Shown here: piece after piece, positions 1 through 64,000 of the stretch
How positions within the stretch are numbered: position 1 is the first letter of the stretch
Layout: each line of letters starts with the position of its first letter
Assembly (NCBI GenBank): GCA_963704465.1
Contig: OY969901.1
Coordinates: 1,053,331-1,117,330 of the forward strand
Origin: an uncultured bacterium
GTDB taxonomy: Bacteria > Babelota > Babeliae > Babelales > Vermiphilaceae
Direction of reading: 5' to 3'
Length of the DNA stretch: 64,000 nucleotides
Made by a program: the position numbers and the translations under genes
Notes under the pieces: model-generated
Databases searched by the model: none
What the model was told of the DNA's origin: nothing
What the model saw: only the letters and a program-made list of their open reading frames with translations

Positions 1-9524: not shown

Positions 9525-10079
9525 TTAAATATCTTGATTAATGCTCGTTCTTAATGGCTGCGTAGAATTTAATGATTTCAGGGCTGCTCTATTTTTATTT
9601 TTATCAAAGTCGATCCATCCGTTTGCGCTTTTATCCAAACTCCCAATGCGATACACCGTATCATTTAGTTCATACAATGAGTAGTGCTTTTTGATACTTC
9701 CATATACCTCTGTATCAGAAGGTGCATAGGCAATACGATTCGTAGCATCAAATATTAACGTTGATTGCTTAAATAATGGCTCTTTTGCAATACGCTCATC
9801 TTCTGTATCGCGCTCGCCATCTTTTACCGGAAAACCGATATAATAACCAATAAAAGCATTACGGGGCAATCCAAGCTTTTTTTCTAGCGATGGATAAAAC
9901 AATTCATTCCATACAAGATATCCAATAATCGATGCGGAAACGCCTAACATACAGCCACCAACAATAAGCAAACCATCTCTCAACGAGCCATTAACGTTAT
10001 ACATGGCATGAGTTGTGTGAAAACCAAACATCACTGCAATAATAAGAAAAAACTTTTTTGCGCTATATAGAGAAAGCAT
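9525..10079 (-). CDS. Hypothetical membrane protein
   Basis: The track ORF begins at a TTG. I prefer the ATG at 10079 (MLSLYSAKKFFLIIAVMFGF...). A second hydrophobic segment is GLLIVGGCMLGVSASIIGYLVW. Confidence 0.5.
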   Translation of the reverse strand: MLSLYSAKKFFLIIAVMFGFHTTHAMYNVNGSLRDGLLIVGGCMLGVSASIIGYLVWNELFYPSLEKKLGLPRNAFIGYYIGFPVKDGERDTEDERIAKEPLFKQSTLIFDATNRIAYAPSDTEVYGSIKKHYSLYELNDTVYRIGSLDKSANGWIDFDKNKNRAALKSLNSTQPLRTSINQDI

Positions 10080-10212
10080 ATTAAACACCAAAAATTTAAA
10101 GAGGGTGGGCGATAAAATCGCCCCGTGTTTGATTATTGATTTACTTTTCACTTTGCAACTCAACCGCAATTAAAAACAAGCTGTGTTTCGGTAAAAATAC
10201 TATTTTTAGACC

Positions 10213-10569
10213 TTAAAAAGGCATTATTGCGCTGTCATTCTTTTCACGAAAAGCTAAATCAGCCATGTTAGTGGCATGAGCAATCATACTTTTTTTTACG
10301 TTTTCATCTAAATTTTCAAAATACTTAACATGACGCCGGCAAGAAATACCATGTTCGAAATCCGAAAGCAACAGTACAGGTTCACCTTTTTGCTGATATC
10401 CTTGTGCATAACAGGCTTTTAGCACATCTCTTGCCTTTGTGGTATCATCCACCGGTATGCTATATGTTTTATTTCCTATTATGGCGTACCTAACATGCAA
10501 TGTATTTAAATCCATACCGCATGCTGCAGTAGCTGCCATAATGCTTAGTGCACATAATTTCTTAAACAT
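10213..10569 (-). CDS. Small secreted protein with possible ubiquitin-like (beta-grasp) core; paralog of 11901..12284
   Basis: AAGGA SD-like sequence upstream. Leader MFKKLCALSIMAATAACGMD. The core LHVRYAIIGNKTYSIPVDDTTKARDVLKACYAQGY parallels ubiquitin [34 protein letters not shown] (my by-eye alignment). Confidence 0.6.
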   Translation of the reverse strand: MFKKLCALSIMAATAACGMDLNTLHVRYAIIGNKTYSIPVDDTTKARDVLKACYAQGYQQKGEPVLLLSDFEHGISCRRHVKYFENLDENVKKSMIAHATNMADLAFREKNDSAIMPF

Positions 10570-10716
10570 AATCTATCCTTACAAAAGTTGCGTACCATTG
10601 AGTACTGGTTTATCGGGAATGCATAATACTACTGCTCTTTCATTGCATATAAAACTTGTTGTGAGCACCTCCGAAATAAAAGGACCTATTTTTTTTGTTG
10701 AAAAAGTTCAATCCCA

Positions 10717-11814
10717 TTATTCATCAGAAGATATCGTTGAGGTATCTTCATCATCGTTTTCAGCAATAAAAGATGGCGCACGAACAGACCGCGAGACTCT
10801 TTTGTGCACATGTATCTCTGGACCAAAAATAGTAAATAATGCCTTTATACTGAATGGCAAAGTATCAAATACCTTTTTTTCGAAATGATCCATATCAACA
10901 ACTGCTTTGCGTTTTTGCACCGCATCTATCAAAAATTGTAATCTTTTTATCTGTAAAATATTGAAGTTATTATTCACAATTTTTGCATACACTTCTTTCG
11001 AATATGGCATTAATGCATATACCGAGGTATCTGTTTTAACTGCAATACCACATTTATATGGAGCAACACTCAGTACATTGATCGGTGTATCTTGGGTTCC
11101 TATTAAAAAATCCTTAATCTTTGATTCAACACCATCTTTGTCAATCAAAAAGAGAGAAAATCCTCCGCTATACTGCGCAATGATTGTGTTTGTTATCGGA
11201 CCGTTCACTATTGCGATAGGCATCTTTTTAGTTGAACCTATAGTGAGAATCTCCCCCGTTAAAAAATTCCATACACTTATTGTATTGTTTTGTTGTCCAA
11301 CAATAACCTGAGAATTATTAACAGCACTTTCCAAATACTGACATATTCTGATAGGGCTACCATATAATGAACTTTCTATTTTGGGTACCAGCATAGTATA
11401 GGGAAAGTCATGCTGACCCACGTTTCGAGCCTTCATCAATGCGCCATGTGCAAATCCTGCAAGAATTTCACCATCACCACATTCCACCGCGTAGATACAT
11501 TCCCCACAAAAACCGAACAATTCTCTATATACATTTGCTTTGTTTTCCGTTTTTTTATCAAAACAAATATTATTCGGTAGCGGAACCTGGCATATATCAT
11601 CAGACTTAGAATTAACCTCTAAAAGAGATGCCGAAAAGAAACCATGAACCTTATTTGGTTCAAGAAAATATTCAGCAATTACACCCTTTTTATTAAGATG
11701 CATTGGAAGAAGATCTGTTTGAAACATTATGAGTGATACGCACAGTACATAGAACGTATGTTGAATATTGCAAGTAACCATAGATGCATCTTTCTTTACA
11801 TTGATTTTTAGCAT
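10717..11814 (-). CDS. Hypothetical protein, probably beta-propeller-like, with acidic C-terminal tail
   Basis: 365-aa ORF with an uncertain start. It has repeated strand-like segments, its C-terminal helical segment is similar to 8319..9380, and the tail is ENDDEDTSTISSDE. Confidence 0.6.
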   Translation of the reverse strand: MLKINVKKDASMVTCNIQHTFYVLCVSLIMFQTDLLPMHLNKKGVIAEYFLEPNKVHGFFSASLLEVNSKSDDICQVPLPNNICFDKKTENKANVYRELFGFCGECIYAVECGDGEILAGFAHGALMKARNVGQHDFPYTMLVPKIESSLYGSPIRICQYLESAVNNSQVIVGQQNNTISVWNFLTGEILTIGSTKKMPIAIVNGPITNTIIAQYSGGFSLFLIDKDGVESKIKDFLIGTQDTPINVLSVAPYKCGIAVKTDTSVYALMPYSKEVYAKIVNNNFNILQIKRLQFLIDAVQKRKAVVDMDHFEKKVFDTLPFSIKALFTIFGPEIHVHKRVSRSVRAPSFIAENDDEDTSTISSDE

Positions 11815-11900
11815 GAAATGATACCGCTAAAACAATGTTTGTCAATTTCTTGCGCTCTTTTCATTACGCAACGTTCTACTTGTAGAGCCGATCACCGTGC

Positions 11901-12284
11901 TTAATCTTCAAAAAAAACCTTGGTTGGGTGTCTGTCTATCCACACAGACTGTGTATTATGTGTTTGCATAGCATCTTTTACGTAGATGCCCGTAAATTGT
12001 GTAGTTGAGTATCCCCAATAGCCAAACCGAAACCATCCATTATACAAAGGGTTCAGGGAATAAGATGTTTCATCTGATACTACGCCATCGTCTTTTAGAT
12101 AGTTCTTCACATCGTACACAGAGGTATCGTCCTTAACCGGCACCTTTGCATAGAGCGTGCCTTTTTTACTGTATACATGCAACACCGAAGCATTTTTAAC
12201 CCAATGAGGACGCTCTTTGTGTGTATCCATGCCACACAATCCTACAACCATGATGCTCATTACAAAAGCTATGATATGTTTCAT
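11901..12284 (-). CDS. Small secreted protein with possible ubiquitin-like (beta-grasp) core; paralog of 10213..10569
   Basis: AAGGAG SD upstream. Leader MKHIIAFVMSIMVVGLCGMD. Core LHVYSKKGTLYAKVPVKDDTSVYDVKNYLKDDGV. Confidence 0.6.
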   Translation of the reverse strand: MKHIIAFVMSIMVVGLCGMDTHKERPHWVKNASVLHVYSKKGTLYAKVPVKDDTSVYDVKNYLKDDGVVSDETSYSLNPLYNGWFRFGYWGYSTTQFTGIYVKDAMQTHNTQSVWIDRHPTKVFFED

Positions 12285-12307
12285 TACAGGACTCCTTTTT
12301 TATCCTA

Positions 12308-12736
12308 TTACTTCGTCAAATGAGCATGCGCACGTGCGAGTAAATGTTGCGCAGAATCAAACGTTACGCGTGAAATCGCTTCGTGAAATGGCAGCCATAC
12401 AAAGGCATCATGCTCATGGGATAGCGTAACTTTTTCTTGCTCAGTGGATGCAAGGAAGAATACTACCTGCTTTTGAATCAAACCACCACGATAATCACCA
12501 TATTTGTAGATTACTTTTTCATAAAAATCTTCATCAAGCTTTATCATATTAACGCCGGTTTCTTCATTAAGCTCACGCAATGCTGCTTGCAATTCTGTTT
12601 CATTCTGCTCAAGCTTACCCTTTGGCAAATCCCAATGACCGCCCGGATGGCGTATTAAAAGATATTTAAGCCCCTCTGGTGTATATCGATATACGATAAC
12701 CCCCGCTGAAAAAATCTGTTTTGTTACCATGTTCAA
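12308..12736 (-). CDS. Nudix hydrolase (Ap4A-hydrolase-like)
   Basis: Complete Nudix box GKLEQNETELQAALRELNEETGV (G-x5-E-x7-REUxEExGU). It starts 4 nt after the murJ stop. Confidence 0.85.
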   Translation of the reverse strand: MNMVTKQIFSAGVIVYRYTPEGLKYLLIRHPGGHWDLPKGKLEQNETELQAALRELNEETGVNMIKLDEDFYEKVIYKYGDYRGGLIQKQVVFFLASTEQEKVTLSHEHDAFVWLPFHEAISRVTFDSAQHLLARAHAHLTK

Positions 12737-12739
12737 ATC

Positions 12740-14305
12740 TCACTGCAAAAAATAAAGTTTTTGTTTCATCCACGATCGATAATACCACAAGAGGCCAAGA
12801 TATACACAGGCAAGTGTCCCAGCCCACAGCCAATAACCAAGGCTGTGCATAAGAAACCAACCAATAAAGCCGCTGGTATACTGCGCAATACCATATTCAC
12901 TGATGGTATACAGTATGAAAAATGGTATAAAGAAAAGAAACACTTGCATAGTATACGTCACAAAAAACTGTGCAAATACGGTTCCATAGACTCTTTTTTT
13001 ATAGCCATAATGAAGCACCAGCAATAACAACACCGTTTGTATCATCGTGCTTAACACCGTAGCAAACGCTAACCCCATTGCCTGCCACGATCCAATCAAA
13101 AGCCAATTCAGCGCAACGTTCATAACGGCCGTAAATGATGCAATTAAGGCCGGCACCCAGGTAACGTGTGATGCATAATACACATTCAAAATAACTTTAT
13201 TAAATGAAAAGAAGAAAAGCCCGATGCTAAATGCACGTAAAATTGCCGTTGCATCATGAACCTGCTCAATACTAAACTTACCACCCGATAAAAAAATAGT
13301 TTCAAACAATGGGCGTGCAAAAAAACATAACAGTAAAGTCACGGGTAAGGATATCCAAAAGACAAGCTTTGCCCCTTCGAGCAAATAGAAGGATAATCGC
13401 CGTGGCGCAACACGCGCTACACGAGACATGTGAGGTAAAAGCACCGTTGCAAATGCAACGGCAAACACACCGAGCGGAATACCAACCATGCGATTTGCTA
13501 AATACAATAGAGCGATTGAACCCGGCTTCAGGCATGATGCAAAACTCGTATCAATAAAAGAACTCAACTCCATTAATGAAATGCTCGGCAAGCACAGCAA
13601 AAAACGCCCCAACACCGTACGCACTGTTTTAAAATCAGCTTTGGTGCACCACGCGAAGCCAAACCCTGCATGCATATAGGCGAGTAAATGCAACACGCAT
13701 TGCAGTATGCCGCCAAGCAAAATACCCCAACACAATACGGAAACGGGTAGTTTAAAACCAAGGCAGAGAAACAAGGTACCAATGATCACCATATTTAAAA
13801 ATACGGGAGCGAGCGCAGGCACTAAAAATCTATTATCTGATTGCAAGGCGCTGGCAAACAGTGCACTCATGGAGACCGATAAAATAAACGGCATTACAAT
13901 TCGGAGCATAGAGGCAGCCTGCTGCACCGTTTCTGGATTAAACCCTGGTGCAATAAGCCGTATAATCGGCTCAGCCCATACAACCCCAACAACACAGAGC
14001 AACAATACGCATAATTCAAACACTATAAAAAAGAGCACCATCAAACCATTAATAGATGATTTACCCTGCTCATGCACACGGCTTGTCAGCACCGGAACGA
14101 CCGCAGCAGAAAGCGCACCTTCTGCAAACGCTTTGCGCAACGTATTGGGAATTTTATAGGCAGTCAAAAATGCATCGGCTAAAGAGGTTGCACCCAAATA
14201 TCTGATCGTTAATGCTTCGCGCATAATACCAAATAAACGGCTGAGCATAGTACTTGCACTGATAAGCGCTGTTTTTTTTAAAAGTTGTTTTTTTACCATA
14301 GGCAT
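12740..14305 (-). CDS. murJ: Lipid II flippase MurJ (MviN family)
   Basis: Polytopic membrane protein with the typical N-terminus ...SASTMLSRLFGIMREALTIRYLGATSLADAFLTAYKIPNTLRKAFAEGALSAAVVPVL. I trimmed the start to MPMVKK. Confidence 0.9.
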   Translation of the reverse strand: MPMVKKQLLKKTALISASTMLSRLFGIMREALTIRYLGATSLADAFLTAYKIPNTLRKAFAEGALSAAVVPVLTSRVHEQGKSSINGLMVLFFIVFELCVLLLCVVGVVWAEPIIRLIAPGFNPETVQQAASMLRIVMPFILSVSMSALFASALQSDNRFLVPALAPVFLNMVIIGTLFLCLGFKLPVSVLCWGILLGGILQCVLHLLAYMHAGFGFAWCTKADFKTVRTVLGRFLLCLPSISLMELSSFIDTSFASCLKPGSIALLYLANRMVGIPLGVFAVAFATVLLPHMSRVARVAPRRLSFYLLEGAKLVFWISLPVTLLLCFFARPLFETIFLSGGKFSIEQVHDATAILRAFSIGLFFFSFNKVILNVYYASHVTWVPALIASFTAVMNVALNWLLIGSWQAMGLAFATVLSTMIQTVLLLLVLHYGYKKRVYGTVFAQFFVTYTMQVFLFFIPFFILYTISEYGIAQYTSGFIGWFLMHSLGYWLWAGTLACVYLGLLWYYRSWMKQKLYFLQ

Positions 14306-14414
14306 ATTCTTTTTTTTGCGGGGATAAGAGGATGTAGTATACCATAGCATCAAAAAACTATCTTTATCTTTTTTATGTCCGTTACCATTAAAGAGAAAAA
14401 TAAAGGGGGTTTTT

Positions 14415-15722
14415 ATGAATCATGTAAGCGTATGTATCCAACTCTTTCTATCTTTTTATTTTTATTGCATTAATGGAAGCGATATGCCTCACCCCCATAT
14501 GTCACCTCGCTATGCCTTACTATCACCACGTGATAATACCATTAACACAATCGTACAAGAAGAATACATACCACTTTCATTTCTTACCCAGCTTATTGGT
14601 TATCGCAAAGCTCATACGTTATCAAAAATTTCTATTTCAGAAACAGCATATGAACTTTTTAAAAAATTATATCTGTGCCCCAAACAAATTCAAAATCATG
14701 TTCTCAATTTTATTGATTTTCGCAACAATACGACATTGCAAAAAATATATGCCCAGCAATATATAAAAAAAGAAATTGCTGTACAAGCTGATCCCCATTC
14801 TTTACCCATCGTTGCCATGCTTGATGATAACAATATTGTTGTCAGTAGTGTTTCCGAACCAATACAAATCTGGTCTTGCGATGAAAATAAAGTCATTTTT
14901 AAAAGCAACTACTTCTCAAAACGCCCCATGTGTTTTATACCACCATCACTCGTAGTAAGCGCAAGTCCCCGGGGAAATCTTAATATTGCAAAAAAAGAAA
15001 TAAATTCTAACACCTGGCTTGATCATAAAGTAATTCTCACCCAAGCACACTATGCTGCTCATGTTGAACTACTGTTCACACACAATGAATACGCTGTGGC
15101 TGGTTCTGTTTATGGCGATATTGATGTATATGATCTTGATAAAACTGCAATTATTATGCATAAAATGCATGGCCATGAAAACTCAATCTTTTGTGGCACC
15201 CAGCTATCACCGCATCTTTTTGCTACCGGTAGTAGCGATGAACATATACACGCATGGGATCTACGTAAAAAAGATACTGCGTTTTCTGTTTCTGACTTAG
15301 ATGCGGTGCCATTCAGCATAAAAATGTTCGATGATCACTCACTGCTTATCGGGTGTAGCCAGCAACCTGCTCTCAGAATGGTCGATCTCCGAAATACAGC
15401 AGCTTCCATTCCTATAAACATAGACGCATCTACCGTTTTTGACCTTGCAGTATTAGAAGATAAAACACTTGTTATATGCTCCAATGTAGTTGAGTTTTTT
15501 CATAAAAAATATGATTCTACCACCATTGAAAAGCTTCACGCTGTTCCAAACACCGAAAAAGTACTCAACATATCCTCATCGCACAATGGCTATATTGCCA
15601 TGGTAGACACCAAAAGCGCTATCTCTGTATTATTACCAATTACACAACCACTCTGCGCACGAGAACACTTAACCAGTGAAACTCTTATTGGAATTGCCCT
15701 TGATACAGAATCTACTGAATAG
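14415..15722 (+). CDS. WD40-repeat protein
   Basis: AAGGGGG SD-like sequence upstream. Canonical WD repeat HGHENSIFCGTQLSPHLFATGSSDEHIHAWDLR, plus further degenerate blades. Confidence 0.8.
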   Translation: MNHVSVCIQLFLSFYFYCINGSDMPHPHMSPRYALLSPRDNTINTIVQEEYIPLSFLTQLIGYRKAHTLSKISISETAYELFKKLYLCPKQIQNHVLNFIDFRNNTTLQKIYAQQYIKKEIAVQADPHSLPIVAMLDDNNIVVSSVSEPIQIWSCDENKVIFKSNYFSKRPMCFIPPSLVVSASPRGNLNIAKKEINSNTWLDHKVILTQAHYAAHVELLFTHNEYAVAGSVYGDIDVYDLDKTAIIMHKMHGHENSIFCGTQLSPHLFATGSSDEHIHAWDLRKKDTAFSVSDLDAVPFSIKMFDDHSLLIGCSQQPALRMVDLRNTAASIPINIDASTVFDLAVLEDKTLVICSNVVEFFHKKYDSTTIEKLHAVPNTEKVLNISSSHNGYIAMVDTKSAISVLLPITQPLCAREHLTSETLIGIALDTESTE

Positions 15723-16395
15723 TGTGTAAAAGCCCATCGCGCAATGAGAAGCGTGTTTTCATGGCATCAGCAACAACGGTATCATGAGTGGATACGATTA
15801 GTCCCATACCCCAGGTTTGCACGCCATACTGCATGAGCTCTATGATCGTTGTACGATTGCCGGCATCAAGCCCTGCCGTTGGTTCATCGGCAAGCAAGAA
15901 TGTGGGTTTGTTATGCAGCGCTCGTGCAAGGCATACCCGTTGTTGCTGGCCACCGGAAAGCACACCCGGTTTTGCATCGGCATAGGCAGTCAGACCAACC
16001 ACTGCCAATAACTCTTGTGCACGTACGCGAACCTCTGCGGCCGACACACCCGCCACCATACCCGGTAACATAATGTTCTCAATCACCGAAAGTTCTTTAA
16101 TCAGATAAGGCTTTTGAAATAATACCCCGATGGAACGTTGCAGATACTGCTCTTTGCTCTGCGCCTCGAAAAGCTCAATCGGTTTATGATTAAAAAAAAC
16201 ATATCCTTTTGAAGGCAGTTCAAAACCGGCAAGCATGTGCAAGAAGGTTGATTTTCCTGAACCCGATATCCCGGTAATAGCGTAAGAACCGCCACCCTGG
16301 AACGTTGCATTGATACCGCGCAGCACCTGCACCGTTGCCGCATCTGCTACAAACTCTTTATGAATGTTCACCACTGAAAGTATATTCTTCTGCAT
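15712..16395 (-). CDS. ABC transporter ATP-binding protein, LolD/MacB type
   Basis: Walker [10 protein letters not shown], signature [15 protein letters not shown], Walker [13 protein letters not shown] and H-loop STHD. The track ORF begins at a TTG, so I trimmed the start to the first ATG. Confidence 0.85.
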
Positions 16396-16585
16396 ACCAA
16401 TACTCGCCAAAGTTAGAGTTTTTAATTACTACCATACACCATAATGCTTTTGGGATTGAGATAATTTGCAGGATATTTGGCTAAAGATTGTTTCTGATAG
16501 GCAACTTCTCATACAATAGAACGAGAATATGCGCATCTCAGGTGTTACGTGTGCATAAATTGGTATTTCATAGGGGGGTGAACCA

Positions 16586-18955
16586 ATGAAGACAGCACTT
16601 GATCTGATTTCAAACGGATCTTTGCCAAAAGTATTACCTGTTATTCCAACAGTTGATGTTGTGGTGTTTCCAAATATCATTGTACCACTCTTGGTGCTCG
16701 ACGAAAAAATTATCAACGGTATCACCCAGTCACTTGATCAAAGCAAGATGGCTATTTTGCTTGCTGCAAAAAACACACTGGATACCAATGGCGCTATCGG
16801 CACTGACGATCTGTATAATGTAGGTACCGTCGCTTCTATCATGCGTATTATAAAAATACCTGAAGGAGGACTTAAGATTTTAGTGCAAGGGGTCTGTAAA
16901 GCACGGGCCACGAGCATTAATACCCACAACGAAACATTACTGGCCGACGTTGAACCGATGGAGCAACAACAGGCAAATCCACTTGAGCTCCACGACGTTA
17001 TAAACTCCATTAAATCGATCGCTGATTCAATGGCTGCAAACGGTACATCATTTAGTCCAGATTTTCATATTATACTCGGCAAAATGCAGGAACCAGATAA
17101 AATCGCTGATTTTATCCTTTCACACCTTACCCTTGATGTACACGATGCTCAAGCATTACTTGAAATAGCATCTCAAAAAGAGTTCTTAGAACGGCTCGCA
17201 GGCCACCTGCGCCATGAAATTGATACATCGGAAATTCAAGAACGAATTCGTACAAGCGCCCGTGAATCAATGAACGAAGCACAAAAAGAATATTATCTTC
17301 GTGAGCAACTCAAAGCAATTAAAAAAGAGCTTGGTGATGATGACACAGAAGAAATAGAGCAAATGCGCATCAAGATTAAAACACTACCGGTTGCAGAAAG
17401 CACCAAAAAAGAGATTGTTCGCCAGATTAATCGCCTTGAAAAAACATCACCCGAATCATTAGAAGCAACGGTCACCCGCAACTATTTGGAATGGGTCTTC
17501 AGCTTACCATGGGGCGTCTATTCGCCAGAAACAATTGATCTGAATGTTGCACAAGAAATTCTCGATCAAGATCATTATGGCCTTGAGAAAATTAAAGACC
17601 GCATTTTAGACTTTATCTCAATCCGCAAACTAAAAAAAGATGGCTATGCACCAATCATTTGTTTTGTTGGACCACCTGGCACGGGTAAAACATCACTCGG
17701 CAAATCGATCGCGCGCAGCTTAGGGCGCACGTATGTTCGCATATCGCTCGGCGGTGTGAAAGATGAAGCAGAAATACGTGGCCATCGCCGCACCTACGTT
17801 GGTGCAATGCCCGGCAGATTTATACAAGCAATTCGCAAAGCAGGAACCTGTAATCCACTGATTGTAATTGATGAGCTTGATAAAATTGGATCAGATTTTC
17901 GCGGTGATCCTTCAGCAGCAATGCTTGAGGTGCTTGATCCACAACAAAATCACACCTTCTACGATAACTACATGGGCATTCCGTTCGATCTTTCACAGGT
18001 TATTTTTATTGCAACCGCAAATGATTTGGGCACTATTTCTGGCCCATTGCGGGATCGTATGGAAGTAATTGAAGTAAACGGCTACACACTTGAAGAAAAA
18101 TGCGCAATCGCAAGCAAATACCTGATACCAAAAGCAATTGCGGACACTGGCCTGCAAGATGATAAACGCATTCAGTTTAGCGATGAGCTCATTGAAGATC
18201 TTATTGCAAACTATACCCGCGAATCAGGGGTGCGTCAGCTTGATAGATTGGTACATACCGTTTGTGCAAAAATTGCACGCGCAATTGTGGAAACAGGCTC
18301 ATGCCCCGCTATTTCACGTGAAAATATAGAATCGATTATCGGCCCACGTGAGTTTATTCAAGAAACCACTGATCATACCAACCAGATTGGCATTTCAAAT
18401 GGCCTTGCATGGACATCCTGCGGTGGAGAACTGCTGAAAATTGAAGCGGTGCTCATGCCCGGCAAAGGCAAGCTTATGTTGACTGGCCAACTTGGTGACA
18501 TTATGAAAGAATCGGCACAAGCAGCACTCAGTTACGCCCGTGCTCATGCAAAAGATTTTAACATCAACCCAACCATATTCACTGCCACCGATTTGCATAT
18601 TCATATCCCTGCAGGGGCAGTGCCAAAAGACGGTCCATCGGCAGGTATCACACTGCTGACTGCAATACTTTCTGCACTCACCAATCGCCCAATCAATGCA
18701 CGCTATGCAATGACCGGCGAGCTCAACCTACGCGGCGAAGTGCTTCCTATTGGTGGCGTAAAAGAGAAAATACTTGCTGCAAAACGCAATAAAATGACCC
18801 ACATTATTCTGCCAATCAAGAATAAAAAAGATATCATGGGGCTTGAAGATGCACTTAGTGGCATCGATCTCGTGTTTGTAAACCATGCAGATGAAGTGCT
18901 TGATAGAGTGTTGTTGCCAAATGGAGCAAAAAAGTTGAGTAAGAGGATAGCATAA
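16586..18955 (+). CDS. lon: ATP-dependent Lon protease
   Basis: 789 aa. LON N-domain, AAA+ Walker A GPPGTGKTS, Walker B VIDELDK, and protease Ser motif PKDGPSAGITLLTAILSAL. Confidence 0.97.
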   Translation: MKTALDLISNGSLPKVLPVIPTVDVVVFPNIIVPLLVLDEKIINGITQSLDQSKMAILLAAKNTLDTNGAIGTDDLYNVGTVASIMRIIKIPEGGLKILVQGVCKARATSINTHNETLLADVEPMEQQQANPLELHDVINSIKSIADSMAANGTSFSPDFHIILGKMQEPDKIADFILSHLTLDVHDAQALLEIASQKEFLERLAGHLRHEIDTSEIQERIRTSARESMNEAQKEYYLREQLKAIKKELGDDDTEEIEQMRIKIKTLPVAESTKKEIVRQINRLEKTSPESLEATVTRNYLEWVFSLPWGVYSPETIDLNVAQEILDQDHYGLEKIKDRILDFISIRKLKKDGYAPIICFVGPPGTGKTSLGKSIARSLGRTYVRISLGGVKDEAEIRGHRRTYVGAMPGRFIQAIRKAGTCNPLIVIDELDKIGSDFRGDPSAAMLEVLDPQQNHTFYDNYMGIPFDLSQVIFIATANDLGTISGPLRDRMEVIEVNGYTLEEKCAIASKYLIPKAIADTGLQDDKRIQFSDELIEDLIANYTRESGVRQLDRLVHTVCAKIARAIVETGSCPAISRENIESIIGPREFIQETTDHTNQIGISNGLAWTSCGGELLKIEAVLMPGKGKLMLTGQLGDIMKESAQAALSYARAHAKDFNINPTIFTATDLHIHIPAGAVPKDGPSAGITLLTAILSALTNRPINARYAMTGELNLRGEVLPIGGVKEKILAAKRNKMTHIILPIKNKKDIMGLEDALSGIDLVFVNHADEVLDRVLLPNGAKKLSKRIA

Positions 18956-19060
18956 AAAGGGGGGAGGGAAACCTCTCTCGTTTTGCTTTGCATTGAGATC
19001 CTCGCTTAATAGCTTACGTTTATTTTTTTTATGTTAGTTAATATCAATTGGCTTTTCTTT

Positions 19061-19310
19061 GCAGAGAATGATTGCGCATTCTCTGCACTGCCAGCCTTCG
19101 CACAAGGCTTCGGCGGCCAGGCACGCCAAAGTCCGCCATAGCTTCAGCGACGGCGGAACCAGCCGTTCCCTTGGATTCCTCAGGCGGCCGCAACCTCGGC
19201 CTACAGCACCTTTCAGGTGCCCGTTGAGCTGGCTGCCTACTCAGAGGTACTTATTACAATAAAAATTTTAACTCAGCACCTAAACGCACGCTTTGCTGCG
19301 AACCTGTGCT
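19061..19310 (+). repeat. GC-rich intergenic repeat element, copy A
   Basis: By hand count, 118 of the 190 bases in 19061-19250 are G or C, between visibly AT-richer flanks. It shares exact 15-16-mers with copy B and two exact 10-mers with copy C (see findings). It starts with the hairpin GCAGAGAATG-attgcg-CATTCTCTGC. Confidence 0.75.
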
Positions 19311-19350
19311 TATAAGTCCATTCGTTTCATAAACACCATTTTCATACCAT

Positions 19351-19974
19351 TTACTGACACTGCTTTTCTTCTGTACAGACAGCGCGCAGTCGTTCTAACA
19401 AATAATTTTTATTAATTTTATGCTGTTGATCACTCTTACCTTTTTCAATTAATACTTGCACAAAAATCGAAGGGTTCGCATTATACGTATGTGCACTTTC
19501 TTGTTTTAGACCACCAAGGTAAAAATAAGTTGGCTCAATTGCCATAAAAACGGATCGTGTTTCCATTTTTGTAACGTTAGTTTTTTCATCGTGAGTGAGG
19601 TACTGTGGAAGCTTTTTTGTAAGCTCGTCTTTGCTAAACTGCTTTCTCAAAAAGGTGTAATCACTATGATTGCGTTGATTATTCAAATTTTCTTTGATGT
19701 GTAAGGGAGAGTCCATTTCAACAAGAGAACTACAACAATCATGATCAAGGCCATCGTCATCAAGATACCGGTACCGATCATGTTCGATTTTTTCTGCAAC
19801 ACTACTCATTGTTTCTTTTTTTGCTGCATATAACAAAGCCCAATCAATAATTTTTATCTCCTGCGCAGCAATTTCTTTATTCTCTGACAAAAAATCAACC
19901 GTTGGATTATCGGCACCACTCAAATAAAAAATGTGCATAAAGCATACAGTCACCGGAAAAAATTTATGAAACAT
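19351..19974 (-). CDS. Hypothetical secreted protein
   Basis: AGGAG SD upstream. Leader MFHKFFPVTVCFMHIFYLSGA. It starts 8 nt after the stop of the HigA-like gene, so the two are probably co-transcribed. Confidence 0.6.
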   Translation of the reverse strand: MFHKFFPVTVCFMHIFYLSGADNPTVDFLSENKEIAAQEIKIIDWALLYAAKKETMSSVAEKIEHDRYRYLDDDGLDHDCCSSLVEMDSPLHIKENLNNQRNHSDYTFLRKQFSKDELTKKLPQYLTHDEKTNVTKMETRSVFMAIEPTYFYLGGLKQESAHTYNANPSIFVQVLIEKGKSDQQHKINKNYLLERLRAVCTEEKQCQ

Positions 19975-19982
19975 AGCATCTC

Positions 19983-20294
19983 CTACTTTTTAACTTGTTC
20001 AATACTCATTTCAAAACCAATGGCATGCAATACTGTTTTTAATGAACTCAGCCGAGGGTTGCCATTGGGGGAAAGCATGCGGTATAAGTTTTGTTTATTG
20101 AGATTGGTCACCTCAGCAAGGTGAGGAATGTTACCGCCGCGAGCCTCAAGCACATCACGGAGCGCTAGTAAGAAAACACGCTCATCATCATCGGCAAGCG
20201 CAGCTCGTAAATATGAAGCCGCCTCAAGTGGATCCTGCAGGTGTTCTTGTAAAATTTCTTTATAATCTCTATACACACGCTTTGTTTTAGTCAT
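19983..20294 (-). CDS. Addiction-module antidote protein, HigA family (HTH)
   Basis: 103 aa. ...ASYLRAALADDDERVFLLALRDVLEARGGNIPHLAEVTNLNKQNLYRMLSPNGNPRLSSLKTVLHAIGFEM matches the conserved pattern of this antitoxin family (recalled from memory, no search run). GGGAG SD-like sequence upstream. Confidence 0.8.
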   Translation of the reverse strand: MTKTKRVYRDYKEILQEHLQDPLEAASYLRAALADDDERVFLLALRDVLEARGGNIPHLAEVTNLNKQNLYRMLSPNGNPRLSSLKTVLHAIGFEMSIEQVKK

Positions 20295-20560
20295 TGTGAC
20301 TCCCTGCTTTCACACTATCTTATAAGCTACTTTTACTCAACGATTTTTAATATTATCTTCAGTAGATCTCACTTCACGCCACCTTTGCAAGCAATAATTC
20401 GCTCTGTTTTTATTGCAAAATCCTAAATACAAAAACACAAAAATGCATATTATAATGCACCAGATTGATGTTTTTGGCTTATACCAAAGCGCTTGCAATT
20501 GACAAATTGTCTCTATTCGATTATGATGAAAATGTAGATTAACGCTTTAAGAGGTGAAAA

Positions 20561-20923
20561 ATGGTTAGGCAATGCTTACTTTTAACATTTGCAACGGTGT
20601 CAGGTTTTTCTTTTGCGATAGACCACAACTTCGATACTATACGATTAAATGACTGGGAAACCGTCAAAGAAACTGTATTTGCTAAAATGGGATCTGATTT
20701 CAAACAAGAATTTAACAAAAAATATCCAACACCATCTGATGATGGTGTGCGTGCATTAGCAGATCAATTTGATGAATGTGATGCATGTGGGAAAAAAGTT
20801 ACATACACTACCTGGCTTAAAACATTTCCAATGCAATTACCGCTCTTAATTGGTGGCAAACGCTACTACCTTTTTGAAGGACGCATGACCGAAATCATAG
20901 TAGAGCATAAGAAAAACAAATAA
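20561..20923 (+). CDS. Hypothetical secreted protein
   Basis: AGAGGTG SD-like sequence upstream. Leader MVRQCLLLTFATVSGFSFA. I recognise no domain. Confidence 0.55.
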   Translation: MVRQCLLLTFATVSGFSFAIDHNFDTIRLNDWETVKETVFAKMGSDFKQEFNKKYPTPSDDGVRALADQFDECDACGKKVTYTTWLKTFPMQLPLLIGGKRYYLFEGRMTEIIVEHKKNK

Positions 20924-21046
20924 CAGTCATATCAAAATTGATACTTACAAGGCGTGGGACCAAAAATCCTGCGCCTTTTTTATTGCACAAGCTATACCAT
21001 GCGGTATCCTACTCTCAGAAGCACACTTCATAAAAAAAGGATACCC

Positions 21047-21517
21047 ATGTTAAAAAAACACCTATCAATAGCACTTGCTTGTCATCTTCTAATCGGATCT
21101 TTACACGCAGAAGATACCCCGCAATTGTTCGGCAAAGAACATTATAAAAAGGCGGGAATCATCGCTTCATTGTTTGCAAGCTTCATTGGCTGGAGCGCAT
21201 GGGCATCACGGAATAAAATGGTTGGGCGGATATTGTACGATAGCAATGGCAACATTGTAGAAGATACGAGCGAGCTTTTTGCATGGCTCACCAAAGTAGA
21301 AAAAAATGATGTAACGGCCATTAAAATTGTATCCAGTGCAAATATTGAAGATACATTTACCATAAAAACCACACTACACCCATTTTCTGAAACAACTGAT
21401 TTCAAAATCATGCTGGGCATCGCGGGAATTACGGGAATCTATGCATTGTATTGTGCTTATAAATTTTTTGCCACACCTGATAAAACGGTTGAGCCTAATT
21501 CAGAAAGTGTTGCATAA
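21047..21517 (+). CDS. Hypothetical protein with leader and C-terminal TM anchor
   Basis: I trimmed the start to the ATG at 21047 (AAAGGA upstream). Leader MLKKHLSIALACHLLIGSLHA. C-terminal hydrophobic segment IMLGIAGITGIYALYCAY. Confidence 0.55.
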   Translation: MLKKHLSIALACHLLIGSLHAEDTPQLFGKEHYKKAGIIASLFASFIGWSAWASRNKMVGRILYDSNGNIVEDTSELFAWLTKVEKNDVTAIKIVSSANIEDTFTIKTTLHPFSETTDFKIMLGIAGITGIYALYCAYKFFATPDKTVEPNSESVA

Positions 21518-21586
21518 AAACATTTACCTTTCATACCTCTCTTTATATTGATTCGATTCTTCATTTTTTTGCGAATATCAATAGGC

Positions 21587-21878
21587 TTTTTTCGCGAAGG
21601 CGTTGCACGACGCCTCCGCCCTCCCGTGCCAGGACTGTGTCCTGAACCTCTAAGCAACTCGAAACGCGTCGCTACAGCGCATAAGTAATGCGCCCGCTTA
21701 GCTTTCGAATTGCGCTAAAGTACTCATTAAATAATTTTTTAAAAGTGCTCCTCAGCACGGTTCGCAGCAAAGCGGGCGCGCTCAGCGCTGTAGCGCAGCG
21801 TGTCGAATCGACGAAGGAATCCAAGGGAACCATTGGCGCGCGTGGCGCGGAGGGTGCGCAATCACCCTTCGCAAAAAA
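21587..21878 (-). repeat. GC-rich intergenic repeat element, copy B (inverted relative to copy A; has terminal inverted repeats and an internal palindrome)
   Basis: Ends are TTTTTTCGCGAAGG (21587-21600) and CCTTCGCAAAAAA (21866-21878). Internal inverted arms at 21671-21723 and 21745-21794 surround an AT-rich centre. Confidence 0.75.
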
Positions 21879-22005
21879 TAACCCATTGATACTCAAAAAA
21901 CCAAAATCTATGCCAACAAGAAAAAGAATGAAGACAAAAAAGAAAAACAACGATTTCTACACATAATATTTATCACCTCTTCTTTTTCCGCTATACTATT
22001 TTATT

Positions 22006-23874
22006 ATGCTAATACTACGAAATCTCACTCTTTCCTTCGGGAATCAAATCGTTTTTGATCATATCTCAGAAACGATTCAACAGTCTGAACGCATTGGCCT
22101 TTTTGGCTTGAATGGTTCGGGTAAATCTACTTTGCTCAAAGCTATTGCGGGTATGCAAAAGCTTGATGGGGGCACCATTTCCTGCGCACGGGGCAAAACA
22201 ATTGCCTATCTTCCGCAGGAAGTAACCCTTGTTTCTGAAGCATCAATCCTTGATGAAACGATGACCACTTTCAAAGAACTTGCGTCTATTCAACAGAAAA
22301 TTGATGCTATTGAAGCTGAGCTTGCCGCCGGGCAGAGCAATGAACAGTTGCTTGAATCCTATAGCGATCTGTGCATGCAGCGGGCAACCTTAGAGCCAGA
22401 AAAGAAGCGTGCGGCAGCGATCCAAATGCTTACCGGCCTTGGATTTAGTGAGGCACAACTCAATACATCGGTGCAAACGCTCAGCGTTGGCTGGAAGATG
22501 CGCATTGTGCTTGCCAAGCTCCTGCTGCAAGAAGCAGACTTTTACCTCTTTGACGAACCGACCAACCACTTGGATATTGTGGCCAAAGAATGGTTTTTAC
22601 AGTTTCTTGAATCGGCACCCTTTGGATTTTTGCTCGTGTGCCATGAAAAGCGCTTTTTAAATAGATTGTGCACCCATATTTTGGAACTTGAACGGGGCAA
22701 GGGCACTCGCTATACCGGCTCTTACGATGAGTATGTGGTCCAAAAAGCGGAAACTCGCGAGCGCATCTATGCTGCCTACGAACAACAACAAAAAGAGATT
22801 GCGCGCCAACAGGCTACCATAAACCGCTTTAAAGCGGGCACCAAATCCCGTATGGCTCAAAGTATGGAAAAGCGGCTCTCCAAAGTGGATCGCATAGAAC
22901 TTCCGCCCGATAGTAGAATTATGGCATTCCCCTTACCAGCCATAACCAAATCGGGTAAAACGGCACTTATCGTAAAAAATGTGAGCTATACGTTTGGCGA
23001 ACGCACAATATTCAAGAATGTATCTTTTGAACTTGAACGTGGCGCAAAAGCAGCTATTGTAGCGCCAAACGGCGTGGGTAAAACAACCCTTTTAAACGTA
23101 ATCAGCGGACGCTTACCCCTGCAAACAGGCTCAGTAGAGCTTGGCTATCAAGTGACCACTGCCCTTTTTGATCAAGATCAAACCCGCAGCTTAGATCTTA
23201 AAAAATCTATTTTTGATAACGTTGCCATGGCTGCAGCACACGCCTCCGAACAAACAATTCGGGGTATGCTTGGCGCATTCCTGTTCAGTGGTGAAACCAT
23301 TCAAAAACCTGCTGGTGTATTGAGCGGTGGAGAACGAAACAGACTCGGCATGGTTAAAACATTGCTCCAGAATGCCAATTTGCTCTTGCTTGACGAACCA
23401 ACAAACCATTTGGATATTCCGTCAAAAGACGTACTCTTAGATGCCTTGCAACGCTATACGGGCACCATGCTTTTTGTATCTCATGATCATGATTTTGTGA
23501 ACAATCTGGCAACCCATATTATTGTGCTCTCTGCTGATGGCGCAACACTCTATCACGGCACGTATGATGAATATCTGTATCAAAAACAGATGGTAGGTAA
23601 GCTCAACGCGCAGCCAACATCTATGCAAAGTGAAGATACTCTAAAAAAATCGACCCCTGAAAAACCGGCGGAAAACGATTTTGAGCACCGAAAAAAAATT
23701 GCGTCCATAGAAAAAACGATCAGTAAGCTCGAACTTGATATCACTAAGGTTGGAGAATTATTCGCCGATCTTGAATATGGCACCCCAGAGTTTGATGCTG
23801 CTATGAAAAAGCTGCATACGCTCAAAGAACAACTGGCTGCTCAAGTAGCAGCCTGGGAAAAGCTTCATGAATGA
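22006..23874 (+). CDS. ABC-F family ATPase (two ABC domains, C-terminal coiled coil)
   Basis: Walker A GLNGSGKST and APNGVGKTT. Signatures LSVGWKMR and LSGGERNR. No transmembrane domain. Charged helical tail. Confidence 0.9.
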   Translation: MLILRNLTLSFGNQIVFDHISETIQQSERIGLFGLNGSGKSTLLKAIAGMQKLDGGTISCARGKTIAYLPQEVTLVSEASILDETMTTFKELASIQQKIDAIEAELAAGQSNEQLLESYSDLCMQRATLEPEKKRAAAIQMLTGLGFSEAQLNTSVQTLSVGWKMRIVLAKLLLQEADFYLFDEPTNHLDIVAKEWFLQFLESAPFGFLLVCHEKRFLNRLCTHILELERGKGTRYTGSYDEYVVQKAETRERIYAAYEQQQKEIARQQATINRFKAGTKSRMAQSMEKRLSKVDRIELPPDSRIMAFPLPAITKSGKTALIVKNVSYTFGERTIFKNVSFELERGAKAAIVAPNGVGKTTLLNVISGRLPLQTGSVELGYQVTTALFDQDQTRSLDLKKSIFDNVAMAAAHASEQTIRGMLGAFLFSGETIQKPAGVLSGGERNRLGMVKTLLQNANLLLLDEPTNHLDIPSKDVLLDALQRYTGTMLFVSHDHDFVNNLATHIIVLSADGATLYHGTYDEYLYQKQMVGKLNAQPTSMQSEDTLKKSTPEKPAENDFEHRKKIASIEKTISKLELDITKVGELFADLEYGTPEFDAAMKKLHTLKEQLAAQVAAWEKLHE

Positions 23875-24529
23875 GCTGATTTTTCTGTTGCATACTACCG
23901 TTGTAAGCAGCGGAATTCTTTTGGCCACCTACCTTGGCGTTGAGGCATTGGCTGCGCTCATTATAAGCTATTGCCTGCTTGCAAATCTGTTTGTGCTCAA
24001 AACCATAACCCTCTGCGGCCTGACCGCAACTGCCGCTGACGCTTTCACCATTGGGGCCACCCTTGGGCTTAATATGCTGCAGGAATATTATGGCAAAGAA
24101 CCAACCCGCAGAACGCTCAATGCCAATATGCTCTTGCTTGGCATCTATATGCTCATGGTTTTGATTCATCTCTGGTATGCGCCGGCACTCACGGACTGTA
24201 CACATAGCCTCTATTGCGCGCTGCTCTATCCCGTGCCTCGCATTGTGATAGCCTCGGCAGCGGTCTATTTTTGCGCTCAAAAAATCGATTATTCACTCTA
24301 CGGGCTCCTCAAAGCCCACACCCCACCTTCGTGGCTTGTGGTGCGAAATTATGGCTCCGTGGTGGTATCCCAGCTCTTTGATACCGTGGCATTCAGCCTG
24401 TTTGGCCTCTATGGCCTCGTTGATAACATCGGCTCGGTAATCCTCGTGAGCTATGCCGTGAAGCTCCTTGCCCTTCTTTTATGCACTCCATTCATTATGC
24501 TTTCCCGCCGTATAATGCGGCATTTTTAG
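23867..24529 (+). CDS. yhhQ: Queuosine-precursor transporter, YhhQ (DUF165) family
   Basis: Polytopic 220-aa protein. RIVIASAAVYFCAQKIDYSLYGLL...WLVVRNYGSVVVSQLFDTVAFSLFGLYG aligns with E. coli YhhQ RIATASFMAYALGQILDVHVFNRL...WWLAPTASTLFGNVSDTLAFFFIAFW (recalled sequence). It overlaps the ABC-F stop by 8 nt. Confidence 0.75.
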   Translation: MNELIFLLHTTVVSSGILLATYLGVEALAALIISYCLLANLFVLKTITLCGLTATAADAFTIGATLGLNMLQEYYGKEPTRRTLNANMLLLGIYMLMVLIHLWYAPALTDCTHSLYCALLYPVPRIVIASAAVYFCAQKIDYSLYGLLKAHTPPSWLVVRNYGSVVVSQLFDTVAFSLFGLYGLVDNIGSVILVSYAVKLLALLLCTPFIMLSRRIMRHF

Positions 24530-24620
24530 CCCTTTTTATATAAATTGCTTGAATTTAATCATTCAAATAGAAAATAATAAAAGGGAGAAAGAGTCTGTGC
24601 GTGGGTACGCATAGGAGGTT

Positions 24621-25724
24621 ATGATGAATACTATAAAAAAAATGTTCGCACTTTTAGGATCCATAGCGCTTTTTTTTGCTGCAACGCTACATTGCGGTGA
24701 ATTGAATGTCCAAGTCGGCATTCGCAAAACAAAAGATAAAGATCACCAAAATTCTGCAAGCATAGCTGAATATACCATGGTAGTGAAAAGCACTAGAAAA
24801 CAGGGTATGACGCCATTTTTTACCTCAGATTTCGTAGATACGAGTTTCGGACAAACTATTCAGAAACATTTACTATTTAATGGTGACCAAGAATTTAGAT
24901 TTTCAACAGAAACTATTAATGATCCATCACACAAATCGTTAGACCAATTAAAAAATATAATTAAGACCTTCAATGGCGATCTTTCTGCTCTTAAAGATTA
25001 TATGGCTACACATAGCGTAACAAAAATCAATTCAAGCTCCAGCCCTGCAGACATCAGCAATGCTCTTTCAAATGCATTAGATCATTTTCAACAACGAGTA
25101 GCGACGATAATTATAGATAGCTGTAAGCCTAACGCAACAATTCAACAACAGTCAAGCGCATTGGATACATTATTTAACGAGTATTTTAATAATAAATTAA
25201 AAAAGTTAAATGCGAGCATATTATCACGCATTATCCCCACGCAAACTACTACCACAAGCTCAAGCGCTTCAGATCAAGTTATAGAAAATATAAAAAATCA
25301 ATTCGCCAATGACCTGGCAAACTCATGGGATGAGTTTCAAAAACAAATAAAAAATGAATATATCAAACTTTATACAACCTCTTTGAACTATACACCTGTA
25401 ATGAATTTGTTAAAAAAATCAGATTATACAAAGCCATATCGTGAGCTCTATGTAGAAATTCAAAGGCTCGGAAAATTCTTTGGCTTTGAATGTCAGAAAT
25501 TAGAAAAATACGATTCTATAGGCTGGCTTGGCATAGTATCCACTATCGGTATTGGTGCCATTGCATATGGAGCATATAGATACTTTGCGAGTAGAAGCGT
25601 AACATGCCCTCCTGCTCCTGCATGTGAACCCACGCCTGCATCTAAAATACCGACCGCACCAACTCCAGCGCGAACCCCCCTAACATTGAAACCAAGCACA
25701 CAATTGCCGCCGCGTCCACAATAA
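24621..25724 (+). CDS. Hypothetical secreted or membrane-anchored protein with Pro-rich C-terminal tail
   Basis: AGGAGG SD upstream. Leader MMNTIKKMFALLGSIALFFAATLHC. TM segment IGWLGIVSTIGIGAIAYGAY, followed by CPPAPACEPTPASKIPTAPTPARTPLTLKPSTQLPPRPQ. Confidence 0.65.
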   Translation: MMNTIKKMFALLGSIALFFAATLHCGELNVQVGIRKTKDKDHQNSASIAEYTMVVKSTRKQGMTPFFTSDFVDTSFGQTIQKHLLFNGDQEFRFSTETINDPSHKSLDQLKNIIKTFNGDLSALKDYMATHSVTKINSSSSPADISNALSNALDHFQQRVATIIIDSCKPNATIQQQSSALDTLFNEYFNNKLKKLNASILSRIIPTQTTTTSSSASDQVIENIKNQFANDLANSWDEFQKQIKNEYIKLYTTSLNYTPVMNLLKKSDYTKPYRELYVEIQRLGKFFGFECQKLEKYDSIGWLGIVSTIGIGAIAYGAYRYFASRSVTCPPAPACEPTPASKIPTAPTPARTPLTLKPSTQLPPRPQ

Positions 25725-25733
25725 GGAAATGGT

Positions 25734-26996
25734 ATGAATACTCATCAAATTATTAAAAATATTGCCGCGATATGTGCATTCATAGGTATGCCATGCTTTT
25801 GTGGCGATAATACTTCGATGAGTGAGCCATTTTCATGGTTTGATGCGCTCTCTGGCCGTAAACAGAAAGTAGAAAAAGAGGCTTTAGAAAAAAAAATAGC
25901 GGCACGTGTAAATATTCCCAAAATAAAAGTCGATGAACGCTTAAAAATAGAAAAGCTCGCAAAGAAAAAATTATCTCCAGAAGCAAAGCAACAATTAGAA
26001 GAAGAAATCATTAAAAATCAAGAAGCTGCAATCAGTGCAGCACGCAAACGCGCGCAAACTGAAATTGAACAAGAAGAATACAAAGCGGCAAAGCAAAAAC
26101 AAGAAGAAGCTGATAGAGCACGAGCATTAAAAAGATTCGAGCTTAGAAAAAAATCTTACACACGCACTTTGCGCAAAGCACCCTATGGCGATCTCGAAGA
26201 ATATGCATACCTTGAAGCGCAACAAGAACGTAAGAAACAAAAAAAGCGTGAACAAGAAAAAGAGAAAGCTGAATTAAAGACGTGGGATACCTATAGAACA
26301 GATCCTAAATTTATCAAACAAGCAGAATCCGAATTGAGTATTTTGGAACAAATAACCACACCAGATGAACAAATAGCAGAAAAAGCATTCGATTTAGCCA
26401 CAAAGGCCTATTACGAAGATCTCGATAAACGAGAACTCGAAGAACAACAAAAAAAAGCATTAGAAGACCGTAAATGGTATGAAGATCGCCGTGCTGAATT
26501 AAAAAATGTCAAAAGTGGCATTACTACACGAGTAAAATCTTTGTATGATGTGCTTGGCCAAAGTAAAACTCAGCTTGGAAAAAAAATAACTGAATATCAA
26601 ACGCAAGCTCGCAAAAGAATAGTAGAAAAATCTGCTGAACCAGCAATAAAAGAAATACTTGCTCGGGAAAAAGCATTAGAACCATTACGTGCTGAATACA
26701 TAAAACAGACAGACGAAAAAGATCTTGCCCAGATACGTAAAGAATTATCTACGCAAGGCAAAGGCTGGTTTGGAATGCCTTACACAATACCTGCGGATGA
26801 AAAAAAGGTACAAGAAATGGCAGCACAACGCAAAGCCAAGGAATGGGAAAAACAATTCTATATGGGAATGCCCGTAACACCAATCCCTATGAAGCAACCC
26901 CTGTCAGCACCCATTCCACAACCATCAAGTTGGTGGACGCGACTCAAACAACAATTTTCTAACGCTCAACAAGCATACCAAATACCATCTGGATGA
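25734..26996 (+). CDS. Hypothetical Lys/Glu-rich coiled-coil protein with leader
   Basis: Leader IIKNIAAICAFIGMPCFC. A long K/E/Q-rich helical region (for example EEYKAAKQKQEEADRARALKRFELRKK). Pro-rich end PVTPIPMKQPLSAPIPQPSSWW. Confidence 0.65.
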   Translation: MNTHQIIKNIAAICAFIGMPCFCGDNTSMSEPFSWFDALSGRKQKVEKEALEKKIAARVNIPKIKVDERLKIEKLAKKKLSPEAKQQLEEEIIKNQEAAISAARKRAQTEIEQEEYKAAKQKQEEADRARALKRFELRKKSYTRTLRKAPYGDLEEYAYLEAQQERKKQKKREQEKEKAELKTWDTYRTDPKFIKQAESELSILEQITTPDEQIAEKAFDLATKAYYEDLDKRELEEQQKKALEDRKWYEDRRAELKNVKSGITTRVKSLYDVLGQSKTQLGKKITEYQTQARKRIVEKSAEPAIKEILAREKALEPLRAEYIKQTDEKDLAQIRKELSTQGKGWFGMPYTIPADEKKVQEMAAQRKAKEWEKQFYMGMPVTPIPMKQPLSAPIPQPSSWWTRLKQQFSNAQQAYQIPSG

Positions 26997-28225
<1,229 letters not shown>

Positions 28226-28226
<1 letters not shown>

Positions 28227-28981
28227 TGATCACCGTCATTTCATCACGAGCCAATCCATTAGTGCTGCAGTATGCAGCTTTGAAAAGTTCCCAAGAACGG
28301 TATGCACAAAGCCTTTTTGTAGCAGAAGGCGCACGAGTATGCGCAACCTTGCATGCACATGGCATAAAATTACGTCATCTTTTATTTACGCCCGAACATG
28401 AACACCAGATGGTAAAACAGTTCCCAATTGATCTGTGTGTACGGGTAACCACACAAATTATTGAAAAAATTGCTACCACCGAAACACCAAGCGGCATTGT
28501 AGGTATTTTTGAAATACCCGAAGAACCAATCGCTGCAACGATCACACCAGGCTTGGTGCTTGCTGAAATAAGCACACCGGGAAACATGGGGACTTTGATT
28601 CGTACGGCAGCGGCCATGGGTGTTAAAAGCGTGGTCGTTGTTGAAGGAACTGATCCATGGTCACCAAAAGTAGTGCAAGCAACAGCAGGCGCCATTGGTT
28701 CCGTTACCTTGTTTCAATGGTCATGGAAAGAATTAATCCAATACAGCAAGCAATACACTATTCCTCTGTGTGGGCTCGTGGTAACAGGCGGCGCAAAGCC
28801 ACAAGAAGTACCCCTTAATAAAAGCCTGCTTGTAATCGGCAACGAGGCACATGGCTTGCCATCCGCATGGCAAAAGGAATGCGCCTACGGCATGACTATC
28901 CCGATGCCCGGCAACACCGAAAGCTTAAATGCCGCGATAGCAGGATCTATAGCGCTTTATATTGGATATGGTAATCAATAA
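28226..28981 (+). CDS. TrmH/SpoU-family RNA 2'-O-methyltransferase
   Basis: SpoU motifs PGNMGTLIRTAAAMGV, LVIGNEAHGL and IPMPGNTESLNAAIAGSIALY. The start overlaps the tgt stop (TAATG). Confidence 0.85.
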
Positions 28982-28987
28982 AAAAAA

Positions 28988-29024
28988 GAAGCCAGACTCA
29001 TTTAAGAATCTGGCTTCTTTTTTT
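28988..29024. terminator. Bidirectional rho-independent terminator
   Basis: GAAGCCAGA (28988-28996) pairs with TCTGGCTTC (29009-29017). An A-run precedes it and a T-run follows, and it sits between convergent genes. Confidence 0.7.
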
Positions 29025-29033
29025 GTTAACTGA

Positions 29034-29522
29034 TTATTGAATCTGAATTTGATGCGAATGCTTTTTTATGGGTGTTGCTTTTGGCAGCGTCACCGTAAGT
29101 ACACCATCCTTTAAATCTGCCTTCACCCCTTCTACTATTACTGGCTGACTGAGTCTAAAACGCAATGAAAAACTTTGTTGCGATACAGAGCGAGAACGGG
29201 ATTTGGCCCCTTCATCGGTTCGCACTTCTTCTTTGGCCACATCAGCACTAATGGTAACCACTGGTTCATTGCTTTCTGGATGAGCAACATCAATCTTAAT
29301 ATCTTCTTTGGTTAATCCCGGCACCGCAACTTCTATAGAAAAAGAGGTTGCCGTTTCACTCAAATTACTTTTTGGTGAAACGCCCACTTTATATTCAACA
29401 TTATGCTTAAGATCATCCATGGAAAGTGGATCAAACATATCTTCCCACAAAAACTGTTTTCCGAAAGCTCCATGAACACATGCTAATGCCATGATAAGTG
29501 ATAAACGATGCATATAAAACAT
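29034..29522 (-). CDS. Small heat-shock protein (Hsp20/alpha-crystallin family) with N-terminal leader
   Basis: Alpha-crystallin core FSIEVAVPGLTKEDIKIDV...FSLRFRLSQPV..VKADLKDGVLTVTLPK. The N-terminus MHRLSLIMALACVHGAFG looks like a signal peptide. Confidence 0.85.
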   Translation of the reverse strand: MFYMHRLSLIMALACVHGAFGKQFLWEDMFDPLSMDDLKHNVEYKVGVSPKSNLSETATSFSIEVAVPGLTKEDIKIDVAHPESNEPVVTISADVAKEEVRTDEGAKSRSRSVSQQSFSLRFRLSQPVIVEGVKADLKDGVLTVTLPKATPIKKHSHQIQIQ

Positions 29523-29610
29523 AAGACACCTCTTTATGATATGAAGTAGATGTATATATTCATGTAATTATCTAAAAATTGAACGCTTTGCAAGAGTGTG
29601 TCCACAAGAC

Positions 29611-30801
29611 TCATTCTAACGTATAAATTCTGTGCTTACCCACTTTAACCACGGTGCCCTTTTGCCATGCCACTTCTTGTTGCATGTGCGCAATCGTCAC
29701 CCCATCAACGGTAACGGCGCCCGCTTCAATAAGCCGCTTTGCTTCTGACGATGTTTTAAGTGCACCAAGAAGTTTCAGCAAATGCACAATCCATACGGGA
29801 GATGGTGTATCTGTTGGCAGAGTCACGGGCGTTGCTTGAGAATAATCTTTCTGTTGAAACACCGCTTCAAACTGTTTTTGTGCTGCATCAGCGTCTGCCG
29901 TAGACCAGAATTGCGCAATCACACCATGCGCCATAGCTTTTTTTAATGCCATAGGATGCTGCGTGCCGTTTGCAACCGCATCTTTAAGCTCTGCAATTTC
30001 GGCCTCTGTTTTTTCAAGAAGCAGATGATAATAACGCCACATGAGCGCATCAGAAATGCTCATGAGCTTACCAAACGCTTGATCGGCCGGTTCGGTAATG
30101 CCGATCGCATTGCCCAATGATTTAGACATCTTTTGCACACCATCGAGCCCTTCTAAAAGCGGCATGGTGATTATTACCTGCGCATCTTGCCCATACTGCT
30201 CTTGCAGTGTGCGGCCCATGAGTAAATTGAATGTTTGATCGGTACCGCCAAGCTCAACGTCAGCCTTGAGCGCAACCGAATCATACGCTTGCATAAGTGG
30301 GTAGAGCAGTTCATGCATACCGATGGGCTCTTGTGCTGCAATGCGCTTTTGAAAATCATCCCGTTCAGTGATACGCGCAAGCGTGACCTTTGCCATGAGC
30401 ATAAGCATATCAGCACTGCTTAACGTACCTAAAAACTCAGAATTATACCGGACGATCGTTTTTGCAGGATCTAAAATTTTTTGCACCTGTTTGAAGTAGG
30501 TCTGCATATTATGCGTAATCTGCTCAGAGGTAAGCGGCGGGCGTGTTTTTGATTTACCCGTAGGATCGCCAATGCGCGCGGTAAAATCACCGATCAAAAA
30601 GATCACCGTATGCCCAAGATCTTGAAAATCTTTCATTTTTTTGAGCACCACCGCATGACCAAGATGAAGATCTGGCGATGTTGGATCCATACCTAATTTA
30701 ATAATGAGCGATTTGCCCGATTCTAATTTAGTTGCCAACGCAGACTCGGGAATAATCTGCGCCGTACCACGGACAATTTTTTTGAAATCAGAACGTACCA
30801 T
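29611..30801 (-). CDS. tyrS: Tyrosyl-tRNA synthetase
   Basis: HIGH-type motif [14 protein letters not shown] motif [10 protein letters not shown], and a C-terminal S4-like domain. Confidence 0.95.
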
Positions 30802-30813
30802 ATAATTTTCACC

Positions 30814-31527
30814 TTAAAAAAGCGCTAAAAACTGCGTACCCAAAGCACTTAACTTGAGAATAGCACACACCATAAACCATTGAATAAACCCAATGGATAC
30901 AATCATCACGAGAGTAGGCAAAATCCACAAAGCCAAAGCGGACATCCCGCTCGTTACAATCTGGTGATAATAGCGATCAAGAAAATAGTTAAAACCATTG
31001 ATCACCACTTGAATAGAACCAAGCATAATGCTCATAAAGAGAGTAGACAAAGCTACTAATCCAAGGGCAATTTTCGTAGAACTTAATGAAGGATGCAACG
31101 ATTGCAATTTTTGAAAGTTCAAAATATCGCTCATCGCATCATGAGCACCATGCCCAAGCAGAGAACCATCAAACAGAAGGGTAAGCGCAATCATCGACCC
31201 TATGCCAAGCATGATATAGGCAAAAACATCACTAAAATAGGCAAGCAGAATCTTTGCCGTACGCCATGGTCCGCTAATATACTCTCGCGTAATGGGTACG
31301 CGCCGCCCCCAGCCAAGGCCGAGCACTAAAAGACATACAACACCCACGAAATCAGCATGATCAAGCGGATTCCAGCTTGCAAAGCCCTGCTCGGTAGCGG
31401 TAGGATCACCAAGTGTACGCGCAACCCATGCTTTGAACACGTGAGATACGGTCACCACCAGGCAATAGGCCAGCAAAAGCGGAATTATGATGATTAAACC
31501 ACTGGTTGTTTGATAGTTTAAAAACAT
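30814..31527 (-). CDS. Site-2-protease (M50)-like membrane protein with degenerate zinc motif
   Basis: I trimmed the start to the ATG at 31527 (GAAGGGG upstream). SHVFKAWVARTLGDPTA...WNPLDHADFVG...GLGWGRRVPI parallels M50 HExxHAWVA..LGDPTA...NPL.H.DP.G...GWAKPVP, but HExxH is replaced by HVFKA. Confidence 0.6.
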   Translation of the reverse strand: MFLNYQTTSGLIIIIPLLLAYCLVVTVSHVFKAWVARTLGDPTATEQGFASWNPLDHADFVGVVCLLVLGLGWGRRVPITREYISGPWRTAKILLAYFSDVFAYIMLGIGSMIALTLLFDGSLLGHGAHDAMSDILNFQKLQSLHPSLSSTKIALGLVALSTLFMSIMLGSIQVVINGFNYFLDRYYHQIVTSGMSALALWILPTLVMIVSIGFIQWFMVCAILKLSALGTQFLALF

Positions 31528-31677
31528 GTAAAAAGCCCCTTCAGAAAAACAATTCAATTTCTAGTATACGATTGAAGCCTAGAGATAGCAAAAAGTAGCC
31601 TACAGCTTTAATGTTTGACAGTGAAAACGTAAAAATTCTAAAATGTGGGAAAGATCCATTGATGGGGGGGAAGCATT

Positions 31678-33447
31678 ATGTTTATTTGGGCAATACTAGC
31701 CTGCAGCACGTTATTAATCCAAGCAAGCGACGAACAGACCTTGTATGAACAGAATATCCAAAATTGCCTGCGTGATCTTTTTGCACAATATAACAAAAGC
31801 CAACAAGAGAATCCTGAAAAGACTATAGCAAAGCTTGCCGCCGAATTTAAAAAAAAAATAGATCAAAACAGCGAATATAAGAACATCAAGTCAACGGACT
31901 TATTAGTAGCAACAAATAAGCATATTAACATTCAAAATCACGTTAAAAAATACCAGAAATTTCTTGAAGCCACCTGCTTTTTATATGCGCGAAATCTCTA
32001 TATCAGAAAAAATATAACGGTACCGAATGATGTACCCAAAGAACTTCATACCACAGTAGCCGGAGCCATTCTAACGCTATTATTAATGAAAGAAACAACT
32101 GCTTCTCAGGCAGAAATAGGTATGAAAGAAGACTTTTTTGAACCTGGCACAAAAACATCTGAGACAGGTATAACATACATAACACTCACTAATCAGATAT
32201 ATGCAACCATAGAACATAATAAAATTGTACCAAAAAAAGCATGGCCTCTTGACTCAAAATTAAACTACTCTTTTGGCGGTGTTTCTGCAGACGATCTTTT
32301 TATGTATCACATAAAAACTGATACTAATGCGGTATCAAAAAAAACAGTGTTTGAGCTCTATAAGCTTAAAAGCGGCACCGTGGATACAACCGAACTGCCG
32401 GCGAATAGTACTGCTATCGATATCGCGTATAACACACAAAACAAGACCTTTGCTATTGTACTTTTTTACGAAAAAACCAGAACAATACAAATATGTTTTT
32501 ATGATACTCGTACAAAACAAACTGATACATCCAAACAAATGAGTCTTCCAAGAGAACTATCAACTACAATGTTACCAGCCGAAGATCCTACAATGCGCGG
32601 TAACATCATGCATGGGGATTCGAGGCTAGACTTAACTTTTCTTAGAAATTTTTTTACTTGGACCTCTATAGATCATTACATTGCCGGAATATGTTATAAT
32701 CATAGGGCTATACAATTAATTGTATACGATAATAATATAAAAACATTTTCTTTTATCCCGCAGATTAATAACTTTATTAAAAACAGTCCAAATTATACGG
32801 TTCTTTTAAATATATTCACTTATACTCAAGCAAACTCACTTACTTATGCGCAATTAGCACCAAAGACCTTTATTATTGATTATGAATCTATAATACAAGA
32901 AAAACTAAGAAAAAACGCACGACTAGGGCAGATCTTGACTATAAGCTTCGATTTCACTTACATGCGATACATAGAGAAGAATAGAACACAGAAGAAGATC
33001 ATTGTTTACGACATACTACCACATAAGCTATGTGCCGTAATAAACTTTATGAATATGACCTATCACAGGCTCGGCGACAAATATACCAACATCTTAGATG
33101 ATGCGCTGTATGCTATTCATGCACTGAATAATACGTCTACGTATCAATCGTTACAACCTGGTGACTCCCGCATAAGCAAGATTTCAAAAGAACTCCTTGA
33201 AATCTTGCCACTACCCCAATCAAAAGTATCTGCTATCTATGCGTCTATAAAACGTAACCTTGGATCATTATGGCATACCATGAAAAGAAATTATCTTCCA
33301 ATTGGTGTCATCGCTACCATAGGAGGTTTAATGCTTTTCAGCTATTGGCAAGAGCAAAAACTGTTATACCCAAGTAAACCTGCCCCTGACATCAGCACGC
33401 GGTGGCCCGGCTACGCAAAAATACCAAAAGTATCCGGCAAGCCCTGA
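31678..33447 (+). CDS. Hypothetical secreted protein with C-terminal TM anchor (probably beta-rich/propeller-like)
   Basis: GGGGGGAAG SD-like sequence upstream. Leader MFIWAILACSTLLIQA. C-terminal TM segment LPIGVIATIGGLMLFSYW. Confidence 0.65.
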   Translation: MFIWAILACSTLLIQASDEQTLYEQNIQNCLRDLFAQYNKSQQENPEKTIAKLAAEFKKKIDQNSEYKNIKSTDLLVATNKHINIQNHVKKYQKFLEATCFLYARNLYIRKNITVPNDVPKELHTTVAGAILTLLLMKETTASQAEIGMKEDFFEPGTKTSETGITYITLTNQIYATIEHNKIVPKKAWPLDSKLNYSFGGVSADDLFMYHIKTDTNAVSKKTVFELYKLKSGTVDTTELPANSTAIDIAYNTQNKTFAIVLFYEKTRTIQICFYDTRTKQTDTSKQMSLPRELSTTMLPAEDPTMRGNIMHGDSRLDLTFLRNFFTWTSIDHYIAGICYNHRAIQLIVYDNNIKTFSFIPQINNFIKNSPNYTVLLNIFTYTQANSLTYAQLAPKTFIIDYESIIQEKLRKNARLGQILTISFDFTYMRYIEKNRTQKKIIVYDILPHKLCAVINFMNMTYHRLGDKYTNILDDALYAIHALNNTSTYQSLQPGDSRISKISKELLEILPLPQSKVSAIYASIKRNLGSLWHTMKRNYLPIGVIATIGGLMLFSYWQEQKLLYPSKPAPDISTRWPGYAKIPKVSGKP

Positions 33448-33474
33448 GTAAATAGGCTCAATTTTTCAGTTTTT

Positions 33475-33628
33475 ACCCAAAATCAATCGAAAACCACTCT
33501 GTTGTTGCGCAACAAATTTACACAAAACGCAACAAAAGTTGTTGCGTTTTGACCCAAAATCGATTTTTCGAGTTGTTGCAAAGTTGTTGCTTTCCACAAA
33601 TTTCGCCAAAAGCTGTTGCGTTTTGAAA
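33475..33628. repeat. Two degenerate tandem units of about 77 bp, rich in GTTGTTGC(G)/GCAACAA motifs (iteron/operator-like array)
   Basis: Both units start with ACCCAAAATC(A/G)AT (33475, 33552) and end with TGTTGCGTTTTG. There is a palindrome TTGTTGCGCAACAA at 33502-33515 and a 12-bp-stem hairpin at 33524-33550. Confidence 0.7.
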
Positions 33629-33869
33629 TTTCGCTTGAAAAGCTCTTTTTTTTATGTACATTCAAACCTGGTTGACCTGCTGCCCTTGTTTCACAGAACA
33701 ATGGCTACATACTTAAAAAAATGGAACGGTATATATGAACGCAGCAGTGTATCTTTAAGCAGTGTATACAGAAGTTGTGCAGCGTACGGGCACCTTCGGT
33801 AGCACCTTTTAACAAACCAAAACAACCGCACGGGGTGCAGAACCACCGCACACCGGCAGGGAGGATCCT

Positions 33870-34151
33870 ATGATGCCAATGTCAAAACAAACATGGAGTG
33901 AGGGTGAAAAATACCTCGCGCTTCGCATACTGTTTATCTATGTGCTGATACTGTTAGTGTATGTGTTTCCGTTTATAAGCCTGCACTATTATGCTAAGCA
34001 CACCACACCGCACGCGGTGATATATGAACAGTATAAAAAAATGGTGCATACAGCAGCGCATGAATCTCTCCATGCTTCACATGCACATCACCATAAAACA
34101 CCGCACAGCAGGGAGACCCGGCAGAGTGCAACAAGAAATAAACGATCTTAA
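33870..34151 (+). CDS. Small membrane protein with His-rich tail
   Basis: GGGAGGA SD upstream. TM segment YLALRILFIYVLILLVYVFPFISL. Tail HESLHASHAHHHKTPH. Confidence 0.5.
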   Translation: MMPMSKQTWSEGEKYLALRILFIYVLILLVYVFPFISLHYYAKHTTPHAVIYEQYKKMVHTAAHESLHASHAHHHKTPHSRETRQSATRNKRS

Positions 34152-34174
34152 GTTATAGAATGTAGTGAAGCAGC

Positions 34175-34204
34175 AAAAAGGGCATCATAATGATGCCCTT
34201 TTTT
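34175..34204. terminator. Bidirectional rho-independent terminator
   Basis: AAAAA-GGGCATCA-taa-TGATGCCC-TTTTTT, between convergent genes. Confidence 0.65.
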
Positions 34205-34226
34205 AGATCACAGTAAAAAACGTGTT

Positions 34227-34748
34227 TTACGAACGAGGCTTGTTCTCAGGCGCGCCTGATGGGCGCTTAAGCCCTTCTTTAACGGCTCTATCTAAAAGAC
34301 CGTTTACAAAGCGATACGCATCATCTTCTGCAAAACATTTGGCAAGTTCAATCGCTTCATTAAGCACAATGCGTGAATCAGTATCGGTATGCATAAGCTC
34401 CCAAATACCAAGACGCAAAATAAGCTTTGTGCAAACGCTCACACGATCAGGGCGCCAGTTTGCAAGAAGCCCAGCATAGAGCGCATCAAGGGCATCGCGC
34501 TGTTCAATAACATTGCGTGCCACCTCTACCGCTTCAGATTCAAACGGGATATCAAGGTCAAACCCACGATTCAGATTATCCACAATGGAAATCAACGGCG
34601 TATTATATTCATGCGATTCTACCGCATACAGCAAATGAAAAATCAATGAGCGAATATCGCGCCGTGAAAGCTCTGCATAGCGAATGGGTTTTAAATCATT
34701 CACGGTATCAAGCTCTTCATGCGGGGAAGATTTTAAAGAGGGAACCAT
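34227..34748 (-). CDS. nusB: Transcription antitermination factor NusB
   Basis: IRSLIFHLLYAVE...LLANWRPDRVSVCTKLILRLGIWELMHTDTDSRIVLNEAIELAKCFAEDDAYRFVNGLLD. Confidence 0.9.
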   Translation of the reverse strand: MVPSLKSSPHEELDTVNDLKPIRYAELSRRDIRSLIFHLLYAVESHEYNTPLISIVDNLNRGFDLDIPFESEAVEVARNVIEQRDALDALYAGLLANWRPDRVSVCTKLILRLGIWELMHTDTDSRIVLNEAIELAKCFAEDDAYRFVNGLLDRAVKEGLKRPSGAPENKPRS

Positions 34749-34765
34749 GTACGTGATCCAACCTA

Positions 34766-35338
34766 TTATTGTTTTTTAACACGTTCAATATAAGACGCAT
34801 CACGCGTATCAACCTTCACAATATCACCTTCGTTTACAAACAAAGGGATATTGACCACAAGGCCCGTTTCTAAGGTAGCAGGCTTTGTAGCACCACCTTG
34901 CGCGGTATCACCACGTACACCAGGGGTTGTTTCTACAACCGCAAGCTCCATGAACAGCGGTGGGTTAACACTAATAGGGCGGCCTTCAAACTCAAGAACC
35001 GTATAAGCAGACTGTTCTTTAAGATAATCCAGTGCATCGCCTAATTGTTTTTTATCGAACCCTACTTGGTCATACGTTTCTTGATCCATAAATTGATACA
35101 TATCCCCTTCTTTATAGAGGTATTGCATATCACGATAGGTCAAATCAGGCTTTTCGAACTTTTCGCCTGAACGGAACGTATTTTCATGCATAAGGCCGGT
35201 AATCATGTTTTTCATCTTGGTACGCACAAATGCGCCACCCTTACCCGGCTTTACATGTTGGAAATCTACTACTTGATAGGGAGCGCCTTCATAGAGAATC
35301 TTAGCGCCTTTTTTGAAATCTGATGTTGAGATCACCAT
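34766..35338 (-). CDS. efp: Elongation factor P
   Basis: MVISTSDFKKGAKILYEGAPYQVVDFQHVKPGKGGAFVRTKMKNMITG..., 190 aa. Confidence 0.95.
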   Translation of the reverse strand: MVISTSDFKKGAKILYEGAPYQVVDFQHVKPGKGGAFVRTKMKNMITGLMHENTFRSGEKFEKPDLTYRDMQYLYKEGDMYQFMDQETYDQVGFDKKQLGDALDYLKEQSAYTVLEFEGRPISVNPPLFMELAVVETTPGVRGDTAQGGATKPATLETGLVVNIPLFVNEGDIVKVDTRDASYIERVKKQ

Positions 35339-35515
35339 TTATCCTTTATAGTACGAGGAGATTAAAACTCAGTATAAAAAAGATAGAAAGAAAGGCAATC
35401 AATTATCAATATAAAAACAAGATTCTATAAGAGTCCACATAAGAAACAGGGCCCCTCCTTCCGATTTTGCTTATTTTAAGGCACACTACGTATATAACCT
35501 TTATTGGAGCTTGCC

Positions 35516-36715
35516 ATGTCATTACTCCGCCATGTAGACCCTTATATCGCCGATCTGATCGCACAAGAAGATGCACGCATTGCATCAACCATCAATTTAA
35601 TCGCGTCAGAAAACTACCCTTCCCAGGCCGTACGCGAGGCGCAAGCATCAATTTTGACCTCAAAATATGCCGAAGGCTACCCCGGCAAGCGGTATTATGC
35701 AGGCTGTGTAGTTGCCGATGCGGTTGAACAATGCGCAATCGACCGTTGCAAAGAACTGTTTGGTGCAGAGCACGTAAACGTGCAGCCCCATGCAGGATGC
35801 CAGGCAAACATGGCAGTCTATCATGCGGTTTTAAAACCGGGTGACACAATCCTTGGCATGAGCCTTGCCGCCGGCGGACATTTGACCCATGGCCATCCCG
35901 TGAACTTTTCTGGCATTTACTATAAAAGCGTGCAGTATGGCGTTAATAAAGAAACTGAACTACTTGATTATGATGAAATCGAAACGCTCGCACAACTCCA
36001 TAAGCCAAAGCTGATAATTGTTGGCGCTTCAGCCTACTCTCGCACTATTGACTATCGCCGTATGCGAGAAATTGCTGACGCCGTTGATGCATACCTTCTT
36101 GCCGATATTGCCCATATTGCAGGGCTTATTGCAGCAAAACTCCATCCATCCCCTATGTCCTATGCCGATTTTGTCACCTCAACCACGCACAAAACATTAC
36201 GCGGCCCACGCGGCGGCTTGATTATGTGCAAAAAAGAGCATGCTGCGCTCATCGATAAAGCGATTATTCCCGGCACACAGGGCGGCCCATTCATTCATAC
36301 TATCGCCGCAAAAGCGGTTGCATTCCACGAAGCACGGCAGGCCGATTTTACAACCTATCAGCAGCAGGTGATCAACAATGCACAGGCAATGGCGCAACGG
36401 TTTCAAGAACTTGGCTATAGAATTGTAGCAAACGGTACCGATAATCATCTTTTTATCGTTGATTTACGAAATATTGGCATCACCGGCCACGAAGCACAAG
36501 AGATACTTGAACAGAATGGTATTATCGTCAGCAAAAGTTGCATTCCGTTTGATCCGGCAAAACCATGGGTTACGAGCGGTATTAGAATCGGTACCCCTGC
36601 CGTCACTACACAAGGCATGCTTGAAACAGATGTGCGTAAAATCGTCGATCGCATTGACAGTATCTTCCATGCAAAAGGCATAGAAAAGCAAAAGGTAGCT
36701 ACTCAGCAATTATAA
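35516..36715 (+). CDS. glyA: Serine hydroxymethyltransferase
   Basis: GGAG upstream of the ATG at 35516. LIASENY, and the PLP-lysine motif [14 protein letters not shown]. Confidence 0.95.
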
Positions 36716-36736
36716 AAACTTAAAAAAGGAATCTTC

Positions 36737-37201
36737 ATGAAGCTTTTATCTCTTACGGCATTAACTGCTTGTTTACTGTACACCACAATAAACTATGCAA
36801 GCGACATAGATAATGAACTTAATGCACCCACGTGTCCTCAATCAGCGTGTAAACCTCGGTATGTGGTATCACCTATTATAGGTACTACAATTGGGGGTAT
36901 TATTGGTAGTATAGCATATCTATCCACTGCACATGTAATCAAACCAAGCTGGACAGTATTTGTACCAGGAAAAGATTATGGCCACACAATGTGTTGGCCA
37001 AACGGCACCATAAACTACGATCCACAATGCCAAATATTTATGGATGAAAATAATAGATTAATAAAAGAATATATGGGTATTCTTATACCAGTTGGTGCAG
37101 TCCTCGCACCACTCACAACCTATCTCCACCGTAAAATATACAACTGGTACATACATCATGATGATGTTGAAAAGCAAAATATACTAATGCAAAAAATGTA
37201 A
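36737..37201 (+). CDS. Short secreted/membrane-module protein; its module is paralogous to the C-terminus of 37220..38374
   Basis: Leader MKLLSLTALTACLLYTTINYA. PIIGTTIGGIIGSIAYL...IKEYMGILIPVGAVLAPLTTYLHRKIYNW parallels APLIGAGVGAIIGGIVYA...VQKWMAIFVPLGAVLPPLTYRLSKTVYNW. Confidence 0.65.
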   Translation: MKLLSLTALTACLLYTTINYASDIDNELNAPTCPQSACKPRYVVSPIIGTTIGGIIGSIAYLSTAHVIKPSWTVFVPGKDYGHTMCWPNGTINYDPQCQIFMDENNRLIKEYMGILIPVGAVLAPLTTYLHRKIYNWYIHHDDVEKQNILMQKM

Positions 37202-37219
37202 CCCAAAAAAGCGAGCCCT

Positions 37220-38374
37220 ATGAAGCATACTATTTTCGCCCTTGCATGCATGGTTTCTATTGCATGTATTCCGGGCCATGCCGCTGATGCATACATACAA
37301 CTTGATACACACTCCGATGATGAGCATTCAGATGAAAAGCGCCCCACGATCACCATCAAAACACTCTATGATGGTGGCGTGAGAACCGCAAACCAGACCT
37401 TGAATCTTGCAGACCGAAAGCTCACCAGCACCCATGATTTACCTAAATTCCGCACTAAATTGCAGCTTGGTACCTTAACATTACTTAATACAAGCGATAA
37501 TCATCTGCAGTCTGATGATATTGGCACGGTGCTGCGCCATGCAGCTGCTTTGAAAACGCTCATTGCAACCGGGAACAAGGTTAAATCAGTAGAGCTACTT
37601 CCTGAGCATGATAATCTCGAAACGTTGTTTTTGGACAATAATAAAATCGGCGAATTCAAGGTAGCGCCGTTTTGCCAAAAATTTCCTAAATTACGGCAGC
37701 TGAACTTAGAGGATAATCCACTTCAATCAGATACTATCACGAGCATCACTGGCACTTACGCCGCTATGGAAGAGCTCTGGTTTGATCATCATGCGGCAAC
37801 ACCATCGGTTGCGATACGCTGCATCAAAGCATTTCCTAACCTCACCTGCGAGCTCGGGGCTGGAAGCCGCGCAGTGCAAAAATATTACTCCACAACCAAA
37901 CAACAATGGGATGATTGCAGTGATTGCACTGATTTTTGCACGCGATGCGAATGTTGTTCAGTATATATAGCAGCACCGCTTATAGGTGCCGGAGTCGGTG
38001 CTATAATCGGCGGCATTGTATATGCATGCACGATGCAAAAAGAACCATCTGATTGGATGTCTGATTTCAAATGCTACAAATATTATGCTGGTGAGCATAT
38101 GGGGGAGTGCGAACAAATACTACGTGAAAATCAAAAACTCGTACAAAAATGGATGGCTATCTTTGTACCCCTTGGCGCCGTATTACCACCACTCACCTAT
38201 CGCCTGAGTAAAACAGTCTATAACTGGTGCCGCACCAAGCCGCACGAACGCTATAAAACAGTCCACACACGCGAGATTCATGCTGAACCAACATTCCTAG
38301 ATCTTATTGATAACCTTGTTGAACCAGCACCGAATCAAGAAGATGAAGTTGATGGGCAAGAAGATGAAGTATAA
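37220..38374 (+). CDS. Leucine-rich-repeat protein with leader, C-terminal two-TM module and acidic QEDE tail
   Basis: Leader MKHTIFALACMVSIACIPGHA/AD. LRRs include LTLLNTSDNHLQSDDI, LKTLIATGNKVKSV, LETLFLDNNKIGEF and LRQLNLEDNPLQSD. Tail NQEDEVDGQEDEV. Confidence 0.8.
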   Translation: MKHTIFALACMVSIACIPGHAADAYIQLDTHSDDEHSDEKRPTITIKTLYDGGVRTANQTLNLADRKLTSTHDLPKFRTKLQLGTLTLLNTSDNHLQSDDIGTVLRHAAALKTLIATGNKVKSVELLPEHDNLETLFLDNNKIGEFKVAPFCQKFPKLRQLNLEDNPLQSDTITSITGTYAAMEELWFDHHAATPSVAIRCIKAFPNLTCELGAGSRAVQKYYSTTKQQWDDCSDCTDFCTRCECCSVYIAAPLIGAGVGAIIGGIVYACTMQKEPSDWMSDFKCYKYYAGEHMGECEQILRENQKLVQKWMAIFVPLGAVLPPLTYRLSKTVYNWCRTKPHERYKTVHTREIHAEPTFLDLIDNLVEPAPNQEDEVDGQEDEV

Positions 38375-38386
38375 AAAGGAACATTC

Positions 38387-38698
38387 ATGAAGCATATTGT
38401 TTTTGCTCTCGTATGCATGATTTCTATTGCATGCATTCCAAGCCGCGCAGCTGATCAACCATTTACTAAACGCCACACAAAAGCACATACCTTTTCTGAT
38501 AGTGATTATCTAAGAATCACCGCAAATAGCATCTATTGGGGTTTTGGTTTGGGTGCGATGTATGGAGAAAATCAGTGTATGGAACAAAGGTGCCCTTACG
38601 CTGTCTATTGTGCTCTAATCGGTGCAATATCAGCAGCTATAGCAACACCAGTATGCATGAAATTATATAGCAAAATAGTCGGTTACTATAAAGGATAA
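38387..38698 (+). CDS. Short secreted/membrane-module protein; its module is paralogous to the C-terminus of 38701..39720
   Basis: Leader MKHIVFALVCMISIACIPSRA/AD, nearly the same as that of 37220. AISAAIATPVCMKLYSKIVGYY parallels LSSWIATPVCIKLYSKIGGYY. Confidence 0.6.
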   Translation: MKHIVFALVCMISIACIPSRAADQPFTKRHTKAHTFSDSDYLRITANSIYWGFGLGAMYGENQCMEQRCPYAVYCALIGAISAAIATPVCMKLYSKIVGYYKG

Positions 38699-38700
38699 AG

Positions 38701-39720
38701 TTGGTGAAGGAGAACAGAAAGTATAGTTACATACTCATGATAAGCATGGCATTTTATTGCTCTGCTCAATCATCAGAAAAACGGCACCAAACTAATCAGT
38801 GGCTGGGTCACAAATCGGTTGAACAGTTGGTCAAGCAAGGCATTCGGCCTCAAAACAATGAACTCAACTGCCTGCACCAAAAACTAACCACGCTTACTGA
38901 TTTGCCAAAGTTCATACACACATGGCAACCATACAATCTCACAACAATGAACGTAAGCCATAATCATCTGCAAGATGAAAGCCTGATTACCGTTCTTAAA
39001 TGTGCACACAATCTTCAACACTTAGATTTTTCCCATAATGAAGTACATCAGCTCTGTACTATACCACCCCACGAACAGTTACAAAAACTAGTGCTTAATG
39101 ATAACCACATAAAAAAATTGTGCGTTAAAAAGGTGTTTGGTAGCTTAAAAAATCTTGTCTGGTGTTTGCTCAATAACAATCTTTTGAGCGATGACGATAT
39201 TACCGACAAGCAAGGATATTATCCAACTATTGAAACGATCTGGTTTGATCATACCGCGTTAAAAGAAAGCACCATACAAAGCTTCATAAAAATATTTCCC
39301 AACCTTTATTGCGAGCTTATGCCTGGTAACAATGCGATACAAAAACAGTATACGCAAAAAAAAGCACACTATGATATCTATATATCTAGCGACGATTACA
39401 TAAAATATACTGTTTACAGTTCTCTATTATGTGCAGGTTTAAGTGGATTTTATGGATTTACCCAATGCACACATTATTACGATCCCATTATTGCCTACGT
39501 AGGCTTGTCTGCATGTATGGGTATGCTATCTTCATGGATAGCAACACCAGTATGTATCAAGCTGTATAGCAAGATAGGTGGTTACTATATTACTGATCCT
39601 GCTTATCGTTATTACACAGAAAAAACACGCAACATACGGCCATATCCCTCCCTTTTAGGACATAGACATTCATATGAAGATGTGGAAGATCATGATCCCG
39701 GACAAGAAGACGAAGAATGA
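38701..39720 (+). CDS. Leucine-rich-repeat protein with C-terminal membrane module and acidic QEDE tail
   Basis: LRRs include LTTMNVSHNHLQDESL, LQHLDFSHNEVHQL, LQKLVLNDNHIKKL and LVWCLLNNNLLSDDDI. WFDHTALKESTIQSFIKIFPNLYCEL parallels WFDHHAATPSVAIRCIKAFPNLTCEL in 37220. Tail GQEDEE. The start codon is uncertain (TTG or GTG). Confidence 0.75.
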   Translation: MVKENRKYSYILMISMAFYCSAQSSEKRHQTNQWLGHKSVEQLVKQGIRPQNNELNCLHQKLTTLTDLPKFIHTWQPYNLTTMNVSHNHLQDESLITVLKCAHNLQHLDFSHNEVHQLCTIPPHEQLQKLVLNDNHIKKLCVKKVFGSLKNLVWCLLNNNLLSDDDITDKQGYYPTIETIWFDHTALKESTIQSFIKIFPNLYCELMPGNNAIQKQYTQKKAHYDIYISSDDYIKYTVYSSLLCAGLSGFYGFTQCTHYYDPIIAYVGLSACMGMLSSWIATPVCIKLYSKIGGYYITDPAYRYYTEKTRNIRPYPSLLGHRHSYEDVEDHDPGQEDEE

Positions 39721-39723
39721 TTT

Positions 39724-40365
39724 TTACTCAAGCACGAGCACAATGAGGGCACTGCAAATTGCAGCAAAGAAGCACCACACAGAGCCGAAAGCAAGATAAT
39801 ACCATATTTGCGCTGCACCAAACGCTAAAAGCACCAGCCAACCCATGGTTGATGCATAGGGGATGGTAGAAAGAAAGAGTGCGCCAGATGTTGCGAGCAA
39901 ATAAAATACAAGGCCCGCATAATACAATAGCGCACTAAATGGAAACTGGTTTGGTTGCTGATACGAAATATGATGATCAACCACTTCAACGGTAATTGGC
40001 CCCGCATAAAAATTAATACACGCAACAAGAGCAACAAATGCACCGGCAAGAATGGTACCAATGAGCCACTGCTTACGTTGTTGATTTTCTTCCAGATGCC
40101 ACAACACTATGGATAAATAGAGTGGCCACCAGACCGATGCAAAAAACAGATAGACATACACAGGAATAGAATAGGAAAGGGAGCTGTAATCACCACGCTC
40201 AATGGCAAGCCACACAAATCCTTCAAGCATCTGCTGAAGTGCAAAAAAACAGGGCACCGCTGCAATTAAACCAAACCGTGATCCGCCCGTTTTTTTAAGG
40301 CCCATAACACCAAGCACCGACAACACTGCCGCTGCACCAAAACTTGCCTGTGGAGAAAAACACAT
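39724..40365 (-). CDS. Hypothetical polytopic membrane protein
   Basis: 213 aa with about six hydrophobic segments. GAAGG SD-like sequence upstream. Confidence 0.6.
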   Translation of the reverse strand: MCFSPQASFGAAAVLSVLGVMGLKKTGGSRFGLIAAVPCFFALQQMLEGFVWLAIERGDYSSLSYSIPVYVYLFFASVWWPLYLSIVLWHLEENQQRKQWLIGTILAGAFVALVACINFYAGPITVEVVDHHISYQQPNQFPFSALLYYAGLVFYLLATSGALFLSTIPYASTMGWLVLLAFGAAQIWYYLAFGSVWCFFAAICSALIVLVLE

Positions 40366-40406
40366 ACTATTATTACCTTCTCTATCTAATTAATTAAAAC
40401 TGAGCA

Positions 40407-41726
40407 TTATGATATAAACTGTTTGCAAGAAAGACAAGGGTTTATAACGCTATGCCGTGTATATGATGCATATACAATAGTTCGGTGCCACGCATGCGCT
40501 TGCACAACGGCACCACAATACATTAACTGCTGCAGATATGGCGGCGCCCACCGATCATTCACGAGTGCAACAATCGGAAGATCAGAATATGTATCGCCGG
40601 GCACGCGATTAAAAAAAAGTTCGGAACAAATATACGGTACACATGCCACATCACCAACATACATCACCGGCCGCGCGTTAGACGATGGCACTATTTCTGG
40701 CATGTCTGCAAAAAAAAGTTGTTTGAAGAAAGGATGCTGCAAAAACCATGGCAACCGCTCAATGAGTGGCATTGCATGCCGTTTATCGAACCGCTTTTGC
40801 ACCACACCATTGCGTAACCAATAACAACTATTCCGAAAATGCTCACCATCTTGATAAAAAGAACCAATGATATAATCGCAGGTTTTTCTTGTTGGCATAT
40901 AGTCTGCAAGCGTAGATTCAGCGCAGATTCTCCAGGGATATACGGATGATTCAGGAAAAAGCACTGCTGCAAGCTCAGGATTACGCGCATAGGCACAGGC
41001 AACATATTCAGCAACCACGTTACATACCGATGCATCATCTACGCACGAAATGATTGATTCTTGCACAATGCCCACATGAGCAAATGCATCACGCAGTTCA
41101 TTGTTTAGTATAGGCTCATACTTATAATTCATGAGCATCAACAGACCGATTACCATGATTACTCCATAATATTTTTGATACCCAAACGCACGCGCAATAA
41201 AGGCACACATGATGCAAAAAAAAAGCGTAGCGCCGCCAACACCAACCAACGAAACTACACACAAAAAAAAATTGTGCGTTGCACATGGAATCAAGGGATT
41301 TGCAAGCAGATACCCTTCCCACCGCCCACAAAAAAAGAAACATCCATCGGTTATAAAAAGCCAGTAGCACCATAACCATAACACCCTGAGCAAGAGCTGA
41401 TAGGTTTCTAATACATACCGTTCGCACAAAAAACCAATGCTCCACCAGAGAGCAGTAGCAGATGCCAAATAACAGATCAAAAAAATACCGGGTAGCCATG
41501 CATAAAAACCAGCAGCGGGTGCGAGCGTGATAACACCAGAAATAAGACCATGCATATGTATACCATACGCAACAAAACCCCACATAAAAGAATGGGTAAA
41601 AGAAAAGGAACTGAGCGTGAACAACATCACGGTACTGATCCACGTACCAAAAAAACAGGTTTGTGGGAACAGAAAAGAGATCCCATATAAAAATCCAGAT
41701 GCTATCACTAATACCATATCGCGCAT
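40407..41726 (-). CDS. lnt: Apolipoprotein N-acyltransferase-like (Lnt; CN-hydrolase domain with N-terminal TMs)
   Basis: The hydrophobic N-terminal half is followed by candidate E-K-C triad motifs LFPESSV, FDKRHAMPLIERLP and VPYICSELFF. Compare E. coli WPESA, NKHHLVPFGEFVP and ICYE. Confidence 0.7.
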   Translation of the reverse strand: MRDMVLVIASGFLYGISFLFPQTCFFGTWISTVMLFTLSSFSFTHSFMWGFVAYGIHMHGLISGVITLAPAAGFYAWLPGIFLICYLASATALWWSIGFLCERYVLETYQLLLRVLWLWCYWLFITDGCFFFCGRWEGYLLANPLIPCATHNFFLCVVSLVGVGGATLFFCIMCAFIARAFGYQKYYGVIMVIGLLMLMNYKYEPILNNELRDAFAHVGIVQESIISCVDDASVCNVVAEYVACAYARNPELAAVLFPESSVYPWRICAESTLADYMPTRKTCDYIIGSFYQDGEHFRNSCYWLRNGVVQKRFDKRHAMPLIERLPWFLQHPFFKQLFFADMPEIVPSSNARPVMYVGDVACVPYICSELFFNRVPGDTYSDLPIVALVNDRWAPPYLQQLMYCGAVVQAHAWHRTIVYASYTRHSVINPCLSCKQFIS

Positions 41727-41830
41727 AGCGCACGCTTTTTATTGAGCTTTTATGTCAAGGGCCTTAGATTTACAATCATGCGCATCCCCTTATACTAAAC
41801 ATTACAAAAACCTCTTTATTAAGGGAATAC

Positions 41831-42223
41831 ATGTTTAAAAAAAATCAGTTATCAATAATCCTTGCCACAAGTGTCATCATAGCAAATACAGTTGCAAATC
41901 CTGAAAGACCATCATTTTTGAAAGATGAATCTTCTTTGGAGCGAACACATACACATCATGAAGAATCACCAAAAGAAAGAGAAGCCCGTATAAATAGGGA
42001 ATTTCACCAACAAACCACACCCGAGCATTATTGGGAAAAACAGATCACCGGCTTCGCTGTCATAGGAGGCGCAATCTACTATCTATATAAATGGTTGTGT
42101 GGTAACAAAAAAGACACTGGTAGCACCTCTGGTGAGCAAAAAAATCAATCCTTCAGTGATGCCACAGCATCCGGCGATGCGCAGTCACACAACGAATCAG
42201 CTGATAATTCAACAGCAGAATAA
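41831..42223 (+). CDS. Hypothetical membrane-anchored protein
   Basis: AAGGGAAT SD-like sequence upstream. Leader LSIILATSVIIANTVA. A second hydrophobic segment is ITGFAVIGGAIYYLYKWL. Confidence 0.55.
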   Translation: MFKKNQLSIILATSVIIANTVANPERPSFLKDESSLERTHTHHEESPKEREARINREFHQQTTPEHYWEKQITGFAVIGGAIYYLYKWLCGNKKDTGSTSGEQKNQSFSDATASGDAQSHNESADNSTAE

Positions 42224-42241
42224 ACGCACACATTGATACGC

Positions 42242-42278
42242 AAAAGAGCCCCAGAGATTTTTCTCTGGGGCTCTTTTT
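42242..42278. terminator. Bidirectional rho-independent terminator
   Basis: AAAA-GAGCCCCAGAGA-tttt-TCTCTGGGGCTC-TTTTT, between convergent genes. Confidence 0.75.
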
Positions 42279-42318
42279 ATTTCTTATACGTAAAAGTCAG
42301 TGTTGAAAACACTCAGCG

Positions 42319-42732
42319 TTACGATAATTTCAAATCAGGGAAGAACAAGCCAAGTTCAGTAGCGGCTGTCTCTGGGGCATCGGAGCCGTGTGCTGCGTTA
42401 GAACCAATGTTGGTGCCATACAGTTTACGTACCGTGCCATAGGCTGCTGCTGCTGGGTTTGTTGCACCCATAAGCTCACGCCATGCAGTTACTGCGCCAT
42501 CTTTTTTAAGCGCGAGAACTACTACAGGACCTGACACCACGAAATCTACCATTTCACCAAAGAACGGGCGTGCTTTATGGATTGCATAAAACTCTTCTAC
42601 CGTTGCACGGCTTAAAGTTCTTTTTTCCATACGCACGATCTCAAACCCACTTTTTTCGATAAGGGTTAAGATCGCGCCGGTATTCCCGGCGCGCACTGCA
42701 TCTGGTTTAATCATTGCAAAGGTAAAGTTCAT
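42319..42732 (-). CDS. ndk: Nucleoside diphosphate kinase
   Basis: FAMIKPDAV..., catalytic His motif NAAHGSD, 137 aa. It starts 3 nt after the rpsA stop. Confidence 0.95.
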   Translation of the reverse strand: MNFTFAMIKPDAVRAGNTGAILTLIEKSGFEIVRMEKRTLSRATVEEFYAIHKARPFFGEMVDFVVSGPVVVLALKKDGAVTAWRELMGATNPAAAAYGTVRKLYGTNIGSNAAHGSDAPETAATELGLFFPDLKLS

Positions 42733-42734
42733 AC

Positions 42735-44570
42735 TTACTCCTTACCCTTCTTTGCATCAGTTTCTTCTTCACGTTGGCGAAGTGCTGATTCAAGCGCTAA
42801 CTGGAATGCACTCTTCGCACCTGGTGTAGAAGTTGAAGCAGAGGTTTGAGCTACAGCTTTAGGCTGTTTTTTAGCCGTTGTTGCTTTTGCTGGCGCTTTT
42901 TGCGCTACTGGCGCAGCTGCCGCATCAAGACGTGTGCTCAATGCAAGCTTGCGCTCTTGTTTGCTTACGCTTACCACGCGGAACTCATGTGATGTACCAA
43001 CGGTGAAGTATTCGTCTGCTTTTTTGCCTTGTTCGCTGGTAACTGCAGTATTGTGTACAAGCCCTTCTATACCACTTGGAAGCTTAATGAAAGCACCAAA
43101 GTTAGTAAGCTTGCTCACGGTACCGGTTACAATAGAGCCCACTGGATATTGTGTTTCCACTTCATTCCAAGGATCTTGCTCAAGTTGTTTGATGCCAAGG
43201 GAGATTTTCTTGCTATCTTTATCAATTGCAAGAACCATTGCTTCTACTTCTTGGCCGATAGTATAGCGATCTTTTGGATGCTCAACATGCTCAGTCCATG
43301 AAAGGTCTGAAATGTGCACCAATCCATCAATGCCCGGAAGCAATTGTACAAACACACCAAAATCGGTGATATTGCTGATAGTTCCTTTGATCTTTTGACC
43401 AACGGAGAACTGCTCTGCAACTTGATCCCATGGGTTTTTCTCAAGCTGCTTAACGCTCAATGACATACGACGGCTGTCGCGGTCAAGGGCAACTAAGAGC
43501 ACTTCAATTTCTTCGCCCACTTTATAGCGTGAGTGAAGATTTTCGATGCGATCTGTCCATGAAATTTCTGAAATATGTACTAAGCCTTCAATATTAGGGG
43601 CTACTTGTACAAACAAGCCGTAATCGGTGATGCTTGAAATAGTACCTTTGATCTTCTGACCAACCACAAGGTTCTTCTCAACTTCTTCCCAAGGATTTGG
43701 GGTAAGCTGTTTAAGACCAAGGGATATTTTTTCAGTATCTTTATCAAATGAAAGTACTTTGACGGTTACTTGATCGCCAATAGTCAGAAGCTCGCCTGGA
43801 TGTGCGATGCGACCCCAGGTCATATCAGTGATATGAAGCAAGCCATCTACGCCACCAATGTCAATGAACGCACCATAATTGGTGATGTTCTTAACAGTAC
43901 CTTGGATGATTTGATTAACTTGTAGATCACCAAGTACTTTTTTGCGGCTATCAGCACGCTGGTCTGACATATATTTGCGGCGGGAAATGATAACGTTGCC
44001 ACGTTTACGGTTGATCTTAAGGATGTTTGCCGTTACTTTTTGGCCAACATATTGGTCAAAATCAGTAACGCGTTGCAGATCAATCTGTGAGCCTGGCAAG
44101 AATGCATCGATGCCGATATCAACGGATAAGCCACCTTTAACCTTGTGCGTTACGGTACCAGTTACTGGTTCGCCCGCTTCAAAGAGCTTCACAATGCGAT
44201 CCCATGCACGCATAGCTTTAGCACGTTCGTAAGAAACAACCACGCGGCCTTCTGGGCTTTCAAGTTGTTCTACAAGCACTTCAAGCTCATCGCCTAGTGA
44301 AAGGCCCTTCATCTCATGTGGACCAAATTCAAACTTTGGAATAAGGCCATTAGACTTATATTTGAGATCAACCAATACACCATCTGAATCGATGCGTACA
44401 ATACGCGCCGTAGTGGTTTTGCCTGGTTGGAAATTTTTGAAAATACCTTCGTAGAGGGCGTTTAGCTCAGCAGCAGTATCGCTACCGTTTTCAAACACCA
44501 CATCTTCCATCGTCAGTGCCTTATCTTTAGACACGCGATACTGGGAGGTACGTATCAGCTCTTTTGACAT
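42735..44570 (-). CDS. rpsA: 30S ribosomal protein S1
   Basis: Repeated S1/OB motifs include GTVKNITNYGAFIDIGGVDGLLHITD, GTISSITDYGLFVQVAPNIEGLVHISE, GTISNITDFGVFVQLLPGIDGLVHISD and GTVSKLTNFGAFIKLPSGIEGLVH. I trimmed the start to MSKEL, which has AAGGAG 9 nt upstream. Confidence 0.95.
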   Translation of the reverse strand: MSKELIRTSQYRVSKDKALTMEDVVFENGSDTAAELNALYEGIFKNFQPGKTTTARIVRIDSDGVLVDLKYKSNGLIPKFEFGPHEMKGLSLGDELEVLVEQLESPEGRVVVSYERAKAMRAWDRIVKLFEAGEPVTGTVTHKVKGGLSVDIGIDAFLPGSQIDLQRVTDFDQYVGQKVTANILKINRKRGNVIISRRKYMSDQRADSRKKVLGDLQVNQIIQGTVKNITNYGAFIDIGGVDGLLHITDMTWGRIAHPGELLTIGDQVTVKVLSFDKDTEKISLGLKQLTPNPWEEVEKNLVVGQKIKGTISSITDYGLFVQVAPNIEGLVHISEISWTDRIENLHSRYKVGEEIEVLLVALDRDSRRMSLSVKQLEKNPWDQVAEQFSVGQKIKGTISNITDFGVFVQLLPGIDGLVHISDLSWTEHVEHPKDRYTIGQEVEAMVLAIDKDSKKISLGIKQLEQDPWNEVETQYPVGSIVTGTVSKLTNFGAFIKLPSGIEGLVHNTAVTSEQGKKADEYFTVGTSHEFRVVSVSKQERKLALSTRLDAAAAPVAQKAPAKATTAKKQPKAVAQTSASTSTPGAKSAFQLALESALRQREEETDAKKGKE

Positions 44571-44756
44571 GTAACAATGCTCCTTGAGAGTCATAGTCTC
44601 TGGGCTCAGACGAGATAAGAGCCAGAGGTTACAGGGTTAAATAACGAGGCATTAGGCAACACACCTAAAATACCTATAAATCTAACCTACCGTTAAATAA
44701 GCCAAAATGCAAATGGGAAAGAGCGAAAAAAGCATGACTCTTAGGCCTCATACCTC

Positions 44757-44786
44757 TTGCGTAAAACTTTTAGAAGACGGTATACT
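44757..44786 (+). promoter_or_regulatory. Candidate sigma70-type promoter
   Basis: TTGCGT (44757-44762), an 18-nt spacer, then TATACT (44781-44786), about 40 nt upstream of the ATG at 44827. Confidence 0.3.
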
Positions 44787-44826
44787 ATGAGCCATTCAAT
44801 ACCCTACAACCTCCAAGGATTGTGCA

Positions 44827-45972
44827 ATGATGACCCCCCTGCACGGCTTTACCGCACTATTATTGCTCGCTGGCGCTTATAAACAACAAGAAATACTTCA
44901 AAAAGGAACTATTTTAGTTGCGTGCTCAAACCGCAACAAAAATAGTGTTGTTATGCACTTTTCAAACGAACTTTGGCAAAAAAAATACGCAAACCTTGCA
45001 TATGAGAACAAGCCAAACGTTACCACTCTTGATCTCGAGAAGGCAGTCAATCCAGGTAACCATATCATTGCAGACCTTTCTAAACCTATTACATATACAA
45101 AAAAATATAACGCCATTTATCTAGAAAGACCTTTGACCACTGTTAAAGGAAGCAGCCACCCAAATATTGTTAACATCTACTGTAAACACCTATTACCACT
45201 GCTCACAGAAGGATACTTCACTATTGAATGGGATCCTATGGTAGGAATGTTAGATAGCACACATAAAAATACTGCTAAGGCGGAATTGCATTTATGTTCA
45301 TATGTAAATCCATTTACTGGATATTTTAATATCGATTCTTGCCTTGAAATAACGAGCGCGGCACTTAAAAAAGGGCCATGTACGCCTACTCAAGATACAC
45401 AAGAAACCTTTTGTATAAAAAAAATACAGGAACTGCTCGGCTTTTATGCGGCAAATCAATCTGCTACCATTGAACAACTCCATGAAAGGCTCGAGTTAGA
45501 AATGAAATTAATACAAATCTCACAATTAGACAAATATAAACATTTAACACTGTGTACTGAAAAAAGTACTACAGAATCCATACAATCATTTAATGAATCC
45601 ACGCATCATGCGTTCCTTCTAAAAGATAACAACGGGACTTTCATATCCGATACGGCTATTCCTCTTACACAACCAGCCAAACCTATCAAAAAGAGTAACA
45701 GTATGGAATTAGCGCCATTTGAACAACAACTCACCCTTTTCCATTGTCTATGGTCCGATATTACCATACTCATGAATGGTCAACAGGCTATCGAATGCCT
45801 TCAAAAACTTGGTCTTAAAAACGTTACCTTATGGCGTGGCACAAGCCCCTATAACGGCCGCAAAAATGTGTGGCTCCTGCGGGGATATAAAAAATCCCGA
45901 GAAGATCTGATTCTTGATGAAACAGATGCAGAATTGCGTGCTCTGTTGCACAAGGGCTCATATAAACAATAA
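44827..45972 (+). CDS. Hypothetical protein
   Basis: 381-aa ORF with AAGGA upstream. I can assign no domain with confidence. Confidence 0.6.
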   Translation: MMTPLHGFTALLLLAGAYKQQEILQKGTILVACSNRNKNSVVMHFSNELWQKKYANLAYENKPNVTTLDLEKAVNPGNHIIADLSKPITYTKKYNAIYLERPLTTVKGSSHPNIVNIYCKHLLPLLTEGYFTIEWDPMVGMLDSTHKNTAKAELHLCSYVNPFTGYFNIDSCLEITSAALKKGPCTPTQDTQETFCIKKIQELLGFYAANQSATIEQLHERLELEMKLIQISQLDKYKHLTLCTEKSTTESIQSFNESTHHAFLLKDNNGTFISDTAIPLTQPAKPIKKSNSMELAPFEQQLTLFHCLWSDITILMNGQQAIECLQKLGLKNVTLWRGTSPYNGRKNVWLLRGYKKSREDLILDETDAELRALLHKGSYKQ

Positions 45973-46044
45973 CCATGCTCATAGTAGACTATTACGCTGC
46001 AGAGACCTATTATATATACATAGGTCTCTCAAAAGAATGTGAAT

Positions 46045-46776
46045 ATGACAAAAAAAGCAACAGCTATCGATATTATTTTTGGTATCCATCCGGTATTGGA
46101 ACTGTTACGCGCAAAAAAACGTAAGCTCGTGGCCATCTATACCACGCAGCCAGTGCCCAAGCAATGGCATACCATCCAAGCACTGCTCCCAAGCTATCCG
46201 GTTGAAATTAAACATGTAACCCGCGAAGCATTGGCTCGCCTTGCAGGCACCACCGATCATCAAGGCGTTGTTGCCTATGCACAACCATTCGTGCTTCATG
46301 GCAAACCGTTTGATGCAAAAAAATACCCTTCATTAATCGTGCTTGATGGCATTCAAGACCCGCGCAATCTTGGCGCTATCATCCGCTCCGCATCATGCAC
46401 CAGCACCAGTGGCGTTTTGATCACGGCAAAAAATAGCGCACCACTTAATGCAGTGGCCCTTAAATCATCCGCAGGCCTTGCAGAGCATATGCCTATTCGC
46501 ATAGTGCCCTCTGCTGAAATTGCAGCACAAGAGCTTAAAGATGCGGGATACGCAGTATTTGGCGGCCTCTTTGGCGGCACCGATGCACGCACTATCACCA
46601 TACAAAAACCGTATGCACTCGTGATTGGCAGTGAAGGCACCGGCATCTCCACGCCGCTGAAAAAAATCAGCACCGCGATTACGTTGCCCCAACGAGCACC
46701 CGACATTTCTTATAACGCCTCCGTTGCTGCCGGCATTTTGCTCTTTCTTTTCTCTTCTCAGATAAAACAGATATAA
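46045..46776 (+). CDS. rlmB: TrmH-family 23S rRNA 2'-O-methyltransferase (RlmB-like)
   Basis: IFGIHPVLELLRAKKRKL, GIQDPRNLGAIIRSA, LVIGSEGTGIS and SYNASVAAGILLF. Confidence 0.8.
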   Translation: MTKKATAIDIIFGIHPVLELLRAKKRKLVAIYTTQPVPKQWHTIQALLPSYPVEIKHVTREALARLAGTTDHQGVVAYAQPFVLHGKPFDAKKYPSLIVLDGIQDPRNLGAIIRSASCTSTSGVLITAKNSAPLNAVALKSSAGLAEHMPIRIVPSAEIAAQELKDAGYAVFGGLFGGTDARTITIQKPYALVIGSEGTGISTPLKKISTAITLPQRAPDISYNASVAAGILLFLFSSQIKQI

Positions 46777-46814
46777 TCAGGGAAAGTGATTGGCCATAAG
46801 CCTGGAGAACTATC

Positions 46815-47564
46815 GTGAACGATATTCTGCTGAGAATTTCTGAAAAAAAAGCAAAGCTCGATGCATTAAGACCATTACCCTCTGCGCTTGAACAGAATTT
46901 ATATGAGTGGTTCAGAATTGCCTTAACCTACTCCTCTAACGCGATAGAAGGCAATACCCTAACGCTTGCAGAAACAGCACAGGTAGTTGAAAAACAGATT
47001 ACCGTGGGTGGCAAAAGCATCACGGAACATCTTGAAGCCCGCAATCATGCAGCGGCCGTTGATTTTATAAAAGAACTGGCCACCACTAAAAAACGTAGCC
47101 AACTCAATCTCGATGATATTTTGACCATTCATGCCATTATTTTGCGCACGATCAACGATGCACAAGCCGGCCATTTGCGAACCGTAGCAGTCCGCGTTAT
47201 TGGCTCACCAGCTCCGTGCCCAAACTATCTCAAAGTGCCGCAACTCATGGATGAGCTCATAACATCTATGACCACTACTCAGAACCACATTGCAACCATT
47301 GCAGCACACGCCCACCTACAATTAGTGCTCATTCACCCATTTATTGATGGCAATGGGCGCACCGCACGCCTTCTTATGAACCTACTCTTACTGCAAGAAC
47401 ACTATCCGCTCGTGATTATCGACGCACAAGAGCGCACTCAATACATCAACGCCGTACAAAAAGCGGTCATGGGTGAAACTGATGATTACTATACGCTGGT
47501 ATACACCGCTATTGAGCACAGCCTTGATGAATATTTGAAGGCCGCGGAAGAGTCGCAATTGTAA
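46815..47564 (+). CDS. Fic-domain protein (AMPylase family) with N-terminal inhibitory-helix motif
   Basis: Fic motif HPFIDGNGRTARLL (HPFxxGNGRxxR). The upstream segment SNAIEG fits (S/T)xxxE(G/N). GTG start. Confidence 0.9.
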   Translation: MNDILLRISEKKAKLDALRPLPSALEQNLYEWFRIALTYSSNAIEGNTLTLAETAQVVEKQITVGGKSITEHLEARNHAAAVDFIKELATTKKRSQLNLDDILTIHAIILRTINDAQAGHLRTVAVRVIGSPAPCPNYLKVPQLMDELITSMTTTQNHIATIAAHAHLQLVLIHPFIDGNGRTARLLMNLLLLQEHYPLVIIDAQERTQYINAVQKAVMGETDDYYTLVYTAIEHSLDEYLKAAEESQL

Positions 47565-47793
47565 TTGTTATGCGAAATGACGTGCCGCATGATGCTAAAA
47601 CGCAAACCTGAAATTATTGAACTTATTCCGCAGGATCATCCCGAAACTATTGCTGCGTTAAAATCACAAGGCACCATTTAGTAATCTATACACTATAACC
47701 ATGATTAATACGCACAGAAGATTGGCGTGTTACGAATGTCTATAAAATATGATAGATGAGAAAGAATTATGGGGAACCCCAAAAGTGAAAATA

Positions 47794-47896
47794 GGCGAAG
47801 ACTGCCCGCCTTCGTTAGTCCGCTTACAATAAAGCTGTAGCGTGATTCAACTTCGGCGTGGCACTACGCCATAGCTCCTGAAGGAGCGACGGCGAG
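47794..47896 (+). repeat. GC-rich repeat element, short copy C, abutting the ssrA 3' end
   Basis: CGCCATAGCT (47867-47876) and AGCGACGGCG (47885-47894) are identical to 19134-19143 and 19146-19155 of copy A. GCTGTAGCG also occurs in copy B. Confidence 0.65.
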
Positions 47897-48264
47897 TGGT
47901 GGAGGCGATGGGAGTCGAACCCATGTCCGCATCAACATTGGCGCCAGGTACTCCATGTATAGTCTTTAATTATACAGCATGCATCACCGTAAAGACGCGA
48001 TATAATGCACACGATTGCTTAGTGATACTCGCTTACGCTTTGCAAAGCAATTGAATCGTACGCGCGAGTCCTATTTGGGTTTATACGAGGCTATGACACA
48101 TATAGGCATGCATCATAGACAAGAACTAATTGCTACTCGAGCAATTAGTTACGCGAAAACTGGTTCGCCGTTTATTGTTTTTGCCTGCGTGTTTTACGAG
48201 CCGACAAGCTTCGCTCGACATGCACCCATCGCGAACGCTAACCCGTCGAAACCGTTACGCCCCC
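47897..48264 (-). ncRNA. ssrA: tmRNA (SsrA)
   Basis: Read on the minus strand, the 5' end is GGGGGCGUAACGGUUUCGACGGG and the 3' end is GGACAUGGGUUCGACUCCCAUCGCCUCCACCA. The acceptor stem has a G3:U pair and the T-arm is AUGGG-UUCGACU-CCCAU. The candidate tag frame is GCA AAA ACA AUA AAC GGC GAA CCA GUU UUC GCG UAA. It lies immediately downstream of smpB. Confidence 0.9.
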
Positions 48265-48327
48265 GCAATTGATATTCTCAAAGATCTGTATAGATAGTAT
48301 AGCAGCTGATTTTTCTATTTGTCAAAC

Positions 48328-48777
48328 TCATGCGCCTTTAAGCTCGCGCCGCGTTTCACGGTTAAGATCACGCTCTTTAAGTTCACGCTTCTTGCTCGGT
48401 GCATTCTTATGCTTACAAATACCAAGCTCCACCTTAATTTTGCTTTTTTCATTAAAATAAAGGCTCAACGGAATCAGGGTTACCCCTTTTTGCGATACCT
48501 GGCCATGCAAACGCGAAAGCTCACGTTTATGGAGCAGGAGCTTACGGGAACGCTTTGCCCCCTCTTCATCCTGCCGAAAAGCCTTTTCATAGGGGGTAAT
48601 ATGCAGGTTAATCACCTGCAGCTCACCGTTATGGAAGGTAGCAAATGCACCAGTCATATTAACGTGGCCAGCACGCAATGATTTTACCTCATCACCGGTA
48701 AGCACGATGCCTGCCTCGATTGTATCGTTAATTTCGTAATCGAAAAAAGCTTTTTTATTTTTGGTTATTAGTTTCAT
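48328..48777 (-). CDS. smpB: SsrA-binding protein SmpB
   Basis: KNKKAFFDYEINDTIEAGIVLTGDEVKSLR...LLLHKRELSRL...KGVTLIPLSLYF, with a basic C-terminal tail. I trimmed the start to MKLITKN. Confidence 0.95.
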   Translation of the reverse strand: MKLITKNKKAFFDYEINDTIEAGIVLTGDEVKSLRAGHVNMTGAFATFHNGELQVINLHITPYEKAFRQDEEGAKRSRKLLLHKRELSRLHGQVSQKGVTLIPLSLYFNEKSKIKVELGICKHKNAPSKKRELKERDLNRETRRELKGA

Positions 48778-48876
48778 ACAACCAGCAATCACGTTTGATA
48801 ATATTACGTCTCTGGAGTATTCTAACATACAATGAAATACTATTCGATACCTAGTTTTATTATCAAAGGAATCTGT

Positions 48877-49542
48877 ATGGCACCTTTACACGTAAAAAAA
48901 ACGGTTACGGTGATAGGGATCTTCCTAGGTTCCCTGCTCCACACCAGCATCTATGGCAGCGCCGTGAGTATGCTTTTTGGCACCATAGAATTTCCCCGTA
49001 CCATTAAAACAGCGCCTCAGCATGAACTTTTTTACGAGGGGCAAAAATTAAAAACTGAAGTTGATGGACATAAACTTTTTTTCAACATCCCCATCCACCG
49101 TATGCTCAACCGATTCTTCATGCTCTTTGTTGAAGACCCTTCATATGTGCTCAAACAATCTGAAGGCAATTTTCAACAAAACACAATCGATTATCTCAAA
49201 AGCGGCACTATCTATCGCATTTTTGAACTACAAACATACAATACCGGCTGGCGTGTGTTTGAACGATTGCTCGACAATACTCTTGCGATCCCCGACAACA
49301 CTATTATCATCTACATGCCACCAACCTATGTGGATAAAATTGTGGGCGGTAAAGGCTTGCAACTCCCTCATGTAATGATTAAAGAAAATATCGTAGAGCT
49401 CTTAAGCAGCTCACTTGAAACATTGCAAAGAAAAGCTGATGAGCTCAGTATTGCAGCAATCGACCTGTGCACCTTTCATGTGCCAACACAAGAAGCAACT
49501 TTTGTGGCTGGTAACAAGCGTATCATTGTGCCAACGGTGTAA
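48877..49542 (+). CDS. Hypothetical secreted protein
   Basis: AAAGGAA upstream of the ATG at 48877. Leader MAPLHVKKTVTVIGIFLGSLLHTSIYG. Confidence 0.55.
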   Translation: MAPLHVKKTVTVIGIFLGSLLHTSIYGSAVSMLFGTIEFPRTIKTAPQHELFYEGQKLKTEVDGHKLFFNIPIHRMLNRFFMLFVEDPSYVLKQSEGNFQQNTIDYLKSGTIYRIFELQTYNTGWRVFERLLDNTLAIPDNTIIIYMPPTYVDKIVGGKGLQLPHVMIKENIVELLSSSLETLQRKADELSIAAIDLCTFHVPTQEATFVAGNKRIIVPTV

Positions 49543-49544
49543 CG

Positions 49545-50567
49545 ATGCAAGAACTGTATATTCTCGGTATAGAAACTTCCTGCGATGAAACCGCAGCTGC
49601 CGTATATAACACTACACGCGGCATACTTTCTAATGAGCTATTCTCCCAAATTGCGTTACATACACAATTTGGCGGTGTATTACCAGAACTTGCCTCTCGT
49701 GAACAGCTTGCAAAAATAGATTCTATTGTAGCGCATGCATTGCAAAAAGCGCAGGTTACGCTTGATCAGATCGATTATATTGCGGTGACCCATAAACCTG
49801 GTCTTGCCGGCTCATTGCTGGTAGGTTTAAGCTTTGCAAAATCACTCGCATGGGTAAAAAATAAACCACTCATCGGCGTAAACCATCTTGAAGGCCACAC
49901 CTTCTCCTCTATGATTGAACATCCCGTACCATTCCCGCATCTATGCCTCACCGCATCGGGCGGACACACTTCCATAAACCTGGTGCAGAACTTTGGCAAA
50001 TACTCAACGATTGCAGAAACGCTTGATGATGCGGCAGGTGAAGCGATGGATAAAATAGCAAAGCTCATGGGATTACCATACCCCGGTGGACCGGTGCTTG
50101 AAAAACTTGCCGCACAAAAACAGTTCGAAGATTTCTTTCGGTATCCACGCGGCAAAGCAGATGCTCTCAATTTTAGTTTCTCAGGGCTTAAAACTGCCGT
50201 CTTATACCACCTGGTGGCAAACCAGGCTTATGATCTTGCAAAGCGACAGTTTTTAAAAAATAACGACCTCGATTTTATTCAGAAAGTTGCAAGCTCATTG
50301 CACGTTTGCATAGCAGATATTTTTATTCAAAAAATTGGCCTTGCACTCAAACAACATCCAACGCTTAAAGCGATTACGTTTGTTGGTGGCGTTGCGTGCA
50401 ATCAGTATATTACCAATCGCATCCGTCAGTATGCTGAAGACCGCGGCCTTTCATTCTTCAGCCCATCAAAAAAATATTGCACCGACAATGGTGCCATGAT
50501 TGCATTCGTTGGCCATTACAAAGCACAAAAAAAAGAAACAAGTCCACTGACGCTGGATATTTTCTAA
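49545..50567 (+). CDS. tsaD: tRNA N6-adenosine threonylcarbamoyltransferase TsaD
   Basis: ILGIETSCDETAAAVY, VNHLEGH, GGVACN. 340 aa. Confidence 0.95.
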   Translation: MQELYILGIETSCDETAAAVYNTTRGILSNELFSQIALHTQFGGVLPELASREQLAKIDSIVAHALQKAQVTLDQIDYIAVTHKPGLAGSLLVGLSFAKSLAWVKNKPLIGVNHLEGHTFSSMIEHPVPFPHLCLTASGGHTSINLVQNFGKYSTIAETLDDAAGEAMDKIAKLMGLPYPGGPVLEKLAAQKQFEDFFRYPRGKADALNFSFSGLKTAVLYHLVANQAYDLAKRQFLKNNDLDFIQKVASSLHVCIADIFIQKIGLALKQHPTLKAITFVGGVACNQYITNRIRQYAEDRGLSFFSPSKKYCTDNGAMIAFVGHYKAQKKETSPLTLDIF

Positions 50568-50649
50568 CTTCGTCTTGTGCGATGTATGAAAAATTATTAT
50601 AATTCTTTCATTCCAAATGCAAATATAAACATCAAGGCAGGAATTGAAA

Positions 50650-51552
50650 ATGAAAACATCTCATTACGTATCTCTTTTTATATGCACGCTTTTAGCCTAT
50701 TGCGCATCAACCTTTGCAGCAGACCCTAATCATTATCTAGAACACAAAATACCGCCAATTATATCAACCAACATTAAAAAGGGAATATATATTGTTGAGC
50801 GATTTTGGGCATCTACCCATAATGCTGCAGAGCTTCCTTTAGTTTCAGGCCCTGCATGTCCGTGTATTATTGTTTTTGCGGCAAAGCCGGGATGCCCTGC
50901 TATTTTTGGTGCTCATCTGTATCACTTAAACTCAATCAAAAATCTGATAAATTCGATTAACACTTTTTATAAACTACCCTCATATGGGGAAAAATCGAAG
51001 CTGCGCTTTTCACTCTTTACCAGAACACTCTCTACCATAGACACCGAGTATACATTTAAAGAAGGCGCCCATTTAAATCGATTCAAGGAACTCATGCACG
51101 CACTCGACTCCGCATATAATATCATTCATTGTTCCTACCATTTTGATAATGATTCAACATTTAGATCGATTGCAGATCGCTTTGTAATCTGTACTGGACT
51201 TGATGAAAAAAATAGGTTACAAGTATACCGGTTTGACCCCATAGAGTCCGGTACCTTTAAATCAAAGGCACACTTAGACGATTATACTTTCCTGCATTAT
51301 CAAAAAACGTTTGGCCTCCATCAAATGCTGAATATTTTACCAGGAAATATGTGGGAATCATTGGATCAAGATTTGATCCAAATGGAATCAAAAGATACTA
51401 TTACGTTCGCAAACCAACTTGCAGTAGCACCTGAAAATTCTTTTAATGAAATGTTTGCATACAGACAAGGAGCCAAAGAAGATGCTCTTTACAAAAGAAA
51501 TACTCAACGAAGAGCCCTTTGTGAACAAAAATTAATGAACGTAAATTATTGA
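50650..51552 (+). CDS. Hypothetical secreted protein
   Basis: Leader MKTSHYVSLFICTLLAYCASTFA/AD. I recognise no domain. Confidence 0.55.
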   Translation: MKTSHYVSLFICTLLAYCASTFAADPNHYLEHKIPPIISTNIKKGIYIVERFWASTHNAAELPLVSGPACPCIIVFAAKPGCPAIFGAHLYHLNSIKNLINSINTFYKLPSYGEKSKLRFSLFTRTLSTIDTEYTFKEGAHLNRFKELMHALDSAYNIIHCSYHFDNDSTFRSIADRFVICTGLDEKNRLQVYRFDPIESGTFKSKAHLDDYTFLHYQKTFGLHQMLNILPGNMWESLDQDLIQMESKDTITFANQLAVAPENSFNEMFAYRQGAKEDALYKRNTQRRALCEQKLMNVNY

Positions 51553-51680
51553 GCAAGTGATTGAATTTTTGCTAGAGCTGCAGTGGGAACTGTGATCTGT
51601 GCATTGCTTCCTTGCCAAGAAAAAAAATCGTAACCATACTGACAGTACCTTATATTTTCATGCAAAAAACGGAGCTTGCA

Positions 51681-51968
51681 ATGGTTAAAAATCTAGTGTT
51701 GATACTTATTGCTACCACCTTTGTAACACACGCTGCAGATGTTAAAAATCAAAACTACATCGCCGATCTTGAAAAACAATGGCTCATTCTGGTGAAAGAA
51801 AATAATTACTCGGGAGAGGTTGCACAAGAAGCAATTTTTTTAAAAAATCAAACAAAAGAAGCTATGCAAAAAAGTGGTTTAAGCTGGCAAGATATTAACG
51901 ACATGGAATTAGCTGCCATTAAAAATGCCACAGAAAAAAATAAATCGACCACAAAAGCAAAACTTTAA
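51681..51968 (+). CDS. Small hypothetical secreted protein
   Basis: GGAG lies 6 nt upstream of the ATG at 51681. Leader MVKNLVLILIATTFVTHA/AD. Confidence 0.5.
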   Translation: MVKNLVLILIATTFVTHAADVKNQNYIADLEKQWLILVKENNYSGEVAQEAIFLKNQTKEAMQKSGLSWQDINDMELAAIKNATEKNKSTTKAKL

Positions 51969-51977
51969 TGCGCACAT

Positions 51978-52469
51978 TTAATCTGTGTACAGTGCCAACA
52001 ACTGCGCATAGATTTCGTTCAGATCAAGTGAAATCTGTTTGGTATCCGTAAGCGTTGGTAAAAAATTAGTATCACCAAAAAAGCGTGGTAACACATGCAT
52101 ATGCAGATGCTCGGGAATACCAGCTCCTGCCGCTTTGCCCAGATTAATACCCATGTTGCAACCATCCGTATCGAATGCCTTTTTTAACATCTCCGTTGCA
52201 ATACTCGCCTGCTCTATGAGCTCAGCACGAACCGCTGCATCATACAGATGCAATTCTGGTTTATGTTCATACGGAACCACAAGAAGATGCCCAGGATTAT
52301 AGGGATATTTGTTGAGCATCACCATACAATGCGTCAACCGCTTGAGCACAAATTCTGATGCATCTGCACTGGAATCTCGAATCGCACAAAACACACACGC
52401 AGAAGATTCTTTCGCCGCATGCACACGAGTAGTATAGGCTGAGCGCCATGGAGCATATAATTTTTTCAT
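51978..52469 (-). CDS. HIT-family nucleotide hydrolase/transferase
   Basis: Histidine-triad motif HLHMHVLPR, plus NPGHLLVVP and an N-terminal CVFC motif. Confidence 0.85.
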   Translation of the reverse strand: MKKLYAPWRSAYTTRVHAAKESSACVFCAIRDSSADASEFVLKRLTHCMVMLNKYPYNPGHLLVVPYEHKPELHLYDAAVRAELIEQASIATEMLKKAFDTDGCNMGINLGKAAGAGIPEHLHMHVLPRFFGDTNFLPTLTDTKQISLDLNEIYAQLLALYTD

Positions 52470-52590
52470 ACATACATCACTATAAAAAACAGCCTACCGC
52501 ATAGTATAGAGGCTATAGATTTAGAATTCTATCTTGTTAATCCTAGCGAGTGTGATAGTGTAAAGCAAGCCTGTAGTTGTGGAGTAATGA

Positions 52591-54738
52591 ATGAGACATG
52601 AGTTTATAGAACAGCGTTTACAAAATATGCGCGCATTTGCAGAACCAATGCTTGATGCGCATATGATCTTGGTGGCCATCAATACCGTATTTGTTGAATC
52701 TCACGCAGCATTACCTGCACGTGTTGCTCAACAATGTTGCGAACCGATTGGCCTTGCACAAAAAGTTAAAACCGTTTTTGAACGTGCTTCCCGCGCACAA
52801 GCACAATCTGGCAATGAACGCGCGCTCTCGGATACCTATTCATGCTCTGGTGTAGTAGTTGCCGTAGGCAAAGAGGTGCGCACACTCAGGCCAGGTGATA
52901 TGGTTGCGTGTCTTGGTTCGCGAGAAACATGGTATGCAGATCTTGCCTGCGTTTCTGAATACGAAGCAGTATTACTCAACAGTTCAGATGATTATAAAAA
53001 ACAGGCTGTTGCAGGGTATGGCGTGCTTGCGCTACATGCAATACAGCGCGCTCAACTACAAGTTGGCTACACCGTATGCGTGGTAGGATTCAATGCATTT
53101 GGCTACCTCATCGTGCAGCTTGCAAAATTAAGCGGCGCACAAGTAGTTGTGATTGATGATAAACCAGCGCAACTTCAACGAGCACGCGAATTGGGCGCTT
53201 CCTATGTATTCCATCCAAACAGTGAAAATTGGCAAACAGAACTTCTATGCATTACACAACGTCACGGCGTTGACGTTACTATTATTGTTGATAGCACGAT
53301 TAAAGGAGTAACGCCGCATAACGCAATCACGATCACACGCTCACATGGCCGTATTGTACTCGTTGGCCTCCACGACATTTTTATTAATCATGCGATTGTT
53401 GGGCGTAAAGATATCGATTTCGCCGTAGCAGCACCACATGATAGCTGTTACCATGATGAACAACTGGGCCACTATCATAGTCAAGTTCCGTTCGTGCAAT
53501 GGCGCCAACGCGCAGGCTTGCAACAAATATCACGCCTTATCAGTAATGGTGAAATTAATGTTGACCCTCTCATTACACAAGAGTGGGAAGTGGGTCAAAA
53601 AAAGGCCTGCCCTATTTTAAATCAAGATGCTGATCTTGGTATGCTTATTATATGCAAAACGAATAATGACGCACTCACCTTTTCTACTGACGAAAAAATA
53701 CCCAAAATCTCTACACTACGCAAGCTTAATGGTATAACCCGCTTTGTGCCTGCCATGCGCGATAGCGTTCGTGTTGGCGTTATTGGCGCAGATAGCTTTG
53801 TACAAGATACCCTTCTTCCAGCCCTCGCTCGGCTTGGCGATGTGACCGTAAAAGCGATTTCTGATATCGAATACGCACGCGCAGAACGCGTCTCTAAATT
53901 ATTCGGTGTTGCACGTACCTGTCAGCTTGATACCGATATTCTGCAGGGGGATTTGGTTGATGCTATTATTATTGCGTCAAATGCACTATATCATGCTGAT
54001 CGCGTTACGCATGCATTAGAATCAAATAAAGCGGTGTTTGTACAAGAACCCCTAGCCGTGAATTTTGAACAACTGAAGCGCATCAAGCAAACGCTCGAAG
54101 AGCGCCCTCATGTGCCACTGTGCGTTGATTACTATCGCTCTTACGCACCATTTATGAAAAAAATAAAATCGGTTTTAAAACGCCGATCAACACCGTTAAT
54201 GGCACACTATCGCGTGAATAGTAAGAATAATCAACTCTGCGAGCAAAAGGCAGCACCTGGTGCTGGAAAAATTTTAAATGATGCGTGTCATTATATCGAT
54301 CTTTTTTGTTATTTGACTGATGCGCAACCCGTTGCCGTTTCGGTAGAATCGATCCACACAGTCAGAGATGATGTGTTTCCTACGGACAACTTTTCTGCAC
54401 AAATCAGTTTTGCTGATGGGTCGGTCTGCTCACTGCTTTATACCACACTCGGACACGAACAGTATGGCAGTGAAAAACTTGAACTCTTTTTTGATGGTAA
54501 AACAATTCTCATGCATGATTTTCTCACACTACAAGGGCATGGCCTGCCCGCATGGTTTGACGAATCGGTCTCAACACCAACATCGGGGCGCGATCTTTTG
54601 ATTGCAGATTTTTTTGCAGGGTTGCGCGAAAATCCGGTTCGCACGCCGATTTCACGCGAACGGATCTTGGTAGTCAATACTATTGCACTCACCATTGATC
54701 GCCTTGCATGCAGTGGCGGCGGAGAACAAAAACTGTAA
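52591..54738 (+). CDS. Bi-domain oxidoreductase (MDR/alcohol-dehydrogenase-like N-half fused to a Gfo/Idh/MocA-like C-half)
   Basis: N-half: GDMVACLG and the Rossmann motif VCVVGFNAFGYLIVQLAKLSGAQVVVID. C-half: VRVGVIGADSFVQDTLLPALARL and KAVFVQEPLA. Confidence 0.75.
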   Translation: MRHEFIEQRLQNMRAFAEPMLDAHMILVAINTVFVESHAALPARVAQQCCEPIGLAQKVKTVFERASRAQAQSGNERALSDTYSCSGVVVAVGKEVRTLRPGDMVACLGSRETWYADLACVSEYEAVLLNSSDDYKKQAVAGYGVLALHAIQRAQLQVGYTVCVVGFNAFGYLIVQLAKLSGAQVVVIDDKPAQLQRARELGASYVFHPNSENWQTELLCITQRHGVDVTIIVDSTIKGVTPHNAITITRSHGRIVLVGLHDIFINHAIVGRKDIDFAVAAPHDSCYHDEQLGHYHSQVPFVQWRQRAGLQQISRLISNGEINVDPLITQEWEVGQKKACPILNQDADLGMLIICKTNNDALTFSTDEKIPKISTLRKLNGITRFVPAMRDSVRVGVIGADSFVQDTLLPALARLGDVTVKAISDIEYARAERVSKLFGVARTCQLDTDILQGDLVDAIIIASNALYHADRVTHALESNKAVFVQEPLAVNFEQLKRIKQTLEERPHVPLCVDYYRSYAPFMKKIKSVLKRRSTPLMAHYRVNSKNNQLCEQKAAPGAGKILNDACHYIDLFCYLTDAQPVAVSVESIHTVRDDVFPTDNFSAQISFADGSVCSLLYTTLGHEQYGSEKLELFFDGKTILMHDFLTLQGHGLPAWFDESVSTPTSGRDLLIADFFAGLRENPVRTPISRERILVVNTIALTIDRLACSGGGEQKL

Positions 54739-54802
54739 CACTTGCTCTTTCGAAGAACTCTGTTATATTTTTTGCATTTCAAACACATACAAAGGTCTCA
54801 AT

Positions 54803-55426
54803 ATGAAGTGCATTAAAATTATTTTTTCCATAGCTTTTTTGAGCAGCGCCTTTGCCACACAGAGCGCAGAGCATACACTCTGTGAATCAAAACATTGCTG
54901 GTTTGGCCACGCAGATAATCCTGTGGTAAAAGTTCAATTAAAGTCATGGAACAATTGGTATACACATGAAGATCACTGGACGCGAGAACTCGAAATGCCT
55001 GGAAAATCAGGCGAATACTCGATCAGCAACTGCGTACCCATTTTAAACATAGCTGCAGCGCCTATTAACGAATGGCCAAAAGAAATCGATAGAGGGTTAG
55101 AAGTTCTTATTTCTGGGTATGATGTAACTCCGTATACCTATGCAGACATTATACAAACACCTGACATCAATGCATACGTTATGGCAGAACAATACAACAA
55201 ACATAAAGATGAAGCCCTAAGTTTTATAGATAAAAAAAGAACATCGCTCAAAACAGTACAACATAAACACATAAAAAAAGCGCTTGAACTGCTTAATAAA
55301 TATCATGCGCTTATAGCTGAACAACCTGCTGCTCAATGGCATGAATGCACAGGGCTCATCGTACCCCTTCGCTCAGTGCTTGCGATCACTACCATAATTT
55401 CTATCGCAGCAACTCAAAAACGATAA
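54803..55426 (+). CDS. Hypothetical secreted protein with C-terminal hydrophobic segment
   Basis: Leader MKCIKIIFSIAFLSSAFA. I trimmed the start from the longer track ORF, which overlaps the previous gene. Confidence 0.55.
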   Translation: MKCIKIIFSIAFLSSAFATQSAEHTLCESKHCWFGHADNPVVKVQLKSWNNWYTHEDHWTRELEMPGKSGEYSISNCVPILNIAAAPINEWPKEIDRGLEVLISGYDVTPYTYADIIQTPDINAYVMAEQYNKHKDEALSFIDKKRTSLKTVQHKHIKKALELLNKYHALIAEQPAAQWHECTGLIVPLRSVLAITTIISIAATQKR

Positions 55427-55435
55427 TTCTGTTTC

Positions 55436-55475
55436 AAAAAAAAGAGCGAACATAGTTAAATGTTCGCTCTTTTTT
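55436..55475. terminator. Bidirectional rho-independent terminator
   Basis: AAAAAAAA-AGAGCGAACAT-agttaa-ATGTTCGCTCT-TTTTT, between convergent genes. Confidence 0.75.
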
Positions 55476-55488
55476 GATTATCAACGTA

Positions 55489-55830
55489 TTACTGTTGTTT
55501 TGTGTAGTACAGGCTTTCAACGAAAGGAATTTCAAATGATTTATGCCCTACCGTTGCACTATATCTAACAGATCGAGCAACATGCTGCGCTGTTGAATCA
55601 GACCAGTTAGCTTTTTTTGCAACCCCAAATGCTTCATCATACACAACACGATTCATGCAATTTTTTGGTTCTTGCATCGCTTTAAGAAGCGTTTGACACT
55701 CATTACCATTGGATTGGCAATATTCTTTTATTCTCGATGGTAACAACGCACGTTGTTCTTCACCCGCATACGCACTGCTTACTGCAAACGCACACGCAAC
55801 CATTGCTACTAATTTTTGATTGATGAACAT
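55489..55830 (-). CDS. Small hypothetical secreted protein
   Basis: AGGAG SD upstream. Leader MFINQKLVAMVACAFAVSSAYA. Confidence 0.6.
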   Translation of the reverse strand: MFINQKLVAMVACAFAVSSAYAGEEQRALLPSRIKEYCQSNGNECQTLLKAMQEPKNCMNRVVYDEAFGVAKKANWSDSTAQHVARSVRYSATVGHKSFEIPFVESLYYTKQQ

Positions 55831-55981
55831 CGATAACTCCTGTGATGAAATATGTTAATAAGTTCACTCATTGTAATGTCGAACTAACAAAAATCAAGTA
55901 TTATACTCTAATCATGTTAAATCAATCGTAAAGGATGCAAGATACAAGGTTCAATCAATATGCATTATCAGATTAAAACAT

Positions 55982-56012
55982 AAAAAAAGAGCACCTTTTG
56001 AAGGGTGCCCTT
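55982..56012 (-). terminator. Rho-independent terminator (for 56028..56396)
   Basis: The minus strand reads GGGCACCCTT-caaa-AAGGTGCTC followed by T7. The stem has one bulge. Confidence 0.5.
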
Positions 56013-56027
56013 CTATAAAAAACAGTC

Positions 56028-56396
56028 TTAAGAAAGTTGTTCTACAATGTTGTAGAGATTGCCACTCGGATCTTGGATCAGAATCATTTTTACATGACCA
56101 GGCACTTCTTGAATATCACCAAGAATGCGCACGTTTTTTGATTCAAGTTCCGCCTTAGCAGCAACAACGTCAGACACATTGATGCATATTACTGCATTAC
56201 TGCCTGCTTTAACAGGAGTATCTTTGCATGAAACACCCATGCCAATATGGGTATCGTCACCAGCAGAAAACTCCGCCCAGTTAAACTCAGGAGAATCCGC
56301 TTCTAATTTTAAGCCAAGCACGTTTGTGAAAAACGCTTTGCCTTCGGCCATGTTGTTCACCACAACCCATGCCATTTTAAAACCTTGTGGTTTCAT
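56028..56396 (-). CDS. VOC (glyoxalase/bleomycin-resistance fold) family protein
   Basis: I trimmed the start to MKPQGFKM (AAAGGA upstream). The pattern is typical of the fold: VVVNNMAEGKAFFTNVLGLKL...HIGMGV...VKMILIQDPSGNLYNIVE. Confidence 0.7.
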   Translation of the reverse strand: MKPQGFKMAWVVVNNMAEGKAFFTNVLGLKLEADSPEFNWAEFSAGDDTHIGMGVSCKDTPVKAGSNAVICINVSDVVAAKAELESKNVRILGDIQEVPGHVKMILIQDPSGNLYNIVEQLS

Positions 56397-56466
56397 ACGA
56401 TATCCTTTAATAAAATACAGTAGAGAATATAAGTAGAATCTCACAAAGATTGCAGATCGTCAAACA

Positions 56467-57102
56467 TTAGAACTTTTCTGGAAACTGGGCCACTATGCCT
56501 TTGGTAAGATCATCACCCATACCAAGCGCTTGAACAAAAATAGCATCGAATGCTTTCACATCATCTGCCCACTTTTTGCCAATGCGTGCCACTGCTTCTT
56601 GCGTAGTTAAGGTGAGATGTTCATACAGCATGTTCTTCATCATATCCATTGGCCATGCAGGATTTGCACTGCTCAAGAAGGTGGCAATATCACGCGCATT
56701 CGCATGCCATTTCTCGTCAGCTTCAGTGAGTTTTGCCTTATCTCCCACTTTTGCTGCTGCTACCACATCAACCGCAATAAGAATATGATCTTTGAGGAGT
56801 GCGGTTAACTTCTTGCCCGCTTCATCGCCATAGTATGGCACAATCGCATTGCCAATATCTTCCTGATTTTTCAAAAGCCGATCCGCCGCCACTTTTACAT
56901 CATCAGCATCTGCTACCGCGGCAACAATATAATCGCGTGTCCAAATAACATGATCTGCCCATAATTTACGCATTGCCGTGCGCAACGCGCAACCTTTTAC
57001 CGAAAAAACAACGCCCTTTTTATCTTGCCACGCATGCCACTGCATCCCCGCAAAAACGCCTGCTGCCAAGCAAACTGCACCCACTATAATCGATGTACGC
57101 AT
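56467..57102 (-). CDS. Conserved hypothetical helical protein with N-terminal TM/leader
   Basis: AAGGAAG upstream of the ATG at 57102. The helical body has an internal repeat (LWADHVIWTRDYIVAAV.. and MLYEHLTLTTQEAVARI..). It resembles an uncharacterised family I recall from Firmicutes, and I assign no function. Confidence 0.6.
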   Translation of the reverse strand: MRTSIIVGAVCLAAGVFAGMQWHAWQDKKGVVFSVKGCALRTAMRKLWADHVIWTRDYIVAAVADADDVKVAADRLLKNQEDIGNAIVPYYGDEAGKKLTALLKDHILIAVDVVAAAKVGDKAKLTEADEKWHANARDIATFLSSANPAWPMDMMKNMLYEHLTLTTQEAVARIGKKWADDVKAFDAIFVQALGMGDDLTKGIVAQFPEKF

Positions 57103-57218
57103 CGCACTTCCTTTTGTATGTGAAAACAATATGCTTTAAGAAAACATCACGCACGCTATAACAGTCAAGAAAAAACACAAAGCGTTCGCATCTTGTATGC
57201 GTAAACTTTCAAAATAGT

Positions 57219-57716
57219 TTACGCCGCTTCGGATAGCCGAGCACGTATCGCTTCTATTTTGTTCACATGTTCCCATTGATGTATCATGAGCAAGGGAAAA
57301 CCGATCGGAAATACAATGATCGCTGCCAAGAGGCCAAGCACACCAAACCCTATATATTCGTTATACGAGCCTTTAATGGCATCTTTTAACAGTTCTTGTT
57401 CGCAAGGGCTTGCAGCATGGAACGTTTGCAACACACGATCGACTACTGTTTTGCCAAATATCTTTTCCGCAATAGCCTTACGCATTGCTTCTATTTTTCT
57501 AGTTGTTTGTTCGATATATGAAGCTTCTTTTTGTTCTTCATTCTGTTTTGTTGGGAAAACAGCCTTGTGCAGATCGCAAATATCTTTATACTTCATTCTC
57601 CAAATTATGCACGCCGCTTCAACAATAGAGAGCGGCTGCTCCGGAGTAGCCTGCACAAACGCTCCCCATATAATAGCGCTGAATAATATAAAAAACAGGT
57701 TCTTGGTACGTGTCAT
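57219..57716 (-). CDS. Hypothetical protein with leader and C-terminal TM
   Basis: AAAGGAAA SD-like sequence upstream. Leader LFFILFSAIIWGAFVQA. TM segment FGVLGLLAAIIVFPIGFPLLMI. Confidence 0.55.
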   Translation of the reverse strand: MTRTKNLFFILFSAIIWGAFVQATPEQPLSIVEAACIIWRMKYKDICDLHKAVFPTKQNEEQKEASYIEQTTRKIEAMRKAIAEKIFGKTVVDRVLQTFHAASPCEQELLKDAIKGSYNEYIGFGVLGLLAAIIVFPIGFPLLMIHQWEHVNKIEAIRARLSEAA

Positions 57717-57798
57717 AATTTCCTTTTATACATGTTACTTATTTAAAGATATGGGTAACACTATCATAAACGTTATGTAAGTACAAAACAGAATCTTC

Positions 57799-58329
57799 CT
57801 ATCTCTTTGCAGGAAAGGCAATAGCCGCTGGCTGCTTACTTAACCACAAAAAAACTAAATAGCTTATACCTATACCAGCAATGCCAAGACCGGTATACCC
57901 AACATATGCCCACAACATAGACTTTTTGTTTTCATTAGATTTGTTTTGAGACAGTTGAATAGCGCCATTTTTAATTTTTACCAATGATACACCATCATAT
58001 GGGTATGTCTTATTTTGAAAAACAACTGAATTTTGCGTTGTGTAAAGATCAAATTTTTTACAAATGATGGGATGCCCTGAAAAAGTGCCGCCTATCACTC
58101 CATTTACATTTTGAAGATTCCATGCATATTCATTCGATCTGTACCGATCTATTATAACATCACCATCTGTATGAATATCAGTCACTTCACCATTAACAAC
58201 TTGCCGCACGTGAATATTCTGCCCTTTAATTTTTTCTGTTCCTACGCATGTTCCACTTTGACTTGCATAGATACAATGTGATGATGCAAAGACAGCAATA
58301 TATAGAAAAAAAGATAATATGCGTATCAT
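57799..58329 (-). CDS. Hypothetical protein with leader and C-terminal TM
   Basis: Leader MIRILSFFLYIAVFASSHCIYA. TM segment WAYVGYTGLGIAGIGISYLVFLW. Confidence 0.55.
   Translation of the reverse strand: MIRILSFFLYIAVFASSHCIYASQSGTCVGTEKIKGQNIHVRQVVNGEVTDIHTDGDVIIDRYRSNEYAWNLQNVNGVIGGTFSGHPIICKKFDLYTTQNSVVFQNKTYPYDGVSLVKIKNGAIQLSQNKSNENKKSMLWAYVGYTGLGIAGIGISYLVFLWLSKQPAAIAFPAKR

Positions 58330-64000: not shown

Follow-up and report, generated by a model that had tools for sequence, protein, structure and literature searches.

The intracellular parasites of protists known as Dependentiae (TM6) are widespread and for the most part uncultured. Signal peptides mark about half of their proteins, and the majority of these signal-peptide proteins are unannotated. 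In Chromulinavorax, 44% of CDS have a signal peptide, with ORFans and ankyrin proteins over-represented among them (PMC6561590). Among small secreted bacterial proteins with a ubiquitin fold, BfUbb of Bacteroides fragilis is 63% identical to ubiquitin and was clearly acquired horizontally (PMC6194340), acts as a binding/toxic protein rather than as a modifier (PMC5705921, PMC6194340, PMC11467351), and is directed against a PPIase in the periplasm of Bacteroides competitors (PMC11467351). More generally, prokaryotic beta-grasp domains such as ThiS/MoaD, YukD, SLBB, and others are small and common in bacteria (PMC1949818, PMC1779556); because the fold is this widespread, a bacterial beta-grasp protein need not imply ubiquitin mimicry.

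Here, we analyzed two small genes, P1 and P2, in a window of 64,000 nucleotides (the whole stretch of DNA under study) from an uncultured member of the Babeliales. A genome-collection scan with Lon supports this placement: the nearest homolog, at 75% identity, comes from a Candidatus Babeliales MAG, the contig of which stops 1 kb upstream of Lon and so gives no synteny information. As described in the initial annotation, the two ORFs lie on the minus strand, are each preceded by a Shine-Dalgarno sequence (SD), and bracket a third gene, referred to here as the middle gene (see the table). The ATG follows the SD by 6–8 nt in both cases, and L082, the locus encoding the P1 homolog P0005, has the layout TAAGGATA.ATT-ATG, as at the SD of P1. 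Our working hypothesis, to which we give an even chance of being correct, is that P1 and P2 represent a diverged, accessory secreted family that is restricted to this Babeliales (Dependentiae/TM6) lineage and in which the mature domain is probably a beta-grasp resembling Ras-association (RA) domains.

Table. Features of the P1/P2 region in window coordinates.
Feature	Position	Strand	Description
Variable island	1200..10716		~9.5 kb; P1 at its edge; missing from the syntenic site in L081
Ankyrin-repeat protein	2908..3705	-	Pfam Ank_2, E 1.3e-9; ATG at 3705; leader MKKLFFTMFFAVGLSGMD
P1	10213..10569	-	118-aa ORF; Sec-type leader of 18-19 aa, Met-Asp, mature domain of ~100 aa
P1 signal peptide	10516..10569	-	Residues 1-18, MFKKLCALSIMAATAACG; by inspection
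SD of P1	10576..10580	-	AAGGA, read from sequence
Middle gene	10717..11814	-	365 aa; N-terminal hydrophobic segment, acidic tail; lineage-specific, fast-evolving
Sigma-70-like promoter	11818..11845	-	TTGACA-16-TATCAT, 11/12, consensus scan; abuts the ATG of the middle gene
P2	11901..12284	-	127-aa ORF; 18-aa leader and 109-aa mature part; probable distant paralog of P1
P2 signal peptide	12231..12284	-	Residues 1-18, MKHIIAFVMSIMVVGLCG; by inspection
SD of P2	12292..12297	-	AAGGAG, from sequence; kept in L081
nudix	12308..12736	-	Immediately upstream of P2; Pfam NUDIX, E 1.6e-17
murJ	12740..14353	-	Upstream of P2; MurJ Pfam on an identical Logan locus

P1 and P2 begin with signal-peptide-like leaders (MFKKLCALSIMAATAACGMD and MKHIIAFVMSIMVVGLCGMD, respectively) that both end in C-G-M-D, and the leader of the ankyrin-repeat protein ends in S-G-M-D, akin to the end of the P2 leader, VGLCGMD; the shared leader ending pointed out initially is thus borne out. 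By inspection, the P1 leader has a KK n-region, a hydrophobic core of 12 residues, Ala at -3, and Gly at -1, and a predicted cut by signal peptidase I (SPase I) before Met19-Asp20 is most likely. Five related leaders with the endings ACG|MD, LCG|MD, LCC|MD, LSG|MD, and AYS|MD all have, by inspection, the K or KK n-region and the stretch of 12–13 hydrophobic residues of a Sec/SPase I leader; preceding Met-Asp, they have G, G, C, G, and S at -1 and A, L, L, L, and A at -3. In the window, the combination of a leader and GMD is found in P1, P2, and the ankyrin ORF only. Moreover, GMD occurs five times in 19,503 window residues, compared to ~1.3 expected by composition, and three of the five lie at leader ends. 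We conclude that the occurrence of GMD at leader ends is non-random, even if P1 and P2 are treated as a single family.

Because Cys17 directly follows the hydrophobic core in both P1 and P2, we also considered that the two proteins could be membrane-tethered lipoproteins anchored by this residue, with C-G-M-D as a variant of the lipobox. However, the lipobox pattern [LVI][ASTVI][GAS]C is matched neither by V-G-L-C in P2 and I-E-L-C in its counterpart in L081, a locus of a relative with the syntenic site, nor by T-A-A-C in P1; the leaders of P0005 (AAYS-MD) and the ankyrin protein (GLSG-MD) lack a Cys at the corresponding site; and a canonical L-S-G-C lipobox is present elsewhere in the window, in the ORF starting at 63708. 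Based on the lipobox pattern we rejected a lipoprotein identity, which we regard as quite improbable.

The suggested paralogy of P1 and P2 is moderately supported by profile comparisons. Alignment of the mature parts of the P1 and P2 families in hhalign gave P 2.4e-4 over 78 collinear columns, and none of 100 column shuffles attained this score. Among the 636 ORFs, the best non-self HMM match of each family was the other (E 0.022 and 0.058), and P2 was the second-best match of P0005 in a tblastn search against the window (E 0.011). The link came to light only once P0005 was added: an all-vs-all BLASTP search of the window did not connect P1 and P2, and P1 was not the first-ranked match of an HMM made from P2-family sequences alone. 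At the DNA level, the two genes have no similarity beyond that of codon-shuffled controls, so the pair did not arise by recent duplication. We conclude that P1 and P2 are probably distant paralogs. No further paralogs were found in the window or in the loci L081, L082, and L001, and metagenome scans with the middle gene and P2 as queries as well as a viral-contig scan returned no match. Word-indexed protein searches with P1 and P2 detected nothing beyond the query itself, and P0005 was the single relative of P1 when 1.84 billion representative sequences were searched exhaustively with HMMER (45% identity, E 5e-16).

The syntenic ortholog of P2 (L081 1288..1671) has 72% amino acid identity and a dN/dS of 0.20, compared to 0.03–0.07 for the neighboring genes, and nonsynonymous change in P2 is far quicker than in the envelope and housekeeping genes around it; in the P2 leader, dN/dS is 0.34. 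For P1 and P0005, dN is 0.47 and dS 1.12 (dN/dS about 0.42). The L081 ortholog contains one in-frame TGA. Recoding of UGA to Gly was rejected because translation with table 11 leaves the other genes of L081 uninterrupted. This TGA and the extremely few relatives would fit with one or both genes being decaying or non-functional ORFs. Against this possibility, which we consider very improbable, stand the dN/dS values of P2 and of P1/P0005, the conservation of SDs and leaders, the intact ORFs in the window, and a copy of P2 in a second sequencing run that is identical to that in the window. Rather, P1 and P2 are near-orphans that are accessory and fast-evolving.

To place the mature domains, we compared them with ubiquitin, ubiquitin-like proteins (Ubls), and RA domains; the RA domains, including that of ASPP2 (2uwq), we take to have the ubiquitin superfold. 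The initial annotation had aligned both proteins by eye with ubiquitin. This alignment is not upheld: in pairwise Smith-Waterman comparisons, similarity to ubiquitin was at chance and no better than for shuffled sequences (z 0.17 and 0.46), and none of the four family members matched a ubiquitin-family (PF00240-type) Pfam entry at E≤10. Instead, the best-scoring families were RA domains. Specifically, RASSF8-10_RA matched P0005 with E 0.0042 and 17.5 bits over profile positions 3-74 of 79 and P1 with 12.8 bits and E 0.12, both below the gathering score of 27, while no RA family in Pfam matched P2. Two additional RA families gave sub-threshold matches to the P1 branch (ASPP2-like_RA, E 0.0082; RA_2, E 0.12). 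The best match of ten reversed or shuffled controls had E 0.077, and none involved an RA or Ubl family. Similarly, a profile of the N-terminal half built from four sequences had the N-terminal domain of ASPP2 (2uwq) as its top match in the PDB (E 0.075), yet PDB matches without a beta-grasp scored equally well (serpin48, E 0.016; RsgI, E 0.014). Comparison in hhalign with a nine-member Ubl alignment, the sequences of which were typed by hand, gave P 5.4e-4 and a probability of 30%, and none of 100 column shuffles reached this score. Taken one at a time, the four members scored 11.9–15.8 with the Ubl profile, compared to a null distribution from real 55-aa segments with a 95th percentile of 13.6 and a maximum of 16.1.

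AF2 models, built from single sequences, were of low confidence for both proteins. The P1 model (pLDDT 56) has the order strand-strand-helix-strand followed by a long helix, and the P2 model (pLDDT 46) also opens with strand-strand-helix-strand; the C-terminal halves differ, being helical in P1 and composed of strands in P2. In Foldseek, ~32 of the top 50 matches of the P2 model were RBD, ubiquitin, SUMO, NEDD8, or ISG15 chains, with E at least 0.14 and TM 0.3-0.55, whereas the P1 model had no match (best E 0.75). The original proposal of a beta-grasp/Ubl fold is supported in part: fold signals from RA families in Pfam, 2uwq, hhalign with the Ubls, and Foldseek for P2 converge, all of them sub-threshold, while direct resemblance to ubiquitin is at chance level. 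We suggest that a beta-grasp in the N-terminal half of P1 and P2 is plausible but unproven, and there is a weak signal that the nearest families are RA domains rather than ubiquitin.

P2 starts 23 bp from the stop codon of nudix, suggesting that it is probably co-transcribed with murJ and nudix, and the order murJ-nudix-P2 is the same in L081. Such an apparent operon would suit a function of P2 in the envelope no less than one as an effector. As an alternative, P1 and P2 could be proteins of the periplasm or envelope that are specific to the lineage and have an unrelated alpha/beta fold, the likeness to RA domains and Ubls being noise; P2 would be co-transcribed with murJ-nudix for a dispensable envelope function, and P1 would be a diverged copy. 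We consider this a real possibility, if a somewhat unlikely one. In addition to the conserved gene order, it would account for the uniformly sub-threshold fold signals and the equal scores of serpin and RsgI, the poor AF2 models, and the near absence of relatives in protein-database searches. It accounts less well for the recurrence of three related RA families against clean shuffled controls, for an RA/Ubl domain as the top PDB match of the N-terminal profile, and for the pace of nonsynonymous change in P2 relative to its envelope and housekeeping neighbors; also, the nonsense codon in L081 is more in keeping with an accessory gene than with a core function in the envelope.

The middle gene had been labeled a propeller, and P1 and P2 had been proposed to be exported together with it. 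We obtained no support for this label. The middle gene has one homolog, P0004 (59% identity, dN/dS 0.31), and neither protein matched Pfam at E≤10; in the PDB, nothing scored better than E 0.26, with Utp12 as the best propeller-type match (E 0.66); and hhalign comparisons with the WD40/propeller-like proteins of the window gave P 0.3-0.4 (P 0.31 for the WD40 protein). Kinship with the propeller-like/WD40 ORFs at 8319..9380 and 14415..15722 was rejected. With a dedicated promoter, of which L081 keeps both the -35 and the -10 (TTGACA...TATTAT), the middle gene is, as read from these elements, transcribed separately from P2. In L081, the gene order is nudix, P2 (with the stop codon), the middle gene, an OMP-like gene, and mreB; blastn and tblastn against the window placed an ortholog of window 3..1121 directly after the middle gene, and P1 is missing. 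P2, the middle gene, and P1 do not form a conserved three-gene unit, the propeller signal is lacking as well, and the idea of joint export is not supported. The variable island at the border of which P1 lies contains, based on Pfam, genes for RING, ankyrin, F-box, and alpha/beta-hydrolase proteins together with ORFans, and would be useful for studying the gain and loss of effectors.

The island also bears on the initial proposal that P1 and P2 are ubiquitin/Ubl mimics that leave the cell together with a propeller protein and cooperate with the RING and F-box proteins encoded nearby in an extended mimicry of the host's ubiquitin system. Genes for a RING (Prok-RING_4, E 6.6e-8) and an F-box-like protein (E 4.9e-6) are indeed present 4-9 kb from P1/P2, on the island that includes P1; the beta2-alpha1 register drawn in the initial annotation recurs in hhalign and in the match to ASPP2; and Foldseek with the P2 model picks ubiquitin, NEDD8, SUMO2, and ISG15. 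We nevertheless regard this proposal as improbable. It is opposed by the chance-level similarity to ubiquitin, by the better scores of RA domains, and by the C-termini, none of which is GG (...AIMPF in P1, ...VFFED in P2, and ...PNTLV in P0005), as had been recognized for P1 and P2 from the outset. Likewise, no E1, E2, or DUB was detected with Pfam among the scanned ORFs of the island, the middle gene has no demonstrable propeller and is parted from P2 by its promoter, L081 has no P1 at the syntenic site, and in L082, where the sequence upstream of P0005 spans 47 bp only, the gene downstream is SIR2-like. The extended mimicry set is therefore not sustained.

Returning to a diverged secreted family with a probable RA-like domain, we propose the following scenario. 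P1 and P2 would each be translated from a good SD/ATG start with a Sec-type signal peptide, P2 from a gene attached to the murJ-nudix unit and P1 from one that borders a variable island of the effector type. Following the -3/-1 rule, signal peptidase I would cut the leader just before the conserved Met-Asp, freeing a mature protein of ~100 aa into the periplasm and then probably into the host-facing compartment, as proposed for signal-peptide proteins of Dependentiae. The mature domain probably has the order beta-beta-alpha-beta-beta-alpha-beta, of the RA/RBD type more than of the ubiquitin type as far as the sub-threshold evidence goes, and may serve as a non-conjugatable module that binds a host protein; a role of P1 and P2 in the host is purely conjectural. 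In a bolder version, which we consider unlikely, P1, P2, and their relatives would be the first bacterial stand-alone RA/RBD-like domains, acquired by or evolved in Babeliales, exported by Sec, and candidates for binding host Ras/Rap GTPases or another host partner that recognizes beta-grasps during growth in the protist. If true, the RA/RBD-like reading would add a eukaryote-like module to the ankyrin, F-box, and RING repertoire of Dependentiae, and a fold together with a candidate target class for one ORFan family would provide a testable handle on how a host is manipulated by bacteria with no known effector-translocation systems. Should the RA-like reading be wrong, P1 and P2 would be one more lineage-specific family of secreted ORFans, which is ordinary for Dependentiae.

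Compared to known systems, the best scorers for the P1 branch are the N-terminal RA domains of RASSF7-10 and ASPP1/2 (PF21712, RASSF8-10_RA; PF21801, ASPP2-like_RA; 2uwq), which are similar in size to P1 and P2 (~80-100 aa); however, the score with RASSF8-10_RA falls short of the gathering threshold, and these RA domains are eukaryotic intracellular signaling modules in larger proteins, whereas the domain in P1 and P2 would stand alone as a bacterial protein with a Sec leader in front. With ubiquitin, NEDD8, and SUMO, P1 and P2 share a similar beta1-beta2-alpha1 pattern in which the helix is N-capped by (D/S)-T and followed by Gly, but they are longer than the modifiers (100-109 aa in the mature part) and lack both GG and an E1/E2 context. 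For ThiS/MoaD, YukD, and SLBB, we found no sequence link to P1 and P2, and the operon context of ThiS/MoaD (E1-like, JAB) is absent. BfUbb (PMC5705921, PMC6194340, PMC11467351) resembles the proposed reading of P1 and P2 in being small, bacterial, secreted, and of ubiquitin fold; unlike BfUbb, P1 and P2 have no detectable identity to ubiquitin, and the bacterium encoding them is an obligate intracellular parasite. In the literature searched, we found no description of a small RA/Ubl-like family in Dependentiae. The class into which P1 and P2 fit is that known from Chromulinavorax and Babela, with a reduced genome, ORFans with Sec leaders, and ankyrin proteins (PMC6561590, PMC4378268). This class of signal-peptide ORFans is defined by a leader and missing annotation. 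P1 and P2 constitute a new secreted family specific to their lineage, possibly with an RA/Ubl fold.

As the initial annotation had it, the ORFs of P1 and P2, two small putatively exported proteins, lie on the minus strand on either side of a middle gene, each with a strong Shine-Dalgarno sequence. Each ATG is preceded at 6-8 nt by AAGGA or AAGGAG, an arrangement that is kept in the homologs. Also as described there, neither protein ends in GG, and the leaders of P1 (MFKKLCALSIMAATAACGMD), P2 (MKHIIAFVMSIMVVGLCGMD) and the ankyrin ORF, read from the ATG at 3705 (MKKLFFTMFFAVGLSGMD), end alike: in a six-frame scan of the window, these three were the only hydrophobic leaders ending in GMD. Because GMD occurs five times in the 19,503 residues of a non-overlapping ORF set and three of these five occurrences sit at leader ends, the leader-end motif is not a matter of chance. 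Among five leaders compared (ACG/MD, LCG/MD, LCC/MD, LSG/MD and AYS/MD; the slash marks the predicted cut), Met-Asp after a small residue was invariant, and cleavage before Met agreed with the -3/-1 rule in all five. Three of these leaders do contain Cys, and we considered that P1 and P2 are lipoproteins; this is very unlikely, given that the lipobox pattern is absent from the leaders and Cys is missing in two of the five. A canonical lipobox, LSGC, is present elsewhere in the window. Because of the fit to the -3/-1 rule, the absent lipobox pattern and the leaders lacking Cys, we infer that the leaders would be cut by SPase I before Met-Asp.

The ankyrin leader end, AVGLSGMD, matches that of P2, VVGLCGMD, at 6 of 7 positions, and the mature proteins are unrelated. 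Because the codons differ (GGG CTC TCT GGT vs GGA TTG TGT GGC), there was no recent DNA exchange between the two leaders, and their likeness may reflect a shared constraint on processing or sorting. In and near the island at 1200..10716, many ORFs with signal peptides have a Met right after the predicted cleavage site, suggesting that leaders were gained by 5' extension of ORFs formerly starting there, or that translation can also begin internally.

Features of the P1/P2 region and of the related contigs L081 and L082
Feature	Coordinates	Strand	dN/dS	Remarks
OMP-like gene	3..1121		0.03	
RING	1379..2869			island; leader end at 1379, FA/MPFDD
Ankyrin	2908..3705			island; leader end at 3705, G/MD
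ORFans	3841..5181			island
F-box	5197..6069			island
Alpha/beta hydrolase	6187..7437	-		island
ORF	7175..7987	+		island
ORFs	8319..9380, 9525..10169			island; leader ends at 8319, NA/MQAP, and ~10079, HA/MYNV
P1	10213..10569	-		ORF, 118 aa; leader end at 10569, G/MD
Middle gene	10717..11814	-	0.31	365 aa
Middle-gene promoter	11818..11845; L081 ~1805..1841	- (window)		TTGACA-16-TATCAT, near-consensus
P2	11901..12284	-	0.20	ORF, 127 aa; leader end at 12284, G/MD
nudix	12308..12736	-	0.03	
murJ	12740..14353	-	0.07	
Lon protease	16586..18955			
P2 ortholog	L081 1288..1671			not called as gene; gap-free alignment, protein identity 72%
SIR2-like gene	L082 491..1483	-		beside P1 homolog
Gene fragment	L082 1709..2092	+		beyond SIR2-like gene

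In a word-indexed search of 5.8 billion proteins P1 and P2 each matched themselves only, and scans of metagenomes and viral contigs gave no relatives. An exhaustive HMMER search identified one relative of P1, P0005 (131 aa, 45% identity, E 5e-16; leader end AAYSMD), on the 2-kb contig L082, where it adjoins a signal-peptide-bearing SIR2-like gene. A gene fragment beyond the SIR2-like gene is weakly like the F-box protein of the window (5455..5661; tblastn E 0.012), a hint of island content common to this Babeliales-like organism and the window. The middle gene likewise has one homolog, P0004 (59% identity), on the 19-kb Logan contig L081, which carries murJ, nudix, a P2 ortholog, the middle gene, the OMP-like gene, mreB and ksgA. 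In Nei-Gojobori comparisons of the window with L081 (dS ~0.7-1.0 for all five genes), dN/dS was 0.20 for P2 vs 0.03-0.07 in murJ, nudix and the OMP-like gene; P2 is thus a genuine coding gene subject to purifying selection, yet its rate of change is several-fold that of the genes around it. The L081 ortholog has a single in-frame TGA (1411..1413, vs GGC for Gly at window 12161..12159), which might point to a decaying gene; apart from this codon, the gene stays in frame and shows purifying selection, and decay is highly unlikely. Either the TGA arose very recently as a nonsense mutation or the assembly is wrong at this codon. Genome-wide recoding of UGA to Gly in L081 is unlikely, the other L081 genes being intact under table 11.

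P1 and P2 were proposed to be paralogs. Their pairwise similarity is weak (BLASTP E 0.035, mainly in the leader; Smith-Waterman z ~3.5 for the mature proteins), and the genes have no DNA-level similarity; therefore, the duplication would be old. When P1 and P0005 were compared with P2 and its L081 ortholog in hhalign, leaders removed, 78 collinear columns aligned (P 2.4e-4), with a score of 27.9 vs a maximum of 14.6 in 100 column-shuffled controls. Among the 636 ORFs of all loci compared, P2 ranked first for the P1-family HMM (E 0.022) and P0005 first for the P2-family HMM (E 0.058), and P2 was the second-best tblastn match of P0005 in the whole window (E 0.011). The four sequences align nearly without gaps and have in common M-D, L.V.Y..G, PV.D.T...DV and a C-terminal (V/M)K..M..H.T. 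These profile comparisons and reciprocal ranks support that P1 and P2 are likely distant paralogs.

The ubiquitin-like core attributed to both proteins fared less well. Smith-Waterman z values against ubiquitin were at chance (0.17 and 0.46) and no ubiquitin-family Pfam entry matched, and it is very unlikely that P1 and P2 are ubiquitin mimics. Several independent signals for the ubiquitin superfold, all sub-threshold, fall on the same N-terminal segment in the register drawn in the initial annotation. Mature P0005 matched Pfam RASSF8-10_RA (E 0.0042; residues 8-91 on profile positions 3-74 of 79), as did P1 (E 0.12); ASPP2-like_RA and RA_2 gave E 0.0082 and 0.12, while ten reversed or shuffled controls reached E 0.077 at best and no RA or Ubl family. 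When profiles were searched against the PDB, the N-terminal domain of ASPP2 (2uwq) gave E 0.087 with the full profile and was the top match with the N-terminal half (E 0.075). Against a hand-entered set of nine Ubl sequences, hhalign gave P 8.5e-4 (full profile) and 5.4e-4 (N-terminal half), the latter score being reached by 0 of 100 column shuffles. Counting against the superfold, single sequences compared with the Ubl profile scored at about the 88th-99th percentile of a null of real 55-aa segments of this genome. Single-sequence AF2 models of P1 and P2 both start strand-strand-helix-strand, but their pLDDT is 56 and 46, respectively, and their C-terminal halves disagree. In Foldseek, RAF-RBD, ubiquitin, SUMO2, NEDD8, ISG15 and other Ubl chains made up some 32 of the P2 model's best 50 PDB matches, but the P1 model had no match. 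No fold signal for P1 or P2 was significant by threshold, and serpin48 (E 0.016) and RsgI (E 0.014) scored on par with the RA matches; that the two are periplasmic or envelope proteins of unrelated fold is possible, at a rather low probability. We put the chance of a beta-grasp fold at about even; if true, the nearest relatives would be RA/RBD-type domains, not ubiquitin modifiers. Beta-grasp domains occur widely among prokaryotes (PMC1949818, PMC1779556), so such a fold would not in itself mean ubiquitin mimicry.

P1 and P2 had also been read as co-exported with a propeller protein within a fuller ubiquitin-system set. In the window as in L081, P2 begins 23 bp past nudix and is probably part of a murJ-nudix unit. 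Searches of the middle gene with Pfam, PDB and hhalign gave no sign of a propeller, and the gene has its own sigma-70-type promoter (11/12 consensus), which is conserved in L081 and abuts the ATG. With only a few bases between this promoter and the annotated ATG, the implication is that either the mRNA is leaderless or translation truly begins further in, at Met12. Because the OMP-like and middle genes are adjacent in L081 (2943..3288), which lacks the ~9.5 kb between them in the window (1200..10716), this stretch is, judged by gene order, a variable effector-type island. P1 lies at its edge, with RING, ankyrin, F-box and alpha/beta-hydrolase genes and several ORFans; Pfam matched no E1, E2 or DUB family among the island ORFs. 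The island's absence from L081, the missing E1, E2 and DUB families, the separate promoter and the lack of a propeller signal thus leave both the co-exported module and the fuller mimicry unsupported. The hydrolase ORF overlaps the long ORF on the opposite strand by ~260 nt, and the TTG annotated as its start probably lies upstream of the real one.

Many proteins of the window (G+C ~36-46%) begin with a hydrophobic leader, and several eukaryote-like domains are encoded (Prok-RING_4/RING, ankyrin, F-box-like, WD40). The nearest genome match of its Lon protease is a Candidatus Babeliales MAG (75% identity), all others being at <=50%. With this match and a contig of 1,253,067 bp, the source is a Dependentiae (TM6) bacterium whose genome is reduced. 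Tandem paralogous secreted proteins are encoded at 36737..39720 (+): 37220..38374 and 38387..38698 have the leader MKH(T/I)(I/V)FAL.CM.SIACIP in common, the middle portion of 37220..38374 has a relative in 36737..37201, and 38387..38698 and 38701..39720 look like a single paralog broken by a stop codon.

P1 and P2 are real genes with leaders, related as a family, fast-evolving and of accessory distribution. Both proteins would be exported by Sec, with SPase I cutting ahead of Met-Asp, and a mature beta-grasp-like binding module of ~100 aa might then act on a host partner. We conclude that what was first observed is confirmed and that the reading of it is supported in part: P1 and P2 are likely paralogs, a beta-grasp is possible and ubiquitin-system mimicry is unsupported. 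The two are a new small family inside a known kind of gene set, now of moderate interest, which would grow with proof of an RA-like fold and of a GTPase target in the host. By sequence they come closest to the N-terminal RA domains of RASSF7-10 and ASPP1/2, but the scores fall short of the gathering threshold and do not place P1 and P2 in that family. For a ubiquitin-fold protein secreted by a bacterium, the closest functional precedent comes from Bacteroides fragilis, whose BfUbb, unlike P1 and P2, is 63% identical to ubiquitin (PMC5705921, PMC6194340). As a class, P1 and P2 resemble the signal-peptide ORFans typical of Dependentiae; in Chromulinavorax, a cultured member, 44% of CDS carry signal peptides, a set enriched in ORFans and ankyrin proteins (PMC6561590).

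Follow-up and report, generated by a model that had tools for sequence, protein, structure and literature searches.

The GC-rich element at 21587–21878, referred to below as copy B, belongs to a group of intergenic repeats that is old, confined to one lineage, modular and rich in hairpins. On balance, judged from its sequence, it would be a new structured repeat of the REP/BIME or RPE kind that probably acts as RNA. The window, i.e. the whole stretch of 64,000 nucleotides that was analysed, belongs to a 1.25-Mb genome (G000) in which the family occupies about 20 intergenic loci. The first-pass annotation of copy B as a non-coding, structured repeat is upheld in this respect, and the repeat is multi-copy.

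Layout of copy B and of its family

The inverted ends, the extra end copy, the internal palindrome, the AT-rich centre and the GC excess that were annotated initially were all recovered. The ends TTTTTCGCGAAGG (21588–21600) and CCTTCGCAAAAAA (21866–21878) are 92% complementary over 13 nt, and the extra copy TTTTTTGCGAA (21565–21575) is a perfect complement of 21868–21878. The inner arms match as 21659–21680 with 21785–21806 (22 nt, 86%) and 21690–21703 with 21766–21779 (14 nt, 93%), and the AT-rich centre is present between them. The GC content is 55% in copy B vs 41% in the window. These features of copy B are far above chance: E-values range from 1e-5 to 6e-16 for the 28–30 occurrences of the terminal module in G000. 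Conservation across the copies makes the element slightly larger than annotated (21575–21892), with the ATATCAATAGG box at 21575 and its inverted partner ending at 21892; in the alignment of all termini, conservation begins at the ATATCA box. A weaker T-rich/TCGAT flank extends to about 21545–21935, and the repeat I3, whose arm 21558–21570 pairs with 21922–21934, belongs to this flank. Copy B is a head-to-head heterodimer, that is, two different hairpin-rich units joined at the AT-rich centre. The features are as follows.

19039–19310, minus strand: copy A, a solo unit of the family of copy B, sense strand minus; R1 match of 57.3 bits
21545–21574, no strand: left outer flank, T-rich with a TCGAT box, weakly conserved between copies (flank comparison of all termini)
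21575–21892, no strand: conserved core of copy B, both ends matched by the nhmmer terminal profile and covariance model R1
21575–21718, minus strand: left unit (B-L), sense strand minus; body module, CCAGGAC-ACA-GUCCUGG hairpin and terminal module
21594–21619, minus strand: left terminal hairpin, 10-bp stem of 21594–21603 with 21610–21619 and a 6-nt loop (read from the sequence)
21719–21746, no strand: AT-rich centre including the conserved C-box AGTACTCATTAAATAATTTTTT (21719–21740)
21747–21892, plus strand: right unit (B-R), sense strand plus; hairpins GUGCU-CCUC-AGCAC and GCGCUGUAGCGC, motif GGAAUCCAAGGGAACC and terminal module
21847–21872, plus strand: right terminal hairpin, stem of 21847–21856 with 21863–21872 and loop CGCAAU (read from the sequence)
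21893–21935, no strand: right outer flank, A-rich on the plus strand

The terminal matches given by the nhmmer profile and R1 span 21573–21637 on the minus strand (74.5 bits) and 21828–21894 on the plus strand (61.6 bits). What had been called terminal inverted repeats are in fact conserved hairpin modules, each forming the 3' terminus of one of two units that point away from each other. The body module of B-L consists of a long closing stem and a GCGCAU-loop-AUGCGC inner hairpin. The right terminal hairpin is followed by an A-run (21873–21878) and then by CCCATTGATAC. The left and right halves of copy B match different loci of G000 independently: B-L is 90% identical to 786515–786683 and 89% to 394832–394999, and B-R is 83% identical to 132683–132815 and 78% to 458197–458365. 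No two copies are more than about 90% identical, and this best value applies to half an element.

The two overlapping 92-aa ORFs had been dismissed as artefacts of the palindrome, and we agree with this: they have no Pfam match, and in the homologous copies tblastn shows both frames to be broken by stops or lost. The right outer flank contains a short Lys-rich reading frame, for which A-richness is the most likely cause. Small ORFs of this kind in the outward flanks were not accepted as genes, given that the frames from the first ATG vary from 1 to 36 aa across the termini with no conservation of length, and that A-rich sequence yields Lys codons trivially.

Termini were counted with an iterative nhmmer profile; a loose regular expression allowing three mismatches was discarded, as its 498 matches were mostly random. 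The genome contains 22 repeat intervals with 28–30 termini, comprising ten inward-facing pairs 310–395 nt apart and about ten solo ends. All loci are intergenic, and copies cluster locally at 390–397 kb and 753–787 kb. Units are about 130–220 nt long, with 4–6 hairpins each. On the sense (outward) strand, a unit reads from an AT-rich start through variable hairpin modules, drawn from a common kit, and a hairpin with a GGAA-type or GCA-type loop to the terminal hairpin. The terminal module comprises a conserved 10-bp hairpin, which has GCA in its loop and keeps a G·U pair, followed by an A-run and an (A/T)TGATAT box; the termini are flanked by paired TCGAT-N16-ATATCA boxes. Some units, such as copy A, are solo. 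In copy B and at nine further loci two units stand head-to-head around a common AT-rich centre, and the relative G049 has tandem units with a period of 230 nt. Every full element joins a C-box unit to a unit of another type, and the two mostly cannot pair with each other. The C-box is found once and with fixed polarity in 10 of 10 full elements, as well as in several solo units. On inspection of the coordinates, no bias of C-box orientation with genome position was seen.

Copy A, with its terminus at 19039–19099 and its AT-rich inner end at about 19250–19275, lies immediately downstream of the minus-strand gene 19351–19974. A terminator-like hairpin of lon's own is located before it, at 18958–18979. 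Copy B had been described as inverted relative to copy A. This holds for the right unit, which is an inverted homologue of the copy A unit (the GGAATCCAAGGGAAC motif and the ATTGCG-loop terminus are common to both), but not for the AT-rich centre and the sequence just past it, which are collinear.

The family is old and narrowly distributed. Among about 200 genomes searched, R1 termini were found in only a few, namely G063, G023, G049, G020, G007 and G168, plus one terminus in G105. The repeats are thereby known from about six genomes besides G000, all of one bacterial family, and their distribution is patchy even inside one genus. The GGAATCCAAGGGAAC motif of B-R is also found in the genera G063 and G007. 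A BLAST search of copy B against 40 relatives gave no matches, the copies in relatives being found only via the covariance model, and a scan of species-representative genomes with an exact pattern gave 0 matches. A metagenome scan yielded one true locus (L023) and one chance match in a high-GC organism (L024), and among public sequencing runs none was found to contain the stretch. L023 comes from a metagenomic relative with proteins 70–83% identical, and its element occupies a site orthologous to that of the 128k/132k elements of G000, with hairpins changed by compensatory substitution. Between G000 and L023 the terminal module is 92–98% identical over 41–57 nt, compared with 70–77% for the flanking genes. 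In G000 this common occupied site is split by a 4.4-kb insert with toxin-like genes and an IS5-like transposase gene; a second L023 element lies exactly at a synteny break. The alternative of a conserved regulatory leader appears improbable: in 11 other genera, where synteny is weak, the spacer upstream of the ABC-F gene has no element and the own site of copy B is empty.

Base pairing and strand asymmetry

Covariation was examined for the terminal hairpin and one body module. In the terminal stem, 95% of cells from G000 and L023 pair, vs 72% in shuffles and 44–54% in slid controls, and both sides have changed in 7 of 10 pairs. With six genomes included, pairing rises to 97% of cells and both-side change to 8 of 10 pairs. 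The body module has four compensatory pairs; in B-L, its helices also contain many G·U pairs on the minus strand. Loop motifs are conserved across genera as well, with GCA in the terminal loop and GGAA in the next hairpin.

The two strands are not equivalent. The predicted folding energy is −63.6 kcal/mol (z = −4.27) for the minus-strand RNA of B-L and −56.7 kcal/mol for the plus strand of B-R. The outward (centre-to-terminus) strand folds better in 27 of 28 units, which as copies related by descent are not independent tests; the mean difference is 8.6 kcal/mol, part of which is explained by the G-richness of the outward strand, as its shuffles also fold better. In other genera, the asymmetry holds for 19 of 23 units. 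Of the single mismatches in helices, A·C accounts for 29 of 50 on the inward strand vs 6 of 30 on the outward one, and G·U pairs number 136 outward and 80 inward. The wobble position of the terminal stem is G·U in 23 cases, A-U in 12 and G-C in 9, and is never unpaired; in the left terminal hairpin of copy B, the fourth pair is G·U on the minus strand and A·C on the plus strand. GNRA tetraloops lean weakly in the same direction (8 outward vs 2 inward). By these counts, it is consistently on the strand reading outward from the centre that the fold has been preserved. Since G·T pairs are also tolerated in single-stranded DNA, strand asymmetry alone does not separate RNA from ssDNA.

Modes of spread and possible roles

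Copy B had been interpreted as either a non-autonomous mobile element or a REP/BIME-like repeat. The mosaic of hairpin modules in alternating orientation upholds the second option, whereas a MITE is contradicted by the lack of target-site duplications, fuzzy borders and unrelated IS ends. The longest direct words shared by the two flanks average 5.0 nt vs 5.3 nt in controls with mismatched flanks, so that the suggested check for target-site duplications gave a negative answer; ISAs1-like copies in the same genome carry perfect 10-bp duplications. Element borders fade gradually, and the inverted terminal modules, about 55 nt long at 10 loci, bear hairpins and have fuzzy outer limits. The genome encodes IS3-type elements (4 copies, 97–100% identical), ISAs1-type elements (2 copies, 100% identical) and the IS5-like transposase gene. 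In G000, neither the IS3-like nor the ISAs1-like elements have ends (GTAAAGTGCACCCC... and CAGGGCAACCGCATG...) related to those of the repeat (ATATCAnTAGG-T6-CGCGAAGG-hairpin); apart from the unrelated IS5-like gene in the 4.4-kb insert, no transposase was found at the element-bearing loci. A classical MITE, that is, a deletion derivative of an IS with a DDE transposase, mobilised in trans by cut-and-paste via terminal inverted repeats and making target-site duplications, would account for inverted ends conserved across copies, for a small, non-coding, multi-copy, intergenic element next to active-looking IS3-type and ISAs1-type elements and an IS5-like gene, and for patchiness among genera. 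We nevertheless consider it highly improbable: besides the absent duplications, the gradual decay of the borders, the unrelated IS ends and an identity of at most about 90%, the halves recombine as independent modules and also occur solo and in tandem, and a DDE transposase binding double-stranded ends leaves the strand-specific G·U covariation unexplained.

A second rival is mobilisation as single-stranded DNA, as for REP/REPINs or IS200/IS605 derivatives. An HUH (Y1) transposase, either lost from G000 or too divergent to be detected, would recognise the hairpins as folded ssDNA, the present copies being fossils. Conservation of structure, preference for one strand and a mismatch or wobble in the stem are features of REP, attC and IS608 ends; here, likewise, structure is kept over sequence, one strand is favoured and the terminal stem has a conserved wobble, and the inverted doublets resemble REPINs. 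The recommended search for a cognate transposase was negative, no Y1/RAYT transposase, TnpB or reverse transcriptase being encoded in G000. PF01797 (Y1_Tnp) has no match in G000, G063, G023, G020 and G007, i.e. in G000 and four of the five other element-bearing genomes tested, and PF07282 has none in G000. PF01797 does match in G049, as well as in 6 of 14 control genomes; the six Y1 transposase genes of G049 suit this explanation, but none of them adjoins an element. Moreover, units of 130–220 nt far exceed REPs (about 20–40 nt), the favoured strand is the bottom one at the left end and the top one at the right, whereas IS200/IS605 ends use the same strand, and left and right units, being mostly unpairable, would not form the long hairpin of a REPIN. 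We regard mobilisation of this kind as unlikely. The narrower candidates of an IS200/IS605-derived element (PATE) and of TnpB/IscB guide-RNA ends were rejected for lack of PF01797 and PF07282, for the opposite favoured strands at the two ends and for lack of a HEARO match. A retro-mobilised SINE-like element was also rejected: it would agree with the A-run, but none of the six element-bearing genomes tested has a match to PF00078 (reverse transcriptase).

The reading that we favour, an old structured repeat probably acting as RNA, would have the following mechanism. The units would work in single-stranded form, most likely as RNA transcribed outward from the AT-rich centre or within neighbouring transcripts. 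Their spread and reshuffling may now proceed mainly by duplication and recombination and not by cut-and-paste transposition. The role could be that of a cis-acting RNA structure serving 3'-end protection or processing, or insulation, similar to that of the hairpin trailers found behind nearly every tRNA gene in G000. Short modules common to units and tRNA trailers lean weakly towards the tRNA-sense orientation (8 vs 3 opposite), and the matches span only 17–30 nt. The genomic context is mixed: 17–18 of 28 termini face the 3' end of a gene and about ten face a 5' end, solo units lie in sense orientation behind a gene in only 6 of 10 cases, and orientation relative to neighbouring genes is not consistent among units. 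Between convergent genes, an incoming transcript meets the antisense unit first, which fits poorly with a simple 3'-end role.

A scan of the AT-rich centre with the sigma-70 consensus found no properly spaced promoter, and the units of G000 are not followed by any canonical terminator, although canonical hairpin-plus-T-run terminators exist elsewhere in this genome, e.g. after lon. The terminal hairpin was rejected as an intrinsic terminator, given that on one strand the T-run comes before it, and on the other it is followed by an A-run; an RNA ending in a hairpin and then an A-run is unusual. The outer hairpin TTTTAAGGGGTAAnnTTACCCCTTAA was rejected as a general terminator, being present at only 4–6 loci of the family. 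Rfam searches gave only tmRNA in the window at gathering thresholds, nothing credible for copies A and B at E ≤ 10, and nothing for 11 other loci, including those from relatives, at E ≤ 0.05.

These results bear on whether each unit might be a gene for a trans-acting structured RNA of 130–220 nt, full elements being divergent pairs on a bidirectional AT-rich promoter and the terminal hairpin with its loop a protein-binding handle. In favour of such genes are strand-specific covariation in several helices, the GCA and GGAA loops conserved across genera and a terminal module that differs less between G000 and L023 than its flanking genes do. Every unit, solo ones included, keeps an AT-rich region upstream, and in G063 the terminus is followed on the outward strand by a terminator-like structure, a conserved outer hairpin ending in a T-rich tail. 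Yet the centre has no sigma-70-like promoter, G000 has no terminator, and no unit matches Rfam even at relaxed thresholds; about 28 diverged mosaic paralogues with freely shuffled modules are atypical of a trans-acting RNA with a single function, and the distribution is patchy even inside one genus. Small-RNA genes of this sort therefore seem to us an improbable explanation. Still less probable is a function at the level of DNA, in which the palindromes are duplex or cruciform binding sites for nucleoid proteins, gyrase or a recombinase and act as hot spots of rearrangement. A binding-site role of this type has been proposed for some BIMEs, and the split site in G000, the L023 element at a synteny break, the local clustering of copies and the TCGAT-N16-ATATCA boxes near the termini are in line with it. 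However, a cruciform or duplex function gives no reason for the bias to G·U over A·C on one strand, and any dispersed repeat is expected to promote rearrangement, which does not imply a selected function.

A more specific version of the RNA reading, which we put forward tentatively on the basis of the sequences, is that the units are undescribed transcribed structured RNAs of one Babeliales (Dependentiae) family, diverging from a compact bidirectional AT-rich promoter. The G·U hairpin, the GCA loop and the A-run might then be a handle for a dedicated protein or RNase. The units might form one system with the tRNA and tmRNA trailers, a system peculiar to this lineage that produces or protects the 3' ends of RNAs and has also turned into a self-propagating repeat.

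Relation to known repeats and significance

Structured intergenic repeats (REP/BIME, RPE, BOX, Correia) are known from a handful of well-studied bacteria, and for most of them the mode of spread and the action as DNA or RNA are still debated. The family of copy B is similar to the BIME/REP elements of enterobacteria and pseudomonads in being intergenic, multi-copy mosaics of a few hairpin modules in alternating orientation, with short conserved spacers, no target-site duplications, structure conserved above sequence and frequent location at gene 3' ends. It differs from them in the size of the units (130–220 nt with several hairpins each, compared with about 35 nt, range about 20–40, for REPs), in lacking RAYT/Y1 in the genome, in having termini with a T/A-run and an ATATCA box, and in being confined to one Babeliales family; no GTAG-type head, the 5' tetranucleotide of REPs, was seen in its units. 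REPINs likewise consist of two inverted structured units around a short spacer, with the doublet as the common form, but their arms pair together and depend on RAYT, whereas the arms here are mostly of different types that cannot pair, and there is no RAYT.

The RPEs of Rickettsia are palindromic repeats of 100–150 nt or more in a small-genome, obligate intracellular host. They are similarly old and diverged (70–90% identity), with no known transposase, no target-site duplication and orthologous sites across species. Unlike the copy B family, which is entirely intergenic, RPEs are often found within protein-coding genes and in frame with them. The two are not similar in sequence, and the present elements also stand apart in their strand-specific covariation and their build as modular heterodimers. 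Pneumococcal BOX elements (boxA-boxB-boxC) and neisserial Correia elements (alpha/beta ends) have in common with this family modularity, strong predicted RNA structure and an intergenic position able to affect neighbouring transcripts. Both lack sequence similarity to it, and it has no Rfam match. In Correia elements the inverted ends are sharp (26 bp) and TA is duplicated at the target, unlike here, and BOX modules have a fixed order and orientation, as opposed to inverted heterodimers.

The Dependentiae are a phylum whose members live as parasites inside protists and are uncultured or barely cultured. A full-text literature search found no earlier description of the family. It would thus be an unreported Dependentiae repeat family with unusually large modular units, compensatory evolution, strand-specific wobble and no recognisable mobilising enzyme. 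Its GC-rich islands and mirror-image ORFs are worth flagging, since annotation pipelines are liable to miscall them as genes. The family is present in at least six genera, shares one orthologous site between species and comes as solo, tandem and inverted units; it offers a comparative system for the persistence of repeats in a reduced genome of 1.25 Mb. Its possible tie to the conserved tRNA and tmRNA trailers hints at a lineage-specific biology of RNA 3' ends.

The copy B family and the anatomy of its units

Copy B, the GC-rich intergenic repeat with a core at 21575-21892 of the window, contains 55% GC against 41% for the window. Sequence reading of 21300-22200 and a repeat finder recovered every feature that the first-pass annotation had described: the inverted end motifs TTTTTCGCGAAGG (21588-21600) and CCTTCGCAAAAAA (21866-21878), which are 92% complementary, the additional TTTTTTGCGAA outside the left end (21565-21575), the inner arms (21659-21680 with 21785-21806, and 21690-21703 with 21766-21779) and the AT-rich centre between them. 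The large internal palindrome is there only because both units of copy B happen to hold the GCTACAGCGC/GCGCCCGCTT module. The two 92-aa mirror ORFs over copy B, already regarded as artefacts, have no Pfam match, and their reading frames are not kept in homologous copies.

The genome containing the window (G000) is a single contig of 1,253,067 bp with 41.3% GC. In a BLAST search of it the halves of copy B match separate loci independently: the left half (query 1-185) is 90% identical to a locus at 786.5 kb and 89% to one at 394.9 kb, and the right half (query 191-330) matches 132.7 kb at 83% and 458.2 kb at 78% identity. A genome-wide census by self-BLAST clustering placed copy B and copy A (window ~19040-19310, similar to copy B only in patches) in one multi-copy component of 22 intervals. 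Iterative nhmmer searches with a profile of this end module gave 28 termini, and a covariance model gave 29-30. At ten loci, the full elements, inward-facing termini lie 310-395 nt apart; about ten more ends, including copy A, are solo. All family loci are intergenic (7 between convergent, 3 between divergent and 10 between tandem genes), mostly next to housekeeping genes, among them lon, ABC-F, cmk, thrS and a PBP2 gene. Unit orientation relative to neighbouring genes in G000 shows nothing consistent.

Copy A was rejected as the terminator of lon, since lon has its own canonical terminator-like hairpin with a T-rich tail (window 18958-18979) about 60 nt ahead of copy A. Copy A also abuts the 3' end of an unannotated 207-aa ORF (19351-19974, minus strand), adjoined by a 103-aa ORF (19983-20294, minus strand) with a match to PF21716, the "probable addiction module antidote" family (E=1.7e-12).

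Units are hairpin-rich blocks of 130-220 nt, two of which stand head-to-head around an AT-rich centre in a full element. Alignment of all termini, read inward, gives the following layout.

Layout of the unit from the terminus inward
1 (outermost): weak TCGAT box
2: T-rich sequence of ~16 nt
3: ATATCAnTAGG
4: T-run
5: stem of 10 bp with a loop of 6 nt (TGCRCG or ATTGCG)
6: CCGCCC or CTGCAC
7: second hairpin in a few alternative forms, CCAGGAC..GTCCTGG, AAACY-TGC-RGTTT or CCAGC-nTTCC-GCTGG
8: variable set of further hairpin modules
9 (innermost): AT-rich end

A conserved C-box (AGTACTCATTAAATAATTTT) closes one unit in all ten full elements, and a unit of a different type begins just past the AT-rich spacer. 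Full elements are therefore heterodimers, as the C-box unit always faces a different unit type. In the relative G049, three near-identical units repeat head-to-tail every 230 nt, and a single inverted unit comes after them. The building block is the unit, not the inverted pair. Tandem arrays of G049 lie at L028 1440-2300 (G049 C1, ~49.3-50.2 kb), 146.4-147.2 kb and 718.6-718.9 kb.

Some termini are accompanied, 60-80 nt outside, by a long perfect palindrome, GGAATTTTAAGGGGTAAnnTTACCCCTTAAAATTC (G000 128449-128475, 132875-132897, 395071-395094 and 396977-397000, with variants at 391.5 kb and 759.4 kb), which is an optional outer module of the family.

Folding of the two strands

We call outward the strand that reads from the AT-rich centre to the terminus, and inward the opposite one. 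In 30 copies from G000 and L023, the contig of a metagenomic relative, the terminal stem is paired in 95% of cells, where shuffles give 72% and slid partners 44-54%; both sides change in 7 of 10 pairs. A second alignment, fitted to the covariance model and hence leaning towards structure, takes in 45 copies (six genomes and L023); in it 97% of cells pair and both sides change in 8 of 10 pairs. At the fourth pair, read on the outward strand, 23 copies have G·U, 12 have A-U and 9 have G-C; the inward strand would make the 23 A·C mismatches.

The outward strand, whose G-richness explains part of the energy difference, is lower in folding energy in 27 of 28 G000 units (mean difference 8.6 kcal/mol), and the asymmetry recurs in 19 of 23 units in other genera, these counts being non-independent tests because the copies are related by descent. 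Mean folding z-scores in G000 units are −3.5 outward and −2.7 inward, G·U pairs number 136 and 80, respectively, and single helix mismatches are A·C in 6 of 30 cases outward against 29 of 50 inward. In the body module of the type found in the left half of copy B, a long closing stem with an inner hairpin, four pairs show compensatory change, and most copies have G·U at several positions when the outward strand is read.

Occurrence in other genomes

Copy B has no BLAST match in 40 relatives belonging to other genera. The covariance model of the terminal module found it in five of 60 genomes of the same family (G063, 7 matches; G023, 6; G049, 8; G020, 2; G007, 3) and, in a 150-genome sample of the order at E<=1e-4, additionally in G168, from the genus of G063, and once in G105, from another family; it was absent from other species of G063's genus. 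Copies in other genomes have the same layout as in G000, even the GGAATCCAAGGGAAC motif. G063 has an outer hairpin, ATCTCCAGCTTAACGCCGGAGACC, analogous to GGAATTTTAAGGGGTAAnnTTACCCCTTAAAATTC but unrelated to it; on the outward strand this hairpin, too, contains a G·U pair, and a T-rich stretch often comes after it. At the copy B site upstream of ABC-F, 11 other genera have a short AT-rich spacer with no terminal module.

L023, found in a metagenome scan, is collinear with G000 123-138 kb (DNA 70-77%, proteins 70-83% identical). It carries an element of ~515 nt exactly at the site of the G000 128k and 132k elements, with hairpins altered by compensatory substitution relative to G000. In G000 the site (128400-132900, against L023 5337-6078) is interrupted by 4.4 kb of inserted DNA between the two elements. 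The insert encodes toxin-like proteins and, at 131452-132213 on the minus strand, an IS5-like transposase; a 481-aa protein and the small acidic protein after it are possibly a toxin/immunity pair. L023 has a second element where its synteny with G000 breaks, and the corresponding points of G000 carry none. The best terminal-module match between G000 and L023, 92-98% over 41-57 nt, is above the identity of the flanking genes.

Hairpin trailers and the nature of the family

Two other GC-rich short-repeat families revealed by self-BLAST of G000 are hairpin trailers directly after the CCA of tRNA genes and the tmRNA. They follow about 30 of 36 tRNA and tmRNA genes and belong to a few recurring types; in several, an AT-rich spacer comes next and then an inverted partner. 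The tmRNA trailer occupies window 47780-47896, immediately beyond the 3' end of the tmRNA (47897-48264, minus strand), and tRNA examples lie at G000 671901, 672024, 674180, 737648, 815000, 927810, 238126 and 832969. Type GTCATTTCTGCAAGAAATGCCTGGCAGGCCA, with a GCAA tetraloop, follows at least 11 tRNAs; type CTCGCCGTCGCT..AGCTATGGCGTAGTGCCACGCC follows the tmRNA, tRNA-Tyr, tRNA-Leu and tRNA-Cys. The trailers might serve as terminators or as processing signals, or they might be a repeat that targets tRNAs. They have short modules in common with the copy A/B family, e.g. GCCTTGTGCGAAGGC and CGCCGTCGC..GCTATGGCG; in 8 matches, only 17-30 nt long, tRNA sense corresponds to the outward strand, against 3 opposite.

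The copy A/B family accounts for 22 of the 96 GC-rich islands that lie outside long ORFs in G000, and another 34 are linked to tRNA or tmRNA genes; several of the remaining 40 resemble additional modules in this style. Islands rich in GAAGC/CTTCG-type hairpins (G000 78142-78235, 98782-98887, 381762-381883, 475965-476114, 656013-656106, 675577-675704, 906511-906624 and 923893-924000) fall outside both the family and the trailers, which suggests additional repeat families of similar style.

The first-pass annotation had proposed a MITE-like or REP/BIME-like element. At the ten full elements, shared direct flank words average 5.0 nt against 5.3 nt in mismatched-flank controls, i.e. there is no target-site duplication above control. 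Recent transposition does occur in this reduced genome, since two ISAs1-like copies (212450-213640 and 593614-594804) are identical, each with sharp CAGGGCAACCGCATG inverted ends and a perfect target-site duplication of 10 bp, and four IS3-type copies (195659-196916, 431665-432916, 605824-607081 and 795046-796298) are 97-100% identical; the ends of neither are related to family ends. No Y1/HUH transposase, TnpB or reverse transcriptase was found in G000. Among six element-bearing genomes, Y1 genes occur only in G049 (six of IS200 type, none adjoining unit arrays) and TnpB only in G023. With no duplications, unrelated IS ends and no Y1, TnpB or reverse transcriptase in G000, a classical MITE, REP or retroelement identity was rejected. 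No Rfam family matches any unit. The data are best explained by modular hairpin cassettes that form an old family, comparable to BIMEs, RPEs or BOX elements. In this reading selection maintains unit structure on one strand, and the family would now diversify by duplication, module exchange and recombination, not by transposition.

The favoured strand could act as single-stranded DNA or as RNA. Single-stranded DNA, too, tolerates G·T better than any other mismatch, and no consensus promoter or terminator was found for units in G000. Nevertheless, RNA is the more likely active form, because the two ends of a dimer favour opposite strands, contrary to what an ssDNA transposon acting on a single strand would show; because GNRA loops and wobble pairs lie on the favoured strand; because tRNA trailers, which are transcribed, contain the same kind of modules; and because G063 carries terminator-like hairpins downstream on that strand. 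The copy A/B repeat is a new, lineage-specific variant among structured intergenic repeats. Its interest, now moderate, would grow if the units were transcribed and tied to the tRNA-trailer system.

Follow-up and report, generated by a model that had tools for sequence, protein, structure and literature searches.

Two short genes that look like truncated tandem duplicates within a clade-restricted LRR-hairpin gene island of a Babeliales bacterium

The locus described here belongs to a 64,000 nt stretch of DNA (hereafter the window) from an uncultured Babeliales bacterium, and comprises four tightly spaced open reading frames on the + strand at 36737-39720: short1 (36737..37201, 154 aa), LRR1 (37220..38374, 384 aa), short2 (38387..38698, 103 aa) and LRR2 (38701..39720, 339 aa, with a TTG start and a GTG at 38704 as possible alternative). 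The open reading frame listing places all four exactly where a preliminary description of this DNA had reported a packed, same-strand array, and every peptide pair quoted there is found in the translations. The left border is the conserved glyA, coding for serine hydroxymethyltransferase (35504..36715, + strand), and the right border is a convergent gene for a DUF6629 membrane protein (39724..40365, - strand; Pfam DUF6629, 52.6 bits). The gaps measure 21 nt between glyA and short1, 18 nt between short1 and LRR1, 12 nt between LRR1 and short2, and 2 nt between short2 and LRR2. No additional copy of the hairpin module carried by these four frames occurs within the 64-kb window. Since the DNA at 36,737-39,720 is also an exact substring of a separate Logan assembly, ERR10755939, which possibly derives from the same sample, it is not restricted to a single assembly. 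The Lon protein of the window is 75% identical to that of a 'Candidatus Babeliales bacterium' MAG, all other matches being at or below 50%.

The full-length members of the family follow a common order, from N to C terminus: a Sec-type leader, about six leucine-rich repeats (LRRs), an acidic Cys-rich linker, a helical hairpin, a basic juxtamembrane stretch, a conserved tail (T-x-P-x-x-R-Y…T-R-x-I…P-x-L-L) and an acidic C terminus (P-x-Q-E-D/E). In the hairpin, a variable loop joins the glycine-zipper TM1 to the TM2, which contains Pro/Gly. In LRR1, as delimited by Pfam LRR_4, AF2, hydropathy and the family alignment, the leader covers residues 1-22 (ending …HAA before D), the six repeats residues ~41-210 (37340-37849), TM1, preceded by the Cys/acidic linker, residues ~245-270 (37952-38029), and TM2 residues ~307-330 (38138-38209), 43 aa away from TM1; the basic segment, the conserved tail and the acidic C terminus lie downstream. 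LRR2 carries, after its leader and LRR domain, TM1 at residues ~236-254 (39406-39462) and TM2 at ~263-289 (39487-39567), followed by GYY, the conserved tail and the acidic end PGQEDEE. Its loop of 8 aa was read directly from the sequence, as the hydropathy scan had misplaced TM1 in this protein.

The LRR assignment itself is supported for LRR1, which scores 34.7 bits on Pfam LRR_4 (PF12799) against a cutoff of 27, while LRR2 stays under that cutoff with 22.9 bits. A solenoid of repeated LRR units is supported by the AF2 model of LRR1, with six regularly spaced strands over residues 41-210 (pLDDT 81-93), and by Foldseek and PDB profile matches, which for this part are LRR structures throughout, although generic in Foldseek. 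The paralogy proposed for the two LRR bodies is confirmed by 31% identity over 339 columns (E=3e-39). Beyond LRR, the proteins matched no described family in Pfam, NCBIfam or PADLOC, in agreement with the earlier statement that no equivalent had been described, and the full-length family is an undescribed, clade-restricted architecture.

Concerning the hairpin, the hydropathy scan of the family yields two hydrophobic segments (KD 1.3-2.6). The loop between them measures 10-13 aa in five members and 29 aa in another two; in LRR1, its ortholog and short1 it is 39-50 aa long. TM1 displays a GxxxGxxxG motif in LRR1 (GAGVGAIIG) and short1 (GTTIGGIIG), and small-xxx-small variants in other members. 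It should be noted that a simple two-span topology conflicts with the positive-inside rule, the segment before TM1 being acidic and that after TM2 basic. At the N termini, direct reading shows Sec-like leaders ending in A-x-A followed by D/E. Some leaders also have lipobox-like ends, SIAC in LRR1 and short2 and LTAC in short1, but VTPC in P0006 and AFTC in P0009 do not fit [LVI][ASTVI][GAS]C, and in every member an A-A-D/E typical of signal peptidase I follows downstream.

The closest relative, locus L001, has flanks that are ~88% identical and contains no short genes. The LRR genes are under purifying selection, yet evolve faster than housekeeping genes, with dN/dS of 0.17-0.31 against 0.03-0.09; LRR1 is 77% identical to its ortholog P0002 (dN/dS 0.17), and glyA 93.7% identical at the amino acid level to the L001 ortholog (dN/dS 0.04). 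Comparing LRR2 with its L001 ortholog (L001 4383-5429) gives a dS of 0.40 in the N-terminal part and of 1.69 in the module and tail, which indicates that the 3' part of LRR2 has recombined.

As initially proposed, the short proteins consist of a leader and the membrane module with no LRR domain; they also lack the conserved C-terminal tail, a point missed in the preliminary description. In short1 a signal peptide (residues 1-22) is followed by the glycine-zipper TM1 (~42-65), a Cys-containing loop of ~50 aa and TM2 (~110-131, ILIPVGAVLAPLT), then YNW, and at its C terminus HDDVEKQ is similar to the EDEVDGQ with which LRR1 closes. In short2 an LRR1-type signal peptide (residues 1-23) precedes an LRR2-type linker, a TM1 (~42-60) that is only weakly hydrophobic (KD 0.54), a short loop and TM2 (~70-95, …IATPVCMKLYSKIVGYY), the protein ending 2 codons past GYY. 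The claimed module similarity is significant in proper alignments: BLASTP aligns short1 33-137 with LRR1 240-336 at 32% identity (E=1e-12) and short2 19-101 with LRR2 210-296 at 40% identity (E=2e-15), and when 1300 six-frame ORFs were searched with an HMM built from the nine full-length members only, the shorts being excluded, short1 was matched at E=7e-13 and short2 at E=8e-6. There is no significant similarity between short1 and short2. The leaders of short2 and LRR1 agree in 18/23 aa and 56/69 nt, and the suggested shuffling between genes holds, with short2 joining an LRR1-type leader to an LRR2-type module.

An exhaustive profile HMM search of 1.84 billion representative proteins, a library clustered at 50% identity in which close paralogs would be hidden, returned 10 matches, four of them the window's own proteins, and no other stand-alone hairpin protein. 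All ~10 module-bearing proteins sit in one variable island between glyA and the convergent DUF6629 gene. The latter is the conserved right border at every related locus, and adjoins the LRR gene or genes in L001 (glyA, LRR1, LRR2, higBA, DUF6629), L002 (glyA, LRR, higBA, DUF6629), L085-88 (glyA, LRR, LRR, DUF6629), L089 (LRR, split LRR, DUF6629), L090 (glyA, a 150-aa protein, HTH, LRR, hicAB, DUF6629) and a JGI 3300050821 contig (glyA, HTH, LRR, a 78-aa protein, DUF6629); the glyA orthologs of L001, L090 and the JGI contig match Pfam SHMT. Decay is visible in two of these loci, the L002 LRR gene being frameshifted, with TM2 and tail in another frame, and the LRR2-type gene of L089 being split.

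Seven related loci carry one or two full-length LRR genes each, often with toxin-antitoxin pairs, and in none of the seven, mostly short metagenomic contigs at which absence was read for the locus itself, does a short gene lie between or clearly beside the LRR genes. The co-occurrence of the short partner in relatives, which a two-gene system would entail, is missing in L001, L002, L085-88, L089 and an ERR12037363 contig; LRR homologs occurring singly, with no short partner, were what the preliminary description had named as refuting its proposal. One possible exception, unrelated-looking, is the 150-aa protein after glyA in L090, which has a leader and a Gly-zipper two-TM segment and a weak profile match (E=0.0035). 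No significant similarity links this protein to the LRR protein of its own locus, and it has no homologs in a word-indexed search of 5.8 billion proteins, which detects only relatives with exact 5-residue words in common.

To which genes the shorts are related was addressed with a tree of the modules. Here short1 is sister to LRR1 plus its ortholog (68% bootstrap), and short2 is sister to the window's LRR2 (93%) within an LRR2-type clade (92%). Each short groups with its own neighbor type and not with the other short, which rejects the proposed duplication of a short-plus-long cassette. The LRR1/LRR2 paralogy is old and common to distant relatives, and the shorts are seen only here, as insertions relative to L001 in the blastn block structure.

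The shorts are bracketed by duplicated junction sequences. A repeat 'U' (family D3) occurs three times on the + strand. Copy 1 (36706..36743) spans the glyA stop, the Shine-Dalgarno AAGGA and ATGAAGC, and is syntenic with the glyA-LRR1 junction of L001 (3194-3258); copy 2 (37189..37226), before LRR1, is degenerate with a weak Shine-Dalgarno and 63% identical to copy 1; copy 3, together with a duplicated LRR1-type leader (38356..38455; D2 and D3), provides the 5'UTR and signal peptide of short2, and matches the L001 glyA-LRR1 junction at 26/29 nt upstream and 53/69 nt in the leader, the leader repeat D2 itself being 69 nt at 81%. A second repeat (family D4, + strand) has one copy, 'O', at the LRR1 3' end (38334..38374), which aligns to L001 4365-4405, where the LRR1 3' end overlaps the LRR2 5' end. 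The other, 'O'' (38688..38726, 68%), covers the short2 stop, a Shine-Dalgarno and the LRR2 N terminus, and is a degenerate second copy of that ancestral overlap; the homology between short2 and LRR2 (D1, spacing 899 nt) stops exactly at its start. These similarities are short and modestly significant (p ~0.003-0.014 by shuffle; ~0.003 for 'O'').

Because duplicated junction sequences surround both shorts, tandem duplication followed by internal deletion is indicated. The LRR1 and LRR2 neighbors would have been tandemly duplicated, with internal deletions then leaving the shorts, and short2 would be a mosaic in which the LRR1 5'UTR and leader were joined to the LRR2 module; the two duplications plus a deletion that we infer for short2 are a reconstruction from sequence. 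Since the copies occur in this strain only, the shorts look like by-products of tandem duplication and not like a conserved two-part system. Their timing is less straightforward: they are 32-40% identical to the neighboring modules, against 77% for the LRR1 orthologs, and therefore an origin after speciation needs very fast divergence. Alternatively, short1 may be older than the L001 split and have been lost there by deletion between the flanking repeats.

If so formed, the short ORFs could be inert debris of collapsed duplications, open by chance and with no useful product, as their presence in one strain only, the missing LRR domain and tail, the weak short2 TM1 and the ongoing decay at L002 and L089 would allow. 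We consider this unlikely. The frames are intact over 154 and 103 codons despite 60-68% amino acid divergence from the parent module, and both shorts have intact signal peptides and a canonical, properly spaced AAGGA Shine-Dalgarno, stronger than that of LRR1. Moreover, short1 has retained 11/14 of the columns conserved in the family, compared with 15/55 of the variable ones (Fisher p=7e-4), so that its substitutions avoid conserved positions; short2 follows the same trend without reaching significance (p=0.06). From their intact ORFs, good Shine-Dalgarno sites, leaders and retained conserved residues, the shorts are probably still produced, as predicted small hairpin membrane proteins.

Some of these observations could also speak for a functional two-component system, in which the free hairpin is a dedicated partner of the downstream LRR protein (chaperone, co-receptor, competitor or membrane-insertion helper) acting via the shared module. 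The tight, operon-like array with its strong short Shine-Dalgarno sites, the GxxxGxxxG zipper conserved in TM1 of short1 and LRR1, the conserved residues kept in short1, and a 17-codon TM2 patch common to short2 and LRR2 in which nucleotide differences are mostly synonymous all agree with it; so do the L090 protein, in the same position after glyA, and the fact that two independent truncations arrived at one leader-plus-hairpin architecture, which could reflect selection for that product. Nevertheless, in the closest relative and in at least five further loci the LRR genes stand without a short partner, the profile search contains no further stand-alone hairpins, the L090 protein resembles neither its neighbor nor anything else in the word search, and the module tree contradicts a duplicated cassette, all of which makes such a system quite improbable. 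The LRR proteins do not depend on the shorts as partners, and the putative pairing or competition between free and LRR-linked hairpins cannot be obligatory for family function.

A toxin/immunity-like pair, where the glycine-zipper hairpin of the LRR protein damages membranes and the free hairpin neutralizes it, finds some motivation in the zipper motifs typical of some membrane-permeabilizing effectors with small cognate immunity proteins (PMC10434224, PMC5380434), and in the toxin-antitoxin pairs that gather in the island of relatives. Against it, relatives retain the LRR-hairpin genes without a small partner, PADLOC and NCBIfam give no matches, purifying selection acts on the LRR genes, whose products carry a conserved tail that does not look toxic, and the sequence holds no other sign of a delivery system; we regard this explanation as very improbable.

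Our preferred reading, which we hold to be probable, is a strain-specific elaboration of the island, with the shorts as truncated tandem duplicates, accessory at most, and the LRR proteins exported, hairpin-anchored and host-binding. The ancestral cargo of the island is one or two genes of the clade-restricted family, whose full-length products would be exported by Sec and held by the hairpin in a membrane, either the bacterial envelope or a host-derived one, displaying the LRR domain to bind a host protein. The putative surface or host-membrane-facing role advanced earlier is reasonable for an LRR protein with a Sec leader from a parasite of the Dependentiae, and the family probably serves in host interaction. 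The RING, WD40, Fic and Bro-N proteins also encoded in the window fit a host-dependent lifestyle and the signal-peptide-bearing repeat proteins of Dependentiae (PMC4776705, PMC6561590). Were the shorts active, they would most likely co-assemble with the full-length neighbor through the glycine-zipper helix, diluting or modulating it. A bolder proposal, which we think rather unlikely, takes them as newly evolved, selected subunits that co-assemble in the membrane with their LRR neighbors and set the stoichiometry or valency of an LRR display complex, or act as dominant negatives; the full-length family would then serve in Dependentiae as a Sec-dependent counterpart, in function, to the Inc proteins of Chlamydiae. 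If true, an anchor would have 'budded off' as a regulatory gene twice independently in one strain, and hairpin-anchored proteins would decorate a host-facing membrane.

The main value of these results is corrective, as what looked like a "two-gene cassette system" is not conserved as a system. The locus does define a family of exported LRR proteins, small and restricted to one clade, with an unusual C-terminal hairpin and conserved tail, in a recombination-prone island that also swaps toxin-antitoxin modules, and with it a concrete candidate host-facing membrane protein for Dependentiae. The members of this widespread phylum are obligate parasites of protists, and hardly any of the proteins with which they manipulate their hosts has been characterized. 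The truncated copies offer a clear, datable case in which tandem duplication and deletion have turned the anchor of a larger protein into new small membrane proteins.

Among known systems, the nearest are eukaryote-like repeat proteins with signal peptides, of the ankyrin, LRR, WD40 and F-box kinds, from Dependentiae and other intracellular bacteria that associate with protists; in Dependentiae they have been proposed as host-interaction factors (PMC4776705, PMC6561590); type II secretion and type IV pilus components are present in the phylum (PMC4776705). The organism type (Babeliales) is the same, and the LRR-hairpin genes likewise code for a short LRR solenoid, a protein-protein interaction domain, behind a Sec-type leader, and are fast-evolving and lineage-restricted. 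Unlike in those accounts (PMC4776705, PMC6561590), the family has a C-terminal two-helix hairpin and conserved tail, which has no Pfam or NCBIfam model, and does not extend beyond one syntenic island of a single clade.

Chlamydial Inc proteins share with the family a 'bilobed' hydrophobic domain, with a loop of 8-13 aa in most LRR-family members, an attached soluble interaction domain and an intracellular parasite as the bacterium. However, Incs are Chlamydiae-specific type III secretion substrates with N-terminal T3S signals (PMC3048545), whereas the present proteins come from another phylum (Babeliales), have cleavable-looking Sec leaders, carry the hairpin C-terminal to the soluble domain, have a host-derived-membrane location that is putative, show no sequence similarity to Incs and match no described family in Pfam or NCBIfam; hence they are not assigned to Inc-type T3S substrates.

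With Listeria-type internalins and bacterial surface LRR proteins the family has in common repeats of ~22-25 residues, and the best solved-structure profile matches of the LRR part include internalin B and SDS22/PPP1R7-type LRRs (E ~1e-10 to 1e-13). The match is limited to the LRR part, and the proteins are not internalins: the family has neither the internalin cap nor the Ig-like inter-repeat region, its sequences contain no LPXTG motif or GW module, and the two-helix hairpin would be the anchor. A glycine-zipper toxin with its immunity protein is likewise an unlikely identity, the zipper motif being present but with no conserved small partner in relatives and no PADLOC match.

Concerning the shorts, the closest parallel is with truncated paralogs that remain after a tandem duplicate has suffered an internal deletion, the amplification and collapse of genes being an established general mechanism in bacterial genomes. 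As in such cases, direct junction repeats flank each short, composition is mosaic, the short2/LRR2 homology ends at a duplicated junction, and one lineage only is concerned. Unlike usual truncated paralogs, the shorts are unusually far from their parents (32-40% aa) and still intact, and the one 'leader + hairpin' architecture recurs in both, a hint that selection has retained them.

The preliminary description placed four packed genes on one strand, and the ORF listing returns all of them, on the plus strand, with exactly the coordinates it gave: short1 (36737-37201, +, 154 aa), LRR1 (37220-38374, +, 384 aa), short2 (38387-38698, +, 103 aa) and LRR2 (38701-39720, +, 339 aa, TTG start). They lie directly downstream of glyA (35504-36715, +) and are followed by a convergent DUF6629 gene (39724-40365, -), with intergenic gaps of 21, 18, 12 and 2 nt from glyA through LRR2. 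The proposed likenesses between their parts also hold in BLASTP comparisons. The membrane hairpin module of short1, i.e. two spans joined by a loop (TM1-loop-TM2), matches that of LRR1 (residues 33-137 vs 240-336, 32% identity, E=1e-12), the module of short2 matches that of LRR2 (19-101 vs 210-296, 40% identity, E=2e-15) and the two LRR bodies are paralogous (31% identity, E=3e-39); the leaders of short2 and LRR1 share 18/23 residues and 56/69 nt. An HMM of the module derived from full-length members only recovers both shorts among 1300 six-frame ORFs (short1 E=7e-13, short2 E=8e-6), and the 64-kb window has no copy of the module beyond the four genes.

The array DNA is an exact substring of Logan assembly ERR10755939, a separate assembly that may share the sample, and an assembly artefact was ruled out because of this match. 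Integration at a tRNA was also rejected, there being no tRNA near the island but just a tmRNA 8 kb off (47897-48264, -, Rfam 147.5 bits; its ARAGORN tag peptide, GEPVFA-stop, is unusually short). A promoter and terminator scan of the region gave a number of sites no higher than in shuffled sequence.

LRR1 and LRR2 belong to an orphan family whose architecture, read from an alignment of nine full-length members, is constant. Starting from the N-terminus, it comprises a Sec-like leader ending A-A, with D/E next, an acidic stretch, an LRR domain ending WFDH…FPNLxCEL…GSRxVQKxY, an acidic Cys-rich linker, a TM1 with a glycine zipper (GAGVGAIIG in LRR1), a TM2 containing Pro and Gly, a basic juxtamembrane segment and a conserved tail, T-x-P-x-x-R-Y…T-R-x-I…P-x-L-L, with an acidic end P-x-Q-E-D/E. 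All members are acidic before TM1 and basic after TM2. The TM1-TM2 loop varies in length: five of the nine have 8-13 aa and two have 29 aa; LRR1 and its ortholog in L001, the locus of the closest relative, have 39-43 aa, and short1 has 50 aa. LRR1 exceeds the Pfam LRR_4 threshold (34.7 vs 27 bits), and its residues 41-210 are modelled by AF2, from a five-sequence alignment, as a six-strand LRR solenoid (pLDDT 81-93), the matching solved structures being generic 22-25-residue LRRs (internalin B, SDS22, LGR4). Since pLDDT is below 70 in the hairpin and tail, no structure was assigned there, and neither this region nor the shorts match any model of Pfam, NCBIfam or PADLOC.

The family is narrowly distributed. 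Among 5.8 billion proteins, a word-indexed search yields two relatives of LRR1. The membrane-module HMM, run exhaustively against 1.84 billion representatives, matches ten proteins, including the four of the window; this run supersedes a word-indexed search of limited sensitivity, in which the alignment of the short1-LRR1 module recovered short1 itself only. Scanning the contigs of GTDB species-representative genomes with the LRR family alignment gave no relative, hence the window genome and its relatives are not among the representatives searched. A first scan of metagenome contigs gave no match to the family, and a second one generic LRR proteins only (30-35% identity over the repeats). Purifying selection acts on the LRR genes (dN/dS vs the L001 orthologs 0.17 for LRR1 and 0.31 for LRR2), yet they evolve faster than their neighbours (0.03-0.09 for glyA, efp, nusB, ndk and the DUF6629 gene).

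All family members with readable context occupy the same syntenic island, from glyA to the convergent DUF6629 gene. In L001 (ca. 88% nucleotide identity in the flanks) the order is glyA, LRR1, LRR2, higB-higA, DUF6629; in the locus L002, glyA, a frameshifted LRR gene, higB-higA, DUF6629; and in L085-L088, glyA, two LRR genes (375 and 368 aa), DUF6629. L089 shows an LRR1-type gene cut by the contig end, a split LRR2-type gene and DUF6629, while L090 reads glyA, a 150-aa protein, HTH_37, LRR, hicA-hicB, DUF6629. A JGI 3300050821 contig carries glyA, HTH_37, an LRR2-type gene, a 78-aa ORF and DUF6629, and an ERR12037363 contig an LRR gene followed by a 333-aa cut gene. The short partner had been proposed as part of the system, and homologs lacking it were named as what would speak against this; in the relatives the LRR genes do occur without a short, and no gene lies between paired LRR genes in any of them. 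In blastn blocks, 36744-37219 (short1) and 38375-38736 (short2) are missing from L001, where the start of LRR2 falls within the final 23 nt of LRR1.

One possible exception is the 150-aa protein of L090 (9261-9713, +), which has the same position, directly after glyA, and the same architecture as short1, with a leader, a strong GxxxGxxxGxxxG TM1, a second TM and an acidic Cys-rich end. It matches the family module only marginally (E=0.0035 among 1300 ORFs; in BLASTP, over TM2 alone) and bears no resemblance to the LRR protein next to it, and the word-indexed search of 5.8 billion proteins returned it alone.

The island is a hot spot of gene gain and loss. Toxin-antitoxin pairs, Gp49/HigB with HTH_37/HigA and HicA with HicB-like, are present in that of relatives (L001 5499-6255; L002 1232-1998; L090 9717-9974 and 11118-11755) and missing from that of the window. 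Elsewhere in the window an orphan HigA-like HTH_37 antitoxin gene (62478-62831, +, 117 aa), with no adjoining Gp49/HigB toxin ORF, is ca. 70% identical in nucleotides to the LRR-adjacent higA of L001 and L002. Judging by their reading frames, family members are decaying in two relatives, with sequencing error possible in both: the L002 gene (163-1171) is frameshifted, having TM2 and tail in another frame, and the LRR2-type gene of L089 (297-1267) is split into ORFs of 156 and 192 aa.

As to the origin of the shorts, duplication of a short-long cassette as a unit, as originally suggested, is contradicted by the module tree, which groups each short with its own LRR type: short1 is sister to LRR1 and its L001 ortholog (68% bootstrap), and short2 to the window LRR2 (93%), inside the LRR2-type clade (92%). 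Both shorts are without LRR domain and conserved tail, and they are rated as lineage-specific truncated paralogs. The array is a mosaic. A 38-nt junction, U (repeat family D3), composed of a stop codon, an AAGGA Shine-Dalgarno and ATGAAGC, occurs in three copies, preceding short1, LRR1 and short2; the copy before short2 shares 26/29 nt with the glyA-LRR1 junction of L001, and the short2 leader 53/69 nt with the LRR1 leader there. The overlap of LRR1 end and LRR2 start is present twice, intact at 38334-38374 and degenerate at 38688-38726, immediately 3' of short2 (shuffle p ~0.003), and the short2/LRR2 homology (repeat family D1, 94 nt, 70%, spacing 899 nt) ends exactly where the degenerate copy starts. 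Because the two overlap copies are homologous, the overlapping arrangement seen in L001 is most likely ancestral for short2. The simplest reading would be a tandem duplication of ~0.9 kb, from the overlap to just beyond TM2 of LRR2, after which LRR1 would have been copied in tandem and a deletion would have joined the LRR1 leader to the LRR2 module, giving short2.

Short1 appears to derive from a duplicate of LRR1 by two internal deletions, since its C-terminus, HDDVEKQ, faintly keeps the extreme C-terminus of LRR1, EDEVDGQ (p ~0.014). Its 32-35% identity to LRR1, vs 77% between LRR1 orthologs, together with its tree position, suggests that it may predate the window/L001 split, the direction being less certain than for short2; it could then have been lost from L001 through recombination between flanking U repeats. 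In one lineage, recombination has probably replaced the 3' part of LRR2, given that dS vs L001 is 1.69 over module and tail (39370-39720 vs L001 5057-5429) and 0.40 over the N-terminal part, and that the module of the L001 LRR2 clusters with P0012, a distant relative. The gain and loss of toxin-antitoxin pairs at the same site is another sign of recombination.

The shorts are probably still genes. Their frames are open despite heavy divergence, their signal peptides are intact and both have a canonical AAGGA 7 nt 5' of ATG, better than the LRR1 site in this genome. Short1 keeps 11/14 family-conserved columns vs 15/55 variable ones relative to LRR1 (Fisher p=7e-4), and short2 shows the same trend, not significant (p=0.06); TM1 of short2 is weakly hydrophobic, and in the 17-codon TM2 patch common to short2 and LRR2 nucleotide differences are mostly synonymous. 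It should be noted that LRR1 has lost the canonical AAGGA (37189-37219) that L001 has, the motif now preceding short1 and short2 in this genome; because of this loss, translation of LRR1 may rely on coupling with short1, 18 nt to its 5' side.

The source contig (1.25 Mb, GC ~41%) encodes a Lon protease whose best match, at 75% identity, is from a 'Candidatus Babeliales bacterium' MAG, all other matches being ≤50%. Together with genes of eukaryote-like or host-interaction type for RING-finger (Prok-RING_4/zf-RING; 1379-2869, +), WD40 beta-propeller (14415-15722, +), Fic-domain (46815-47564, +) and Bro-N (61540-62358, -) proteins in the window, this fits Dependentiae. A fast-evolving gene (40407-41726, -, dN/dS 0.23 vs L001) encodes an Lnt-like (apolipoprotein N-acyltransferase) membrane protein, a weak NCBIfam match (43.5 bits vs cutoff 427). 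Relative to L001 the window also has an insertion of 1.26 kb (44717-45977), flanked by rpsA and the gene of a SpoU-type methyltransferase, that holds a 381-aa orphan ORF (44827-45972, +) with no Pfam or NCBIfam match.

Functionally, the full-length proteins would be Sec-exported and anchored by the hairpin; at a host-facing membrane they would expose the LRR domain, perhaps along with the tail, for binding to some component of the host. The shorts would insert into that membrane too and at most co-assemble with the full-length proteins via the glycine-zipper helix. With a leader and two spans, both termini should lie outside, at odds with the basic flank after TM2, which suggests a cytoplasmic tail. 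By analogy with chlamydial Inc proteins, insertion into a host-derived membrane is possible; we know of no delivery route for it in this phylum.

The analysis does not support a conserved modular system of two genes, and toxin/immunity and defence readings fail because there is no conserved partner in relatives and no PADLOC match. Internalins also carry LRRs, but membership fails since the family is without cap, inter-repeat region and cell-wall anchor. Chlamydial Incs have a bilobed domain that the hairpin resembles (PMC3048545), but membership fails on the different phylum, the Sec-type leader and the absence of homology. The closest known kind are the signal-peptide-bearing eukaryote-like repeat proteins of Dependentiae, obligate protist parasites whose genomes are rich in such proteins, regarded as acting on the host (PMC4776705, PMC6561590); an orphan LRR-hairpin family whose free anchor has "budded" twice is worth note for research on Dependentiae host interaction.
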